The notes: generated by a model not told the origin, from the letters alone. A stretch of DNA of 64,000 nt from Prasinococcaceae sp. CCMP 1430 (GCA_013416795.1 RQSC01000152.1:24235-88234), one strand, 5' to 3'. Shown: positions 1-64,000, counted from the first letter of the stretch. A program made the numbers and translations.

Positions 1-34
1 GCGCACGACGTACGGCCTCGCGGATCAGTACTGG

Positions 35-1478
35 GTGGGGCAGCTCGGGACGGGAGCGGCCGTTGCGCTCGGTGGCTGCAGTTATGCGGCGTGGATCATC
101 CTCGTGCTGTGCGAGCTCGGAGAGATGGGCGTGCAGGCAATCGCAGCGTATGACGAGGGCGCGGGTCGGCGGGAGCGCGTCGCACGGACCATTGTGCAGG
201 GCTGCTGGGTCAGCGCCGGCGTCGCCCTCGCGCTGGTGCTTATGATGCCGCACGCGGACCTGTACTTCCACGCACTGGGCTTCAAACCCGGCTCGGGGGA
301 GTTCGCCGCTGGTGTGGCGTACCTGTATGCATCCATCGTCGGCGCGCTGCCGCTCGCAGTCGGCGCGGTGCTTACAGCCGGGATGCGCGGGGTGGGGCTC
401 CTGAAGCAGGCGCTTGGCATCACCACGGCGACGGTGCTCCTGAACATCCTCTTGGACCCCGTGCTCATTTGGGGCCTCGGACCATTCCCGCAGCTAGGGG
501 TTGCGGGCGCAGCATGGGGTACTACCATTAGCACGCTGCTCGGCTGCGTGCTCAGTGCGCGTGTGCTGCGCAGAGAGGGCATCAGGCTGCGCTGGATGGC
601 GCCGGTGGCCACCTTAGTCCAGCGTATCGTCAACGTCGGGTCGCCGATGTGCGTGTCGGGATTGTTGTTTTCCTTCGTGTACCTCTTTATTGGGCGCATC
701 GCAAACGACCTTGGCGCGGCCAACGTCGCAGCCCTTGGTCTGAGTCATCGCCTGGAGGTGAGGGCGCGCTGGAGTGCCCGTGCGCTGCGCGCGGCGCGTC
801 CACACAAACCATCTGGACCTTTTCACCCGCCGCCGCGTTGCGTGTGCCCCTCTGACGCGTTGCGCTCGTGCACGCGCGTGTTCCCGGTGCGCGCAGTCGG
901 TGGCATATGTCGTCTGCGAGGGTTTTGGGATTTGCGCGGCAACGCTCGTGGGGCAGTGGCTCGGCGCGCGCAAACCGACCAAGGCTCGCAACGCCGCCAA
1001 CACTGTGGCTCTCTTCTGCGCATTTGTTATGCTGCCAATGGGCTTGTTGGCTGGGCTGTGTGCCGAGCCACTGCTGTCGCTCTTCACGTCCGACCCGGCC
1101 ATAATCGCGTCGGCCACGAGGTACCTGCAGATCAACGCGGCTGTGTTCACGCTCATGGGAGTCGAAGTCGTCTTTGATGGCGCCTTCGCGGGGAGCGAGA
1201 ACACCAAACCCGTGCTCTACGTGGGGTCCACCCTCAACCTGTTGCGCCTCCCCGCGGCATACGTGTTGTCGATGACGTGTGGCCTCGGCATCGACGGGGT
1301 ATGGATCGCCATTGCACTCTCCACGAGCCTGAAGGCAATCTACAAGGCGCTATGCTTCTGCAGGCAGAGGCTGCGCGGCGAGGAGGAGCGCACCAACTGG
1401 CTGTGGGTGCCAGTGCCATGGGAGTGGGGCCCGGACTTCATGAAGAGGGCCGCGCGTGCGCGCGCCTCACGGGTGTGA
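35..1478 (+). CDS. MATE (DinF/NorM-like) multidrug/toxin efflux transporter, 5' end probably outside the window; intron 758-896
   Basis: Many TM helices and MATE-like motifs (NILLDPVLIWGLGPFPQLGVAGAAWGT; FAGSENTKPVL). Joining GAG|gtgagg (758) to gcgcag|TCG (896) links ORF 35..1177 to ORF 774..1478 in frame; CTGAC branch site near 852. Confidence 0.85.
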
Positions 1479-1549
1479 GTGCAATACATCGACAATTTTG
1501 TTTTTACAAGACACGTGCGTCGTACTGTGGCGTATATCACAAGCTAGTA

Positions 1550-3166
1550 CTAGTCGCCCTTAGTCGCACGTGCAGATTGGCGCGCACGCGCCCTGACCGC
1601 GAGCCGCGCGGCTATGCCGCTGGCGATGGTGCAAAACGCGACGCCGTACGCCCACACGGCCGTCGCGGCAAGCGCGTCTGATGCCACCAGCGTGTCCATC
1701 GACATGTTGGTTAGGCCAGTGAGCATATTGGCTGCTAGAAAGGCATACAGGCCCGCGTCGTTTAGGTCTTGTGCCACTCGTGGCGGCCAGCGCGAGTATG
1801 CCCGCGTCGAGGCAGGCACGACGCTTTCCAGCACCCACTCCATGCACGCGAGTCCCGCCAGCGTGCTGCAAACGTGCGCGAGCGTAAAGAGCACGTACTG
1901 AGCGTTGGCCATGCGCCGCGAGGTGGCACGCGCAGGGTCGAAGCTGGCGTCGCTGTCGCGGTTTCCGCGAGCGCAGCCATCCCCAAGCACGCGCACAGCA
2001 CCCAGGGCCCAAGCACCGCACGCGGCGAACGCGATGGCCACGAGCGCCGCCACGAAGTCGCCGCGCCGCGCCGCGCCGCGCCGCGCCGCGTAGTCGGCAG
2101 CTGAACGCAGCGTGCCGCCGAGCGCGCGCCCAAGCAGCATGAGCGCAACGTAGCCGCCCAGACTGCCCACTCCCTCCTTGTTCATCGAGAGCAGGGTTGC
2201 GTCGCGCTCCTCTGCGACGATCCATGCGCCGAGTGGCGTCCGAGTGAGCGCGAGCTCGTGCGCCACGACAGCAGCCCCGCCCAGGAGCCACGCGCTGGCG
2301 AGCGTGCGCGGCGGCGGCAGCGTCGCAACGACGACTGACGCACACGCGAGCGAGGCGAAGAAGCTCCAGTGCGCGCCGTACTCCCCTACATGGGTCTGAT
2401 AGCCAACTGCGGCCACAGCGAGTGGTCGCGCGACCGCGAGTACCAGGAGCGGCGCCGACTTGGCGACAGCTGCACGCACGCGCCCCACCGCAGCGCCCAG
2501 CCACCCTCGCGTTTGTGAGTCGCCCCGGCTCTCCGGAGGGCCCCAGCCGCCACGCCCTAGCCCTGCCGCCATTCCCGCCGCCGCGACGAAGCACCCTTGC
2601 CCAGCATCCATGACGCTCACACCGTTCCGCTCCGTCTTCGCCAGACGCCTGGGAAATGCGTTGAAGTCGACGGCGAGGATGGCGACGCACGTCGTGAGGA
2701 GCATGGCACCTCGGTACGCCGTCACCACCGCGAGGCGATCGTTCGAAAGGGTGCGTTCCGCGAGGCCCTGCTCGACCGTGCACGCGCCCACACTCTCATT
2801 GCGTCGCTGCGCGCTTTGCACAACCCCGTGGCTGTTGCGGCGGTCGTCGCCGGTGCGGGCACCGCCACCACCGCCGTAGCGCGCGAGTGCAAGCACCGCC
2901 ACGACGAGAGTCAACGCGACGGGTGCAGCGCCGCGGGGTGCGAAGAATGCTGCTTCGACGACGGCGATCGCGATGCCTGTGGAGAGCACGCAAGTCAGCG
3001 CGCCTCCCGCTGCCCGGTATCGCCGCGCGAGCAGGGCCTCTGCGAGCCATGCAGCCACGAGGGCCACGGGCGCGGCAAGCGCCGACACGGCGGCAATCTC
3101 GCCCACGCCGCCGCCGGAGAGGCCCGAGACGAACGCCTCCTTCGCAGCACGCGACGCAGCGTGCAT
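1550..3166 (-). CDS. GWT1: GPI inositol acyltransferase GWT1/PIG-W
   Basis: Starts MHAASRAAKEAFVSGLSGG. Contains the motifs AILAVDFNAFPRRLAKTE, QTHVGEYGAHWSFF, MNKEG, SRRMAN and FLAANMLTGLTN typical of the GWT1 family. Intronless. Confidence 0.92.
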   Translation of the reverse strand: MHAASRAAKEAFVSGLSGGGVGEIAAVSALAAPVALVAAWLAEALLARRYRAAGGALTCVLSTGIAIAVVEAAFFAPRGAAPVALTLVVAVLALARYGGGGGARTGDDRRNSHGVVQSAQRRNESVGACTVEQGLAERTLSNDRLAVVTAYRGAMLLTTCVAILAVDFNAFPRRLAKTERNGVSVMDAGQGCFVAAAGMAAGLGRGGWGPPESRGDSQTRGWLGAAVGRVRAAVAKSAPLLVLAVARPLAVAAVGYQTHVGEYGAHWSFFASLACASVVVATLPPPRTLASAWLLGGAAVVAHELALTRTPLGAWIVAEERDATLLSMNKEGVGSLGGYVALMLLGRALGGTLRSAADYAARRGAARRGDFVAALVAIAFAACGAWALGAVRVLGDGCARGNRDSDASFDPARATSRRMANAQYVLFTLAHVCSTLAGLACMEWVLESVVPASTRAYSRWPPRVAQDLNDAGLYAFLAANMLTGLTNMSMDTLVASDALAATAVWAYGVAFCTIASGIAARLAVRARARQSARATKGD

Positions 3167-3533
3167 GGCCGCGGCGCCGCATGGTGCGCGTGCGTGTGGC
3201 GCGCCCGTGGCACCGCTCGACGCGATCGTCTCCGTGTCGAGCGCCGCCGTCTCCGTGTCGGTTACCAGGCTCGTGCATGTATTGTGTGTGCGTGTGTGTG
3301 TGTGTGAAAACAACCCACGGGCGAGCCATCGTCATGATGGCGCGGTTACTGTTGCTTTTGGTGCATCTTGTCCTACCGGCGGGTTGTACTGTACCACGTC
3401 GCACTTACGTAAAAACTTCGTCAAACTTCGTGCTGGCTCGCACCAGTTTTTTTGTCGTCGTACCCCGGCTCAACACGGCCGCGCGTCGTCCCCCGACGCA
3501 CCCCGACGACCGCGATATTTATTGGATTTGCAT

Positions 3534-4181
3534 ATGCAACGGTCGGCTCGCTCGGCCCCGCGTCGGCGACGCCTCGCTCACAACCGGCTCCAGACGCACG
3601 TGGTCAGGGCAGTGGTGCAAACAGGGTGCACTACACGGGTGTGGCGCGACCTGCGCGTCGATCGAGGGCTCGTCGTGCGAAAAGATCCGTCCGTGGCTTT
3701 TTCGTCCGTCCGTGGAATTCAAACCGATCCGAGGGCCCCCAACCGACACGCGCATATGCTCCTCTCCTATCGACCGACCGAATGCCAATTGCCCATCGGC
3801 TTCATCAAGCAAGGAAGCTGGCTGCGGGCGTCATGCCAGCATATGTTGTGGGAGCGTGTCGAACAAGATGTGCACCCTCGATCGATGGATCATCATGAGC
3901 TGCCCGCGCCCGTGGACCCTGCTGCAGAGTGCAGGCGTCGCTCGAAGATCGACAGTTCCCCCGCTCCTAAACAGGGCGAGCCTCGGTCGGTCGGTCGGTT
4001 GTCCCCACAGCCTGCGAGCGGATGCAGCGCGTCGCGCGCTGCAGCCACACGCACGGCGCAGCGCGGGGTTACAAAACGCAACGCGAGCCGCTGCGCTCGC
4101 CATCCGGCGCCGACAGGCTGTCTGCGCGCGCCGACAGCCTGTCGCAGCGGGAACTGCTGGGCGGCGGCGCGTGCGGTTTGA
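3534..4181 (+). CDS. hypothetical ORF (216 aa from ATG 3534), no recognisable family
   Basis: Open frame with mixed, protein-like composition (WRDLRVDRGLVV...HMLWERVEQD), divergent from GWT1. No motif recognised. Confidence 0.2.
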   Translation: MQRSARSAPRRRRLAHNRLQTHVVRAVVQTGCTTRVWRDLRVDRGLVVRKDPSVAFSSVRGIQTDPRAPNRHAHMLLSYRPTECQLPIGFIKQGSWLRASCQHMLWERVEQDVHPRSMDHHELPAPVDPAAECRRRSKIDSSPAPKQGEPRSVGRLSPQPASGCSASRAAATRTAQRGVTKRNASRCARHPAPTGCLRAPTACRSGNCWAAARAV

Positions 4182-5477
4182 TGGACGGCGCAGGGCGGGC
4201 GGCGCGCGGGCCAGATACGCGCGGTGCGGCGGGCGACGCCTGCCGCTCGTTCGCGGTCGAGGAACTCCCCTGGCTGGCAGCCCCGTCCATCCCGGGGCCG
4301 GGTGGCAGACCCTCGTTCAGTCAGGCTTCGGTCGAGGAGAGGCGGTGAGTGGGCGTTCATACCGGGATGCCTCGATGGGCGCACCCCGGGGTCATTCCGC
4401 CGGCGGGGGGCCTGCCCCCAACCCAGATCTGGTGCCGTGATCGCGGCCGCCCGCCGCTGCGCCAGCCAGTCTGTCGAGCGCCCGCGCTGCCCCGCGTAAG
4501 CTATGGTTCATAGGCGCGCTTCCGCGGGGCGGGCTCCGGCCGCCCCCCCCCCCCCCCGCCGTCGCCGCCGCTGCCATCAGTCAGGGTCTACGCGTTCCGC
4601 GCCCGGGCGCAGCGGCAGGCGCGCGCGCGGGCGTTCGGGGAACGGCCGCTCATCAAATCCCATCCGAGTCGCGCGCGGCGCTTCGCGCGGCGAGCGACGG
4701 GTTTCGAGTGGGTTCCGCTCGGCCGGGCGCGTGTGGCGNACGTGCAGGTTGGGCACCGGCGACGACATGCTCGTGTCCGGAGGCGAGCAGGCGGGCGGGT
4801 CGGTCTGGGGCAGATGCGGGCGGAGAGTGCGTGGCTGCGGTCGCGCGCGCTGTGGCGCGCCCGCGCCCCCCTCTCTCCCCTCCCCCTTCCGTGCGGCGCG
4901 GGCGGCGCGCCCGCCCGTCGCCGCGCGGCGCGTGGCAGCCCCGCACTCCCACGTGGCAGCGATCGCAACGGCCCCCAGAAAAATCCGCCGCGGCGGCCCT
5001 TCCGAGGCCCAACCGGCGCTCAAACGTAAGCACACCTTCGATTGACACCGGCGGCATTCACAGACCGCAGATACTGCAATGATTAAAACTGCCCATGATG
5101 TGATATGATATGATACGCGCGGCCAAAATGATACTTTTCTGACAATGTCTGGCAATGCCTGCTCCGTCCGCCCGACGCCCGAGGCGAGGGCGCGTGCCGA
5201 CGGCGTGCAGGGCGAAATCTCCGCGAGGATCTCCGAGGCGGCGCCGGCTGGGGTTCTAGAAGGATCGGACGCGCGGAGAGGGGGGCTTCCGTCCCGAGCA
5301 CGTGTGTGTGCGTGTGTGTGCGCGTGTGTGCGTGTATGTGCGGGCGGGCGGCGCGATCGCTGCGCGGGGCAACGGACCGCTGTGGTGGCGGGGGGGGGAG
5401 AGAGGCGCCGGTGGCCATACTGCGTGCGAAGGCGCGCGCAGACCACGAGCGCACGCGTGCGCTCGGCCACAGCCGCC

Positions 5478-7022
5478 ATGGTGTCCTTGCGCGCGGTCTG
5501 CGCGGCGGCAGGCGTCGCCGCGGCGGGCCTCGCCGCGGCCACGCCCGCAGCCGCTGACTTTGCTACGACCGGGTGCGGCTACGGCTACGGCTACGGTTAC
5601 GGCTACGACTACGGCTACTCGGCCGCCGGGGGCTGGTACGGCGACGGCTACGGCTACGGAGATGACCTCGTCTTCGGCCACTTCCCCTGCGTCCCGCCCG
5701 CGCCTGTGCTGCCGCCCGCGGCGATGCCGCCGCCGATGACAACAATGCCGCCGCCGGTGCCGCCATCGGTGTCGCCGACGATGCCGCCGACGATGCCGCC
5801 GTCGATTAAGCCGAGCGTGCCCCCGATGCCCGCTGTCACCTACCCTCCCATGGGCGGCTACTACGGCTATGAATTCGTTGGCGAGTACGGCCTCCCTCCG
5901 ATGAGCCCCCCCGAATTCGACCAGGACAAGTGCATCTGCGACCCCTCAGAGCTCCTCGCTATCTTCGGCGAAGTCTCCGAGAAGACGCTCAACTCGTACG
6001 GCGAGGCCGTCGTCCAGGCGATCACATCGTCTGATGAGCAGTACGGCCTGCTCATCACGGGCGAGCCGTGCGAGTGCCCGGTGTCCTCTCCTCCCGTCGC
6101 GTCGTCGCCCACGGGCAAGTCGCCGGTGCCCTCGCCGCCCCCCACCCCTACGCGTACTGTGGTTACCACCGTCGCGTTCGGCAGCGCCGAGGACCTGGCA
6201 GCGTTCGACATCGACCAAGCAATCGCGGATGCTGTGGCAGACCAATTGGCAAAACTCGGCGAGGGCGCTTCGGTCGATGCGACAGCCAAGATTGTCGTGA
6301 CCGCGGTCTACCTGAAGCCGGACTCAATCACTTGCGCGGTTTTCGTCGCTGGCTACGCCACGGCGTCCGGAATTGACGCAACTCTCGTGGACGGTGGGTG
6401 TGATGCCAGGCATCGCCTCGGACGTTCGATGCTCGAGGCTTCGGAGTCGTCCGAGATTAGCATCGTGGTGGAGGTCGACGCAGCGCAAAAAGACTTGGCG
6501 GTTTTGGCCGCTGGCCTGAACGTGGACAGCCTCTCGGCCGAGCTCGGTGTGACCATCGAGCAGATCGGCGAGATCAGCATTGATTTGGTGCTCACCTTCG
6601 AGATCATCGCGATGGACGCCGGCCTCGACCTCGACGGCCTTGACTTGGCTGGGGAGATTTTGGGCGCCATCGAAGCCGTCGCGGACGCGGCTGGCATCTC
6701 AGTCGATGTCGAGACCACTGTCGAGGAGGAGGACGAGACACCCGCAGACGAGACGCCCGCGTCGAGCCCGCCGCCGCCCGCGGGCACCGTGGAGACGCCC
6801 GCGTCGAGCCCGCCGCCGCCCGCGGTCACCGAGGAGGACGACGACGGTTCGAGCGGGCTCGACGGCGGCGCCGCCGCGGGCATTGCCGTGGCGGTCGTTG
6901 TCGTCGTCGCCATCGGCGCCTTCGTCGTCTTGCGCATGCGCAAGAATGCGGAGGAGGAGAGCTTCGACACGCTTGGCGAGGGCGGCGCGATGCAAGAGGC
7001 CGCCTCGGGTGGGCGCGTGTAG
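5478..7022 (+). CDS. type I membrane / cell-surface glycoprotein with Gly-Tyr repeats and Pro-rich (extensin-like) segments
   Basis: Strong start context gccgccATGg; signal peptide MVSLRAVCAAAGVAAAGLAAA; GYGYGYGYGYDYGY; MPP/SPP runs; SSPPPP repeats; C-terminal TM GIAVAVVVVVAIGAFVVL followed by RMRK. Confidence 0.75.
   Translation: MVSLRAVCAAAGVAAAGLAAATPAAADFATTGCGYGYGYGYGYDYGYSAAGGWYGDGYGYGDDLVFGHFPCVPPAPVLPPAAMPPPMTTMPPPVPPSVSPTMPPTMPPSIKPSVPPMPAVTYPPMGGYYGYEFVGEYGLPPMSPPEFDQDKCICDPSELLAIFGEVSEKTLNSYGEAVVQAITSSDEQYGLLITGEPCECPVSSPPVASSPTGKSPVPSPPPTPTRTVVTTVAFGSAEDLAAFDIDQAIADAVADQLAKLGEGASVDATAKIVVTAVYLKPDSITCAVFVAGYATASGIDATLVDGGCDARHRLGRSMLEASESSEISIVVEVDAAQKDLAVLAAGLNVDSLSAELGVTIEQIGEISIDLVLTFEIIAMDAGLDLDGLDLAGEILGAIEAVADAAGISVDVETTVEEEDETPADETPASSPPPPAGTVETPASSPPPPAVTEEDDDGSSGLDGGAAAGIAVAVVVVVAIGAFVVLRMRKNAEEESFDTLGEGGAMQEAASGGRV
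6750..6825 (+). repeat. 34-nt direct repeat encoding ETPASSPPPPA twice
   Basis: gagacgcccgcgtcgagcccgccgccgcccgcgg at 6750-6783 and 6792-6825. Confidence 0.9.
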
Positions 7023-7195
7023 GCGGTGCTCGCGAGGATCGCAGTGGATGGTAGCTTGCCGGACGGGCGATAGCTCGGACGAGCGCCTCCGCGAGCGAGC
7101 GCCTCCGCTGTCTGGGCTTGCGCCTCGCGGGCGTGAGAGCAGGCGGCGGGCGCAGACGCGAGGAGCCGTCGCGCGCCTGCGTTGCAGCTAGGCGG

Positions 7196-7200
7196 TGTAA
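7196..7200 (+). terminator. putative chlorophyte-type TGTAA polyadenylation signal
   Basis: TGTAA 174 nt after the stop at 7022. Similar sites at 28763 (+) and 1504-1508 (-, after GWT1). Confidence 0.45.
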
Positions 7201-7403
7201 TACACGGCAATTGTGTGTATCATCGATTTCGAGCACGTCGCCACGCCCGCGCGTGACCGCATCTCGCGCGTGGCGCGTGTCTTAGCGCGCGCGCGCGCCC
7301 TGCTGCGCGCGAGCAGCGACGTGCTGCGCGACCTGACGACACCACGGTCGGTGGCTTCACGACGCAGCCCCTACCACCCCGAGCGGGCCATGGGGCACAC
7401 TGC

Positions 7404-8916
7404 TCAACCCCCGGGAGACTGCTTGACCTCACCGTCGGGATAAATCTCCTCTAGCAGATCAGCGTCGTCGTCCTCGCTCTCCATAGTTAGATCAGGGCGA
7501 ACTTCCGAGGCTCGCACGTCGTGGCTCGGCTCCGTATCCTGTGATCCGACGGGGCGACGCGCCGTCAGAAGCAGCGCAAATGCTGCGCGTCGAGAGCGCC
7601 TCGGCCGAGGCCCGTGCGCTCCGCGCCTGCGCGTCGTGCACCTCGCGCGCGCGTCTGGGCCACAAGATCTCGCCCGCCCGCGCGCACGTACCACATCCTG
7701 AATGCGATCCAGCTCAACCGGGCCATCGCGTGCCCGCTTCTGCGCAGGAGAGCCGCTGTCCTCGTCGTCGTCGTCAAGGACAGTAGCTCCGCCGCGCCCA
7801 CCGCGGCGTCCCACTCCAGCCTCCGCGGCAGCGCGCACCTCCTCGTCGTCGTCTACGAGCTCATCCAGCACAGCATCATCGTCCTCGAAACCGACGTCCC
7901 CCTGCGGTTTTATCCCCGCATCGCGTGTGCGCGAGCGAATGCACGATGCGCCCAAAGCGAGCCCCGCCGCCAGGTGGTGGCCACGCCGCGCGCGCGCGAA
8001 AGTCAGCACGGGCGGGGGCTCGCGTGAATGAAAGGATAGGTGTTCGCCATGCGCGGCCATGCAAGCACGCATCCGGCACCCGGGAGCGCACCTCTTCATC
8101 GTCTGTAGCTCCCTCGTACGCTGCAAAGTCGTCCTCTTCGTCGTCCTCACTCGTGCGCTCGGGAGGTGGCGGCGCCGGCCCCCTGTGCTTGGTAAAGAAG
8201 TCGGTCATGCTCTTCATCTTGGGGAGCGTTGGCGCCCTGTCCACCTTCTTTCCCCGTTTCGACGTGTCCGCGCCCGTGGCGGGCTCACCTCCTTCCTCGC
8301 CATCGCCAACCCTCTCGCCCTCAGCGCCGTCGCTGGGCGCCCTTCGTCCGGGCTTGCTGGCGTTTGCCACCGCCGCTGCTTCGGCCACCTCGCCCGCCAT
8401 GCTCTTCATCACATCAACGAGGAAGTGCAGCCGGTCGTTCTCACGGCGCGCGCACACCTCGGCGACGTCGTTTATCTTGATCGTGCGGCGGCCCGCCGAC
8501 TTGGCCGCGGCGGCGGCGTGGTCCGTCAGTCCCGAGAGAAACGCCTCGGTCGCCACGGCTGTGAGCAGCAGCGCCTCCTTGGAGTATCGACCGACCTCCT
8601 TATCCATCTTCATTATGCGCCCCACACGCGCCAGCGGTAGCTGCGAGATTGGCGGCTGCGGCGCTGAGGCGCCATCGCCGCCATCGCCGGCGGCATTGGC
8701 GCCGCCTTCTGGGTCAGCGGCCGCAGCGGCTGCGGCCTCCTGCTCTGCCCGCTGTTTAAAGGCCGCGCGCTCCTCCTCTGAGAGCGCCCTCCAGCGCACG
8801 CCCAGGGCCTTCGCCACGTCAGTCACGCCAGCCTTGGCGCCCGACTCGAGCAGCGACTCCTTGACCTCCTCGCGCGCCTGCCTGGTGAAGACGAAGTACG
8901 CCGAAACGCGGCCCAT
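7404..8916 (-). CDS. HMG-box + histone-fold (NF-YC/DPB3/CHRAC-like) protein with acidic tail; introns about 7902-8091 and 7539-7691
   Basis: N-terminus SAYFVFTRQAREEVKE...TDVAKALGVRWRALSEEERAAFKQRAE is an HMG box. LPLARVGRIMKMDKEV...KEALLLTAVATEAFL...RRTIKINDV...LHFL is a histone fold. Junctions GAG|gtgcgc...ccgcag|GGG and GTG|gtacgt...cacag|GAT keep the frame. Confidence 0.8.
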
Positions 8917-9469
8917 TGCCCCCTGCGGAGGCCCAGCAGGGTCCTCCGGTGGCGCGCGCCCCTCCGTGCCCAAGCTCGCTCGCACTCACGCTCGCGCGCC
9001 GCGCAGAGGGGCGCTGCCGGCGCCACAGCCGCTCGCCGGCGCGGGCGATCCCCGCCTGCCGCCCCAGGCCGCGGCCGCTCCCCGCCGCCCCGCGCGCCAC
9101 GCGCGCTCTGTAGCAGGCTGCCGGGGCAGCGCGCGACGAATTTCGCGCGCGCGGGTGAGTTCTCCAGAGGCAGCATGCAGCAGGTGGCAGTTGCGGTTCA
9201 TTTGAAATGATCAATTCAACAGTTTGTGTATTTCGAGCAGGGTTGCGCCAGAGGGCCCGCGGCAACGCGGCAACGCGCGGCCACGCGGCCGCCGCGTCGG
9301 CCCGCGCGACGGCGTCACTGGCCATGGCAGGCTGGCTTGTGCGCTCGCGAGGAGTGGAGTCGGCGCTTCGAGTGCGATTCGTGCCTGGCGAGGCGCGAGG
9401 GCGGTGCCGCGCGCGTGCGCGCGCGCAAGTGAGACAGCAGCCGTCGCGCAGCCTACTTCCAGGCCGTGC

Positions 9470-10760
9470 TCAGTCCTCGTCGTCGGACTCTTTCTCGCGG
9501 ATGTCCTCGCCGAGCTCGCCGGAGAACATCCGTAGCGCCATCTTGAGGATGAGCGCGATCCAGTAGATGTGAATGGGCAGCAGCGCGGCCAACGCAATCG
9601 TAAGAGCGAACTCCATGCCGGTGGTGCAGCTGTAGGCTCCGCAGCGCGTTACGCCCGGGCCGTTTGTGACCGCGCTCAGGATGACGAAGGGATAGTAGCA
9701 CAAACGCACGACAATGAAGAGCAGCGCGAAGATGGCGAAGAAGACGTCCTTGATGAGACCCTTGGGCGCAAGGTAGTTGCAACACTTGGCCACGTGCAGC
9801 GGCGGATCCGCCACGTTGTGAAGCAGCATGACTATTATGCCCACGCGCATCTCGCCGATGCTGTAGCTGAAGCCCGTCAGAAACGCGGTGATGAAGTGGT
9901 GCAGCATCATCTCCTTGAAGTCCTTCTTGCGGTTGGCCACGTCGAGGACCATGTAGACGATGCCCGCGACGTACCAGGAGATCTGAACGCGGCGCGGTGG
10001 CGAGGAGGCATTAGCACGCGTAGGCGCCCACGTCGGTGGACGCCCGGGGGCGACGTGCAGGCGTGCGCGCGGGCCGTTGGCATGGTCGACCAGTGCGCTC
10101 GACGGCGTCAGCTCGATGGCGGCAGCCGCGGGACGCCATGCCTGGCGCGCCTCCAGCGAACCAGGGCACGCACGCCAGCGTCATGAGATGCATGGGCAGA
10201 GCAACCGGCAACGCCTGGCCCCATGACTTTGCACCCACGCGGGCGCGCTGATCACCTCCGCGCCTGCGCGCTGCTGGCTCTGCCTGCGCAGCGCGCTGAC
10301 GCACCTCCAGGAGGTACATGAATTTTAGCTCCATCGCAACCTCGGTCCAAGCGCCGCCGGGCCACAAGAGTTTGTAGTCGCGCATCCATTCGTACCTCCA
10401 GGCGAAGCGGAAGGACATCGCCAGCGAGGTGGAGTAGTAAATGAGCTCGCGGAACGAGCTCGCGAACTTCTGGCGCGAGCGGTGCTTGGCCACGCCGAGC
10501 GCAGCGCCCAGCGGCGGGAAGAGCACGTACTGGGAAGCGAAGTAAAACGCGAGCATCAAGGCGCAGTTCGTCACGAGCACCCACACATCGCGCGGATCGG
10601 ACAGCATGGTCGGTGCCATCCTCGTCCCGATAAGCTCATCCCCTGGAGCGAAGAAGGCCGCCCGCGCGTGTTCGAAGAGCTCGAACGCGTATGAGACGCC
10701 CGCGACCGGCCCGCGCGCCATGGCGCAGGCCTCCTCGACGGTCGCAAGCTGCCGACGCAT
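9470..10760 (-). CDS. TLC-domain ceramide synthase (LAG1/ASC1 family); intron 9983-10304
   Basis: The spliced product reads MELKFMYLLE|ISWY...RKKDFKEMMLHHFIT...VMLLHNVADPPLHVAKCCNY, which is the Lag1 motif. Splice sites GAG|gtgcgt and ttcag|ATC. The start codon is uncertain (10760 or 10722). Confidence 0.9.
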
Positions 10761-10972
10761 GTCGGCCAGGGCCCCATCGAAAAGAGAGCGAGCGGGCGAG
10801 CGCGGGCCCGACGGTTGACGGTTGGCGCGGCTCACCCGGCTCACCCGGGCGCGTTCGAGCGCCGGGGGCACGCTCTTGCTCTTGGCCGCGGAAGGTGGCG
10901 CGGCGGCCGCCCCCTCGGGCGCCGACCGCAGCGCTGGCTGCCCACGCACCCCGCGGCTGGGGTGGGAGGGCC

Positions 10973-11389
10973 ATGGATCACGGACACGCCGCCGCAGGGG
11001 AGGCCGAGGGGAGCAGGAGCGCGCGCCTGCAGGCTATGCACTCGATGCAGCAGCACCAGCAGCAGCTGCGGCAGGGCGCCAACGCGCACGGGCAGGTGCA
11101 CCACGGCGGGTACGGGGGGCCGTCCGCGCACGACGGCCACGGCGAGCAGCAGCAGCACAGGTACGGCGGAGACAACGCGTGGTTCTCCGACCTGGACGTG
11201 CTCGAATACCTCCTCGCGCCAGGCCAGGGCGACGGCCACGGCGGCGCCGGCCCACACCGGGTTCGAAGGACGCAAAAAACACCGCATCGCGGCAGCAGCA
11301 ATTTTCGGCGCGCGCTTCCGCGCGCCGCCATAGCGAAATGCACGTCTCGAGTAAACGGTGGGGGCAGTTCGAGTGCGACCGTGAGGTGA
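10973..11389 (+). CDS. short Gln/His/Gly-rich hypothetical protein or first exon
   Basis: gccATGg start divergent from the ceramide synthase; QQHQQQ and HHGG runs; amphipathic WFSDLDVLEYLL segment. The 3' end is uncertain. Confidence 0.35.
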   Translation: MDHGHAAAGEAEGSRSARLQAMHSMQQHQQQLRQGANAHGQVHHGGYGGPSAHDGHGEQQQHRYGGDNAWFSDLDVLEYLLAPGQGDGHGGAGPHRVRRTQKTPHRGSSNFRRALPRAAIAKCTSRVNGGGSSSATVR

Positions 11390-11532
11390 ATGGGATTTAA
11401 CGGTGGCGTCGTCATGTCGTGCACGTGCACACGAGAATGCGGTCGCACTGCCCAGCGAAGGGCGTGCGCGCAGGAGAGGACACGACAGTCACCCGGGAGG
11501 AGCCGATACTGGGGCCTGCGCACTTCGGCCGG

Positions 11533-12316
11533 CTACTGCGCCCCTGTGCGACCGCCGGTGAGCATGTTCTCAAGAGCACGCCTGTGTGCTCTCGCGCTCG
11601 TGATGTTGCCCCTCACGCGGCACACCTCCGCCTGCGTTGCCTTGACGGCAGCCATCACCTGCCGCGTGGTGCGCGTGCACCTGTCGACGGCGCCATCGGA
11701 GGCTTCCGCCTGCAGCATGCGCATGACCCCATCGATGCCTTCGATCTGCGCCTGCTTGCTCATCACAACGAGGACGGCAGGCGCGCATTGCTCCCGCAAG
11801 TGCGCCTCGGCCGCTGCATCGTGTTCGCGGCACTGAGCAAGGGTATTGGCGCCGCGCGCACGTAGGGCATCGACTTGTGCCTCCTACGTCACCATGCGCG
11901 ATCGCGTACGCGCTGATGTCGTCAGAGCGCTACAACACCATGCGCTGTGCACAGGCGCAAGGGGAGCGCAGCATGCCGCAAGCGGCAGGGCCATGTATGT
12001 GCGCCTCGCGTGCCTTGCTCTCAGATGTCCGCTCTGCTTCTGCTATTGCTTCTTGTGCACCTTCAGCCTCGCTCTCGATGGCCTCTGCCTCGGCCGCTGC
12101 AGCGAGCGCATCGTGCTCGGCGCGCGCGCGCTCCAGCGCCTTTGCTGCGCGCTCCGCCCTCGCGACGCGCAGCTCTGCCTCAGCGCCAGCAGCCAGCGCC
12201 TCGGCCTCGGCGGCCCCGCGCTCGGCCTCCGCCATGGCGCGCGCGCGCGCATCGAGCCGCGCGCCGACGGCCGCGCAGTGCGCCTCGATTCGCGCCGCGC
12301 GAGACGTCGGCGCCAT
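11533..12316 (-). CDS. coiled-coil hypothetical protein (~217 aa), two exons joined by a probable GC-AG intron 11884-12013
   Basis: Exon 12316-12014 (303 nt, Ala/Glu heptads) plus exon 11883-11533 (351 nt) join in phase 0: ...TSESK|EAQVDALRARG.... Branch CTGAC lies upstream of the cgtag acceptor. Confidence 0.55.
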
Positions 12317-12729
12317 GACACCCCGCCCTTCCCCCCCCCCGTCCCACCGCAGCAGCCGCCCCCTCACTCGCGCTGGCGCGCGCGCTCTGTGGCCGGCTGT
12401 TTGTACGCACGCGCCACCGCTTTGAACCCCGCATATGGACGAAGAGCATCGAGATTTTTTGCCAACTTCGAATAAACGGCTGTTTGTGATTTGAAGGGTG
12501 TGTTCCCGTATTTGTGGGGACCGTTTTTTTTGTGGCGGCGCCGCCGCCGCCATGCTGGCCACCACGCGCGCGGCGCCCCAGGGGACGCGGCGAGGGTGGG
12601 GAGGGGCTTGCGCGCGCCAGACGCGCGCGTTGCGTCAGCGGCGGCAAAGGGCGGAGAACGAGGAGGAGGGATACTGCGACGGCCTTCCCCCGTCGGGTAC
12701 GCGTGCTCCTCCGGGGCGTGCATGCCGGC

Positions 12730-13722
12730 ATGCACGCGCGGAGCACGGCAGCCTCAACCTCGGGAGCGGATGGGAGGCTTCCAGGGGGCACGCACGCGGC
12801 CGCCGTGCGAGCGTGCCGGTGGGCGGCGGCTGCGGCGACGGCAGCAGCGGCGTGCGCACCAAATACAGCGCGCATTGCTGCTCTCTCGCGCGCGGATGCG
12901 GTGGTCGCCGCGGTATGGGGCGCCGCGCGTGCAAGCGCCGTGTTCCGTCACGACTCATTCGAGCCGCTGCTGGTGCTCGTCGCCTTCAGCGCGTGCCTGC
13001 TGTGGTGGTGGTGCATCGACCACGCGCTGGTGGGCAGACGCTGGGCGAAGGCCTTTCAGCTCTGCCCCGGTGACAGCTCGCTCGCACACTGGCGCGTCGA
13101 GGATGGGACGCGCTCTCGGCTGTGCGAGGTCGTCGCCGTGTTCGTCGCGCCGGTGCTGCTGATGGACGTACTCTGGCCCAGGCGGGCCGCAAAGGTGGAC
13201 GCGGCCGGCGACATCGGCTTCCTACAGCTCATCGTGCAGGTACTTGTCGGCCTGCTCGCGTACGACGTGCTCTTCGCCCTGAGTCACCTGGCCATGCATA
13301 AACATCCGCTGCTCTGGAAGATTCACGCCAAGCATCACGACCAGACGGTCGTCCGCGCACGGGACACCATCCGTCTGCATCCGTTGGATGAGGCGATAGA
13401 CGTGGGGTGCTCGATCGCGGCGGTGAACCTGATGCGGCTGCACCCCTTGGCGCGCAGCCTGTACAACGCCGTGATCATTCTGGCGCTGTGTGACCTGCAC
13501 AGCGGATGGGACGTGCCGTGCTCGCTCGAGAACTTGCTCGGCGAGCGGCTATGGGGCGGCTCGAGGCGACACCACGCGCACCACTTGGGCACGTGCAAGG
13601 GCTCCGCCTACAGCAAGTTCTTCCCTCAAATCGACGCGGCCATCGACACCGCGGGCTTGGCGGCGTCCGCGATGGCCAGCCGTGGCGCGCGCGAAGGTCG
13701 AGGGCGAGTCCCGCATCCGTAA
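12730..13722 (+). CDS. fatty acid hydroxylase / sterol desaturase superfamily protein (ERG25/CH25H-like)
   Basis: Three His boxes: HLAMH, IHAKHH, and HSG...HHAHH; TM segments. Start codon uncertain. Confidence 0.85.
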   Translation: MHARSTAASTSGADGRLPGGTHAAAVRACRWAAAAATAAAACAPNTARIAALSRADAVVAAVWGAARASAVFRHDSFEPLLVLVAFSACLLWWWCIDHALVGRRWAKAFQLCPGDSSLAHWRVEDGTRSRLCEVVAVFVAPVLLMDVLWPRRAAKVDAAGDIGFLQLIVQVLVGLLAYDVLFALSHLAMHKHPLLWKIHAKHHDQTVVRARDTIRLHPLDEAIDVGCSIAAVNLMRLHPLARSLYNAVIILALCDLHSGWDVPCSLENLLGERLWGGSRRHHAHHLGTCKGSAYSKFFPQIDAAIDTAGLAASAMASRGAREGRGRVPHP

Positions 13723-13901
13723 ATGTATGAGTAGTCCACTATGGGTTATTATGCTCTGAGTGCACAGGTACACGTGCCACGTGACCGTTCGGCGTTTGAG
13801 CGGTTTGGAGCGCAGCGCAGGTGCCGCACTCTCGCTTGGCGCGGTCAATGCAGCCCCGCGGGCGCAGCGATGGAGTCTGGAGATGGCGCGAGCCACGCCG
13901 T

Positions 13902-14378
13902 TCACTGAGCCTGCTGGGCCTGCTGCTGCGCGACTCGCTCCTTCGCCGCCGCGTCGGCTGCCGCGGCTGCCGCTTGCTGTGCTGCTCGGAACCTATTTGT
14001 CCTGTGGTGCTGCCAGTGGAAGAACTGCTGCGCGTGTGCGAGGTCCCTCGCCGCTGGGTGCTTGGCAGCCTCGCGAAAACGCGCGTCCTGCAGCAGCTCG
14101 AGGAAGTACAGAGCGTGCGGATAGCGCACCAAGCGGGCGTACTCCGGCCTCAGCCAGTATGTTAGGTAGCGCAGGTAGTTCACAAAGGCCGTGTCGGTCA
14201 GGTACTGCTCCTGCGCGAGCCAGTGCACGTACGCGGGCGATGCCAGCATCTGCACAAACTCGAGCTCCGCGCGCAACCGCTGCGAACCGCCAGGGTCCGC
14301 CTCCGCGAGCGCCGCCGCGCAGGCGGCCGCGCGCTCAGCCGCGCCGGGGCGCTCATCGGCAGTGGCTTCCGCCACCAT
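13902..14378 (-). CDS. MED31: Mediator subunit 31 (SOH1)
   Basis: RLRAELEFVQMLASPAYVHWLAQEQYLTDTAFVNYLRYLTYWLRPEYARLVRYPHALYFLELLQ is the Med31 signature. Confidence 0.95.
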   Translation of the reverse strand: MVAEATADERPGAAERAAACAAALAEADPGGSQRLRAELEFVQMLASPAYVHWLAQEQYLTDTAFVNYLRYLTYWLRPEYARLVRYPHALYFLELLQDARFREAAKHPAARDLAHAQQFFHWQHHRTNRFRAAQQAAAAAADAAAKERVAQQQAQQAQ

Positions 14379-14649
14379 CGCGCTCACCTCTCCCCTCGTC
14401 GCTCGACGCACCAAGATATTTAAAAAAATCCAGTGAAAAATCAAAAACAAATCAAAATATAAAAAGCATCCATTACTGAACCCTTTACTACGTATTACCC
14501 CAAACATCGACGCGCGCCGGCGCACCCGGCGATGACTTAATGTATTTTGATAGGGATCTTGGCGTAACCCTAAGCTTATCCGCCTGCTGCTGCTGCTGCG
14601 CTGCGGGTGCGGCGGGCGGGCGCGCGCCACACGCGTGCGCGGGCGCGGG

Positions 14650-14795
14650 CGTGTGCGCGCGTGTGTGTGTGTGTACGTGTGTGTGTGTGTGTGTGTGACT
14701 GTGTGTGTGTGACTGTGCGTGTGTGTGTGCGTGTGCGTGTGCGTGTGTGTGTGCGCGTGTGTGTGCGTGTGTGTGTGCGCGTGTGTGCGCGTGCG
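14650..14795 (+). repeat. imperfect (TG)n/(CG) microsatellite
   Basis: Long gtgtgt/gtgc run visible directly. Confidence 0.95.
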
Positions 14796-14803
14796 CCCGC
14801 GGC

Positions 14804-14959
14804 ATGGCCGTCCTGGGTGGGCGGGCCGGCCCCGCGCGGCTCGTACGCGCGACCAGAGCCGTGCGTACACACACACGCCGTGCATACACGCGCGCGAGCG
14901 GTGCGGACGCGGCGGCGTTCTGGGCGCCGCACGCGCACCTGGGCGGTGAGGTACGTGCA

Positions 14960-14992
<33 letters not shown>

Positions 14993-15520
14993 CACACACA
15001 TGCATGCATGCACATGCACACACACACACATGCACACACACAACACACACACATACCACACAGTCATACAGTCACACACACACAACACACACGCAGCACA
15101 CCGACGCGCACGCGCTCACACGCATACGCACGCACGCACGCGCACACACGTCGGGCGGCAAGGCGGCGGCGGCCGTGTGCGTGTCCGCAGGGCTGGGCGA
15201 CGCGGCAGACGTCGCCGCGCGGGTCGCGGCGGTGCAGGCGCTGCTGCCGGAGACCAACGCGCTCGCGGTGTGCTGCGCGGAGCCAGAGGTGCGCGCACGC
15301 GCGGGAATGCACACACACACACACACAACACACAAACACACACTAGCACACACACACACACAGACACACACACACACACACACACACAGACACACACACA
15401 GACACACAGCACAACACAACACAACACAACACAACACAACACAACACAACACAACACACACAGACACACACTACACACACAGCACACTAGCACACACACA
15501 CACACAGACACACACACACA

Positions 15521-15587
<67 letters not shown>

Positions 15588-17220
15588 CACAACACAACAC
15601 AACACAACACAACACAACACAACACAACACAACACAACACAACACAACACAACACAACACAACACACACAGACACACACTACACACACAGCACACTGACG
15701 CACGCGCTCACACGCGCGCGCCCGCGCGCGTGGAAACGCACCCGCGCGCCCAGGCGACGCTCGGGCGGCCCCTCTCGGCGGTGGGCGCGTCCGTTGCCGC
15801 CGAGCCGCGCTGTGCCGCGCCGGGCGGCAGCGCGCGCGGCGGCGGTCGACATCGAGGGCTCGGTGGCGCTCACTGAGGGTCGCGAGGGGCTGCCCATGGT
15901 GCGCCTCACGCACGTTTCGGGATCCGAGGCCGAGGTGTACCTCTTCGGCGGCGTGTGCACTTCGTGGACCGTCGGCGGCGAGGACCTCCTGTACGTGAGG
16001 CCCGATGCCAAGGTGAGCAGCGAAGTGCGGCTGCGGCTATGGGCGCGGGCACGGGCGCCGATGCCCTGCGCGGTCAATCACACACCTGCAACGCACGCCC
16101 ATTTGTGTGCGCGCGTGTACACACTGGCGCAGGCTGACGCGTGCTTTGCGCGTCGCGATCACCCGCACAACCCCGGCATTCCTTCCTCAAAACACGCCCG
16201 CCCAACGCGCAGTTCGACAAGTCCAAGCCCATTTCGGGCGGCATCCCGCACTGCTTCCCACAGTTCGGCCCGGGCGAAATGCAGCAGCACGGCTTCGCGC
16301 GCAATCTTGACTGGGAGGTAGCCTCCACCAGCGCTGACGTCAATCCCGACGACCCCGAGCCTTGCGTCGAGCTTGTGCTCAAGGTGCGAGCACGCGCGTG
16401 AGCATGCTCGCGGGTGAGCATGCGAGTGTGAGCGCGAGCGCGAAGGCGCGCGTACGCGAGCGCGAAGGCGCGCGCGATGGCATCCTCGCACGCTGACATT
16501 TGCCTGCGACGATGCACTGCCTGCTGCTACTCTTTGTCCCTGCTTTGCCTCCTGCTTTCTGCCCCGCCCCGCCCACCCCCAACCACGACCACTCGCCATG
16601 CACATGGCGCGACAGGACAACGAGTACACGCGCGCCATGTTTGATTACAGCTTCACCGCCGCGCTCGCAGTGACGCTCAAGGCCGACCAGCTTGTGTGCG
16701 ATATGCGCGTGGTCAACACTGACTCCAAGGAGTTCGATTTCACCGCAGCGCTGCACACTTACTTTGCGGCCAATGTGGGCGACGTGCGCGTTGAGGGTCT
16801 CGGTGGGCTGTCGTACCTCGACAAGACCGTGGACGTCAACAACCCGCCCACGAAGGAACTCGCTGAGGGCGCTGCTCTGGCCATCGAGAAGGTGCGAATC
16901 CGCGCGTACTGCCGATCGCAACGCGCACGCACCACCCGTCCGCCCATTCTGACTCTCCACGCACTCGCGCGTGTGCTTCGTAGGAGACCGACTCTGTCTT
17001 CCTTGGCGCGCCCGACGAGCTCACTCTGCGCACGGGCCGCAAGTCGGACGTGGAGATCATGCAGCAAGGCTGGAACGACGCGGTGGTGTGGAACCCCTGG
17101 GACAGCATGCCCGACTCCTATCCGCACTTCGTGTGCGTCGAGTGCGCCAAGGTGGGAACGCCGGAGAAGCTCGCGCCTGGCGAGTCGTGGACTTCCACCA
17201 TGACGCTCAGCGCCGCCTGA
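14804..17220 (+). CDS. glucose-6-phosphate 1-epimerase (aldose 1-epimerase family), probably plastid-targeted; core exons 15754-16012, 16213-16383, 16616-16891, 16984-17220; 5' structure ambiguous
   Basis: Motifs GLPMVRL...AEVYLFGG..TSW, GGIPHCFPQFG...QQHGFARN, FTAALHTYF, YLDKT, DAVVWNPW and FVCVE. All core junctions are canonical and in phase. Upstream exons 14804-14950 and 15191-15288 also splice in frame, but see findings. Confidence 0.85.
14957..15135 (+). repeat. imperfect (CA)n microsatellite inside a predicted intron (14951-15190)
   Basis: cacacaca runs between the donor gtacgt and the acceptor gtgtccgcag. Confidence 0.9.
15308..15695 (+). repeat. compound (CA)n + (ACACA)n microsatellite with a duplicated higher-order unit, inside a predicted intron (15289-15753)
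   Basis: The unit cacactagcacacaca...cagacacac...(acaac)n...cagacacacactacacacacagcacac occurs twice, at about 15340-15490 and 15485-15695. Confidence 0.9.
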
Positions 17221-17699
17221 ACAGTCTGGTCCGACGTGGCCGTCGAGTGCTTCATTGGAAATGGTCTGTCGTGCTGCTGCTAGCCCGGCTTGCTGGACAG
17301 CGTCCGATGACCGCTGGGTGCACAGCTCGCACCTCCGTGGATGTGACCCTGCCAACGCGCGCATCGCCAGCGCTTGGCACGGCGCTTGTGCCGGTAAAAA
17401 AGAGGGCGTCGCCAGATTCAGTGGGTGAGCGCATTTGCCGCGTATGCACTCACTCACAACGCGGGTGGCTCACACTCGCCGCATGCCCCAAGGTGCGCTG
17501 GCAGCGAGCAGGATACGGCTGGGGTAATCAAAAAAAGGTGACACGGTGGTCAAGAGCCGGCAGATTGTGCGTCGGGGCAGCAGGCGTTGCGACGCTCTTC
17601 AATTCGAGCCACCGCGTGCGCCTGCCGCATCACTGAGCTCCAGCAACCACAGTGCGCACTTCGCGCTTGGGCGAGCGAGCCCGGGGGAATGAAAGGCCG

Positions 17700-18512
17700 T
17701 CACTTCTTCTCGGCAGCCTCCAGCTCGGCCATGAACTTCTCGAGGTCGCCGTCGGCCTCGGTCGGCTCCACCGCCGCGGGCGCCGCGTCCTTCTTGCCAC
17801 CACCGAACGCGCTCATGCCGCCGTAGATGACCACCCCCCACGCTGCCAGAATGGTCAGCACGAACTGCTCCTCCTTCCAGCTCTGCGGGTCACTGGGATT
17901 CTCCCAGAAGTTTACCTTGGCCTCACCCTCGGCAGCTGCGATTGGCGGAGTGGAATGCGCGCGCGGGAGTCCGCGAAGTGGCGGTGGTTGTGTGTTGGTG
18001 GTGTGTGCGTGTGAGTGGTTGGGGTTGGCGGCCATTCGATGCGCAGCGCGGCGAGGGCGAGCGGAGGGCCGCAAGAGAAGGCATAGTGGGGACGCGCGCT
18101 TCGGCGTCAGCGTCGAGTCGGCGCACCCACTGAACGACTTCGTACACGCACCCACAGGCAGTTGGTGCTGTGGGCGGCAGAGCGGACCAGCGCGGCACGG
18201 CACGCAGTCTAGCGCCGGCACCGTAAGCTCGCGCAGCGATCCTGCGGCGCTCCGCAGCTCGCGTGCGCCCACACCCGCATGCGCAAACACTGCGTCCGCA
18301 TTTGCGAGCCCGGCGCAGGCGCTGAAGGGATGCCAACCCTAAATGCCAGCGCAAGCGGTGTGCGCGGGCGTGCAGCACATGGGCGCGCGCCCACACACAC
18401 TCCCATCCCCCTCGCGCGCGCACGTACCGGCAGCATATCCCCTGCGGGGCGCCGTGCTGCGCACGGTGCGCGCCGCGCCGCGCGCGACGCGCGAGCTCAC
18501 GCGCGAGAGCAT
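17700..18512 (-). CDS. small single-TM mitochondrial protein (~106 aa); exons 18512-18428 and 17935-17700
   Basis: Classic presequence MLSRVSSRVARGAARTVRSTAPRRGYAA, then KVNFWENPSDPQSWKEEQFVLTILAAWGVVIYGGMSAF. Junction G|gtacgt...tcgcag|CT. Confidence 0.75.
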
Positions 18513-18517
18513 TCTCA

Positions 18518-18561
<44 letters not shown>
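18518..18561 (+). repeat. poly-G tract (~44 nt)
   Basis: Direct reading; ends 6 nt before the minus-strand ATG at 18512. Confidence 0.9.
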
Positions 18562-18562
<1 letters not shown>

Positions 18563-18865
18563 GGAGGCTGCGCCTGCGCGCCGTGTGCCGTGCACACGCA
18601 CGCGGCCCGAGTGCGCCGCATGCGTCCCCATGGTGCCGACATTTCGCCGCGGGCCGCCCGGCGCGCGCGCCAACGTGCCACAGGCGGAAAGCCGCGGAAT
18701 GGGCACCGAAGTCGCGCGCGGAATTCCGCGAGGGATTTTTTTTTCGCAGTGGCTGTTGGGGCTGGCCGCCTGGCCCCCAGCGGAAGGCGTGTGGTGGGGT
18801 GGGTGTGGGCGCAGGGCGCTGCCACACCGCGCGCCGCCCGCGTTGCGTGCTGGGTGGGCGGAGCG

Positions 18866-21355
18866 ATGGGCGCGGACAATAACGACACGGCCGCCGACGC
18901 CGTTGCGGCCGAGGCCGCCGCGGCCGCGCTGTCAGCAGCGCTCGTGGCGGACCCGACGCTCGCGCCGTTCCTGCAGCCTGGCTACGACGCGGCGGCGTAT
19001 GCGAGCGGCGTGCTGCGCAGCGGCAGCGCCGCGAGCTGTACGCTGCAGCTGAACACGGGGTTGGGGGCGCTCGATGCAGAGCTGCGCGCCGAGGTCGTGG
19101 CGCAGTATGACCAGCTTCTCGAGGCGGTTGCCAGCCTGCGCGACACCGAGCGCGCGCTGGGCGACATTAAACTCGGGGCCGGCGCATTGCGTGCGTCGGC
19201 AGCACGGGTCGGCGCTGAGCTTGCTGAGCCGCACAGGCAGCTCGTTGAGCGCACAAGGCAGTTGCGTAATCTCTCGGCGGTGGTGGACCTCCTGCGCCGC
19301 TCAGTGCGCGCTCTGAAACTCGCAGCCAAGCTGCGGGATCACGTGGACGATGAGGGCGACGGCGGCACGGCCACAAAGGCGGCTGTGCGGCCCGACGCGG
19401 CCAAGGCTGCGCAGCTCTTGGCGGAGATCGGCGTGCTCTTGGTTGACACGGACGTGGCACGCGTGGAGGCAGTGGCCGCGCAGCGTCCCTTCATTGACCG
19501 CGCGGCTATCAAGGTCCGGGCGCAGGCGGAGGCATCGCTGCGCTCGGGCATGGAGACGCTCAGCCAGGCTGAGGTCGGCCAAGCGCTGCAAATATTTTTC
19601 AACAGCGGCGAGCTCGCCGGCGTCGTCCAGGAGCTCGCGAGGCGGTACACGGTGCAGGTGTCGCAGACTGCTGCGAATGCGCTAGATGCCACCTCGATCG
19701 CCAGCGGTACCAAAGGCGGAGGCGCAGGCCGCGGCAAGGCGCCGAGCACCTCGCAATGGCGTGAGGAGGTGTGGCAGCGGCTGACTGCTTCGATGGACGA
19801 CATGTACGCGGCGGTGGTGGCTATGTGGCACCTGCAGCGCGTAGCAGCGAAGAAACGCGATCCGATTTCGCATGCGTGCTTTCTGGATGTGATTGTGGAG
19901 GAGGGCCAGTCGACGCTCACCGAGCGCTTCTGGAAGGCCTTCACCGACGTAATTGCCCAGCACATGGCCAACGCGTTCAGGACGTCGGGCTTCATCAAGG
20001 ACGCGCTGGTGGAGGGATACCCGCGGCTCGCGACGCTATTTGACGGGCTCATAGACCGGCTGGAGCGCGACACCGAAGTCCGGGGCGTGGCACCTGCAGT
20101 TCCTGTGAATGGCCGCGCCATGCTGTTCCACGCGCTCGCGCCCTTCCGCGACGCCTTCGCGCAGGCCAGCGCCGAGCGCTATGAGAGCGCGGTCGGGTCG
20201 CTCTTCGCGCGTGGTGCAGTTCCCACTCGCGGAGCGGCCCTCAAGTTGTGTGCGGCACTGCGGACGGAGGTCGCGCGCGCTAATTCTAAGGCCGGTGTGG
20301 GCGCGGTATCCGCCGCCGCGTCCACGTATGCGAGCAGCACGGATGCCGATATGGCTGTGCTCGTCGCGTCGCCACTGTCACAGGCGCTGTACCAGCTGGC
20401 CGAGCGTGTCGAATACCATATTACCACTGGCCCAGAGACGAAGCAGGTGACCGCCGCGCCGTCGTCAACGCAGCAGCGCAACTTCAACCTGTGCGGGCTG
20501 CTGGCCGACGTCCACAAAGATGTAGCGATGCACGTGCTCACGCAGCTGCCGGCTGAGGCAGTGGCCGTGCTGTCACCCGCACTGCAGAATATGTTCGCGG
20601 CGGGGACGGACAACCTCAATCCAATCTTCCGCGCGATGGCTCAGCGGCTCGAAGAGACGCTCTTAACCATGCATGACCCGGGTGTGTACGTTGATGACGG
20701 TGCGCAAGTGGGCGCCGTGACTGAGCCAAGCACATACATGCGCAATCTGCGCAGGCAGCTGCAGGCCTTCAGTACCGACTTTGTGTCCAAGATGCTGTCG
20801 GCTGGCCCAGTTGGCAGTGTTGCGCGCACGCTATCGCCCCCACAGAAGCATCCAATGGTTGGAAAGTTGGTGCTGAAGATGGCGCGCCGCTTGTGCGCGT
20901 TCTTCGTGCGGCATGCGGCGCTCGTGCGTCCCCTTGGAGACGCGGGGAGGCTGCGCATGGCACGCGACATCGCCGAGCTCGAGGCTGCGATCGGTGAGGC
21001 GCTGGTGCCGGCTGAAGCTATCGGCGCACCCTACCGGGCTCTCCGCGCATTCAAGCCACTGCTGTTTCTGGAGACAACGAAGGTACCTGGCTCCCTGCTG
21101 CTGCACGACCTTCCAACGAGCGCTGTGCTGCACCACCTGCTCGGACGCGCTCCTGCTGCATTGCAGTCGCCTCATGCGCAATCGGGCATCACCGTTTCGC
21201 AGTACTCTGTGTGGATGGACAGGCACGCCGACGCCGACGCGGTGTCGAGAGTGCAGCAGTGCACTGACGCTTTCGCCAGGTCGCCCGACGGCGCCAGCGC
21301 AGGGGAGGGGGTGCTCGAGGCAATCAGCGCCGTGAGCGACGGCAGCGCTGCGTAA
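18866..21355 (+). CDS. COG5: conserved oligomeric Golgi complex subunit 5
   Basis: PFLQPGYDAAAYAS...LDAELRAEVVAQYDQLL; WHLQRVAAKKRDPISHACF; FVRHAALVRPLGDAGRLRMARDIAELE; YRALRAFKPLLF. Intronless. Confidence 0.9.
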   Translation: MGADNNDTAADAVAAEAAAAALSAALVADPTLAPFLQPGYDAAAYASGVLRSGSAASCTLQLNTGLGALDAELRAEVVAQYDQLLEAVASLRDTERALGDIKLGAGALRASAARVGAELAEPHRQLVERTRQLRNLSAVVDLLRRSVRALKLAAKLRDHVDDEGDGGTATKAAVRPDAAKAAQLLAEIGVLLVDTDVARVEAVAAQRPFIDRAAIKVRAQAEASLRSGMETLSQAEVGQALQIFFNSGELAGVVQELARRYTVQVSQTAANALDATSIASGTKGGGAGRGKAPSTSQWREEVWQRLTASMDDMYAAVVAMWHLQRVAAKKRDPISHACFLDVIVEEGQSTLTERFWKAFTDVIAQHMANAFRTSGFIKDALVEGYPRLATLFDGLIDRLERDTEVRGVAPAVPVNGRAMLFHALAPFRDAFAQASAERYESAVGSLFARGAVPTRGAALKLCAALRTEVARANSKAGVGAVSAAASTYASSTDADMAVLVASPLSQALYQLAERVEYHITTGPETKQVTAAPSSTQQRNFNLCGLLADVHKDVAMHVLTQLPAEAVAVLSPALQNMFAAGTDNLNPIFRAMAQRLEETLLTMHDPGVYVDDGAQVGAVTEPSTYMRNLRRQLQAFSTDFVSKMLSAGPVGSVARTLSPPQKHPMVGKLVLKMARRLCAFFVRHAALVRPLGDAGRLRMARDIAELEAAIGEALVPAEAIGAPYRALRAFKPLLFLETTKVPGSLLLHDLPTSAVLHHLLGRAPAALQSPHAQSGITVSQYSVWMDRHADADAVSRVQQCTDAFARSPDGASAGEGVLEAISAVSDGSAA

Positions 21356-21367
21356 TTATTTTGTGTA

Positions 21368-24300
21368 TTACTGCTCCGTGCCTGTGCCAGCCGCGTCCTG
21401 CAGGCAAGCAGCAAACGCAGCGGCAGCCTCGGCGACGTGCGCCGACGGGTGTCCCTCGAGTTCGCGAGCAAGCGGCGCGAGCGGCGCCAGCTTATCGGTC
21501 GTATCGGCGCCCCGCCGAAGCAGCGCGGCGGCGATTGCGAGTGCGGGCTCCAAAAAAGGCTCGACTGTGTTCGTGGCGGCGTACTCGAGCACTCCGGCGA
21601 CGGCAGCTGACGCCTGGAGCGACACAAGCTCGGTCGTCGGCAGCTCCGACTCATCCAGCTGCAGCACATGGCGAACCAACTTGATGTTGTGAACGTTGCA
21701 CAGCATCGACGACACGCTGAGGAAGCTCACGAAGTGGGGGATCAGCCCCGAGCGGGCGGCAGCCACCGCGTAACGCGCCGCGTCGCGCTCCATCAGCGAG
21801 CCAAGCAGCTTGAGCGTACAGAGCGGGATAGGCTCCTCGTCGGAGAGCAGGTCCGAGTATACTGGGCCCAGTCGCAGTACGCATGCGTCTGCGACTTCAC
21901 GCGCGTACGCATCGTACGTCCCTGGCGTCGACAGGATAGGGCCGAGGAGGTCCCCGATGGTGCGCAACGCCTGAAATCTGAGCTCACTCACAGAGCCGCC
22001 AGCCACAGCGTCCGCCAGGGGTGGCAACAGCCTTGAGGTGACGGCCGCAGCGCGCTCCAGCAGAAGGTCGGGCTGCGACGCGCACGCCTCGACTGTCTGC
22101 AGAAGGCAGGTTGCGAACTCCAGCGGTACCGACGACGGCGAGAACACTCCACCCGACACCCTCGGAGCGAGCGTCAACCGCACGAGCTCGCCGAGCTTGT
22201 CGATGAGCGCGTCGTTCGCCGCCTGGACACGAAGCGATGCCGATCCGACGACGAAAAGCACCGCGGGAAAGAGAGCCAGTGCTCCACCCCCTCTGGACTG
22301 GTTCTGCTGCGACTGTGTCCGTCGTTTTCGCAGCTCACTGACCGTGGAGTCGATGATCGCAGTGGCTGTGCTCACGCATTCAGCCTGCAGCGCGCGTAGA
22401 GCGTCTGCGCCATAGTCGTTTCCCATAAAGGACGAGTCTGCGGCAAGGCGGTCAAGCGTCGGCAACAGCCGTGACGCGCACGCTTGTCGCAGCGCGCGAG
22501 GGGAGCGGCTGACCAGCAGGAGGAGCGCGAGGCACGCCTTGCCACGCAGCACGACCGCCGATTGCTCGAGGCACGCAAGTAGAGGCGGCAGAAGCAATCG
22601 CTCCTCTGTAACGGTAAGCACGATGGCCGGCCGGCCGGCCTCACCACTGGAGGTGTCCATGAGTGCCACGCAGGCAATCGACGCCATAGCCTGCGAAGCT
22701 CGACCCTGAGGGTCTGCTACGCCACGCGCCAGCAGCTTCGCTCCACCGCTGTGTCGCATGACGCCGGCGGCAAGTCCGCGGCGCTGACGCAATACCCTTG
22801 CAAGCGCACCCGCCACCGTTGCCCGCAGCTGCTCCGAGCGGCAGGTGCTGTACAGCGACGCGAGGTTCGTGGCCATTTCGACGGTCGATACCCGCGTGGG
22901 CCACTCGCCGGTGCCAGAGGCGACATTCTCGATGGTTTTCGCAGCGTAATGCGCTGCGACTTCGTCCTCGCCGGGCCGCAGCAGCTGCGTCATGGCGCCG
23001 ACCACCTCATGGGGTATGTGCCACGGGCTCGGCCTTACGCGACCACTGTTGCCAGCACCACTGACCATGCCTGCCTCCTGCGCTTGCGTCGCCACGTAGA
23101 AGAGTAGCTCGCCCAACGCAGCCATCGCTCGCCTCTTGAGGCGTTCGTCGCGCTCGCCAAGAGCCTCGGTAAGCGCCTCCGCGACGCCAGATTGTGCGAG
23201 CTCCTCGGCGATGTAGGTGGCGTGGCGCAGGAGCGTGCCCATCACCGCCGCCAGCCGAGCTCGAAGGGCAGGTGATTTAGCGGATCGCAGGATGCGCACG
23301 AGGAGGCCCATGAGCGAGCTATTGATGAGCACGTTGGCTGCCGATTGGTTGGAGCAGAGCGTCTCAAAGTAGCAAAGAGAGTTCAACCGCTCCTGAAGCG
23401 GCACCGATCCGCTAAGCGAGCGATACACCTGCGTGAGGAAGTCCTCCAGCTCTGGCTGGGCCATCGCCAGCATCTCATCAAGCGCTGATGCGCGAAATGG
23501 GAGGAGCCGCCGGTCGTACGTTGGCTCGGCCACCTTCTCGATGCGACGGTTGTGCACGATGGGTTTGACAGCCTGATCACTACGATGCCACAAAAGCTCC
23601 TCGACCACGCTTGCAGCCGAACATGTACGGGCCTCTGACCCCTGCGGAGTCGAGTCCTCACCGACAGCGTGCTCTCCATCCTGAGCGCCATTTGCCAGAT
23701 CGCCAGCCGCTTTGTCGTGGCCATTGCTGCCAACGGAAAGGGGTCCATCTGGAGCAACTGCAGACTCCCATGGTCCAGACCTGCGCGACCTCGACGTGCG
23801 GCCGAACGCTGATGCATCAGGCTCATCTGCCGAGATATCCGTCGGAGCGACATCGTCAGCACCGTCCTCGCCGGGCGTAGTACGGTCTGCTCCTGCCGAA
23901 TTTGCATGGTCCACCACACCCGCGGAGATTTTGTTGTTCGCCTCCCCCCCGCCGCCGACACCCGTCTCAAAGTTCAGCTCCGTTTCTGTGTCGCTGAGGG
24001 CAACATCGCCGTCGTTGTCATCGTGGCCGAAGGCGGACTTGCCAGGGGCGTGCCCCTGAACAGCATTCCCGCCCGCCTTGCCAAGGTAGCCCTCCACCTC
24101 CTCGTCGTCCTGATTGTCGCGCGCGGCTATGCTCAGTCGTAGCACGTCAACGTCACTGGTGCGCCGCGCGACACTCGCCCGCGCGGTGCTCGTCCTAGCC
24201 GCGTTCTCCTTGTCGACCTGATCGACGCCGCCTGCCAACGCATGGCCTGCGTTCCGGCTGACAGGCGCATCCACCGCATGCTGTTCGAGTTTGTGCACGG

Positions 24301-25228
24301 CTTTGGTGCCGCTTGTGCCCTCAACGCCCGCTGCCCCACGACCATCGGGGGCGGTGACTGCCGCTGCCAGCCTCGACTTTCGGAGGAATGCCTCGAACGC
24401 CGGCTGCGCTGGCAGCTTGCGTTCGTGCAGTGGCACGCGCCAAACGGGGTGCACGCGAACCTCACTCCAACCGATGCGTTTCGCTGGGTCCTTCTCCAGC
24501 AGCTTTGAGACTAGGTCAACGAGGGCAGGCGACGTGCCCTCGGGCAGGGGTGGCGTCTCGTCGTCAAGAATCATCGCGACCAATTTCTGGAAGGAGGAGT
24601 CGACGAAGGGTGGCGTTCCCGTCACGCACTCGTAGATGACGCAGCCGAGCGCCCACAGGTCGCTTGCGAAAGAGTGGAATGAGCCGTCGGCGAATAGCTC
24701 GGGCGCCATATAGCACGGGGCGCCGCGCCCCGTGCCATGCTTTGCCGCCGGTCCTGCGCCTCCCCGCGCGGCCGCGCGCTCGATGTCCGTGAGGCGCAGC
24801 GCGTTCCCGAAGTCGCACAGCTTGAGGCGACCATCCTCGTCGAGCAGCACGTTGGACGGCCTGAGCGCCACGTACACGATACCCTGCGAGTGCAGGAAAT
24901 ACAACGCGTCGGCGAGCCCACGGCCGAAGTCGTGCACGGAGGCCTCGGGCAGCACCCCGTCCTGCTTGAGCAGTGTCGACATGTCGCCTCCCACGCAGTA
25001 CTCCAGGATGAGCCAAAGGTGGTTGGACGTCTCGTACCATGCGTGGAATCGCAGCACCGCCTCGTGGCGCAGCGCGTGCAAGATGCGCACCTCCTGCAGC
25101 ACCCGCGCCTTTTGCGACTTGTCGACCGACTTGACCGCGTAGTACTGGATCGTCTTCTTGCGCCTCGACTTGTACACGACGGAGTGCTTGCCACGACCGA
25201 TCTGCTCGTAGATGTGGAAGTTATTCAT
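21368..25228 (-). CDS. RUK: RUNKEL/ULK4 pseudokinase with C-terminal HEAT/ARM repeats
   Basis: MNNFHIYEQIGRGKHSVVYKSRRKKTIQYYAVKSVDK...WYETSNHLWLILEYCVGGD; GAPCYMAPELF; LWHRSDQAVKPIV; long helical-repeat C-terminus. Confidence 0.93.
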   Translation of the reverse strand: MNNFHIYEQIGRGKHSVVYKSRRKKTIQYYAVKSVDKSQKARVLQEVRILHALRHEAVLRFHAWYETSNHLWLILEYCVGGDMSTLLKQDGVLPEASVHDFGRGLADALYFLHSQGIVYVALRPSNVLLDEDGRLKLCDFGNALRLTDIERAAARGGAGPAAKHGTGRGAPCYMAPELFADGSFHSFASDLWALGCVIYECVTGTPPFVDSSFQKLVAMILDDETPPLPEGTSPALVDLVSKLLEKDPAKRIGWSEVRVHPVWRVPLHERKLPAQPAFEAFLRKSRLAAAVTAPDGRGAAGVEGTSGTKAVHKLEQHAVDAPVSRNAGHALAGGVDQVDKENAARTSTARASVARRTSDVDVLRLSIAARDNQDDEEVEGYLGKAGGNAVQGHAPGKSAFGHDDNDGDVALSDTETELNFETGVGGGGEANNKISAGVVDHANSAGADRTTPGEDGADDVAPTDISADEPDASAFGRTSRSRRSGPWESAVAPDGPLSVGSNGHDKAAGDLANGAQDGEHAVGEDSTPQGSEARTCSAASVVEELLWHRSDQAVKPIVHNRRIEKVAEPTYDRRLLPFRASALDEMLAMAQPELEDFLTQVYRSLSGSVPLQERLNSLCYFETLCSNQSAANVLINSSLMGLLVRILRSAKSPALRARLAAVMGTLLRHATYIAEELAQSGVAEALTEALGERDERLKRRAMAALGELLFYVATQAQEAGMVSGAGNSGRVRPSPWHIPHEVVGAMTQLLRPGEDEVAAHYAAKTIENVASGTGEWPTRVSTVEMATNLASLYSTCRSEQLRATVAGALARVLRQRRGLAAGVMRHSGGAKLLARGVADPQGRASQAMASIACVALMDTSSGEAGRPAIVLTVTEERLLLPPLLACLEQSAVVLRGKACLALLLLVSRSPRALRQACASRLLPTLDRLAADSSFMGNDYGADALRALQAECVSTATAIIDSTVSELRKRRTQSQQNQSRGGGALALFPAVLFVVGSASLRVQAANDALIDKLGELVRLTLAPRVSGGVFSPSSVPLEFATCLLQTVEACASQPDLLLERAAAVTSRLLPPLADAVAGGSVSELRFQALRTIGDLLGPILSTPGTYDAYAREVADACVLRLGPVYSDLLSDEEPIPLCTLKLLGSLMERDAARYAVAAARSGLIPHFVSFLSVSSMLCNVHNIKLVRHVLQLDESELPTTELVSLQASAAVAGVLEYAATNTVEPFLEPALAIAAALLRRGADTTDKLAPLAPLARELEGHPSAHVAEAAAAFAACLQDAAGTGTEQ

Positions 25229-26030
25229 GGCGACCGCCGCGCTGCCGCGGCCTGGCGCCGGCTGCGCGGGGCCAACCCGCCTCGCGGAACGCCGCGAGGC
25301 GCCCTGCTCGGCGCGCTCGGCGCGCGCACAGTGGTTCCCCCCCCCCTCTTCCCTGCTCTCTCTCCCGTCCCTCAAAACCCGAGGTTGGGCATTCCCCCCA
25401 TTCCTGAGCACCATCACGTAGCACCTGCCCTCCGCACCGCCGCACGCAGCAGCAGCGCACGCGCAAACACGGCGCGAACGTCGCAGCCACCCCCGGGATG
25501 ACCCCCCGCTAATCCCGGTCTTTTCTACAATCACCCCTATATAAATAGTGGATCATCTGGGGCTCTCTCTGGCTCGTTCACCTGGTCAGCGAATTGGCAG
25601 TTTGAAAATGGCTGGGCGGTGTGTCTCTCGACGGCCTGTCTGTCTCACCATCAGCAACACCTACAGTATCGTAGAGTCCAAAGAGATCTGTGTGGTATCA
25701 ATGAACCACGGGAGAGTATTCGTCGCGCTCAGACGTGGATATCAGAATGCATGCGAAACGGGACGTGGCGCAGCAGGCCGCCAGAGCGCGCAGCGCTGCG
25801 CTGTTGTGGATTGCCCCAGCCTGCGCCCGCGGTGGCAGGAGAAGGGGGGGCAGGGACTGCGTCAGAGCGCACGCGGGAGGCGGCCTGGGGCTCTTCTGTT
25901 CCGTGGCCCCGCGCGGTGGGTCTCCTCGCCCGTCCGCCTAGCGGCCGCTGCGGACGCGTGTGTGGCGATGTTGGGGGGGGTCGCGCGCCGCTGCGCGGCG
26001 GCGGCGGCAGCGGCGACGGCGGCGGCAGGA

Positions 26031-27162
26031 CATGGGCGAGGGGAGAGCCTCGGCTGCGGCCGCGGGTGCGGGCGCCAAGGCGGCGGCGATCCGCGCGCTG
26101 CGCGAGCGCACGGGCGCAGGCATGATGGACGTCAAGAAGGCGCTCGAGGCTGCAGGCTGGGACGAGGAGGTGCGGGCCGGGGCACCCTGCCCCCGCGTGG
26201 CGCTGGGCCATGCCGCGCAGAGCGCAACGTTCCCCCACACAACCCAAGCCCGACCAGCGACGCACGCGCGCTGCGAGCGCCTGACACGCGCTGTCGATCT
26301 CAAATGTGCCCTCCCTCGTCCTCCCGCGCGACTGCAGGCGGCCGCGGATGCGCTGCGCGCCAAGGGGCTCGCCAAGGCTGCGAAGAAAGCCGGTCGCACC
26401 GCGATGGAGGGCCTCGTGGGCGTAGCGCTGTCTGACGACGCTGGCGCAGCCGCGCTCGTCGAGATCAACAGCGAGACGGACTTCGTCGCGCGCAATGAAC
26501 GCTTCCAGATTCTCGTCGGGCGAGTCGCGGCAGCGGCGCTCGCTGAGGGCACTGCTGGTGACGTGCCCGCGCGGCGCAGCGCGGCCACAGGTTCCATGGA
26601 GCTCGATGTGGAAGCGCTGCTCGGCAGGCCAGACGGCACGGATGGCGATCTCAAGATGACTGTCACCGAAGTGGCTGCCGCGTGCGGCGAAAATGTGCGC
26701 GTGCGCCGCGCGTCGCTGGTGCTCGCGCCGCCGGGTGGCCACGTGGCCGTGTACATGCACAATTCGCCAGCCGGTGCCACCGCGCTAGGCCAGATGGGCG
26801 GCGCCGTGGCGGTCGCGCCTGGTGCCAACGCCGACGAGGCCGCGCGCATTGCAATGCACGCGGTCGCTGCGCGCCCGGCGTATCTTAACCGTGCATCGGT
26901 GCCCCCTGAGGACCTCGAGCGGGAGCGCGCTGTCCTCTCGGAGCAGGCACTCGCCAGCGGCAAGCCGGCCAACGTTGTCGAGAAGATGGTCGCCGGGAGG
27001 CTCAACAAGTTCTACGAGGAGCACGCGCTCGCCGAGCAAAAGCTCGTGATGGACGACAAGATGTCCGTCAAGAAGGCGCTCGGTGCCGACGATGCGCTTT
27101 GCAGCTTTGCGCGCCTCCAGGTCGGCGAGGGGATGTCCGCGCTCGACGAGGAGGAGGCGTGA
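26031..27162 (+). CDS. TSFM: mitochondrial elongation factor Ts; in-frame intron 26170-26337
   Basis: IRALRERTGAGMMDVKKAL, AKAAKKAGRTAMEGLV, LVEINSETDFVARNERF, IAMHAVAARP, KMVAGRLNKFYEE and RLQVGEG are EF-Ts motifs. GAG|gtgcgg...ctgcag|GCG. Confidence 0.93.
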
Positions 27163-27266
27163 GGCGCGCCGTGACCGATTTTTCCTTGCGCATGGCGCTC
27201 GAGCAGATTCGCTCCCGCGAGCGCCATTTGCCAACTACTAATACAAAGCCCTTACTCGCTGTCCGG

Positions 27267-28055
27267 CTAGCTAGAGTCGGTGTGGGCACCGGCGTTAGCC
27301 TGCTTCCACGTGATGGCCTCGATGAGGTTGGCGGCGGCGTGCGCGACCGCTGCGGACATGATCGAGCCGCTCGCGAGCGCCGCCACACCATATGCAGCGC
27401 CTGCCGCGCCAGCGAACGCTGCGAACGCCGCGTTGCGGCCGCCATTGTTGTGGAGCACGCCAAACACCGCTGCGGCGACCAGCACGCCGCGCATGTCTGC
27501 TCCCACCGCAGGCATGAGCGCGCCGCGGAACAGGAGCTCCTCCGCCAGCCCGGGTAGACACGCCACCACCACTGCGTCCACCGCCGACAGAGGCGTGAGC
27601 ACCTGTGTGAGTGAGCGCTCCGACGCGGCCGCGTAATCGGGCACCGACGCTTTCACGGCACGGCGCGACACCGTCACCAACGTGGCGGCTGCGACCCCCA
27701 CTCCGAGCACCACCGCCGTGTTGGACTCGCCAAGCCCCAGCGCGACGTCATGCGTATCCCCCAGCGCGGGCACGCCCTTGGCATATGCGAGGTGCCCCCC
27801 CTCCCGCAGCAGCGCGCCCAGCACTGACAGCGTTGCGCAGCTCGACAGGCACGCCTCGACCACCCGTTCGCGGCCCACAGCCGGCAGCGCGTCGGGGTCA
27901 TCGAGGCCACCGCTTTCCGCTTCGGCCGCTTTGCCTGTTTTGGCGGGGGAGTTCGGCACGGCGGCCTCATCGGCCTGGGCGGGCGCTTCGCTTGCGCCGC
28001 TGGCGCCGCCCCCGCTCCCGCCGCCACCGCCGCCGCCGCCGCCGCCAAAGCCCCC
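27267..28055 (-). CDS. CPBP/Abi (CAAX protease type II) intramembrane protease, 5' end lost at N 28059
   Basis: PGLAEELLFRGAL (EExxxR), FGVLH and AVAHAAAN motifs; Gly-rich linker at the N-terminus. Confidence 0.85.
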   Translation of the reverse strand, partial: GGFGGGGGGGGGGSGGGASGASEAPAQADEAAVPNSPAKTGKAAEAESGGLDDPDALPAVGRERVVEACLSSCATLSVLGALLREGGHLAYAKGVPALGDTHDVALGLGESNTAVVLGVGVAAATLVTVSRRAVKASVPDYAAASERSLTQVLTPLSAVDAVVVACLPGLAEELLFRGALMPAVGADMRGVLVAAAVFGVLHNNGGRNAAFAAFAGAAGAAYGVAALASGSIMSAAVAHAAANLIEAITWKQANAGAHTDSS

Positions 28056-28189
28056 CCCNCACATGCCAGACACATACGACTACCACATGCCAGACATATA
28101 CAACCAAACTCCACACTGAGACATGAGACATACCGTACATTCATGCTTGACGACTTCGCTTCATGCAACCAATACGCATCCTTTTGAAC

Positions 28190-28710
28190 CTTCGGCGGGG
28201 GACGGCGGGTTGTGCGAGGTGGCTGCGGCGGTCCGCGCGCACGTCGCCGAGCTGCAGGGGCTGGACATGCCCGCAGAGGAGGTGCGCCTGCTGCTCCTTG
28301 CGACGCCGCCGCTCGGCGCGGACTACGGCGGCCTCGCGCTACAGGCGGCGTACGGCGTGGCTATGGGCGCTGGGGAGGGCGATGACGTACCAGCACTCGC
28401 CGGCGCTCTCGACGCCGAGGGCGTGGGCTCAGGCGAGCTCGTTGCCGTCGAGAGCATGCTCGCGCAGCTGGTGCGAGACCGCCGTGAGGTCATTGAGAGC
28501 GAGGAAGCGCAGGCAGTCGACACGCCTCTGCTCAACAATGCTGTCGTCGACTCCCTCGACCTCGACGAGGAGCAGAAGCAATCGCTCTTCCCGCTGGTGC
28601 AGTCGATCTTCGACAAGGGTTATGCCGTCGCAGTTTGGTCGGGCGTCCTGGGCGCTGTGGGGTTCATCACGCTGATGAATAACCTGATCATGAGTTCGCG
28701 CCCTCAGTGA
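28190..28710 (+). CDS. hypothetical protein with C-terminal TM, 5' end uncertain
   Basis: Strong GC3-biased codons; C-terminal hydrophobic GYAVAVWSGVLGAVGFITLM; TGTAA at 28763. Confidence 0.55.
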
Positions 28711-29262
28711 CCGAGGGCGGGGCGCGCGAGGCGTTGATCGGTGACGAGACCACGTGCCCACATGTAATTTGACCGTAGCCAAGGGGCGCGAGAGTGTACT
28801 GCGTGGTTGTCTCTAGCTAGCTCTAGCGAGAGGGTCTCTCTACTAGCTAGCTGGCCTCAGCAAACTGTTGGAGAGCGAGCGCCCACACGCGGCGCAGCAA
28901 CACGACGTCCAGTGGCGCGGGCGTGTCGACATCCTTGAGGTCCATTGTCGCGAGCAGCTTTTGGAGTACTCGTCGAGCACATCTCCATCCAAATTCCCTG
29001 CGCTTGGGAAGAATGATGAGCAAACGTGGCGTTTCGCGCACCGGAGCTCGTGGTGGTTCCCCGAGAGCTGGCGCTTACACGCGCTGCCTGCAGCCGGATG
29101 CAGCACTTAGGGAGCGCCGCGGGCGCACGCGCAGGCGCAGGTGCAGGGAAGAGGTGCGGCGCCTCGCGGGGGCGAGCCACAGCGTAGCGTGACACGGCGT
29201 GGCGCAGGTCACTAACGCGGGACGACGTGAGCACGGGCGCGCGGCGGGGGTGGGTGGGGAGA

Positions 29263-29277
29263 GGGGGGGGGGGGGAA

Positions 29278-29329
<52 letters not shown>
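29263..29329 (+). repeat. poly-G tract (G13-AA-~G52)
   Basis: Direct reading; ~24 nt upstream of the GNAT ATG. Confidence 0.9.
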
Positions 29330-29331
<2 letters not shown>

Positions 29332-29352
29332 AAGAGACCACGGATAGCGGCG

Positions 29353-30186
29353 ATGGCGGCAGTGGCGCCGGCCGCGATGACGATGGCGATGTCCGCCGGC
29401 CCCGGCGGCAGCCGCGACGCGTCCGCTGGCGTGCGCGTGGAGGTGCTCACACCGGCTCGCTTCGAGGGCGCGGCGAAGGTCTTCAACGACTTCATGTCGC
29501 GCGGTAAGGGAGGGTGCGTTGGGCTCTGCCCGTACTCGTGGTGCCCGATGTCGACCGATGACTTCAGCAAGCTGTACAGAGAGTACCCTGACACGCTCTC
29601 GACGACGGCTGTGGCCGTGCGCGAGGCGGATGACGCCGTGGTCGGCACTATTCGCCTATCCGTGTATGGCCAACCACGCAGCAGCGGAGATGAGGAGATA
29701 CACAAGCTGAAACCTGGCGAGGTATGCGCTGTCAGCCTCCGTGCTTGGGCGCTGACTTCATGATGCCTCCGCGCCCGTCGCTTTGGCCTAGCTAGACTTC
29801 CTGCGATGGTTGCGCATTGAGATAGTGTACAGTACTGTACTGTATATGTGCAGCACTGACAGGGTTGGCCGTGCCGCCCACCTCGACGCGGCTTGACACA
29901 GGCCTACATCGAGAGCGCGGCCGTTCTTCCAGCGGCGCGTGGCGCTGGCATCGGCACGAGGTTCCTGCACTGGTGTGAGGACGTGGCGAGGCAGCGAGGC
30001 GCTACAGTCCTCACGCTCGCAGTCGTGAACGGAAACCCTGCCCGGCGGCTCTACGAGCGCTTCGGCTTCGTGGAAAGGCCTGAGGATAGATGCGAGAGCT
30101 GCGTTGGCGCGTATTACAGCGCTTGCTTGATCGGCCTGCCGCATGGTCGCTGTGGTGCCGCGGTCATGGAGAAGGAGCTCGCATAA
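29353..30186 (+). CDS. GNAT-family N-acetyltransferase; intron 29722-29901
   Basis: AYIESAAVLPAARGAGIGTRFL (motif A, R/QxxGxG) and NPARRLYERFGF. Junction GAG|gtatgc...acacag|GCC. Confidence 0.88.
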
Positions 30187-30272
30187 GGGCCTCGAAGACC
30201 AAGCTATCAGGCGCGGGAGCTCAGAGTCGCGGCGGTGGTCACTCCATAATAAGACTCACTGGGCAAACATGT

Positions 30273-32663
30273 TCATACGTAGTCCGGGCGGCTCTCGGCC
30301 TCCTGCAGCCCTCTTCGATAGGTACGCCGCCCCTTCTTGCTACTCCTACGCGCTGACGCGGCCATGTCGGCTCGTCCGGCGCCTGCAGCCGACGGCGCGC
30401 CCTCACGCCCACCCCCCTGGGACGCATCGCGCGAAGAGACTCCGTTGACGCTGGGCCCGGCTGCAACGGCGCCACTCCTCTCCAGCACCTCTCTGGCAAT
30501 TTCGAGGTGCTTCTCGGTGCACGTCTTCATCTCTTTGATCGCCCCTCCGCGGATAGGGCCGGTGAGCAGGTTGCAGCCTTGTAGGAAGTCCACGCCGCTC
30601 TCCGCCTCGACGTCCAGCTGAATGCTATCTTCGCCGCCCTCGCGGACAGCCTTACTCCCTCCACCAGTGGCAGAGCCGCTGCTGGGTTGCACGCGCCAGC
30701 GCGTGCACACCACGAAGCGATTGCCGCATGGGACGTCATGTGCCATGGAGCCCTCCTCGTACACGAGCGCGCCCTCGTCTTCGTACGCCCGTTGTACCTT
30801 GGTAACGCGCGTGGCTTTCTCACCGACGACCTTCTTGATCGCCCGCAGCACCGTGAGACGCCGCGCCCCGCTCGTCAGCATCGCACGTGCAGTCTCTGGC
30901 GTAAGTGGCTCGTTGCCCTCCTCGGAGAGCTCCTGTTCCAAGTGTGCCTCGTCGAACGTGTCGTCCGCGTTGTCTTCCCGCTTCCAACGCGACCACCGCA
31001 CGTCGAACTCCTTGAAGTGGTCATTGTACCTTGTGACCGCGGGGCCTGCGAACGCCGCCGCGAAGAAGGTCGAGAGCGCGGCCTGGTTGTCTCTCGCGCG
31101 AATGTCAACGGCGCGGGGAGCGCACAGGACGGGCTTGAGCTCGCTCGGTCGCATGGTTATCACGCTGCCGCGACGGAGTCGCGACCGCAGGTCCGCGGCA
31201 GCGACGGCGGCCTTAGAGAGAGCCCTCTGTGCATCTGCTTCGCTCGCTTCCCCCTCGTCGCCTGCGCCCAGCGCTGCTCCGTCGGTTCCCGATTCCTCGC
31301 CAAAGTTGACGTCAAATTGCGCGGACATCGCCCGCTCGACAGCGCCGATCGCGTGTTTCACGCCGCGCACCTCATCGGCGAGAAGGTGCGCTGGCTTCGA
31401 GGCCGCGCGCCCCAGTGCCGCTGCCCCTGCGGCGGCCGCGCCGCCTATTGCCGCCTGTGCACGCCCACGACCGCGGCGCCCTCGCTTGTCGCGCGACTCG
31501 CGCTCATCCCGGCGCTTCTTGGCCGCGGCAGTGTGCAGCTTCGACCACGCTTTCTTGAGGATGCGGAACGCCCGGCGTGGCGGCAGCCTGTTGCCAACGA
31601 AGCCGATTTCGATGTCGATGGCCTCCGCGCGTGCGTTCGCGACGACCAGCCGCACACCGGCGACGTTGGGCGCGCATCCGCCCGGGAAAAGTTTGGCGCT
31701 GAAGAGATCCACGGAGAGGACCGACGCCAGTCGCACCTCGATCAGCACGCGCTCATCCTCTGTGCACATCAGCGGCTCCCCAATGGACAACGCTCGCGCC
31801 TGTGCGCGGACCATGGCGAGGGCGGGAGCTGGGCTGTCAGCTAATTACCTACGGCACGCCGGCGCGTGTCCCGCAGGCACGCAAGCTCGATCTGAGGCTA
31901 CCTTCGCGCCCATCGCAATGCGCACCTTGAGGACGGCCGTCGCGAAGTCCTCCGGCTCCGTATGGATGCACAAAACCTTGTTCGTCGCCACGACGTTGCA
32001 GCCTCGCCACGGAAGGCGCCGGTTGACGCGTACCACGGCCTCGTGCACGCCACACTTGAGGATCACGTCCATAAGCGCCGCCTGAGAGTGCTCGGACTCA
32101 GCGACATTGAGCATCTCGTCGTGATGGATATCCGTATCACCAACGCCCGTCTGCGCCCCCTCCCTCCCAGGGTACGTCCCAAAGCGCACGGCGGAGCCAG
32201 CCCGCCCTTCGCCATCGCGATACACGCTCCTGACGTCCCCACCCCCCGTGCGCCTGTCGATCGCAGGCGGGATGACGTCTCCGCTATCCGCGGAGGACCT
32301 ATGGAAGAGTGCGCTAAGTGTACTATTCTTGCTCAGGTTGCTATCTCCACCTTCGGCTCGCCCGAGATCGGCGCGCAGCAGCATGTCAATGGCGCCCACG
32401 CGCCACGCGACGTAGCACGCCGCTGCCGCCAGCAGAGCCAGCATTCCCAGCAAGACGACGTGCCCCGGCCAGCCAAAAACTGCCTGCTTCACCGCGCCCC
32501 CTCCCCCGAGCACGACATCCCCACTCATTGGGGAATCGTCTGTAGGTGTGTCAGCCTCCATCGGTGGCGGCAGCCCCCACCAGCCGAGCCACCAGCCCTG
32601 CCAATGCCAGTAATCAAACCAGTCTGAGACCACGACGGCGGCCATGGCTCCTAGCTCGCCCAT
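30273..32663 (-). CDS. membrane-anchored VASt (StART-like) lipid-transfer protein with a C2-like region; intron 31800-31901
   Basis: N-terminal TM (VVLLGMLALLAAAACYVAW). The C-terminal part has VASt hallmarks DVRWSRW, MAHDVPCGNRFVVCTRWRV, GVDFLQG and IRGGAIKE. AAG|gtagcc...gcacag|GCG is in phase. The C2 call is tentative. Confidence 0.65.
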
Positions 32664-33453
32664 CGACGACGCGAAGTTGCGCCTTGTGGCCTCGTGCCCG
32701 CATGCAGCCGCGGGACCTGCACTACGAAGTATACCGCGCAGTGCGGACAGAGCGACGCAGTGCGAGCGGCGTGGACACGCAGCCACCGCTGACCGGGCCA
32801 GCGACGGCCGTTGCGGGACGTCGCCTTCCGTGCGTGCTCCGACCCGCACCCTCGCGTGCGTGCCGTGTGGCGCGCACCGCACCCGCGGCACGCTGCCGTC
32901 GCGATCCGTAGGCGGCGCGCAAAAAAGCGCGCAGCGAGGCTGCGTGCGGAATATAATGCCCCGCCCGTCAGCAGCGCGGCGTGCCTCGCCGCGCCTCGCA
33001 GCGCCTCGCGGCGCGGCACGCACCTTGACCCCGCCCCCGCCGTCGCAGGCATCCTCCCCCTGGTGGCGGCGGCCGCGCCCCACACCAGCTGAGCCCCTGA
33101 GGCACGCCTCGGCCCCGCGGCCGCGCCAAGGGCGGACCCAAACCAACAAAGAGGCGCCCGACGGCGCCCCGTACCATCATATGGTACACAGCCCGGAAAA
33201 GTCCACTCCTCCGGGGCGCCAATCTGACCCTGTTTGATGGCCGGCGCAGAGCGAATGCCGCGAGTTAGGCGGCTGCAGAGGCTCAACGTCGAGGTTTATG
33301 ATACCACGGGCCTGGCGCATGTTCGCGTTCGCGCACATTCGCGGTCGCGAGCGTCGCGTTCGCGAGCGTCGCGCTCGCGTTCGCGTTCGTGCGCATGCGC
33401 GCGCGCACGTGCGAGGGGCAGGCGCGAGGCCGCAAGGGCGCGTGCGGCCTTGC

Positions 33454-34710
33454 TCATGGGCTCTGCTCCTCGTCGACGACGATGAAGTCCAGCCACGCCT
33501 CGTCGCCCTCCCCGGCGCGCAAGTCGAAGGCCTCCACGCACACATGGCCGCCCGCGGCCGTGCGCAGCGCGTCCCCGAAGCCACCCTCGCCGCCCTCGTG
33601 ATCGTCACCCTCGCCATTGTCATCAGCCGCCGCACCGCCGCCCGCCGCCGCAGTCTTGCGTGCGTCCGGCGGTGCGGCCGCAGCTGCGGCCGCGGCGGCG
33701 TGCGCGGCTGCGCGTAGCTCGGGAGGCACACTCACGGCAGCCCCGCCCGCGACAATGGCAACCCACGCGGCCGCGCCGCCCCAAAGGGACAGCCTCGGAA
33801 GGGCATCGACGAGGGCGCACGCGGTGGACTCAATGCCGCCATCGCCGCCGATGTCAACGTCTCCAACCAGGTCCTCCGCGCTTTGCAACGCGCCTGCGAG
33901 CGTCAGTCGAGGTCGCCGTCGCCCTGCGCCCTGCGCGGCGCCGTCGCGCCCCGCCGATGCCGAACCACGCAGCACGTGCAGCGAGAGGACGCGGCCAACG
34001 CCAAAAGGCGCGGTGCTGCTAATGAAGGGGTGTGCGCGTAGCGCAGGGTGGGATGACGTGTCAGCACGCGCCAGCGCCAGGGCGATTGGTGCACGCGAGC
34101 GAGACGCGCCCGCACTCGACGCGCGAGCGCACCTGCTCACGTCTGCATCCTTTGCCTGTGCGAAAAAGCTGCGCATGCGGTCACTGCATGCGAGCGACTC
34201 GCGCGCTGCTCGCGCCAGCGGGCCACCGAGGAATTCGAGCAAACACCCGCTCGACCGCTTCGCCGAGCCCAACCGTCGCCGCGCCGCGAGGCGCCGCGCG
34301 CGCGCCGAGCATGCCGCGGAACGGGCCGCCCCGAGTGCGGTGCGCTCTGTGGGTGCGTCGCCTCCCTCCTCAGGGGCGCTGGCCTGCTCGCTCGCGCGCT
34401 CTCCCACGTCGCCTTTGCGAGGGCTCTCACTCGCGTGGCGATCGCTATCGGCCTCGCCGCTATCTACATGGTCGGTGTCCGCGCCGGCTCGCCCACCCCC
34501 CGGCTCGTTCGCCTGCGCACTCCCGCGCTGCACATGCCGGGGCAGCAGCACGCACGCGAGAGCGCGCGCTGCCGCTGCCACCTCCGGCGGAGCACCGCGA
34601 GGCACCAGCCAAGGCGCGAGAGCTGTGGCAGCCTCTGTCGTTGCCGCCCCGGCCATCTGGCCCGCCAGGCCCTGCGGTGGCAGCGGCGCTCGTGTGGGCT
34701 CGGGCGCCAT
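33454..34710 (-). CDS. hypothetical Ala-rich protein, probable in-frame intron ~34019-34132
   Basis: Long ORF with protein-like segments (FLGGPLARAARESL; ALVDALPRLSLWGG; VEAFDL...WLDFIVVD), candidate donor gtgcgc and branch CTGAC. Confidence 0.45.
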   Translation of the reverse strand: MAPEPTRAPLPPQGLAGQMAGAATTEAATALAPWLVPRGAPPEVAAAARALACVLLPRHVQRGSAQANEPGGGRAGADTDHVDSGEADSDRHASESPRKGDVGERASEQASAPEEGGDAPTERTALGAARSAACSARARRLAARRRLGSAKRSSGCLLEFLGGPLARAARESLACSDRMRSFFAQAKDADVSRCARASSAGASRSRAPIALALARADTSSHPALRAHPFISSTAPFGVGRVLSLHVLRGSASAGRDGAAQGAGRRRPRLTLAGALQSAEDLVGDVDIGGDGGIESTACALVDALPRLSLWGGAAAWVAIVAGGAAVSVPPELRAAAHAAAAAAAAAPPDARKTAAAGGGAAADDNGEGDDHEGGEGGFGDALRTAAGGHVCVEAFDLRAGEGDEAWLDFIVVDEEQSP

Positions 34711-34889
34711 CGCGGTGTGCTGTGGCGCGCCGCGAGCGGCTCGCCCGCCTGCTCAGTGCCGAGTGATCAGCGACCCTGATTGCCACCTGGGGTCCGGACG
34801 TCCGATCTCAACAAAAAAAATCATTGGGTTAGGGTTTGTGGTAGGGTTCCATTCGCTGCTACCAAAGACTGGTGTGTCGTTGCTTTAGT

Positions 34890-36183
34890 CTAGAGAGTTG
34901 CTGCTCGTGCGACCCTGGACGCCTCGTCGTCCCCGAGCACAAGCGCCGCGAGACTGTCCACCACGCACACGCCAGGCGCACGCATCGCCTCCGCGTGGCT
35001 AGTAACGCCAGTCAATGCGAGCACGGTGGCACCACACCCCAGCGCAGCACCGAGCGCTGCGTCCGTGTCGAGCCGGTCGCCAATGCACACGCTCGTCCGA
35101 GGCTCAACGCCGGCAGCGCGCACGAGGTCGCACATGAGCTCCGAGGGCTTGCCACACACCGCATCAGGTGGCCGGCCGGTCACTGCTGTGATGTATGCCG
35201 CGAGAGCGCCAGCACCGGGCATCAATCTGACAGGGCGCGTGGGCGCGCGAGTAGACGCCCATTGCCTGCAGCGTCAGATGCGAGCACGCGTGATGCAGCG
35301 CACGCGTGTCGCGCTCGCTCGTCTGCCCTCTCTCTCGCGCACACGCATTCGAATGTGCACGCACCGTCCGCCCGGGAGCGCATCGCAGCTGTCGGCGTTT
35401 GTGAGGATATAATCGGCACCATCGCATATCGCCGCCGTCGCCTCGCACAGCTGGCGATAGGAAAAGTCGGCGGGGGCACCGACGACGACGGCGGCATAGC
35501 GCTGCGGCGCCAGCGTACTGAGCTCGGTGACGGGCATTGCAGCGGGCGCGGAAGGGTCGCGGCGGACAACCTTCCGCGGACGCGTGAACGAGCGCACATG
35601 AGCGTATGCGTGCGCGTCAGAGGCGAGCGAACCGGCCATGCCCACAGGCGGGCGCACTAGCACATGCGCCGCATCTCATGCACACGCGAACCTTGATCCC
35701 GGCTAGCTCGAGCTCCTCGGCGGTCCCTTCGTCCGCGAGCACGAGCACCTCGTCGGCCGGTGAAAGCGGCGGATCACGCACGCGCGCGAGGTAGTGCGCC
35801 GCTGCAAAGCTTGCCGTCACCACGTCGGTGTGTGCGTCGAGCTCGTCGGCGTCCAGCTGCATCAGCTCGGCGATCTTGAGGGCGGCGGCCGCTCGGCTCT
35901 TGGAGGAATTGTTGGTCACGAAGACGGTCCTCACGCCGGAGGAGCGTAGGGCTGCGAGCGCCTCGCGCGCTCCGGGGAGCGGCTCTGCGCCGCGCCACAG
36001 GACGCCGTCGCAGTCAAGCACGGCATGCGTTAGCTCTCGGAGCTCCGTGTGCCCGAGCCGCTGGAGGACCAGCTCGGCGCCGCGCGCCTCTGCGGTTCTG
36101 CGCGCGTCGGCGGCGCCGGCAGCGGCGGCGGGCGAGCCGCCGCTGCGCGCAGCGGGCGCGCGCGCCGCCGCGTGCCTACACAT
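34890..36183 (-). CDS. HAD-IIA phosphatase (phosphoglycolate/4-nitrophenyl phosphatase-like); introns ~35571-35691 and 35227-35364
   Basis: VLDCDGVLWRG (DxD motif I), VFVTNNSSKSR, ILTNADS, MPGAGAL, CGKPS and CIGDRLDTD. Confidence 0.9.
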
Positions 36184-36498
36184 CCGAGCGGCCCGCCCCG
36201 CCCCACCGATGTGCTTGAGTGTGCCGAGCGGGGCGAAGGCGGTGTGGCGGCGCTCGCTCGCTCGCTCGCGCCTTGGATAAGGACTTTCTACCCGAACCAT
36301 TTTAGGGTAGGGGTATTAAACAGGGTTCGAATCTGGGCGGTTCCGGTCCGGCCGCGATCGGTGGTGCCGCGAGCGAGCTGGCGCGACTGATCGCGCACCC
36401 GGGGAGAGCGGTTTATCAGCGCTGCGCTTCCCGTTTCGCTGGCGCGTTCCGCGATTTTTCCCGGCGCCCCCGACGGCGCACAGGTGTGCCACGCACCC

Positions 36499-39444
36499 AT
36501 GCGACACCGGCGCGAGCGCGCGGAAGCAATTTCGGGGGCGCGACGGGCCGCGCGCGGTGCGCCGCGGCACTCCGCGCGCGCCGAGCGCGCCCTCCTCCCC
36601 ACAGCGGTCGCCGCCGCGGCCGCCGCAGCGCTGCTTGCGGCGCCCCTCGGCGCTCGCGCGTTCAAGGCACACGAGTTCAAGAAGTGCGCCGACGCGGGCT
36701 TCTGCGCGCGCCACCGCGAGCGCGAGGCGCGCGCCGAGGGAGAGAGCTACAGGCTGGAGGCATGGAGGGGGGCGGGAGCGGGCACCCAGGCGGGCGCCCT
36801 GCCAGCAGCGGTGGGCGTCGTGCCCGCGGCCGCGCTCGACGGTGCGACGCTGCGCGCGTGGGTCGTCGATAGTGCCGGGGCGAAGCTTGCGCTCGACGTG
36901 ACGCCCTATGACGGCGGGTATGCGCGCGTGCGTCTGGACGAGGCGGAACAGCCTAGGTACCAGGTGCCCGACGTGCTCGCTGCCGACCTCGGCGCGCACG
37001 CAGCCGCACCGGCCGCGGGCGTGGTGACGACGGTGGCAGATGGCAGCGGCAGGCTCGTGACGATTGTCCCGCTACCTCCGAGTGCGGGGCGGAGCGGCAA
37101 CGGCCGCCCCTGCACTCTGCGGCTGGCGCACTCGCCGCTCGTTGTTGAGCTGTCGTGCGGCGGCGAGGCGCTCGTGACGCTGAACGCAGCCAACAGGCTC
37201 GAGTTCGAGCGCACGCGCGCGGAACCCGACCCGGATCGCGACGAGGAGGGCATGTGGGCGGAGACGTTCCGCGGGCACGAGGACACCAAGCCGCACGGGC
37301 CACAGGCTGTTGCGATCGATGTGGAGTTCCCGGGTGCAAAGCACATGTACGGCATCCCGGAGCATGCGACGTCACTGGCCCTCAAGCCCACGAAGCGCGG
37401 CGTCAGCGGCGAATCCCTAGGCGAGCCGTACCGCCTGTACAACCTGGACGTGTTCGAGTATCTTGCGGATTCGCCTTTCGGTCTCTACGGGTCCATTCCG
37501 CTGCTGCTCGCGCACTCGGCGCGCGGCGGCACGGCGGGCCTGTTCTGGTTCAACGCGGCCGAAATGTTCGTGGACGTGCACGAGCCGACCGACGCCGGAA
37601 GCAGCGCGCACTGGATGACCGAGTCCGGCGTGATGGATCTCTTCCTGTTCCCAGGCCCAGACATGGACGCCGTGTGGCGCCAGTACGCGCAGGTGACCTC
37701 GCCGACCTCGCTGCCGCCGCTCTTCGCGATCGCGTACCACCAATGCCGCTGGAACTACAAAGACGAGGCGGACGTCGCCGCTGTCGACGCCGGCTTCGAC
37801 GAACATGACATTCCGTACGACGTCCTGTGGCTCGACATCGAACACACCAATGGCAAGCGCTACATGACGTGGGACTCACGCCACTTCCCCAGCCCGCGCC
37901 GCATGCAGGAGGAGATCGCCGCCAAGCGCAGGCGCATGGTGACCATCGTGGATCCGCACGTCAAGCGCGACCCGGGCTTTCCCATGCACAAGGAGGCAAT
38001 GGAGAAGAATCTCTACGTCAAAGATAAGGCGGGCAAGGACTTCGATGGCTGGTGCTGGCCGGGCAGCAGCTCGTACCTCGACGTTGTGTCCAAGGAGGTG
38101 CGCGATTGGTGGGCGACCAAGTTCTCCTTCGAGGACTACGTGGGCTCCACTTCCAACCTGTTCATCTGGAACGACATGAATGAGCCCTCGGTCTTCAATG
38201 GTCCCGAGGTGACCATGCAGAAGGACAATCTGCACTGGGGCGGCGCCGTGGGCGACGCATCGTCGCAGGTCGAGCATCGTGACGTGCACAACGCGTTTGG
38301 CCTGTACTACCACATGGCGACCGCCGAGGGCTTGCGCCGGCGCAGCGAGGGTACGCAGCGCCCCTTCGTGCTCAGCCGTGCGTTCTTCTCGGGCACACAG
38401 AAGGTGGGGCCCATCTGGACGGGCGACAACACCGCCGACTGGGACCACCTCGCGGTTTCCATCCCAATGCTCACCACCCTGTCTCTCACCGGCCTGCCCT
38501 TCTCAGGCGCTGATGTGGGCGGCTTCTTCAACAACCCAGACGCCGAGCTGCTCACGCGCTGGTACCAACTGGGTACGTACTACCCCTTCTTCCGCGGCCA
38601 CGCCCACCAGGAGACAAAGAGGCGCGAGCCGTGGCTCTTCGGCGAGCCCTACACCGGGCACATCCGCGCGGCCATCAGGGAGCGCTACGCGCTGCTGCCG
38701 TACATATACACCCTCTTCTGGGGCGCGGCAAAGAATGGCACAGGCATCATGAACCCTATGTGGGTCGAGTTCCCGCAGGACGAGAGCACTTTTGCACTCG
38801 AGGACCAATTTATGATAGGAAGCAGCATCATGGTGGCGCCGGTCCTGAAGGCGGGTGTGAGCGCCGTGACGCCTGTCTTTCCCGCGGGCAGCACGTGGTA
38901 CCACTTTCCGTCGGGTGAGGCATTCCCGCGCGGTTGGGGCCGGGGCGGCAACACCGTGCGCGTGAATCTTGGCGACGTCCCGGTGTTCTACCGCGCCGGC
39001 GCGATTGTGCCTCGCCGCGAGCGCGCGCGTCGCTCCAGCGACGCAATGACGGCGGACCCGTACACGCTCATCGTCTGCGCCGACGATGAGGACAACGCTG
39101 AGGGCGTGCTCTACCTCGACGACGGTAGCAGCTACGCCTTCGAGCAGGGCGCGTACGCACTGGTGCGCTTCTCGCTGGCCCGCGAGTCGCCGACGCTGCT
39201 CAAGCTCAGCGGCGGGGTCGTGGATGGCACCCTTGACAGCGAGCTGTCCATCGAGCGCATCGTGCTCCTCGGCGTGGGAAGCGTCACCAAGGTGGCGCTC
39301 GCAGGCTCGGGCGAGGAGCTGACGTCGTTCTCGGGGCCTGCCCTCATGCGCACGGGCGTTCCGGCGAACGCTGTGGTCATCAAGAAGCCCGACGTCCGCG
39401 TCACCTCGTCGTTTGGGATTGACATCGAGGTCAAAGCATCTTAG
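36499..39444 (+). CDS. GANAB: ER glucosidase II alpha subunit (GH31)
   Basis: FKKCADAGFC after a signal peptide; YRLYNLDVFEY; WLDIEH; WNDMNEPSVFNGPE (nucleophile); WTGDN; FFRGHAH. Intronless. Confidence 0.95.
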   Translation: MRHRRERAEAISGARRAARGAPRHSARAERALLPTAVAAAAAAALLAAPLGARAFKAHEFKKCADAGFCARHREREARAEGESYRLEAWRGAGAGTQAGALPAAVGVVPAAALDGATLRAWVVDSAGAKLALDVTPYDGGYARVRLDEAEQPRYQVPDVLAADLGAHAAAPAAGVVTTVADGSGRLVTIVPLPPSAGRSGNGRPCTLRLAHSPLVVELSCGGEALVTLNAANRLEFERTRAEPDPDRDEEGMWAETFRGHEDTKPHGPQAVAIDVEFPGAKHMYGIPEHATSLALKPTKRGVSGESLGEPYRLYNLDVFEYLADSPFGLYGSIPLLLAHSARGGTAGLFWFNAAEMFVDVHEPTDAGSSAHWMTESGVMDLFLFPGPDMDAVWRQYAQVTSPTSLPPLFAIAYHQCRWNYKDEADVAAVDAGFDEHDIPYDVLWLDIEHTNGKRYMTWDSRHFPSPRRMQEEIAAKRRRMVTIVDPHVKRDPGFPMHKEAMEKNLYVKDKAGKDFDGWCWPGSSSYLDVVSKEVRDWWATKFSFEDYVGSTSNLFIWNDMNEPSVFNGPEVTMQKDNLHWGGAVGDASSQVEHRDVHNAFGLYYHMATAEGLRRRSEGTQRPFVLSRAFFSGTQKVGPIWTGDNTADWDHLAVSIPMLTTLSLTGLPFSGADVGGFFNNPDAELLTRWYQLGTYYPFFRGHAHQETKRREPWLFGEPYTGHIRAAIRERYALLPYIYTLFWGAAKNGTGIMNPMWVEFPQDESTFALEDQFMIGSSIMVAPVLKAGVSAVTPVFPAGSTWYHFPSGEAFPRGWGRGGNTVRVNLGDVPVFYRAGAIVPRRERARRSSDAMTADPYTLIVCADDEDNAEGVLYLDDGSSYAFEQGAYALVRFSLARESPTLLKLSGGVVDGTLDSELSIERIVLLGVGSVTKVALAGSGEELTSFSGPALMRTGVPANAVVIKKPDVRVTSSFGIDIEVKAS

Positions 39445-39859
39445 CGCTATAGGAGTCAACCTCATGCACACGCGATAACTATTAATTGGATGGGTGGTGT
39501 ACAAGTGAGCGCGAGCGCGAGCACAAGCACCCCTCCACCCCCACCCCACCCCACCTCACCCCACCCCATCCCACCCCTACGGCTGCGGCCCGGCCGCACC
39601 ACACGGGCGCGAGCGCGCGCGCACTGTGGCGCGCGCATGCCTTCGAACGAACTTGCTGCTGTTCAAATCCGCACATCGCGACAGGCTGAGGAGTGAAGAT
39701 CTTTTCGGCGCGACGGGGGCGGGAAAATGCGCACCGGCGCGGGGCGAGCGCGCAGGGGTGCGCCGCGAGGGCGGCGGGGCCACAGCGCGCGCGAGCGCGC
39801 CGCGCGGGGCGTCCCGCGCCCCGCGGGGCGTGAGAGAGGCACTGGTGGTGGCGACGGCC

Positions 39860-40723
39860 ATGCCGCCGTCGTCGCCGAAGCTCACAGCGGCCGTGAGCGC
39901 CGCGCGCGCGCGACGACGCAGCCGCCGAGAGCGGCGGCAGGAGCAGGAGCTGCAGGCACAAGTGCAGGCGCTGACGCAGCAGGGCGCGCTGCGTGGCGGA
40001 GTGCCAGCGGGCCACCAGCTGGTGGCAGCAAGACCCGAGTTGCCCGTGTCCACCAGTGCGAGCGAGGCTGAGATCGAGGACGATGCCAAGCTGGTGGCAA
40101 CCAAGGCGCGTTTGAGCATGCTCCTTGCGGAGCGTGCGCGGCGCAGGCACGAACCTGCGCTGAGAGAGGTGTTGCGCCGCGCCGTCGTCGCAGGCGCGTC
40201 GGCGACAGAGTCGGACACGGACGCAGCTGCGTACACCGCCTCCGAGACGGAACGCTCCGAGACGTCCTCCATCCGCACCATCTATGGCCGCAACGTGCCA
40301 CCGAACGCGCGACTGCCAGCAGCCACGACCGCGATGGCCCCGCCGCGTTTGCATGCTTCCAACGACCGACACCAAGCTCTCCCACCGCACCCGCCTCCCG
40401 CTCAGCAGCCGCAGCTGCAAGAACAGCACCGCAAGCACGAGCAGCAGCAGCTCATCACGGCGTCGCAGATGGCGCAGGGGACCGCCGAGGTGATACTGCG
40501 CGCCGTGGAGTGGGCGCGGGCCAACCCGGCGGCCGCGCTCGGCATTGCCGTGTGCGCGCCCATCGCAGCCGGCGCGGCGGTGCCGCTTATTGCGCTTTCG
40601 GCGCTCACGGGCCTCGTGCTCTCGCCAATCATCGTGCCGTCTGCTGTGTCGATGACCGTCGCCTACTACGGCGTGCGGTGGCTCAACGACGCCCCGCCAG
40701 CTGCTGGCGCCATGTACCCGTAA
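39860..40723 (+). CDS. hypothetical protein with a C-terminal ~50-aa hydrophobic hairpin (oleosin-like SPxxxP)
   Basis: Low-complexity N-terminus, then AAALGIAVCAPIAAGAAVPLIALSALTGLVLSPIIVPSAVSMTVAYYGV. Confidence 0.55.
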   Translation: MPPSSPKLTAAVSAARARRRSRRERRQEQELQAQVQALTQQGALRGGVPAGHQLVAARPELPVSTSASEAEIEDDAKLVATKARLSMLLAERARRRHEPALREVLRRAVVAGASATESDTDAAAYTASETERSETSSIRTIYGRNVPPNARLPAATTAMAPPRLHASNDRHQALPPHPPPAQQPQLQEQHRKHEQQQLITASQMAQGTAEVILRAVEWARANPAAALGIAVCAPIAAGAAVPLIALSALTGLVLSPIIVPSAVSMTVAYYGVRWLNDAPPAAGAMYP

Positions 40724-40831
40724 TTTTCTGTACACACGCGACACATTACTTTCTATTTCACATAAACCCACGGGCGATCTCTGACGTGTAGTCACAGGCC
40801 CGAGCACATCGAAACGCATTCGGGCGCGCTC

Positions 40832-42646
40832 TTGGCGGGAGCGCGCGCGCGAAAAGTGGGCGGCTGGCGCGCCGAGGGCGGCACTGCGCACGCGCCCAGC
40901 GGAGGGCGGCAGAGCGCCGCGGCGGTGGGAACGGGCAGCGCGGCCGCGTGGCCGGGTGCCAGCGCGCGGCCGCGCTTCGTGCCGAGCGATCGCATCGCGG
41001 TGGTCGACGACAGGCGCCGGCCACAGCCGCAAGCGCGACCGCCGCGCGAGGAAGATGTTCCACGCGCGCGGCCGCAGACGTCCTCGGTCGGCGTGAGCGC
41101 CAAGCCTGCGATGCGCACGGCGAGCGCGCAGGCTGTGCCGGGAACGGTGGCAGCGGCGACGCAGGCTGGCAGGCGTCGGTCCGATGCGTCGCAGCAGACG
41201 GAACGGCCAGTTCCTGCTGCGGCGCTCCGCGCTGAGGCCGAGGAGCTGCGCGCACGCTGCGAGGCGCTTGAAGCTGCGCTCGACGAGCTCACGGCCACGC
41301 GCTCGCCGCGGCGTGTGCCCGCTCCTGCTCGCCGATGCGCGCTGCTGCGGCATCGGCTGGCGCAGTACGAGCGACAGGTGGTGCGCTCGAGCGAGGTGGC
41401 GTCGGAGGGCCGTGCACTCGCTGCCGATGCGCACGCGGCGATCGCAGGCCTCAGCGAGCAGCTCTCGACGCTCGACGGAGCGGCGTCGCTGACCGCGGCG
41501 CGATGCAACGCGATGCGGCAGTGGTGTAGCGACGCCCTCTCGCGCATGGCGCAGAACGCCAAGGACCGTGCTGCGGCGGCCGCCGCTCGCGGCGAGGGCA
41601 CCTTCGGCACGCGCGTTTGTCCGCACGCGCGGGTGGTACCAGAGCGCGAGGATGCCGCAGCCCAGCAGTGGTGGGACACGCTCTTCGTCCCTGCCGGTGG
41701 CAACCGCTTCGTCGGCCCCCACGCGCAACGCTCTCCCACAGTGTGCGAGGTCGCGCGCGGGGAGGCGGTCGCAGGTGCCGCGCGCGCCGACGTTGCCACC
41801 GTGGAGGACGTGCTCTGTGACCTCGCCCCACGATTACGCAAGCTCAGCACGGTGCTTACTGCGTCCGTGGTGCCGTCGCTGGCATACGAGGTCGCAAGCA
41901 CCACCCGGAGCGAGGTCACGCGGGCGGCGGACGCAGCCGAGGAGGCTGCGGACGTGCTTGGCGAACTGACGGCGATCCTGCCTGCGAGAGGACTGCTACC
42001 GAATAGAGGCGTGCGTCATTCCGGTCCTCGAGGGGACCGCGCTCTGAAAGCCGCTTCGGAAGGGAGCGTCCTCGCAGAGGCGCTTGCTGAGCGCGACGCT
42101 CTGCGGGACGCCGTCGCTGCACTGCGCGATGATGCGCTGGCCAACAACGAGCACATGGCGGCGTACGCGGCTGAAATCAAGGAGCTTCGAGCGTCGACCG
42201 CGGCGATCGCCCAAAAGGTGCGCGACTCGCTACGGCATTCAGCGCGCACGCGCCTTCTCTGGGGCGCGAGAGAGCACGTGACACGCGCGCTGACACGATT
42301 GACGCGCCGAGTACAGGTTGTGGCCGCCCGAGGCGGCTGGCAGCAGCTCGAACCAAGTGCCACGCCTTCATCGCATGGCAAGCATGCCCAGGAGGAGGAG
42401 GAGGCCGCACAAGCCGCTGAGACTGAGGCTGTGGCCCTGGAAGCGGTGCTCGCCGCGCACGAGGCGCTGCTCTCGAGCCCTGGTCCAGAGGCCGTGCAGC
42501 GTCTGGTTGGCGCCATCAGCCGCCGAAAGGGCGCGCTGCTGGGCGCAGTGCATGGCGCTCGTGGCCGCGCCGGTCTCGACAGAGATGTCGTGGTCGGCGA
42601 GTTCGACGATGGCTCCATTCCTGGCCTGCTGACATACCGCCGCTGA
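40832..42646 (+). CDS. coiled-coil hypothetical protein, probable in-frame intron 42217-42315; start uncertain
   Basis: Heptads AEELRARCEALEAALDEL, RLAQYERQVV and LAERDALRDAVAAL. AAG|gtgcgc...gtacag|GTT. Confidence 0.55.
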   Translation: MAGARARKVGGWRAEGGTAHAPSGGRQSAAAVGTGSAAAWPGASARPRFVPSDRIAVVDDRRRPQPQARPPREEDVPRARPQTSSVGVSAKPAMRTASAQAVPGTVAAATQAGRRRSDASQQTERPVPAAALRAEAEELRARCEALEAALDELTATRSPRRVPAPARRCALLRHRLAQYERQVVRSSEVASEGRALAADAHAAIAGLSEQLSTLDGAASLTAARCNAMRQWCSDALSRMAQNAKDRAAAAAARGEGTFGTRVCPHARVVPEREDAAAQQWWDTLFVPAGGNRFVGPHAQRSPTVCEVARGEAVAGAARADVATVEDVLCDLAPRLRKLSTVLTASVVPSLAYEVASTTRSEVTRAADAAEEAADVLGELTAILPARGLLPNRGVRHSGPRGDRALKAASEGSVLAEALAERDALRDAVAALRDDALANNEHMAAYAAEIKELRASTAAIAQKVRDSLRHSARTRLLWGAREHVTRALTRLTRRVQVVAARGGWQQLEPSATPSSHGKHAQEEEEAAQAAETEAVALEAVLAAHEALLSSPGPEAVQRLVGAISRRKGALLGAVHGARGRAGLDRDVVVGEFDDGSIPGLLTYRR

Positions 42647-42723
42647 CGCGCGAGCGCAAACAGCGCAGCGCGGCGCGAGCAGCTCGCCGCGCGTCGCCCG
42701 GAAATACGGTGGACGGCGACTAA

Positions 42724-43157
42724 GGCCGTTTCTTAATAGGGTGAATCAATTTGGGAATAAGCGATTTATGCCCAAATTTATTCCCAGACCCCTTTCTTAA
42801 TAGCAGGAATAGCATAAATTCGGCCCAAAAAATTTATTCCCAACCGCGCGGGGGGAATAAATTCGCCGAATTTATTCCCAAACGGGGGGTGGGAATAACT
42901 TTGGGAATAAATTTTTTAATTCATTTTGATCTAGAGATAAACCCTCAAAACCGAAATGTCGGCGTCCTGGACCGTGACCCCAAACCCCCAGAAATGAAGG
43001 GCACCGACATATCAAAGATGCATATCAAAAATACATGTAAAAATTTATTCCTATTCCAGCTATTAAGAAAGCCCCCCCAGGAATAAATTTGGGAATAAAT
43101 TCTCGGCCGACGCCAGGATTTATTCCCAAAATTTATTCACCCTATTAAGAAACGGCC
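42724..43157. mobile_element. non-autonomous MITE, Tourist/PIF-Harbinger-like (434 bp)
   Basis: Terminal inverted repeats GGCCGTTTCTTAATAGGGTGAAT (42724-42746; reverse complement at 43135-43157), extending imperfectly into TTTGGGAATAA. TAA flanks both ends (42721-42723, 43158-43160). AT-rich interior in a ~70% GC genome; no transposase ORF. Confidence 0.9.
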
Positions 43158-43183
43158 TAATTGGACAAAAAATTACTGCGCAC

Positions 43184-44384
43184 CTACTTCTCGAAGTGCG
43201 GGCGAATGGCGGCCTTGATCTGCTCGAGCGTGAGGAACATGGCAACGTTCCAGGAGCCCAGGCGCGCGAAGTTGGGGCCGAAGCCCTTGTAGAAAGCCAT
43301 CGGACCGTCCGTGCTGAGCGTCTTCATGAAGCAGTCCAGAGTGCCCTTGTACATGCCCTGCGTGTCGCCCATGACGCGCGATTTCACCACGTCCACCGGT
43401 GAGCCCACGCAGCACGCCACGAAGCCTGCGCCGAGGCCAGAGGCAATGTGGCACTTCACGTCGTCCTGGAAGAGGCCCGAGCCAATGAGGATCTCCTTGA
43501 TCTGGTCGTACGAGGCGAGCTCGGCGGCGTTGATGACGGCGTTGCGCGTCATGTTGGCGCCAACGCCACCCCAGAGCGCCAGGACGCCCTCCTCCCGCAC
43601 GATCTGGCCGTACGCCGCGAGCGCCCCGTTCGTGTACTTGATGGGCACGCCCGGGCGGCCCTGCGCCTGCAGGCGCACCTTGACGAAGTCCGTCGGGTTA
43701 GCGATGGCGATGCCGACGGCGCCGGTCGTGAGGCCTGCCGCGATCTTCAAGTGCAGCGGCACCTCGCCGACGTGGTCCTTACCCACGTAGAACTCCTTCA
43801 CAGGGTCGTACAGGCCGATACGCAGGCCGCCGAACAGGCACTGGCGGTGCACACCAGGCACGATGCCCTGCAGCGGCGGCGGGGAGGCGGACAAGCGGTC
43901 GCGCGCGCCGTCAGTGCCACGCCAAAGCAGCTTGGGGGGTTCTGCGACAGACGCGGGGAGCCGCGCGGGGGCGAGGCTTCCCGCGATCGGTGAGCGGCGC
44001 AGCGCGGGTGGATGCGCAGCTCAAGCGACGGGGTTTGGGATCGATGGCGCGAGCGCGCTTCGCCTCCGCACATGGCGTCTGGCGCACGACGCGCCCCGAG
44101 CGTCGTCGGTCGGTCGGCGCTCGCGCCAGCGTTGCGTACGGCGCGCCGCGCACCTTCCACAGCGCGCCCATCCCCTCCTCCTTGGCGACGGTGGCGCATG
44201 TACCAAGCAGGCCGTTGTACTTGAGCTTCTTACCCGCCTCGGCCGCTCCCTGGAGCTGCAGGCGCACTTTGGCCGTGTCGAGCGGCAGCGTGAGCCCCTC
44301 GGCGAACGACGCCGAGACGGCCGACGACGCAAACGTCGCCCACACTGGCAGCGACGGCGCGTTGGTCGCACCGCCGCCGGCCAT
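43184..44384 (-). CDS. UCP1: mitochondrial uncoupling protein (plant UCP/PUMP, SLC25); intron 43868-44153
   Basis: Three Px[DE]xxKxR carrier motifs (PLDTAKVRLQ, PTDFVKVRLQ, PVDVVKSR); HRQCLFGGLRIGLY; NAAELASYDQIK; RLGSWNVAMF. Confidence 0.93.
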
Positions 44385-44838
44385 GGCGGGCGCGCGGGCG
44401 CACCTCCGCGCCCCCGCGCGCGCCTGCTCCCCCCTCCCTTCCCCCCTGGCTCCCCCGCGCCGCGCGCCCTCGCGCGGATAAAACTCGCTCGCTGGCACCC
44501 AGACGCCCAAATCCGCCGCGGGGCGCCCCACCAGAGCCCTTTTCACACGGGGCGTCCCGGGCGGCCGCGCCGAAATGCGCGGCCTGGCGCGGATTGGGAT
44601 TCGCGCCGCGCCGCGCCCCGAGCGCGCGCGCGCTCGCCCCGCGCGCGCGCCGCGCGCACCTCGCTGCGATCTGATCTGATCTGATCCTGATCTGATGTCA
44701 CGCCGACCGGCCCCGCAGCGGCGGCGCGCGATACCAGCGCAATTTTTGCACCCCGGGGGCCCGCGTGAGCATGATGTTTGGGTTATGGTTAGGGTAGGGT
44801 ACGAAGGAGCGCGTTCGTGGCGGCGGGCCCCGCCCCTA

Positions 44839-47733
44839 CTACGCGCCGCCCCTGGGGTCGTCGTTGACGTTGGCGTTGCACAGCGTGTCCTCGCACACGA
44901 TGAGCTGCTGGATGAGGGTGGCCACCTCCGCATTGCCGCCGAGCGCCTTCGAGACGCGCACGCACGCGTCGTCCTCGTCATCACCCGCGCGCAAGCCATC
45001 CATGATGTGGTACGCCTCGAGGAAGTTCTGCGTGGTCACAGTGTCCTCGAGGTACAGCCGCAGTGCCTCGGCGCGCGTCGAGACAGTGTCGTCATCTGAA
45101 ACGTTCGGGAGCACCACCTCAGCCTCGCCAAGGATGAACTTGGGAAAGGGTGGCGTCCAGGGCTCAGAGCCATCCACGTCGTCGTCGTCGTCGGGCAGGC
45201 CCCTGCCGTACTCCGGGCAACGCGCGCCGAGCACCGCGGCGCGCATCTCGGCAAGCACAGCCTCGCGCTCGGCGCTGTCGAGGTCAGCAGCTGCTTCCGC
45301 CTCGGCCCGAGCAGCGCTCACTGCCCTGGCCGCAGCCTCTTCACCTGTCTCGCAGCCATCATCCTGAGCACCGCCCTCGCCAGCGTCGACCCCGCCCATC
45401 ACCTCGCCCTCGCCCGCGTCCACCGCCCGCTGCGGCTTGAGCTGGTAGGCCGCCCCGCCTTCGCTGCTCGTTGCGGCGTCGCGTATACCCTCCTGGCCAA
45501 TGGCACGGGCGGCGTCATCTGCATCGCTCTCCTGGTTGCAGCTCCACCTACAGAGATCGGCGTGCACATTGCACCTATTGCGTCGCGCGGCTGCGCGCGC
45601 CTCACCGAGGTCGGCGCGCATCGCCGCAGCCAGTTCGGCCTTCCGCGCCTCGGCTGCGGCCTCGCGATCGCGTTCGCGACGAACCCGCACCTCGTCGGGC
45701 GATTCTCCGTCGCTATTGCTGCCCTGCTCAACGCGTTGCGCCCCGTGCTGCATCGCCTCAGCAGCGTGCAGCGCCACAGAGCTCCCCACCGCAGCATTTG
45801 TGCCTACATTGGCCTCGATCTCTGTAGGTTGGCCCGAGAGGTCGCGCTGGCAAGCGGCACGGTTGCGTGCTGCCGCCGAGCGAATGTCCTCGTACGCGGC
45901 GCGGCGTTCGGCGGCGGTGGGTGCCGCCGCTGCGATCGCGATCACCGGTGGTCCCGTCTGTACGCTGCTCCCAACACACACACGTTTGCCCGCACCAGCT
46001 TGGAGTGTCCGCGCGGTCGGCGCCGCATGCGCCGCAGCCATCTTGGAAGCTGCAGGGGTACCTGCACCACGCATTGGCGCGGCAAAGATCTGTACCTCAG
46101 CGGGGCGGACGGCGCCTTCGGCGTTGGCCGCGGCGTTTCGCCGACGCCCTGCTACCATCATCTCGCGCCGCGCCTCGGCCAAAGCCTGGGCCTTCGCCTC
46201 CCTCGCGGCAGCTGCAGCTGCGCGACGCTCCGCGGACTTTTGCGCGAGCATTCGGTGGCGCGATGCGCGCTCGGCACGCAGGCGCGCGTCTTCGGCCTCG
46301 CGGTTGCGCTGCGCTGCCTCGGCGCGCATGCGCTCCTCGGTACGGCGCTGCAACGCTGCCAGAGCCTCTGAGTAGCGACTCTCCTTGTCACACTCCCGTT
46401 CGCGCTTGCGCCTGGCCGCGACGGCCACAGCGTTGGGTGCCTTGGTGATAACACCACCACCGGCGTGTGCGTCGGTCGGGGTGCCCGCCTGCCTGCTTCC
46501 TGCACTGCTGGGCCTCGCAATGCCGCCGCCGCCGGGCAGTGCGATGGCCTTCGCCGCGGCGGCAGCCGACAGAACGCGAGCTTCCGGCGGTAGCGGCGGC
46601 TTGCGCTGCGCGCTGTTCGTGCGAACGGACTCTGGCGAAGCCGTAGCCACACAGGCGGCAGACCTAACGTCCAACGGCGAGCGCTTGCCCTCAAGCGCCT
46701 GCGCGCCCGCTTCCGCCTGGGCGCCTTCAATCTCTCCTGGCGACAGGAACTTAGCCACGCGTCTCTGCACGATGGGCCTCTCCAGGATCCTGTTGATTCC
46801 CGGGCGTTTGCTAGGGTCCTTCTGCAGCATCGCCGTAACGAGGTCGCGCATGCCCTTCGAGTAGCGCGTGGCGGGTACGGGCGTGTAGATGCCGCGCACA
46901 ATCTTGAGCACTAGAAGCTTGAGCGAAGCAGCGTCGAACGCGTGCCTGAAGGTGGTGAGCTCATACAGCACACAGCCAAGCGACCACACGTCGCTCTTGG
47001 CGTTGTAGGGGCGGTTCTCGCAAATCTCTGGCGAGAGATAGTAGGGCGTGCCAACCTGCGTGTGCGCCATCTGGTGCGTGCCATTCAGGACGCGCGAGAC
47101 CCCGAAGTCCCCCAGCTTGATGACCCCCGCCGCAGTAAGAAACAGGTTCTGCGTCTTGCTGCGGGGCGAGTGGCGGGCGGGCCGTGGGGGCAGCGGTGCA
47201 GGGTGCTTTGGGGTCAGCTGCACAACAAAAGATGCATGGCTCTGAGCACGTCTTGGAGAAGCGCCTGAATGTCACGCACATGTCACGGTGCAGTATCTTC
47301 CTGTCGTGGAGGTGCTTGAGCGCAAGGCATATCTGCACCAGCCAGTCGAGCACGTCGTCCTCGGAGAGCGGCATGCCCTTGGCCTTGAGGCGGTTGAGCC
47401 TGTCGTGCAGGTCGCCTCCCTGGCAATAATCCATGACGATGCACAACGTCGAGCCGCGCATGAACGATCCATGGCAGCGTACGATGTTGGGATGGTGCAG
47501 CGAGCCGAGCACTTCGGCCTCCTTCTTCGCCTCGGCGCGCTCCTTGGCGCTCAGGCGCGCTAGCTCGATCTCCTTGATGACGCGCTGCATGCCACTCGCG
47601 GCGTCGCGGACGAGAACCGCGCGGCCAAAGCTGCCCGTGCCGAGGACTTTCACGTTGGTGAACTGGCTTGCCTTGTGCGCGCCGCGGTCGCCCCCTCCGC
47701 GCCCGCCTCGCGCACACTCACGGCGCCACTCAT
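44839..47733 (-). CDS. NEK: NIMA-related kinase (NEK1-like) with long coiled-coil tail; exons 47733-47722, 47662-47280, 47158-44839
   Basis: VLGTGSFG, VIKEI, HRD-I|KTQNLFL (splice gacAT|gtgcgt...cag|Caag), DFGVSRVL, GTPYYLSPE, YNAKSDVWSLG; NEK-type C-terminal domain RAEALRLYLE...FLEAY. Confidence 0.92.
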
Positions 47734-48001
47734 CGCTCGCACGCGGCGCTGCTGCGCCGCGAGCGGGCGCGCCGCCAAGGGGCGCGCTGCCGGACCGCGC
47801 CCCTTGGCGCGAGCCCCACTTTTCAACGCCGCGAAGTTGATTCGATCAATATAAAACAATATACGCGTTCCCAATTTCGTCTGCAACTTCCGTTCAGTCG
47901 CGACCGCGCTGCGAGCCGCGGGGGGGCGTTTGACTGCACGTCTGCGCCACCAAAGGGCTCAAAATCAATGCGGAGGCACCAAGACCAAAAACGGACGCCA
48001 G

Positions 48002-48072
48002 TTAGGGTTGAAATTAGGGGACTAAGGAGCCAACGTTCTCATTAGGGTTAGTATCTTGATTTCAGAACCCTA
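48002..48072. promoter_or_regulatory. cluster of telo-box-like TTAGGG/AACCCTA motifs in the divergent NEK-APRT promoter
   Basis: TTAGGGTT at 48002, TTAGGGG at ~48014, TTAGGGTTA at 48042 and AACCCTA at 48066, in an AT-richer intergenic stretch. Confidence 0.5.
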
Positions 48073-48327
48073 CAGTAATTATTGGCCCCTAACGGCGCCT
48101 GCGCGGACCGCCGCGGCGGCATCGGTGGCGAGCATCCGTGGCCCGAGGCGGGGCGGAAAGGGAGGGGGGGGTCATGCATGAGGGGGTTACGATGGGTGTG
48201 GGGTTGGAGAGGCGAAGGGAGCGATGAGGACTACGACTAGCTCCTAGTTTGAGGCGCGGCTGTGCCCGCCCGCGCAACGCCCCGCGCAGGAGCGTCCTGC
48301 GCCGCTAGGAGGGCGCCCGGCGCCGCG

Positions 48328-49397
48328 ATGGAGTCCGACGCGTGGCCCGCGCAGAAGCAGCTCGGCGCGCAGCACTACTGCCTCGACCAGGCCGATTCGC
48401 GCGTGCAGCGCGTCGCTGCGCACCTGCCATGGTACGGCCCGACGCACTCGCCCCACGACGTGCCGCGCTTCTACGACATCTCGGGCATCACCGAGGACTG
48501 CGAGACCTTCCAGCTGGTGATCGACCTCTTCGTGCGCAGGTACCGCGCTATGGGGGCGGACGGCCCCACGCACGTGGCGGGCTTCGACGCGCGCGGCTTC
48601 GTCTTCGGCCCGCCCATCGCCCTCGCTCTCGGCATACCCTTCGTCATGATTCGCAAGAAGGGCAAGCTGCCGGGCGTGCTCGTCTCGAGCGGCAAGTACA
48701 AGGTGCGCGAGCGCGCGCACCCGTGCGCGCCCAAGTGCGCTCGACAGCCGCGATAACGCGATAACGCGATGGGGATGGGGGTTGGGCGCTGACGACCGGC
48801 GTTCTGCCCACGCTCTGCGCACCTGCATGCTCACCCGACCGCGACCGCGTTCGTCTCCCCCGATAGACCGAGTATTCCACGGACGAGACTGTGATGCGCC
48901 TCGGGGCCGTCGGTGCCGGTGACCGCGTGCTACTCATCGATGACCTGATCGCCACCGGTGGCACTGCGCTTGCTGGCTTTGACCTCGTCGACGCGTTGGG
49001 CGCCAGCGTTTGCGAATTTGCGGCCATGGTGCAGATCCCCTTCCTCGACGGCGTGGGCAAGATACACGCGTACAGGGACGGAAAATTTAAGGTGAGGGCG
49101 TGCGGGGACGCGCGACAGGACCGATTGCACGGGTCCGAGTGCGCGCGCGTCTGCGCGCGCATGAGCTCGTGAGTGCGCGTGCTGACACGCGTGGGCATTT
49201 CGCTGGTTGTCTCCATGTCGTGCACACCCACTCACGCACGCGCGCGCGCTTCCCAGGATGTGCCCGTGTTCACTATGGTTGACGACACCACCATTGGTGA
49301 CAAGGAAGACGCAACACCCCCAGAAGGGACGCCGCGCGTTGTGGAGGCGTCCAAGGCCGCCGAGGTTGCTGCCCAGCTCGCCGCCGCGAAAAAGTGA
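48328..49397 (+). CDS. APT: adenine phosphoribosyltransferase, long form; introns 48703-48866 and 49092-49256
   Basis: GFDARGFVFG, IRKKGKLPG and the PRPP-binding VLLIDDLIATGGT. Canonical in-phase junctions. Confidence 0.93.
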
Positions 49398-49695
49398 GCG
49401 TGCTCATCCGCGTGCACTCATAACCCCGTCGCATTTCTCACATCGCAACCCTGCGCGAAGCGAAGGGTGTCCCTCGCTCGGAGCGTTTTCTGCGGAGTGA
49501 ATCGACTTCTTACCCTGCGGAGCACGGGACACGGGCCACTAGCTTGCGCGCGTCCTGGCGCGCGACGGCAAGGTCTTGCCCTTGTTAGAGCGCTGCATCC
49601 GGCTGCCGCGCGAGCTCTTGCTCGTGCCCTCGCCATCCCGATCACTCTTTTGGGGCGACGTACGAGCCAGCTGGCGGGAAAGTCGACGCTGCCAC

Positions 49696-52158
49696 TCAGT
49701 GCGGGCTCGTGCTGTTGTCAGAGTTCTCCGCACGCGCGCGTAGCGCGCGATCGGCGCGCGCCTTGACCTCGCTGCGGTCCGGCACGTCGAGCGCCTCGAC
49801 TTCGGCCGCGTTCATGAAGCCTCTTCCTCCATTCACGTCCCTCTTCGCGCCCCGAAAGGCACCGCCACCACCGCCACTGCCACCAGCGTCCTCACCATCG
49901 CTACCAAGCAAAAGATTGCCATGCAGTCGTGCAAAGGCGTGGCGCGCAGAGGCCTGGCCCGCGTTGATCCCCTGAAATGACCCATCCGGCAGGCGCAGCG
50001 TCTCGGCGAGCTGCCCAGCCAGTGCTCCAGCGCCAATGCTCTCGCGCAGCTCACGAGCGCCGGCCTTATTACCCACACTGTCGGCGAGTTTGTCCATTAG
50101 TCGGTCCAATGACGACGACAGCTCGGCGAGGAGGCGGCTCGAAGCATTAAATACTCGCGGCAGGTCGGCGCCGGCGTTGTTGCCAGCAAGGTCACCCGCA
50201 CCCGTGTCGGAGCCGGCAGCGTCGGTGGCATCCTCATCCTTGGCCTTGTCACCACCGCGCCCCTTACGGCTGTGGCTGGGCCAGCGAGGGCGAGGTTTGC
50301 CCGTGTTGCCGCGATCGACAGAGCCAACGCCCGACGAGACAACACCCGCATTGCCATCGCGCCCGACGCTTTCATCGCCGCCGCCGTCCTCTCGATGCAC
50401 CGACAGCATCGCCTCCTCGTCGCCCAAGTCGTCATTCGCACCACCGCCATCACCACTGCCGCCTCTGAGCCCGGCGCTGCTGCCCTTGCCGCGACTCGCA
50501 CGGCCGCTGGCGGCGCGAAGCGCACTCGAGAGACCGCCCGAAAGCTGTCCCAGCCCGTGACGCAGAATCTCCATGTGTGACACGATGCCCACATAGCGCG
50601 CGCGGGCTGCCTCGATGCGCTTCCTCGCGAGCTCGATCTTGCGGTCCCACTCGTCGATAGCGCGCCGCTCCTGCCACGATCGGAAGCCAGCCACTTTGCC
50701 ACCGTTGAGCATCTCCGTATAGTGTTTGAGCTCCTGCTGTTTTATTCGAATGGTGTCCTCGGCCTCCAAGGTCCGCCTGCGCGCGGTCTCCTCGGAGTTA
50801 TTCAGCCCCTTGAAGTGAGTAATGATAGCCTCCACCGCGTCGGCCTGCGTGCGCACGTGCGGGCACGCCAGCCGCTGCAGCTCACAAAACTTTGCGTCCA
50901 AGCGCTGCGCATTTGCGTCGGTGGCTGCTTGCAGTATGGCATTTGCCGCATTCTTGACCTTGCTCCGTCTTTCCTTGACCACCTGAGGTCTCCTCGAGCC
51001 CGCGAGCATCTCCTCGCGCTTGATCCTTTCCTTCTCCTCCTCAATTTTCCGCTTCTGCAAGCGCTTGATCTCTGCGCGGCGACCGGAGAGACGCAGGGCG
51101 AACTCTTTTCGCCCGGCCGCGACCTCCTCGCGCAGGACGCGCAGCGAGTCGGCGGCATTGTCAGCCGCCTTGTCGACGCCGCGGGCGTGGATCTCGAGCG
51201 ACGTGCTATCGTGGATGCAAGCATCGCGCTCTTCGCGCAGCTCTGCAACGCGAGCACTCGCATGCACGAGCCTCTTCTGCTCACGATTCAGCATCACGGT
51301 GTAGGTGCGCGCATCCACCAACGCCTCGCCATGTTTCTGCTCGACCACGGCCATGGAGTGGCCGGGCGGACGCTCGCCGCCAAAACCATCAAGCGACGCC
51401 TGCAGGGTGCCCTGCTCTTTGTAGAGCTCAAAAGCTGAGGCCATGTCCTTCAGCACGGAGCGCTCGATGTCGAAGAGCTGAGCCTCGCGCTCGAGGTCAG
51501 CGAAGCGACCCTCGAGGCGGCCGCGCGCCGTCACGGTAGCATTGTACTGCGCACGCAGGGCGTCAAGCTCGCCCTCAGCCCGCGCAAGGCGCGCCATGCG
51601 CCCGTCGCCATCAGCAGCGTCGCGGCGCGCCCTGTCCAGGGCCTTCCGGAGCGTTGAGCGCTCGCGCTTCGCCGCCGCAAGCTCCTGCGCAGCGGCGGCG
51701 GCCGCACCAGTAAACTCGGACGACGACGTGCCTCGCCCCCCCCCAGTGGTGCTCCCCGCACCTGCAGCGACGTTCAGGGTGCGCGCGGGCGGCGCGGCGC
51801 GATCGCTTCCCGTGTGTATCAATTCCGCAATGCTACCTCGATCCTCCTCGCCGCTGCCATTGCCGCCCGGCGCCTGCCTGATCGACGGGAGCAATGTGAC
51901 GTGTGTGCCTGCCTGCGTCCTTGCGCCCGCACCGCGGCCATCAGCGCCCACGCTCAAGGTTGCCTCATCAGCTGAGCCGAATCGTTCTTTTAGGTGGACG
52001 CCATGGTGCTTAGAAAGGATCGTCCGGAGTGCGGGCATGTCACTCGCGAGCTGATCGACGCGTTTGAGCTTGGGGAACTTGGGCACTGCCACCGACTTGT
52101 AGCCCCCAGAGCCATTGCTGGAGGCGCCGCCGTGGCGGGCAAGTGGTGAGCCGCCCAT
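49696..52158 (-). CDS. large coiled-coil protein, outer dynein arm docking complex-like (CCDC151/ODA10 or DC1/DC2 family)
   Basis: Extended heptads; segments EALVDARTYTVMLNRE and KFCELQRL...AVEAIITHFKGLNNSEET resemble ODA-DC family patterns. Family call is from memory only. Confidence 0.5.
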   Translation of the reverse strand: MGGSPLARHGGASSNGSGGYKSVAVPKFPKLKRVDQLASDMPALRTILSKHHGVHLKERFGSADEATLSVGADGRGAGARTQAGTHVTLLPSIRQAPGGNGSGEEDRGSIAELIHTGSDRAAPPARTLNVAAGAGSTTGGGRGTSSSEFTGAAAAAAQELAAAKRERSTLRKALDRARRDAADGDGRMARLARAEGELDALRAQYNATVTARGRLEGRFADLEREAQLFDIERSVLKDMASAFELYKEQGTLQASLDGFGGERPPGHSMAVVEQKHGEALVDARTYTVMLNREQKRLVHASARVAELREERDACIHDSTSLEIHARGVDKAADNAADSLRVLREEVAAGRKEFALRLSGRRAEIKRLQKRKIEEEKERIKREEMLAGSRRPQVVKERRSKVKNAANAILQAATDANAQRLDAKFCELQRLACPHVRTQADAVEAIITHFKGLNNSEETARRRTLEAEDTIRIKQQELKHYTEMLNGGKVAGFRSWQERRAIDEWDRKIELARKRIEAARARYVGIVSHMEILRHGLGQLSGGLSSALRAASGRASRGKGSSAGLRGGSGDGGGANDDLGDEEAMLSVHREDGGGDESVGRDGNAGVVSSGVGSVDRGNTGKPRPRWPSHSRKGRGGDKAKDEDATDAAGSDTGAGDLAGNNAGADLPRVFNASSRLLAELSSSLDRLMDKLADSVGNKAGARELRESIGAGALAGQLAETLRLPDGSFQGINAGQASARHAFARLHGNLLLGSDGEDAGGSGGGGGAFRGAKRDVNGGRGFMNAAEVEALDVPDRSEVKARADRALRARAENSDNSTSPH

Positions 52159-53416
52159 GCGCGGCTGCCTCCAGTCACCGCCGGCGGCCGCCAGCAGCCC
52201 CTGTCCACGCCGCGGCAGCACCACCCACCGTCCTCAGGCCTCCGCGTAGCCACGCCCACGCCGGCGCGGCAGCGGGCGCCGCCGCGGACACGAATTGGTC
52301 GCGCGCACGCGGGCGCGCACGTGTGGCATTCGGAACGGCGCGGCGTGCCCAAACCGGCGCGCGCTCCGGGTTCCCCCCCGCCCGATCCGTCGCGGCTGCG
52401 CTCGCCGGTGCACAGCGAAATGCCCGGGGCCAATGTCACATACCGGGTCTACGGCATGCATGAACGACCAATGCAAAAGTGGCCGAATAGGGTGTGCTGC
52501 CGGGAAAAACCCGGATTAGTGTCGGGTGCGGGCGCGTCCGCGCTCGCGCCCGCGCTGGACAGGCAGCGGCGCGCCGGCGCCAGGCGGCGCACCGGGCGGC
52601 GCGGCATGCATGGATGGGCTCTTACGATAGCTGTGGCCGCGCGCTCTTGCCGCAACCGCTGGTGCGCCGCGCAGCGCGGTGCGGCGGGGGCATCGCGCGC
52701 TCGTACCGCGGCGCGCCTCCTGCGCCGCGCAACGCCACTGTAGACTAGTGCCTACTGTACACATCCTGGGTGTCGACGTGGACGCATCAAGATCATCTCG
52801 CAACGAGACAGAGATCCCGCAAGATATGCACCACGGCCATGGGAAAGCGAAAGGTCCTCATGGGGCGCTCCGGATGCGTTTCGATATGGCAGCGTTCCCC
52901 CATGCCGCGCGCTTCCGCCCTCGCGCGCGCGGCATCCCCGGGAAGGAAAAAGAGGCACGCTCGCGCGCGTGGCGCGGCGCGGAGCGGAGAGGGGCGGGGA
53001 GGGGCGCCCGCCCTCGGCCCCGAGCACTCCGCCCTCCGCCCCAAGCGCTCTGCTGCACGCCCCCCGCGCTCGCGACGCCAGTCCCCGCGCGCGCAGCGTG
53101 CGCAGGCGGGGACGGCGGGGACCTATTCAAATTTACATCAGACCCCCGAACACAACACGTGTGTTAGGGCTCGCGTGCCGCGTGCACCGTGGGCAGCTGG
53201 GCCGGCACGCGCGTGCGCGCCCAGCCGGAGCACACCGGGCGGGAGTGCACCGGGAGACGGGCAGGCGCCCCGCCACGCCGGCCGTATCCTCGCGCCTTCG
53301 CGGCGCGCGCGTGCCAGCTCGCTCGCGGCCCGGGTCGACGCACGTGGGCGCAAGGGCAGCAGGGGGCCGCAGCGGCGGCGGCCGGCGGCCGCCGCCGCGG
53401 CGGCGGCAGGGCCGAG

Positions 53417-56400
53417 ATGATGCGAAGCGCTGGCTGTGGCGCACGCGGCTTCGCCCGTGTGGCCACGCTTGCGCTCACGGCCGCGCTCCTACCGGCGCTG
53501 TGTACGGGCTCGTTGTCGGACTCCACTGCGGGCGCTCTGTGGAGGGACCGCGGCGCGGGCGAGCAGCCAGAGGCGCGTTCGCATCATGCAACCACCGATG
53601 GCGCAGGCGGTAGCGCGGCGATGTACATCATCGGCGGGTACTCGTACTACTACAGGTGCGCGACGCCGGTGGGCTTGCTGCGCGCTCGCGCGGGGCGTGC
53701 GCTCTTGCTCGGAGGACGCGCGCGAGCTCGCATGTGGTGCTAACAATCAGCCGCATCCCGCTCTCCACGCCCCAACCGTGCCCAACCCACCCATGCTCCT
53801 CAACGCCCACTCACCTAAACAAATTCATTCACCCCGCTGCGCCTGGCGCATACCACTCGCGCGAGCGTAGGGACTGCATAAATGATGTGTGGGCGCTGAG
53901 CACCGATGCACGTAACTGGGAGCTACTGTACGACGGCTACGGCGAAGACGGCCACGAGAGCGAGGAGAGCGGAACGGCACCGCGTTCGCGCGTGTGGTCG
54001 ACCGCCGCGGAGTCGCTCGTCGACCCGGGCTTGGTATACCTTTTCGGTGGCTACAACTGCGCAGCGCTCACTGGCGCCTCGATGGACGCCACGCTCTCGG
54101 ACTTGTGGGTGTTTGATAGCGGAGAGCGCCAGTGGAGTCTGCTCGAAGTCGCCTCCTCGCAGCCGCCCCCGCGGCGGTATCACCACAGCATGGACGTGAT
54201 TCGCGAGGACGGCCACGACGTGCTCCTTCTGTTCGGTGGGCAGCTGGACTCAAACCTCCACTTACGAGACCTTTGGCGCGGGGACGTCGACGCTAACACC
54301 GGCACCGTCGAGTGGTTTGAGCTCGCGCGCCCTCCATCGTCGCTCACCGCCACGACTCGCCACGCGTCAGCCGTTGCGCCCGACGGCTCGGCGTTTTACG
54401 TGCACGGCGGCATGGACTCGGCGTCGTCCTCCGACGCGCTGCACAGATACGTCGTGGCCACCAACAGATGGGAGCAACTCAAGCCATCGAGCGAGGCACG
54501 CATGGACCACTCGCTTATCGAGTGGCAGGGCAACCTCATAGCAGTGATGGGTGGATCCACGGCCGCGCAAGTTGCCATCGAGTACACCGACCTGGACGGC
54601 AGGAGCTGGCGCACGATCGCCGCAGGTGAGAGCGAGAGCGAAGCCGCCGGCGAAGGCAAGGGTCGCGCGCCGCAGACGCTCTTCGAAGCGGGGTCCACCG
54701 TCGTAGACGACGTCGTGTACATATTCGGTGGATTTTCCAACCTGCCCGGCTCAAGGGTGCACATCAAGCAGAGCGACGTGATGTGGGCGTTCCAGCTCGG
54801 CGCCGATCCAGAAGGCCAGTGGGGTGCGGGTCTTGGGCCCATTCCCACCGCGCGTATCGACACCGCCATGATCTCGCTCGCATCCACGCTCATCATGTAC
54901 GGTGGCGCCACCCCCTTCGTCACTTACAATCCCGACCCCAACACGGAAGATGGCCCGGACTCAGGCGCCTCCGACGATGACGACGGCGGCGGCGGCGGCG
55001 GCTTGAGCACAGGTTTACTGCCGCGCAGTGACGTGTGGCTTTGGTTCGGCGATCAGTGGCATGCCGCTGAGACGGTTGGATGGGACCAGGGCGACGCGCG
55101 TTTTGGCCACACGGCTGTGCACGTCGGCGGAGGTAAAGTGCTCGTGTACGGAGGCCAGGACTCGGGCGCGCGTCGCCTCGACGACCTGTGGGTGTTCACT
55201 GTTGACACTGGGTCCGTTGGCGGCAAGAGCGTCGATGTGTTCACGCCGCCCGCCGTGAGGTGGACGCGGCTTGAACTCAGCCGCGGCTGGTCGAGCACGC
55301 CCCAGGGGCGCGACAGGCACACTGCGGTGGTCATATGGGATTCGCTCGCCGAGGAAGCTCTGGCGCACTCGCTGGCCGGGGACGGCAGCCCGCGAATGTT
55401 CGTCTTCGGTGGGCTGCGCGAATGGATATTTGGCGCCGGAGAGGCACCAAGCAGTGAGGTGGTCAGCTTTGACCTCGACCAGGGCTGCTGGACTGAGCAC
55501 GGCGGCGGAAGCGCCTACGATGCGTCTGGCTCAATGGTTGGGACGGGCGGCGGCGCGTGGCCTCGTCCTCGCGCACGCCATGCTTGCGCATCGCAGCGTC
55601 TCCTCATGTACTGTTTCGGTGGCTTGGTGCACACTAGTCTCGAGGCCGAGGATCCAATCGCAGCCAGCATGAGGGCCGACAGCGAATTCTGGGTGTATCA
55701 TCCACCGCCACGATCCGATGGGTGCGAGTCTGCAGCGAGCGGCGAGTGGTCGCTGCTTCCGCCCGAGTCAGCGGGGGTCTGTCCGCATCCGAGATATGAT
55801 CACTCGCTCCTGCCCTACCATTCTTCTGATTCTCCCCAGAACACGGGCGAGACGCCCGCCACCTTCGTGCTGTTCGGCGGTAGCGGCAAGGTACTTGGGC
55901 AAGACCCGTCCTCAGAGGCGCGGGAGGTCTCGTTCAGTGACGTGTGGCTTGCCCGCGTGGACGAGGCAGCTGGCCACGTTGTCTGGCAACAGATCTACCC
56001 CGCAGCGCAAGCGCCGCTGCCGGCTGGCCCGTCGAGTCATGCAGCGACAATGATGGGCGGCGTGGCCTTTGCCCTCGGTGGCGTGCACAGCACGCACCTC
56101 CAAGCGCTATCACCCGCCGCCGGGCTGTCGGGGTCGTCCAATGCGCTGGTTTCGCTCGACTTGGACGACTGCCAGGACGTGTGCGTGGGCTGCGCCACTT
56201 CACAGTCAAAGGAGCGTCGATGTTTGTCAGCGGCGTATCTATCGAGCATGCACGTCAGCCTTGACGTCGAGTGGGCGCGATTCGGCGCGATGGCCGGCTC
56301 TGGCAACACCGCGCTGCGCGTATACGACGCGAATGGCAACAGCGTGCCGCACGTGGCCGTCGAGCTGAACGACACGCGCGCCGGCACGCCGCGCTGGGAG

Positions 56401-59211
56401 CTTTCGAATGTCTGGCAGCGCGCCGAAGAGGAGCGCTTTACGATCGAAATCGTGCTCAACGGGGTTGCCGCCGCTCGCAAGCTCGATCTGGTCAATCACG
56501 GCGACGTCGCCCACATCCAGATAGACCCGCCCGAGGCCTCGACGCTGAACGTGGTCGTTGCCTATCAGCACGGTGCGGGTGTGCCGTACGCTGCAATCAC
56601 GCTGCGCTGGTGGGACCCCGAGCAGCGCGGCTTTGAGGACCTCCTCGGGCCCCTTACCGCCGACGAGAACGGCACGGCTGCGATCACGCTGCCCTCGGGC
56701 GCGTACGCGCGTCCAAACGAGCGTTATGAGGTGGTGGCATCGGCGCCGCGCTTTTCGGCTCCCGGCGAGCTCGAGGCGCGTGCTTCGATGATGGCTGCAG
56801 AGCTGATGGCGGGGGCCACCCACACGCTCACTGTGATGATGCCCCTCGATGGCTCGGCTCCGTCGCCGCCGCCGCCGCCCGCTTGGGCACCCGGCGCCAG
56901 CGGCAACGGCCCTGGTGTGGCGCTCGTAGTCGTCACGCTACCGAGCATTGCCGACATCGGTTTGCGTTTTATGCTGCGCATGGTTGAAGCGGACTCGGAA
57001 GACGCTCGCGCCGCGCGCTCGCGCGACTGGGATTTGGCCGACGGCCACCGCGGGCCGGCCTTCAAGGGCCCGCTCGTGGCCGAGCGCGTGCAGCCAAATC
57101 CCCTCGATGCGTTGTCTCCCTCGGCGAAGTGCACCTCAGATTCCACCGATGGGTGCAATGAGTACGGCGAAATTCGCCAGCGGTTTATCGGCCTGCGGCC
57201 CACCGAACACGTCGCAATCCTGCACGAGTGCATCGACAACGCGTGCGAGGTCCTGTCGCCGCCGATCGCGGTGAGCGACAGCGCGGCGATCGCTGCGGAT
57301 GGCGTGGCGCACACCGTGGAGATTCGCACGCTGCGAATGTATCTCAGTGGGCGGCTGGCGTATCCGTCGCTCGAGCTCGGCAGAGCGCACGGCCAAGGGG
57401 TGGGCGCGCTGAATGTGAGCATCGCGCTGTGGGATCCGCTGACCGAGCTCGTGCCGGGCGACGGCGAGCGCATGCCTGGGCGGGCAGACGGCGTGGCGCG
57501 CATCACGACGGCCGAGGACGGCTGGCTGGCGTGCCAGATTTCCTTTAGCGACCACCTTGGTGGCGTACCCGCCGTCGACGGTGAACCGTGCATGCTGTGG
57601 TCAACTGCCGAGTACTACGTCGAGGCGTACGCAAACGTCGTCGCCGATTCGTTAGGCAGCGGGTGGGCGGGGAGGCAGGTGATAAGCGCCGTGCACGTGC
57701 CCGTCAAGGCGAGTGAGCTGGCGGACTGGACGGATAGCATAGGCTTCCCGCCGGTGCTGCCGCTGCTCGCGCAGGGAGGGAGCTCCGGCCATCGTTGCGC
57801 TGCCGGGCCCGCGGGACGCTCATGGAATCGCGATGCAGTGTACTGCATCATCGACGCAATGGACTTCTGCGAGAGCGTGCCCCCGTTGCTCACGAGTGGA
57901 AAGCCAACGCTCGTGCCGCAGCGTTTTGACCAGGGGGCGACTCTGTACTCGCCCGGGCGCGAATGCCTGTGGGCAGTGCGTCCAGATCCGCCCTCAATGC
58001 AAATCACCGTGCGCATCGTTGCCTCTGGGCTGGCGCCCGGCGACCAGGTGGTGGTTGCTGCTGCCCCCGACTGCGAAAGCGACACATGCGGCGCGCTTGC
58101 GCTCGACGGCGAATACGGCATGACGAGCAGTCGCACCGTCGGCGTGCGCGGCGAGGTGGCATATGTCATTCTTCGCCCTCATATGGGCTCCGTGCCAACA
58201 CGCCTGGGCACGGGCTTTCAGTTCGAGTTCGTGAGCGTATCTAACGACGGCTTCTTCCCGCGCGTGGATGCGCTCACCATGCTAGCGACGTTCCTTCTCA
58301 CCGCCACGTGCTGCCTGCTTGGCAGCATGTGGAAGCGCTACATCCGCCCGCGCCTCGTGCGCATGATGGGAGGCGAGGCGGCCGTCGAGATGCAGGCTTT
58401 GACCGCCGCGGCCGCGGCCGCGAATGGGGGACGGCCTGCCCGCGGGGGTCTCGACGCACAGACGCGCTCGCGCGCGCTTAAGCGCGTGACGTATTCCAGC
58501 AAGGGCTCGGCGGCCGTCTCGGGTGGCGCTGATGCTGAGGGTAGCGACCGTGAGGGCGCGCGGACAGAGGTGGGGGAGGGAGGGCAGCTGGCAGGTGGTG
58601 CGGACGATGGCACCGTCGGCGAGGAGACCGGCGAAGACGTGTGCGCAATCTGCCTGGTCGAGTTTGAGGACGGAGACGAGCTGGTCGAGCTGCGCTGCAA
58701 CCACCGCTTCCATGGGGAGTGCGTCGACTCGTGGTTGCGCGTCGACGTGGTGTGCCCACTGTGCCGCGCGGACCTCCGCGAAGAGGAGCACGCGGACGCG
58801 GACGCGTCTCCTACGCCCAGCTCGGGCGCCGCAAGCGACTCGGTCGCAGTCGATGTGGCACCCGCTGGGCCCGGGCCCGGTGACGGCGACAACGCCGACG
58901 TGGCAGACTCAGCACCGCCACGCGTGCCGCGCAACGCTACGCTATCGCCGCTGAGTGGCGCGAGTCCGTCCCGCATAGCCATGCCGCGCATCGAGACGGA
59001 CAATTACAGATCGGAGGCGCCGGCGGAGGCGAGCGCCCTGTCGTCGCCGGGCTCGACGCCGAGGGGACTGGCGCGCGTCCCTCTGCCGCCCGTGCGCGCG
59101 CGCGTGGCGCCCGCAGGCAGCACAGAGGACGATCCGGAGCAGGAGCCTGCCGCGGTGTCCGTGCGGATAGACCGAGCGAGCACAAGCAGCGATAGCTCCG
59201 CGCGGCTTTAG
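53417..59211 (+). CDS. receptor-like RING-H2 E3 ubiquitin ligase: signal peptide - 12 Kelch-like repeats - unknown region - CUB-like - TM - GLD - RING-H2 (~1859 aa); intron 53656-53870
   Basis: Signal ARVATLALTAALLPALCTG; twelve hydrophobic-GG Kelch motifs; TM MLATFLLTATCCLLGSMW (~58279-58332); GLD at 58447-58455; CAICLVEF...LRCNHRFHGECVDSWL...CPLC (58642-58764). Junction AG|gtgcgc...gcgtag|G is in phase. Confidence 0.85.
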
Positions 59212-59635
59212 AGAGAGAGAGAGGAGAGACTAGCTAGCTCTAGCCCGCTCACGAGAGGAGCCACAGGTTTGTGTCGAGGCTTCCGCGTTGCATCCCACCG
59301 AGGCACCTGGAGGCACGCGCCGCCACCGCGACGGCGCGAAGAGGCCAGGCCGTGCCACGTTCGGTGATGCCGCCTCGAAGCGCGGGAAGCGAAGAGGAGG
59401 GGGTAGCGAGTCGGGCGCATCCGCTGTCGCCGGGCGCGTGTACGGCACGTGCGGGCGCTGCGCCGCGCTCCTGCCCGCGATGCTCTGCGGGAGCTGCGCT
59501 GCAGACGGGCTTGATCGGGCGAGCGCCTCCGTGGGAGCAGCGGCGAGAGCACACGCTGCACAGGGCGAATGGCTCGCGCCCCTCTCCATACCGAACTGCC
59601 GCGTCGAGGAGTGGTGACAGAGGCGAGCTCGCTGN

Positions 59636-60027
59636 GCGCCCGCGCCTGAGGCGGCGCCGCCCGCGCCGCGCGGCGCCAAGATGAAGCCGCTCCTCCTAAG
59701 CGTCGCCGTCGGCGCCGCTGTCTGGTTCGCGCCCGTCCCCGCGGAACTCGCCGCAACCGCCATGGGCATCAAGGCCTGGAAGCTGCTCGCCGTCTTCCTC
59801 GGCACCATCGTCGCCATCATCACGCAGGTGAGGACGCGCCCGCGCGCCAGGGAGGGGGAGAGGATGTGCGCCGAGTGCGCCGCCGCCGTCGCTCCCGGTG
59901 GCGCATTTTCGTGCGCAGCCCTCGCCTGCGCGTCGCCGTCGCGCCACACAGCGCGGGGGAGGCGCGGAAGACGCAAGGGGAAGGCTGGGGGGCAGCGTGG
60001 CGGGGGGCGATCGGGGAATGGGGCGGC

Positions 60028-60066
<39 letters not shown>

Positions 60067-61854
60067 GCCGGCGCAGGCCGTCCAGATCTCCCCGTCACCG
60101 CCGAGCCCGCAGGCCGCGGCGCTGCTGTTGGCCGCGCGCGAAAATCGCGCGCCCCGCACGAATGCGAGCGGAAATATCCTGCCCGAAAAAATATCGCAGG
60201 TGCCGCGCGCGGCTGAAAGCGGGGCGCGGTGGCTGGGCGCATGGACGCGCGCAGGGGGCCTGGGCGCGGCTCGGCCGGGTGGCGGTGGCGGTGGTCGGGG
60301 GGGGGGGGCAAGGATGGCGAGAAAGAGTTCGTGTACGACGTGGAGGGCCTCCATGACAAGGGCAGTGGAAGGTATTGTGTGTGTTTGGTGGTGGTGGGTG
60401 GGTGCGGAGGGGGGGTGCCTGTGATCGTGATCGCCGCGCGGTGGGGCGCGGGGCGACGCGGCCATGCGACGCGATGCTCTGGCGGCTGGCTGGTGGCGGC
60501 GGGCACGCTGGCGGTTGCGCCCGATGTGCTGTCTGCTGACGGCGATCCTTGCACGCGCGCGCATGCTCCCGCGCCCTCGCAGCCCCTGCCACTGGGCGCC
60601 GTCGCGCTCATGGGGCTGGGCGCCGCCATGACCCTCAAGGTGATGACCTTCCCGCAGGCCTTCAGTGCGATGGCGTCGCCCATCCCGTGGCTCATCGCCA
60701 TCGCCTTCTTCTTCGCCAAGGGCTTCATCAAGACCGGCCTGGGCAACCGCATCAGCTACCTGTTTGTGAGGGCATTCGGCAAGACCACGCTCGGCCTGTG
60801 CTACTCGCTCGTCTTCGCCGAGGCGCTCCTCGCGCCTGCGATCCCGTCGCTCGCCGCTCGCGCCGGCGGCATTATGAAGCCGCTCGTGGAATCTCTGAGC
60901 ATCGCGTGCGGCTCCAAGCCCGACAACGGCACCGAGAAAAAGATGGGCGCGTACCTCATGGCCACCATGTTCCAGACCTCGTGCATCTCTTCCGCGATGT
61001 TCCTCACCGCCATGGCTGCCAACCCTCTCGCAGCCAACCTCGCCGAGGCCGCGACGGGCCAGGTCATCTCGTGGGTCGGCTGGGCGACCGCCGCGTTCGT
61101 GCCGGGCGTCGCTGCGCTCATCCTCATTCCGCTCCTCGTTTTCACCATCTACCCGCCCGAGATCAAGGAGTCGCCCAACGCGCCCGAGCAGGCCAAGGCT
61201 GAGCTCGCGAAGATGGGCAAGATGAGCGGCGACGAGAAGATCGTGGCTGCCACGCTCGTGCTCACCGTTGGCCTGTGGATCTTCGGTTCCCAGTTCGGCA
61301 TCGGCTCCGTGTGCGCCGCCATCATCGGCCTGTCCATTCTCATGATCACTGGCGTGGTCGGCTGGAAGGAGTGCCTCGCGCAGGGCGTGGCGTGGGACAC
61401 CCTCACTTGGTTCGCGGCGCTCATCGCGATGGCCGACCACCTCAACAAGTTCGGCCTCATCGGATGGTTCTCCGGGCAGGTGACCAACGTGGTCGGCGGC
61501 CTGGGCCTCGCCTGGCAATCCACGCTGCTCATCCTCATCGCCATCTACGTGTACTCACACTATGCCTTCGCGTCGGTCGCCGCGCACATCGGCGCCATGT
61601 ACACCGCTTTCCTCAGCGTCGCCGTGGCGCTCGGCTCGCCCCCGCTCGCGTCGGCGCTCATCCTGGCCTTCGTCTCCAACCTCATGGGCTGCACCACGCA
61701 CTACGGCATCGGCTCGGCGCCGCCCTACTACGGCGCCGGCTACGTGTCGCTGCCCGAGTGGTGGAAGATCGGCTTCATCTGCTCCGTGGCGAACCTCGTC
61801 ATCTTCCTCGGCCTCGGCTTCCCGTGGTGGAAGTTCTTGGGACTCATGGCGTAA
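59636..61854 (+). CDS. DIT1: plastid 2-oxoglutarate/malate translocator (DASS family, DiT1-type); intron 59828-60582; transit peptide lost at N 59635
   Basis: RGAKMKPLL...AWKLLAVFLGTIVAIITQ|PLPLGA; WLIAIAFFFAKGFIKTGLGNRI; PSLAARAGG; SSAMFLTAMAANPL; THYGIGSAPPYYGAGYV; GFPWWKFLGL. Confidence 0.92.
60030..60063 (+). repeat. poly-G tract (~34 nt) in the DiT1 intron
   Basis: Direct reading. Confidence 0.9.
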
Positions 61855-62117
61855 GGGCTGTCCACCCCTCGCGGACTTTTTGGGGCTCTTCACAAGCCCT
61901 CTCTATAGATCTGTCGCCGCGCCGCGCTCGCGACGCCAGTAATCCGATGCGCAAAACCCCTCGATGGCTCGCGTGACATGTGTGTGGAGCGAGCGAGCCG
62001 CTACGGATGCGCGCGGCTGTGCAGTGGCAGGACCGCCTCACTGCCACACGGGTCCGCGCATGGCACATGTTGGGACGCAGTGGTGCTACGTCCCTCGGCG
62101 CACACGCTTCATGGTCA

Positions 62118-63602
62118 TTAGATTATTACGAAGGGCGTCTCGCGGCGCACGGCGCCCGCCGTCGCCCCTGCAGCTCGGCGCTCCTCGAAGAGGCTCTGGC
62201 CGACCGCCTGGATGGGGCCGCCACCCAGGCACTCGTCGCCGTCGTACAACACCAGCATTTGGCCGGGCGTGATGGCCTTGGCGGGCTCGTCGAAGCGCAC
62301 GACCACACCGGCGCCAGCGCCCCCGCTCATCGTCTCCACGCCTCCGAGCGCCGCCTCGGGTGCACGCCAGAAGCCGCTCGGTGGCACGCGCGGCGCGTGT
62401 GCGCTCGACGCCGCCCACGCGGTGGCTCCCGCCGTAGGGGTGGCGTAGCGCGCCTTGAAGGTCACCCGCATCCCAGCGACGCTGTCGGCCGCCGCCGGTG
62501 CCGCGCCCGCCACCCATGAGAAGGCGCCAGTCGCGGCGCCACGAGTGAGCAGCGCGTCGCTCTGCGACTCGCGCGCGACGTACAGCACGCGCCGCTGCGC
62601 GTCCTTGCCGGCGACAAAGTAGGCCTCATTGGCACCGCCTAGGCGCGCGCGCTGACCGATGGTGTGCAGTGCCACGCCAGCATGCGCACCCACAGCACGA
62701 CCGCTCTCAACGTCAACGAACTCGCCGGCCTCGAGCCCGCCGGCGACGTAGCTCGAGATGAAGTCGCCGAAACGCCGGCGACCCACGAAGCACAGCCCGG
62801 TGCTCGTCCGCTTCTGAGCGACATGCAGCGCGCGCGCCGCAGCGGCGGCGCGAACGTCCGCCTTGAGCATCTCACCAAGTGGAAAGAGCGCGCGAGAGAG
62901 AGCGCCACTCCCAACGCCCGCCAGGAAATACGACTGGTCGTACGCGGTGTCAGCGCCAGCGAGCAGCGAGACGAGAGAGCCCGACGCCGACCCCGCGCGC
63001 GGACGTAGCCGCGCGTAGTGGCCCGTCGCGACGAGGTCGGCGCCCAAGCGCCGCCGCGCGTGCTCGGCGAAAGCGCCGAACTTGACGTGCACGTTGCACG
63101 CCACGTCTGGGTTTGGCGTGAGCCCGGCAGCGTACGCGTCGAGGGCCGGCGCAAACACCTCGTGCCAGTACTCGCGGCTTAGGTCCGCCTCGGCCAGCTC
63201 GCAGCCCAGATCGCGCGCGACGCGGCGCGCATCGGCGCGCTCGGCCGCCGCCTCGCAGTGCTCGGGGCTGTCGCCGTCGCCGCTGCCGCCCTCCTCGGCC
63301 GCGTCCCAGCTGCGCAAGTGCGCGGCGACCACACGGTGCTCATTCGCGGCGCACAGCAATGCCAGCGTTAGCGCCGAGTCCACGCCGCCCGACACGCCCA
63401 CCACGACCGTCTTGCGCGTCGACAGGTCGATGGGGATACTGTGGGCGGTCTTGTTGTTGTCTTTGCTACTTGAGGAGGAGGAGGACGACGACGAGAGGGC
63501 GTTGGAGCGAAGTGCGAGTGTGTTCGCATGGCCGAGGGCGCGCCGAGCGACGGCGGCGGCCACCGCGGCACGCGCTGTGCGAGCGGCGGCAGCGAGCGGC
63601 AT
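62118..63602 (-). CDS. mnmA: tRNA-specific 2-thiouridylase MnmA/TRMU (organellar)
   Basis: VVVGVSGGVDS (PP-loop), TPNPDVACN, VATGHY, DQSYFL, STGLCFVG, HTIGQR and ITPGQ. Ala/Arg/Ser-rich targeting peptide from MPLAAAART. Confidence 0.93.
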   Translation of the reverse strand: MPLAAAARTARAAVAAAVARRALGHANTLALRSNALSSSSSSSSSSKDNNKTAHSIPIDLSTRKTVVVGVSGGVDSALTLALLCAANEHRVVAAHLRSWDAAEEGGSGDGDSPEHCEAAAERADARRVARDLGCELAEADLSREYWHEVFAPALDAYAAGLTPNPDVACNVHVKFGAFAEHARRRLGADLVATGHYARLRPRAGSASGSLVSLLAGADTAYDQSYFLAGVGSGALSRALFPLGEMLKADVRAAAAARALHVAQKRTSTGLCFVGRRRFGDFISSYVAGGLEAGEFVDVESGRAVGAHAGVALHTIGQRARLGGANEAYFVAGKDAQRRVLYVARESQSDALLTRGAATGAFSWVAGAAPAAADSVAGMRVTFKARYATPTAGATAWAASSAHAPRVPPSGFWRAPEAALGGVETMSGGAGAGVVVRFDEPAKAITPGQMLVLYDGDECLGGGPIQAVGQSLFEERRAAGATAGAVRRETPFVII

Positions 63603-64000
63603 GGCGGCGCGAGTGCTCGGTAAGCACCTCTCCGCCGCGGGCGAGCAAGCACTCAGCCTGAGAGGGGGCGCAGCCGGGGGCGCGCGCGCGCGCGCGCCCG
63701 CGCGCGCGCGCACTCTGGCGAACCTGCGGCGCACCTCACCTGAATGCCACATGCGCGCGGTGGCGCACCTGCGCCCAAACCCCACCAGGCGCGCGCGCTC
63801 CTGCCATTCCCGACGTGCCGGCCTGCATCCAGCCTCTACCCTGTCCTCCCCTCCCCTCCCCCTCGCTGTTGCCTCCGCCGCTTGCGCGGCACCACACGCC
63901 ACCATAGCGCCTGGCAGTACGCGCGTGCGCGCGGCCGTGCGCACCGCCACGACATCCGGGCGGCGCCTTCCTCTTCTCGTCGGTGCTCAGGTCGTCAGCC

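Follow-up and report, generated by a model that had tools for sequence, protein, structure and literature searches.

The window analysed here, a stretch of 64,000 nucleotides from Prasinococcaceae sp. CCMP 1430, a marine green picoalga, contains a locus (53417-59211) which raises the question of whether a Kelch-containing ectodomain and a RING-type ubiquitin ligase are parts of one membrane-spanning polypeptide and, if so, what kind of receptor such a protein might be. The features of the locus are compiled in Table 1.

Table 1. Features of the Kelch-TM-RING locus (positions counted from the first nucleotide of the window)
Feature	Position	Strand	Properties
Exon 1	53417-53655	+	79 codons + 2 nt; start codon, signal-like peptide and first Kelch blade up to YSYYY(R)
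Signal-peptide-like segment	53417-53509	+	aa 1-31; basic n-region followed by a hydrophobic core of 17 residues, then small residues up to the Kelch region
Kelch blades 1-6	53564-54831	+	aa ~50-400; spans the intron; GG at aa 70, 136, 199, 256, 304, 363
Intron	53656-53870	+	215 nt, GT..AG, phase 2, CTAAC branch-like site
Exon 2	53871-59211	+	single ORF; stop codon 59209-59211
Kelch blades 7-12	54832-56166	+	aa 401-845; GG at aa 421, 504, 590, 660, 746, 813
Four-Cys cluster	56167-56226	+	C-x3-C-x2-C-x9-C, directly behind the last blade
Beta-rich ectodomain region	56227-57786	+	~520 aa; 8 conserved Cys; conserved NVS/NVT sequon
CarboxypepD_reg-like (transthyretin-like beta-sandwich) segment, weak	56545-56754	+	PF13620 E 9e-5, 23 bits, under the 32.3-bit cutoff
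Pro-rich linker	56854-56916	+	SAPSPPPPP-x-WAPGASG-x-GPG, extensin-like Ser-Pro5
Juxtamembrane 6-Cys beta-sandwich ("CUB-like")	57787-58251	+	best-conserved part of the ectodomain
TM helix (predicted)	58264-58332	+	aa 1545-1567; conserved Cys-Cys; followed by basic stop-transfer cluster WKRYIRPRLVR
Cytosolic juxtamembrane segment (predicted)	58333-58494	+	conserved, 61% identity; GLD-like motif at its end
Spacer, GLD-like motif to RING	58495-58641	+	~49 aa; Gly/Ala/Ser/acidic low complexity
RING-H2 finger	58642-58764	+	aa 1671-1711; C-x2-C-x14-C-x-H-x2-H-x2-C-x10-C-x2-C
C-terminal tail	58765-59208	+	Ala/Ser/Pro-rich, probably disordered; conserved PLPP(V/L)R patch; 25% identity to orthologue

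Gene structure and conservation

The gene comprises two exons whose spliced coding sequence of 5580 nt translates into 1859 amino acids, in agreement with the model put forward in a preliminary description of this DNA. The ATG of exon 1 is the first in frame downstream of a stop codon. The intron, which is also carried by two near-identical genomic contigs (L001 and L002), has a flat GC content across codon positions, and exon 2 displays the coding pattern pos2 < pos1 < pos3 from end to end. An orthologue from Tara metagenomes, which is 47% identical and of identical collinear architecture, harbours the N-terminus matching exon 1 within one exon and reads through the position of the splice junction (YSYYYR/DCINDVWAL) without break as YSYYYRDCLDDVWAL. 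As the orthologue is unbroken across the predicted junction, we consider the gene model validated. The public EukProt model differs at its 5' end, being N-terminally truncated and devoid of the signal peptide and two blades.

Kelch repeats and RING do reside, as proposed, in a single polypeptide, since in both species they are connected by one unbroken reading frame. The gene and its domain array are not due to chance, because the codon-position GC bias extends over the whole ORF and the orthologue retains all elements in order. It is thus highly improbable that we are dealing with a decaying pseudogene or with a secreted Kelch gene and a small TM-RING gene, or their transcripts, sharing an ORF by accident: although the model rests on genomic sequence, the 5' end of the EukProt model deviates and DNA of 67% GC does yield long chance ORFs, the open frame of 1851 codons shows coding codon bias all along, each segment and the domain boundaries are collinear in the orthologue, stop codons and frameshifts are absent from both species, and the EukProt model likewise links Kelch to RING.

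Of 1.84 billion representatives, no more than two clusters at 50% identity belong to the family, and the gene was found in only two related, prasinodermophyte-like algae, which makes the conservation evidence thin. The parts best conserved between the two orthologues are the TM helix, the juxtamembrane/GLD segment, the RING and the CUB-like domain (57-64%), the least conserved ones the spacer and the tail (25-33%). At 47% overall identity, 22 of the 23 ectodomain cysteines are kept.

Composition of the predicted ectodomain

The signal peptide assigned previously corresponds to a signal-like hydrophobic segment (aa 11-33) whose Kyte-Doolittle profile peaks at 1.77, the equivalent segment of the orthologue peaking at 2.16. 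All twelve hydrophobic-GG Kelch motifs are found in the order originally listed, and in a Pfam search with the whole protein the Kelch families lie far above their thresholds (PF24681 3.7e-50, PF24981 8e-38). Blades 1-6 match PF24981, the Attractin/LZTR1 propeller, with 100.6 bits against a cutoff of 50 bits over profile positions 52-282 of 289, yet are outscored by the more generic PF24681 (111 bits). For blades 7-12, PF24681 attains 77.7 bits and PF24981, slightly below its cutoff, 48.9 bits. Probably, blades 1-6 form a first six-bladed propeller and blades 7-12 a second one with longer loops. Of the proposed double propeller, the twelve motifs and the Pfam coverage of both halves are firm, while closure into two propellers is a prediction. 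The closest solved relatives are KLHL20, KLHDC10 and LZTR1, and the Kelch region is generic.

All four cysteines of the cluster noticed earlier behind the last blade are invariant in the orthologue; no PSI or EGF Pfam match is obtained at this site. The following region, 43% identical to that of the orthologue, matches neither a Pfam or NCBIfam family nor a PDB sequence over its ~520 residues and answers to the long unassigned stretch initially estimated at ~550 residues; the AlphaFold2 model of this region, at a pLDDT of 34, is unusable as a fold. Its sub-cutoff similarity to PF13620 has an E-value of 0.007 on a shorter piece and no counterpart in the orthologue. The Pro-rich linker is near-invariant between the orthologues. 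In hydroxyproline-rich glycoproteins of the green lineage, Ser-Pro5-type stretches are sites of hydroxyproline O-glycosylation, and by analogy the SPPPPP linker may be such a site.

In front of the membrane, the preliminary description had recognised a CUB-like segment. A conserved six-cysteine domain, predicted to be a beta-sandwich, is indeed present, but its identity as CUB is not borne out at the sequence level: within 57601-58350 no Pfam family at all, CUB (PF00431) included, is matched even at E<=10, and a profile of the domain retrieves no CUB chain from the PDB at E<=10. A CUB fold is weakly suggested by a fold prediction of low confidence.

Predicted membrane segment and RING-H2 finger

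The single TM helix proposed before coincides with a hydrophobic segment (aa 1545-1566; Kyte-Doolittle peak 1.88) which is kept in the orthologue at 61% identity. There, its value of ~1.55, calculated by hand, is just below the usual 1.6, no segment at this site exceeding the threshold. Basic residues flank the helix on the C-terminal side only, and the predicted topology places the Kelch repeats outside or in the lumen and the RING in the cytosol. Between helix and RING, the anticipated motif is found as the GLD-like GLDAQTRSRALKRVTY (aa 1606-1621, nt 58447-58494), of which G-L-D...L..(V/L)TY is kept in both orthologues. In ATLs, the GLD takes up 12-16 residues between TM helix and RING, and the likeness to the ATL logo was judged by eye. 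The spacer which follows retains its length at 33% identity.

The RING itself is complete. It scores 50.3-52.8 bits (2.8e-13 to 4.7e-14) with zf-RING_2 (PF13639; cutoff 27.3 bits), and all eight zinc ligands are present in the C3H2C3 order recognised earlier, a pattern conserved in the orthologue. Alignment with RNF38 reveals the Ile following the first Cys, the Trp of VDSWL as well as the Pro and Arg of CPLCR, the latter aligning with the residue behind the last Cys of RNF38; these residues serve as sequence proxies for E2-dependent ubiquitin transfer. Within the usual E2-contact patch L-P-x-C-x-H, Arg (in the orthologue, Thr) stands where Pro would precede ligand 3. A PDB sequence search returns RNF38, RNF165/Arkadia, RNF13, ZNRF3 and EL5 as the best solved relatives; among the closest is also Arabidopsis AT5G66160, which we take to be an RMR-type PA-TM-RING protein. 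Judged by these matches, the RING belongs to the generic RNF38/Arkadia/RNF13/ZNRF3/EL5 class.

Proposed function and relation to known receptor-type ligases

Taken together, we favour, with a probability of roughly 0.6, the reading that this real gene encodes a lineage-restricted type I membrane protein acting as a receptor-type RING-H2 ubiquitin ligase. The sequences show the structure of the gene, its domains, their conservation and a complete RING; what we infer is how the protein lies in the membrane, where in the cell it resides, that it is active as a ligase, and that it has a ligand and substrates. Led by the signal peptide, ~1500 residues would enter the lumen of the secretory pathway and probably reach the cell surface. 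This part would consist of the two Kelch propellers, a Cys knot, the extensin-like Pro-rich linker, several beta-sandwich domains and the CUB-like juxtamembrane sandwich. A single helix would cross the membrane, and the cytosolic juxtamembrane/GLD-like segment, the flexible acidic spacer and the complete RING-H2 would recruit E2~ubiquitin. What the ectodomain binds might be a glycan, some constituent of the wall or matrix, or the outer part of a further membrane protein, upon which the tethered RING could ubiquitinate the cytosolic face of the partner or the ligase itself. Conceivably, this would lead to endocytosis and vacuolar degradation, as with ZNRF3/RNF43 and MEGF8-MGRN1; ligand gating and endocytosis are purely conjectural elements of this scheme.

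The same protein with the same topology might instead operate within the endomembrane system (ER, Golgi, prevacuolar) as a sorting or quality-control ligase, its lumenal Kelch and beta-sandwich domains binding glycans on cargo or wall precursors and its RING controlling trafficking or turnover of receptor and cargo, a role suggested for the RMR proteins of plants and for RNF13/RNF167 of animals. We regard this as unlikely, albeit deserving serious consideration, as RNF13 and AT5G66160 are among the closest solved relatives of the RING, the PA-TM-RING families share the layout of signal peptide, lumenal domain, TM and RING-H2, and Kelch and CarboxypepD_reg-like modules (the latter here a weak Pfam match) are frequently carbohydrate-binding. 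A PA domain is, however, absent from the Pfam matches to the algal protein, and a protein that sits at the surface or faces the wall would suit the SPPPPP linker and so large an ectodomain at least equally well. The conserved SPPPPP motif and the existence of protist ecto-Kelch proteins with other tails (P0020, P0021) would also agree with a protein of the wall or matrix that is chiefly structural or adhesive and whose RING tail only sets its own turnover by autoubiquitination, with neither signalling nor targeting of partners. We consider this improbable, since TM, juxtamembrane segment and RING are strongly conserved when set against the ectodomain, which suggests that the cytosolic machinery is as important as the outside.

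Receptor-type E3s such as ZNRF3/RNF43 and MEGF8-MGRN1 form a small, actively studied and mostly animal class; a natural single-chain version with a Kelch ectodomain would demonstrate an independent origin of this design in the green lineage and provide a compact model for ectodomain-to-RING coupling across a membrane, even though it would have to be studied in one of just two picoalgae, both hard to work with, and its function, location, ligand and substrates are all proposals. A practical gain is the correction of the truncated public gene model. In line with what had been supposed, this Kelch-TM-RING-H2 architecture was not found described in the literature reachable by search.

The tail had been called ATL-type. 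With ATL ligases the algal protein shares the succession of TM helix, basic region, GLD-like motif and RING-H2 with [I/V]D-x-WL, and the ATL protein EL5 scores 5e-12 against its RING (44 query residues versus 45 chain residues). The canonical ATL RING-H2, however, comprises 42 residues with fixed ligand spacing, and no further recognisable domains were found in ATLs (PMC3161093), whereas in both algal orthologues the RING has 41 residues, ligands 2 and 3 being spaced by X14. Moreover, R-x-LP is lacking ahead of ligand 3, where the sequence reads VELRC (orthologue: VELTC), VDSWL is present behind ligand 6, the GLD-like motif is ~50 residues away from the RING, and the TM helix is not N-terminal but sits behind a 1500-residue Kelch-containing ectodomain, so that the assignment to ATLs is not supported.

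The further suggestion of a Rosetta-stone counterpart of MEGF8-MGRN1 is not supported either. As in MEGF8/Attractin-MGRN1 and GDU1-LOG2, a single-pass protein, here with ecto-Kelch repeats and possibly a CUB-type sandwich, would be coupled to a cytosolic RING ligase. In those systems, though, a separate ligase is recruited via a MASRPF/MAs motif, while the algal RING is covalently attached. MASRPF(A) is absent from the juxtamembrane sequence WKRYIRPRLVRMMGGEAAVEMQ, whose Met-Gly the orthologue does not share; the tail matches no MGRN1 among PDB sequences at E<=0.001, a set which may hold no MGRN1 chain; and for CUB, EGF/laminin-EGF, PSI and C-type lectin no Pfam match exists at E<=1 for the whole protein or E<=10 for pieces. 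With the Kelch repeats being generic as well, the resemblance is one of analogy and not of homology, the algal protein being an analogue at best. That a prasinodermophyte lineage arrived at the two-protein design of animals (MEGF8/Attractin plus MGRN1) by domain fusion, yielding a single-chain receptor E3 with a double Kelch propeller sensor in which an extracellular glycan or protein ligand directly controls ubiquitination and endocytosis of membrane partners, is a tentative and rather doubtful proposition. Were it true, it could hint that early green algae relied on ubiquitin and not on kinases for signalling at their surface.

Membrane-spanning receptor-like E3s are an established concept (10.1101/2020.05.25.113944; PMC12458338). 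Like ZNRF3/RNF43 and the PA-TM-RING proteins (RNF13, RNF167, GRAIL, plant RMR), the algal protein is predicted to combine signal peptide, ectodomain, one TM and cytosolic RING-H2 in a single chain, and the RING class is common to them (RNF13 1.1e-12, ZNRF3 2.5e-12), the X14 spacing being that of RNF38. It differs in its ~1500-residue ectodomain of Kelch repeats and beta-sandwiches, compared to a PA domain of ~150 residues, in the GLD-like motif and 50-residue spacer ahead of the RING, and in its restriction to two prasinodermophyte-like algae. Finally, a known polypeptide likewise unites RING and Kelch on one chain (PMC9809964); both of its domains are taken as cytosolic, whereas those of the algal protein would be separated by the membrane.

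A single gene for the Kelch and RING parts

The GC content amounts to 66-70% around the gene and to 67.6% over the whole window. In the frame of exon 2 one open reading frame of 1851 codons spans 53656-59211 (+ strand), and between the upstream stop and the ATG of exon 1 no further in-frame ATG is present. Phase-2 splicing of the intron leads to ...YSYYYR-DCINDVWAL... across the junction and to a CDS of 5580 nt, exactly reproducing the product of 1859 aa stated in the preliminary description. Within exon 2 the GC content is lowest at codon position 2 and highest at position 3 in all 450-nt windows, a coding-type pattern which extends through the low-complexity spacer and the C-terminal tail, while the intron and both flanking regions (5' and 3') are nearly flat by comparison. 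The EukProt model of the same gene (P0003; 1709 aa) begins only at the internal Met 151 of the window protein, to which it is otherwise identical, and is accordingly devoid of 53417-53866 with exon 1, the signal peptide and Kelch blades 1-2. Since the identity holds from residue 151 on, Kelch and RING are already joined in this public model.

A k-mer search revealed P0001, a cluster of 98-99% identical proteins that derive from Logan and marine metagenome assemblies, one of its sources being a Tara surface sample (0.22-3 µm fraction); the underlying contigs are genomic, with the intron retained. The EukProt entry P0003 is a member of this cluster. An exhaustive HMMER search of 1.84 billion representatives with the middle region (~520 aa between the 4-Cys cluster and the CUB-like domain) identified one true relative, P0016 (E 3e-166, 47% identity), besides a single fragment and two bacterial repeat proteins that are spurious matches; a second relative at the 50% cluster level is absent from these representatives. 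In word-indexed searches the Kelch region, the middle region and the TM-RING tail retrieved nothing beyond the near-identical cluster, a single orthologue and a pair of unrelated ecto-Kelch proteins; the TM-RING tail was uninformative as a query, since RING-only scores cannot become significant among 5.8e9 sequences. JGI metagenomes gave no match in two scans, of which one was profile-derived and one used a back-translated CMLWSTAEYYVEA pattern.

The orthologue P0016 is carried on Tara contigs of 10-30 kb with 69% GC and is collinear with the window protein end to end (46.7% identity). As it contains GYSYYYRDCLDDVWAL uninterrupted within a single exon, across the equivalent of the window's splice junction, this junction as well as the N-terminal signal-like segment are confirmed. 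As far as the gene is concerned, the single chain, with Kelch predicted to lie outside and RING inside, is real, and both species have conserved it. Both orthologues contain a single intron. In the window gene it follows codon 79 in phase 2, whereas the Tara gene is interrupted in phase 0 behind codon 156; this difference in position implies that an intron has been gained, has been lost or has slid within the lineage.

The long antisense ORFs at 49696-52224 and 59230-61518 have no Pfam match; the latter, overlapping the transporter gene, is probably a high-GC artefact. Next to the orthologue (L003 1-5021 and 11285-14754) lie genes for Patched/sterol-sensing, Tectonic-like (DUF1619), WW-cofilin/ADF and PPK2 polyphosphate kinase proteins. 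Since none of them is matched within the 64-kb window, there is no synteny and the flanking genes are unrelated.

Features of the locus and its surroundings; positions refer to the window unless the orthologue contig L003 is named, and identities are those of the window protein to its single orthologue
Feature	Position	Strand	Details	Identity
Exon 1	start ATG 53417	+	short; ends ...YIIGGYSYYY-AG, then GT at 53655/53656	
Intron	53656-53870	+	215 nt, GT..AG, phase 2	
Orthologue gene	L003 5358-5825 + 6202-11118		product 1794 aa	
Orthologue intron	L003 5826-6201			
Signal segment				30%
Kelch 1				48%
Kelch 2				41%
Middle region				43%
CUB-like domain				57%
TM helix				61%
Juxtamembrane + GLD				61%
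Spacer				33%
RING				64%
C-terminal tail				25%
Protein kinase C-lobe	44839-47223	-		
DASS/Na-sulfate-symporter-type transporter	60229-61854	+	PF00939, 1e-128	
MnmA-like tRNA 2-thiouridylase	62118-63950	-	PF03054, 1.5e-59	

The predicted ectodomain

In the window protein Pfam detects PF24681 (3.7e-50) and PF24981, the Attractin/LZTR1 propeller (8.2e-38), and each of the classical Kelch_1-6 families scores above the Pfam threshold. Twelve hydrophobic-GG motifs are located at aa 70, 136, 199, 256, 304, 363, 421, 504, 590, 660, 746 and 813. The first Kelch half reaches 100.6 bits, covering positions 52-282 of the six-blade profile (289 positions), and the second, which has longer loops, 77.7 bits with PF24681 and 48.9 bits with PF24981. 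These profile matches to both halves make the presence of two six-bladed propellers likely. The nearest solved Kelch domains in the PDB are those of KLHL20, KLHDC10, KLHL17, LZTR1 and a nitrile-specifier protein; judged by its sequence, the Kelch region is generic and has no special affinity to Attractin. Its next-best relatives are the large protist proteins P0020 (2106 aa) and P0021 (1580 aa), in which numerous Kelch repeats occur together with ephrin-receptor-like, NCD3G or TIG modules and a RING is absent. Protists seem to employ the Kelch module repeatedly, in combination with varying partners.

For the middle region, piecewise Pfam scans yielded CarboxypepD_reg only, below threshold and in the window protein only (E 0.007 in one scan), and no match in the orthologue; a sequence-profile search of the PDB gave nothing meaningful. 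An AF2 model of a 698-aa middle region from a 3-row alignment attained a pLDDT of 34 and was left out of the fold search. Interpretation of the 4-Cys cluster as PSI-like was dropped for want of match or conservation.

The juxtamembrane domain had been labelled CUB-like in the preliminary description. The landmarks by eye (...LYSP...C-LW-V..., an I-T-V-R strand, ...D-x-V-V-V..., a CG pair and GFQFEF) speak for this label. Pfam CUB, however, does not match the domain even at E<=10, and a PDB search with its two-sequence profile retrieved no CUB chain, so that the label is unproven. With the AF2 model of the domain alone (pLDDT 47.7, pTM 0.45) Foldseek found nothing at E<=1e-3, the weak matches to this low-confidence model being a mixture of meprin, CBMs, GOLD domains and some CUB domains.

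Membrane topology and the RING-H2 tail

The window protein has three hydrophobic peaks, two of them at aa 11-33 and aa 1545-1566. The remaining one (aa 1093-1115) includes Asp and Arg residues and has no hydrophobic counterpart at the corresponding site of the orthologue. Directly C-terminal to the TM helix WKRYIRPRLVR follows, which fits the positive-inside rule with the RING in the cytosol. At 47% overall identity the orthologue retains 22 of the 23 ectodomain Cys residues; an NVS/NVT sequon is common to both proteins, and the linker SAPSPPPPP-x-WAPGASG-x-GPG, which we take to resemble the Ser-Pro4+ motif of green-lineage hydroxyproline-rich glycoproteins, is almost invariant between them. 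Taken together, hydrophobic peaks, basic cluster, Cys residues, sequon and linker point to a secretory or extracellular location of the predicted ectodomain.

The most constrained part is the membrane-proximal unit consisting of the sandwich, the TM helix with a conserved Cys-Cys, the juxtamembrane segment and the RING, as expected if trans-membrane coupling is the core function. We consider a receptor-type transmembrane RING-H2 E3 the most likely function, with a probability of about 0.6; the main rival to this assignment is a role of the protein in endomembrane sorting or quality control. The Cys-Cys at aa 1560-1561 (window 58306-58311), towards the cytosolic side of the TM helix and common to both orthologues, is a possible S-palmitoylation site. 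Within the otherwise divergent C-terminal tail a PLPP(V/L)R patch (window 59080-59110) is conserved, possibly as an SH3- or WW-type docking site.

The zf-RING_2 family matches the window protein with 2.8e-13 and the tail alone with 4.7e-14, the ligand pattern at aa 1671-1711 being C-x2-C-x14-C-x-H-x2-H-x2-C-x10-C-x2-C. The nearest solved RINGs are RNF38 (5e-14), RNF165/Arkadia, RNF13, ZNRF3, EL5, RLIM, RNF24 and the Arabidopsis AT5G66160 protein. Aligned to RNF38, the window RING retains the Trp, a hydrophobic residue behind its first Cys and the CP-x-CR end complete with Arg, and on sequence grounds it is a member of the broad RNF38/Arkadia/RNF13/ZNRF3/EL5 class.

The defining features of ATL ligases are TM helices at the N-terminus, a GLD motif of 12-16 aa and a canonical RING-H2 of 42 aa in which the ligand spacing is exact; R-x-LP and [I/V]D-x-WL are frequent, and no other domain is recognisable (PMC3161093). 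The window RING, in contrast, comprises 41 aa (X14), R-x-LP is absent, with VELRC at this site (VELTC in the orthologue), and the TM helix begins only at residue 1545. VDSWL matches [I/V]D-x-WL, and the GLD-like motif is conserved in the orthologue, but lies ~49 aa from the RING. As two ATL-defining features are not found, the tail resembles ATLs in layout without being one, and the previous term "ATL-type" is wrong in the strict sense.

Comparison with known receptor-ligase systems

A full-text literature search for extracellular Kelch and RING-Kelch proteins returned one relevant case only, C. elegans RIKE-1, which combines RING and Kelch, is tied to cytosolic proteostasis and has no reported membrane span (PMC9809964). 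A catalogue of plant RING E3 groups does not mention Kelch.

Receptor-like E3s are an established concept: MGRN1 is recruited by MEGF8 or ATRN via a MASRPF-containing tail and LOG2 by plant GDU1, whereas ZNRF3/RNF43 are single-chain (10.1101/2020.05.25.113944; PMC12458338). The preliminary proposal of a "Rosetta stone" of MEGF8-MGRN1 is unsupported. Neither MASRPF nor a conserved "MAs" motif occurs in the algal tail in the orthologue alignment, and an MGRN1-recruiting "MAs" motif, considered for this tail, was dropped for want of match or conservation. Pfam finds none of the EGF, PSI and lectin modules of MEGF8/Attractin in the algal protein, and its RING class differs from anything MGRN1-like among the PDB sequence-search matches. 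These three differences argue against a fusion of homologues. Like MEGF8/Attractin, the algal protein follows the ecto-Kelch idea and may contain a CUB-type sandwich, and it would at best be a functional analogue of MEGF8/Attractin-MGRN1 which has arisen by domain fusion.
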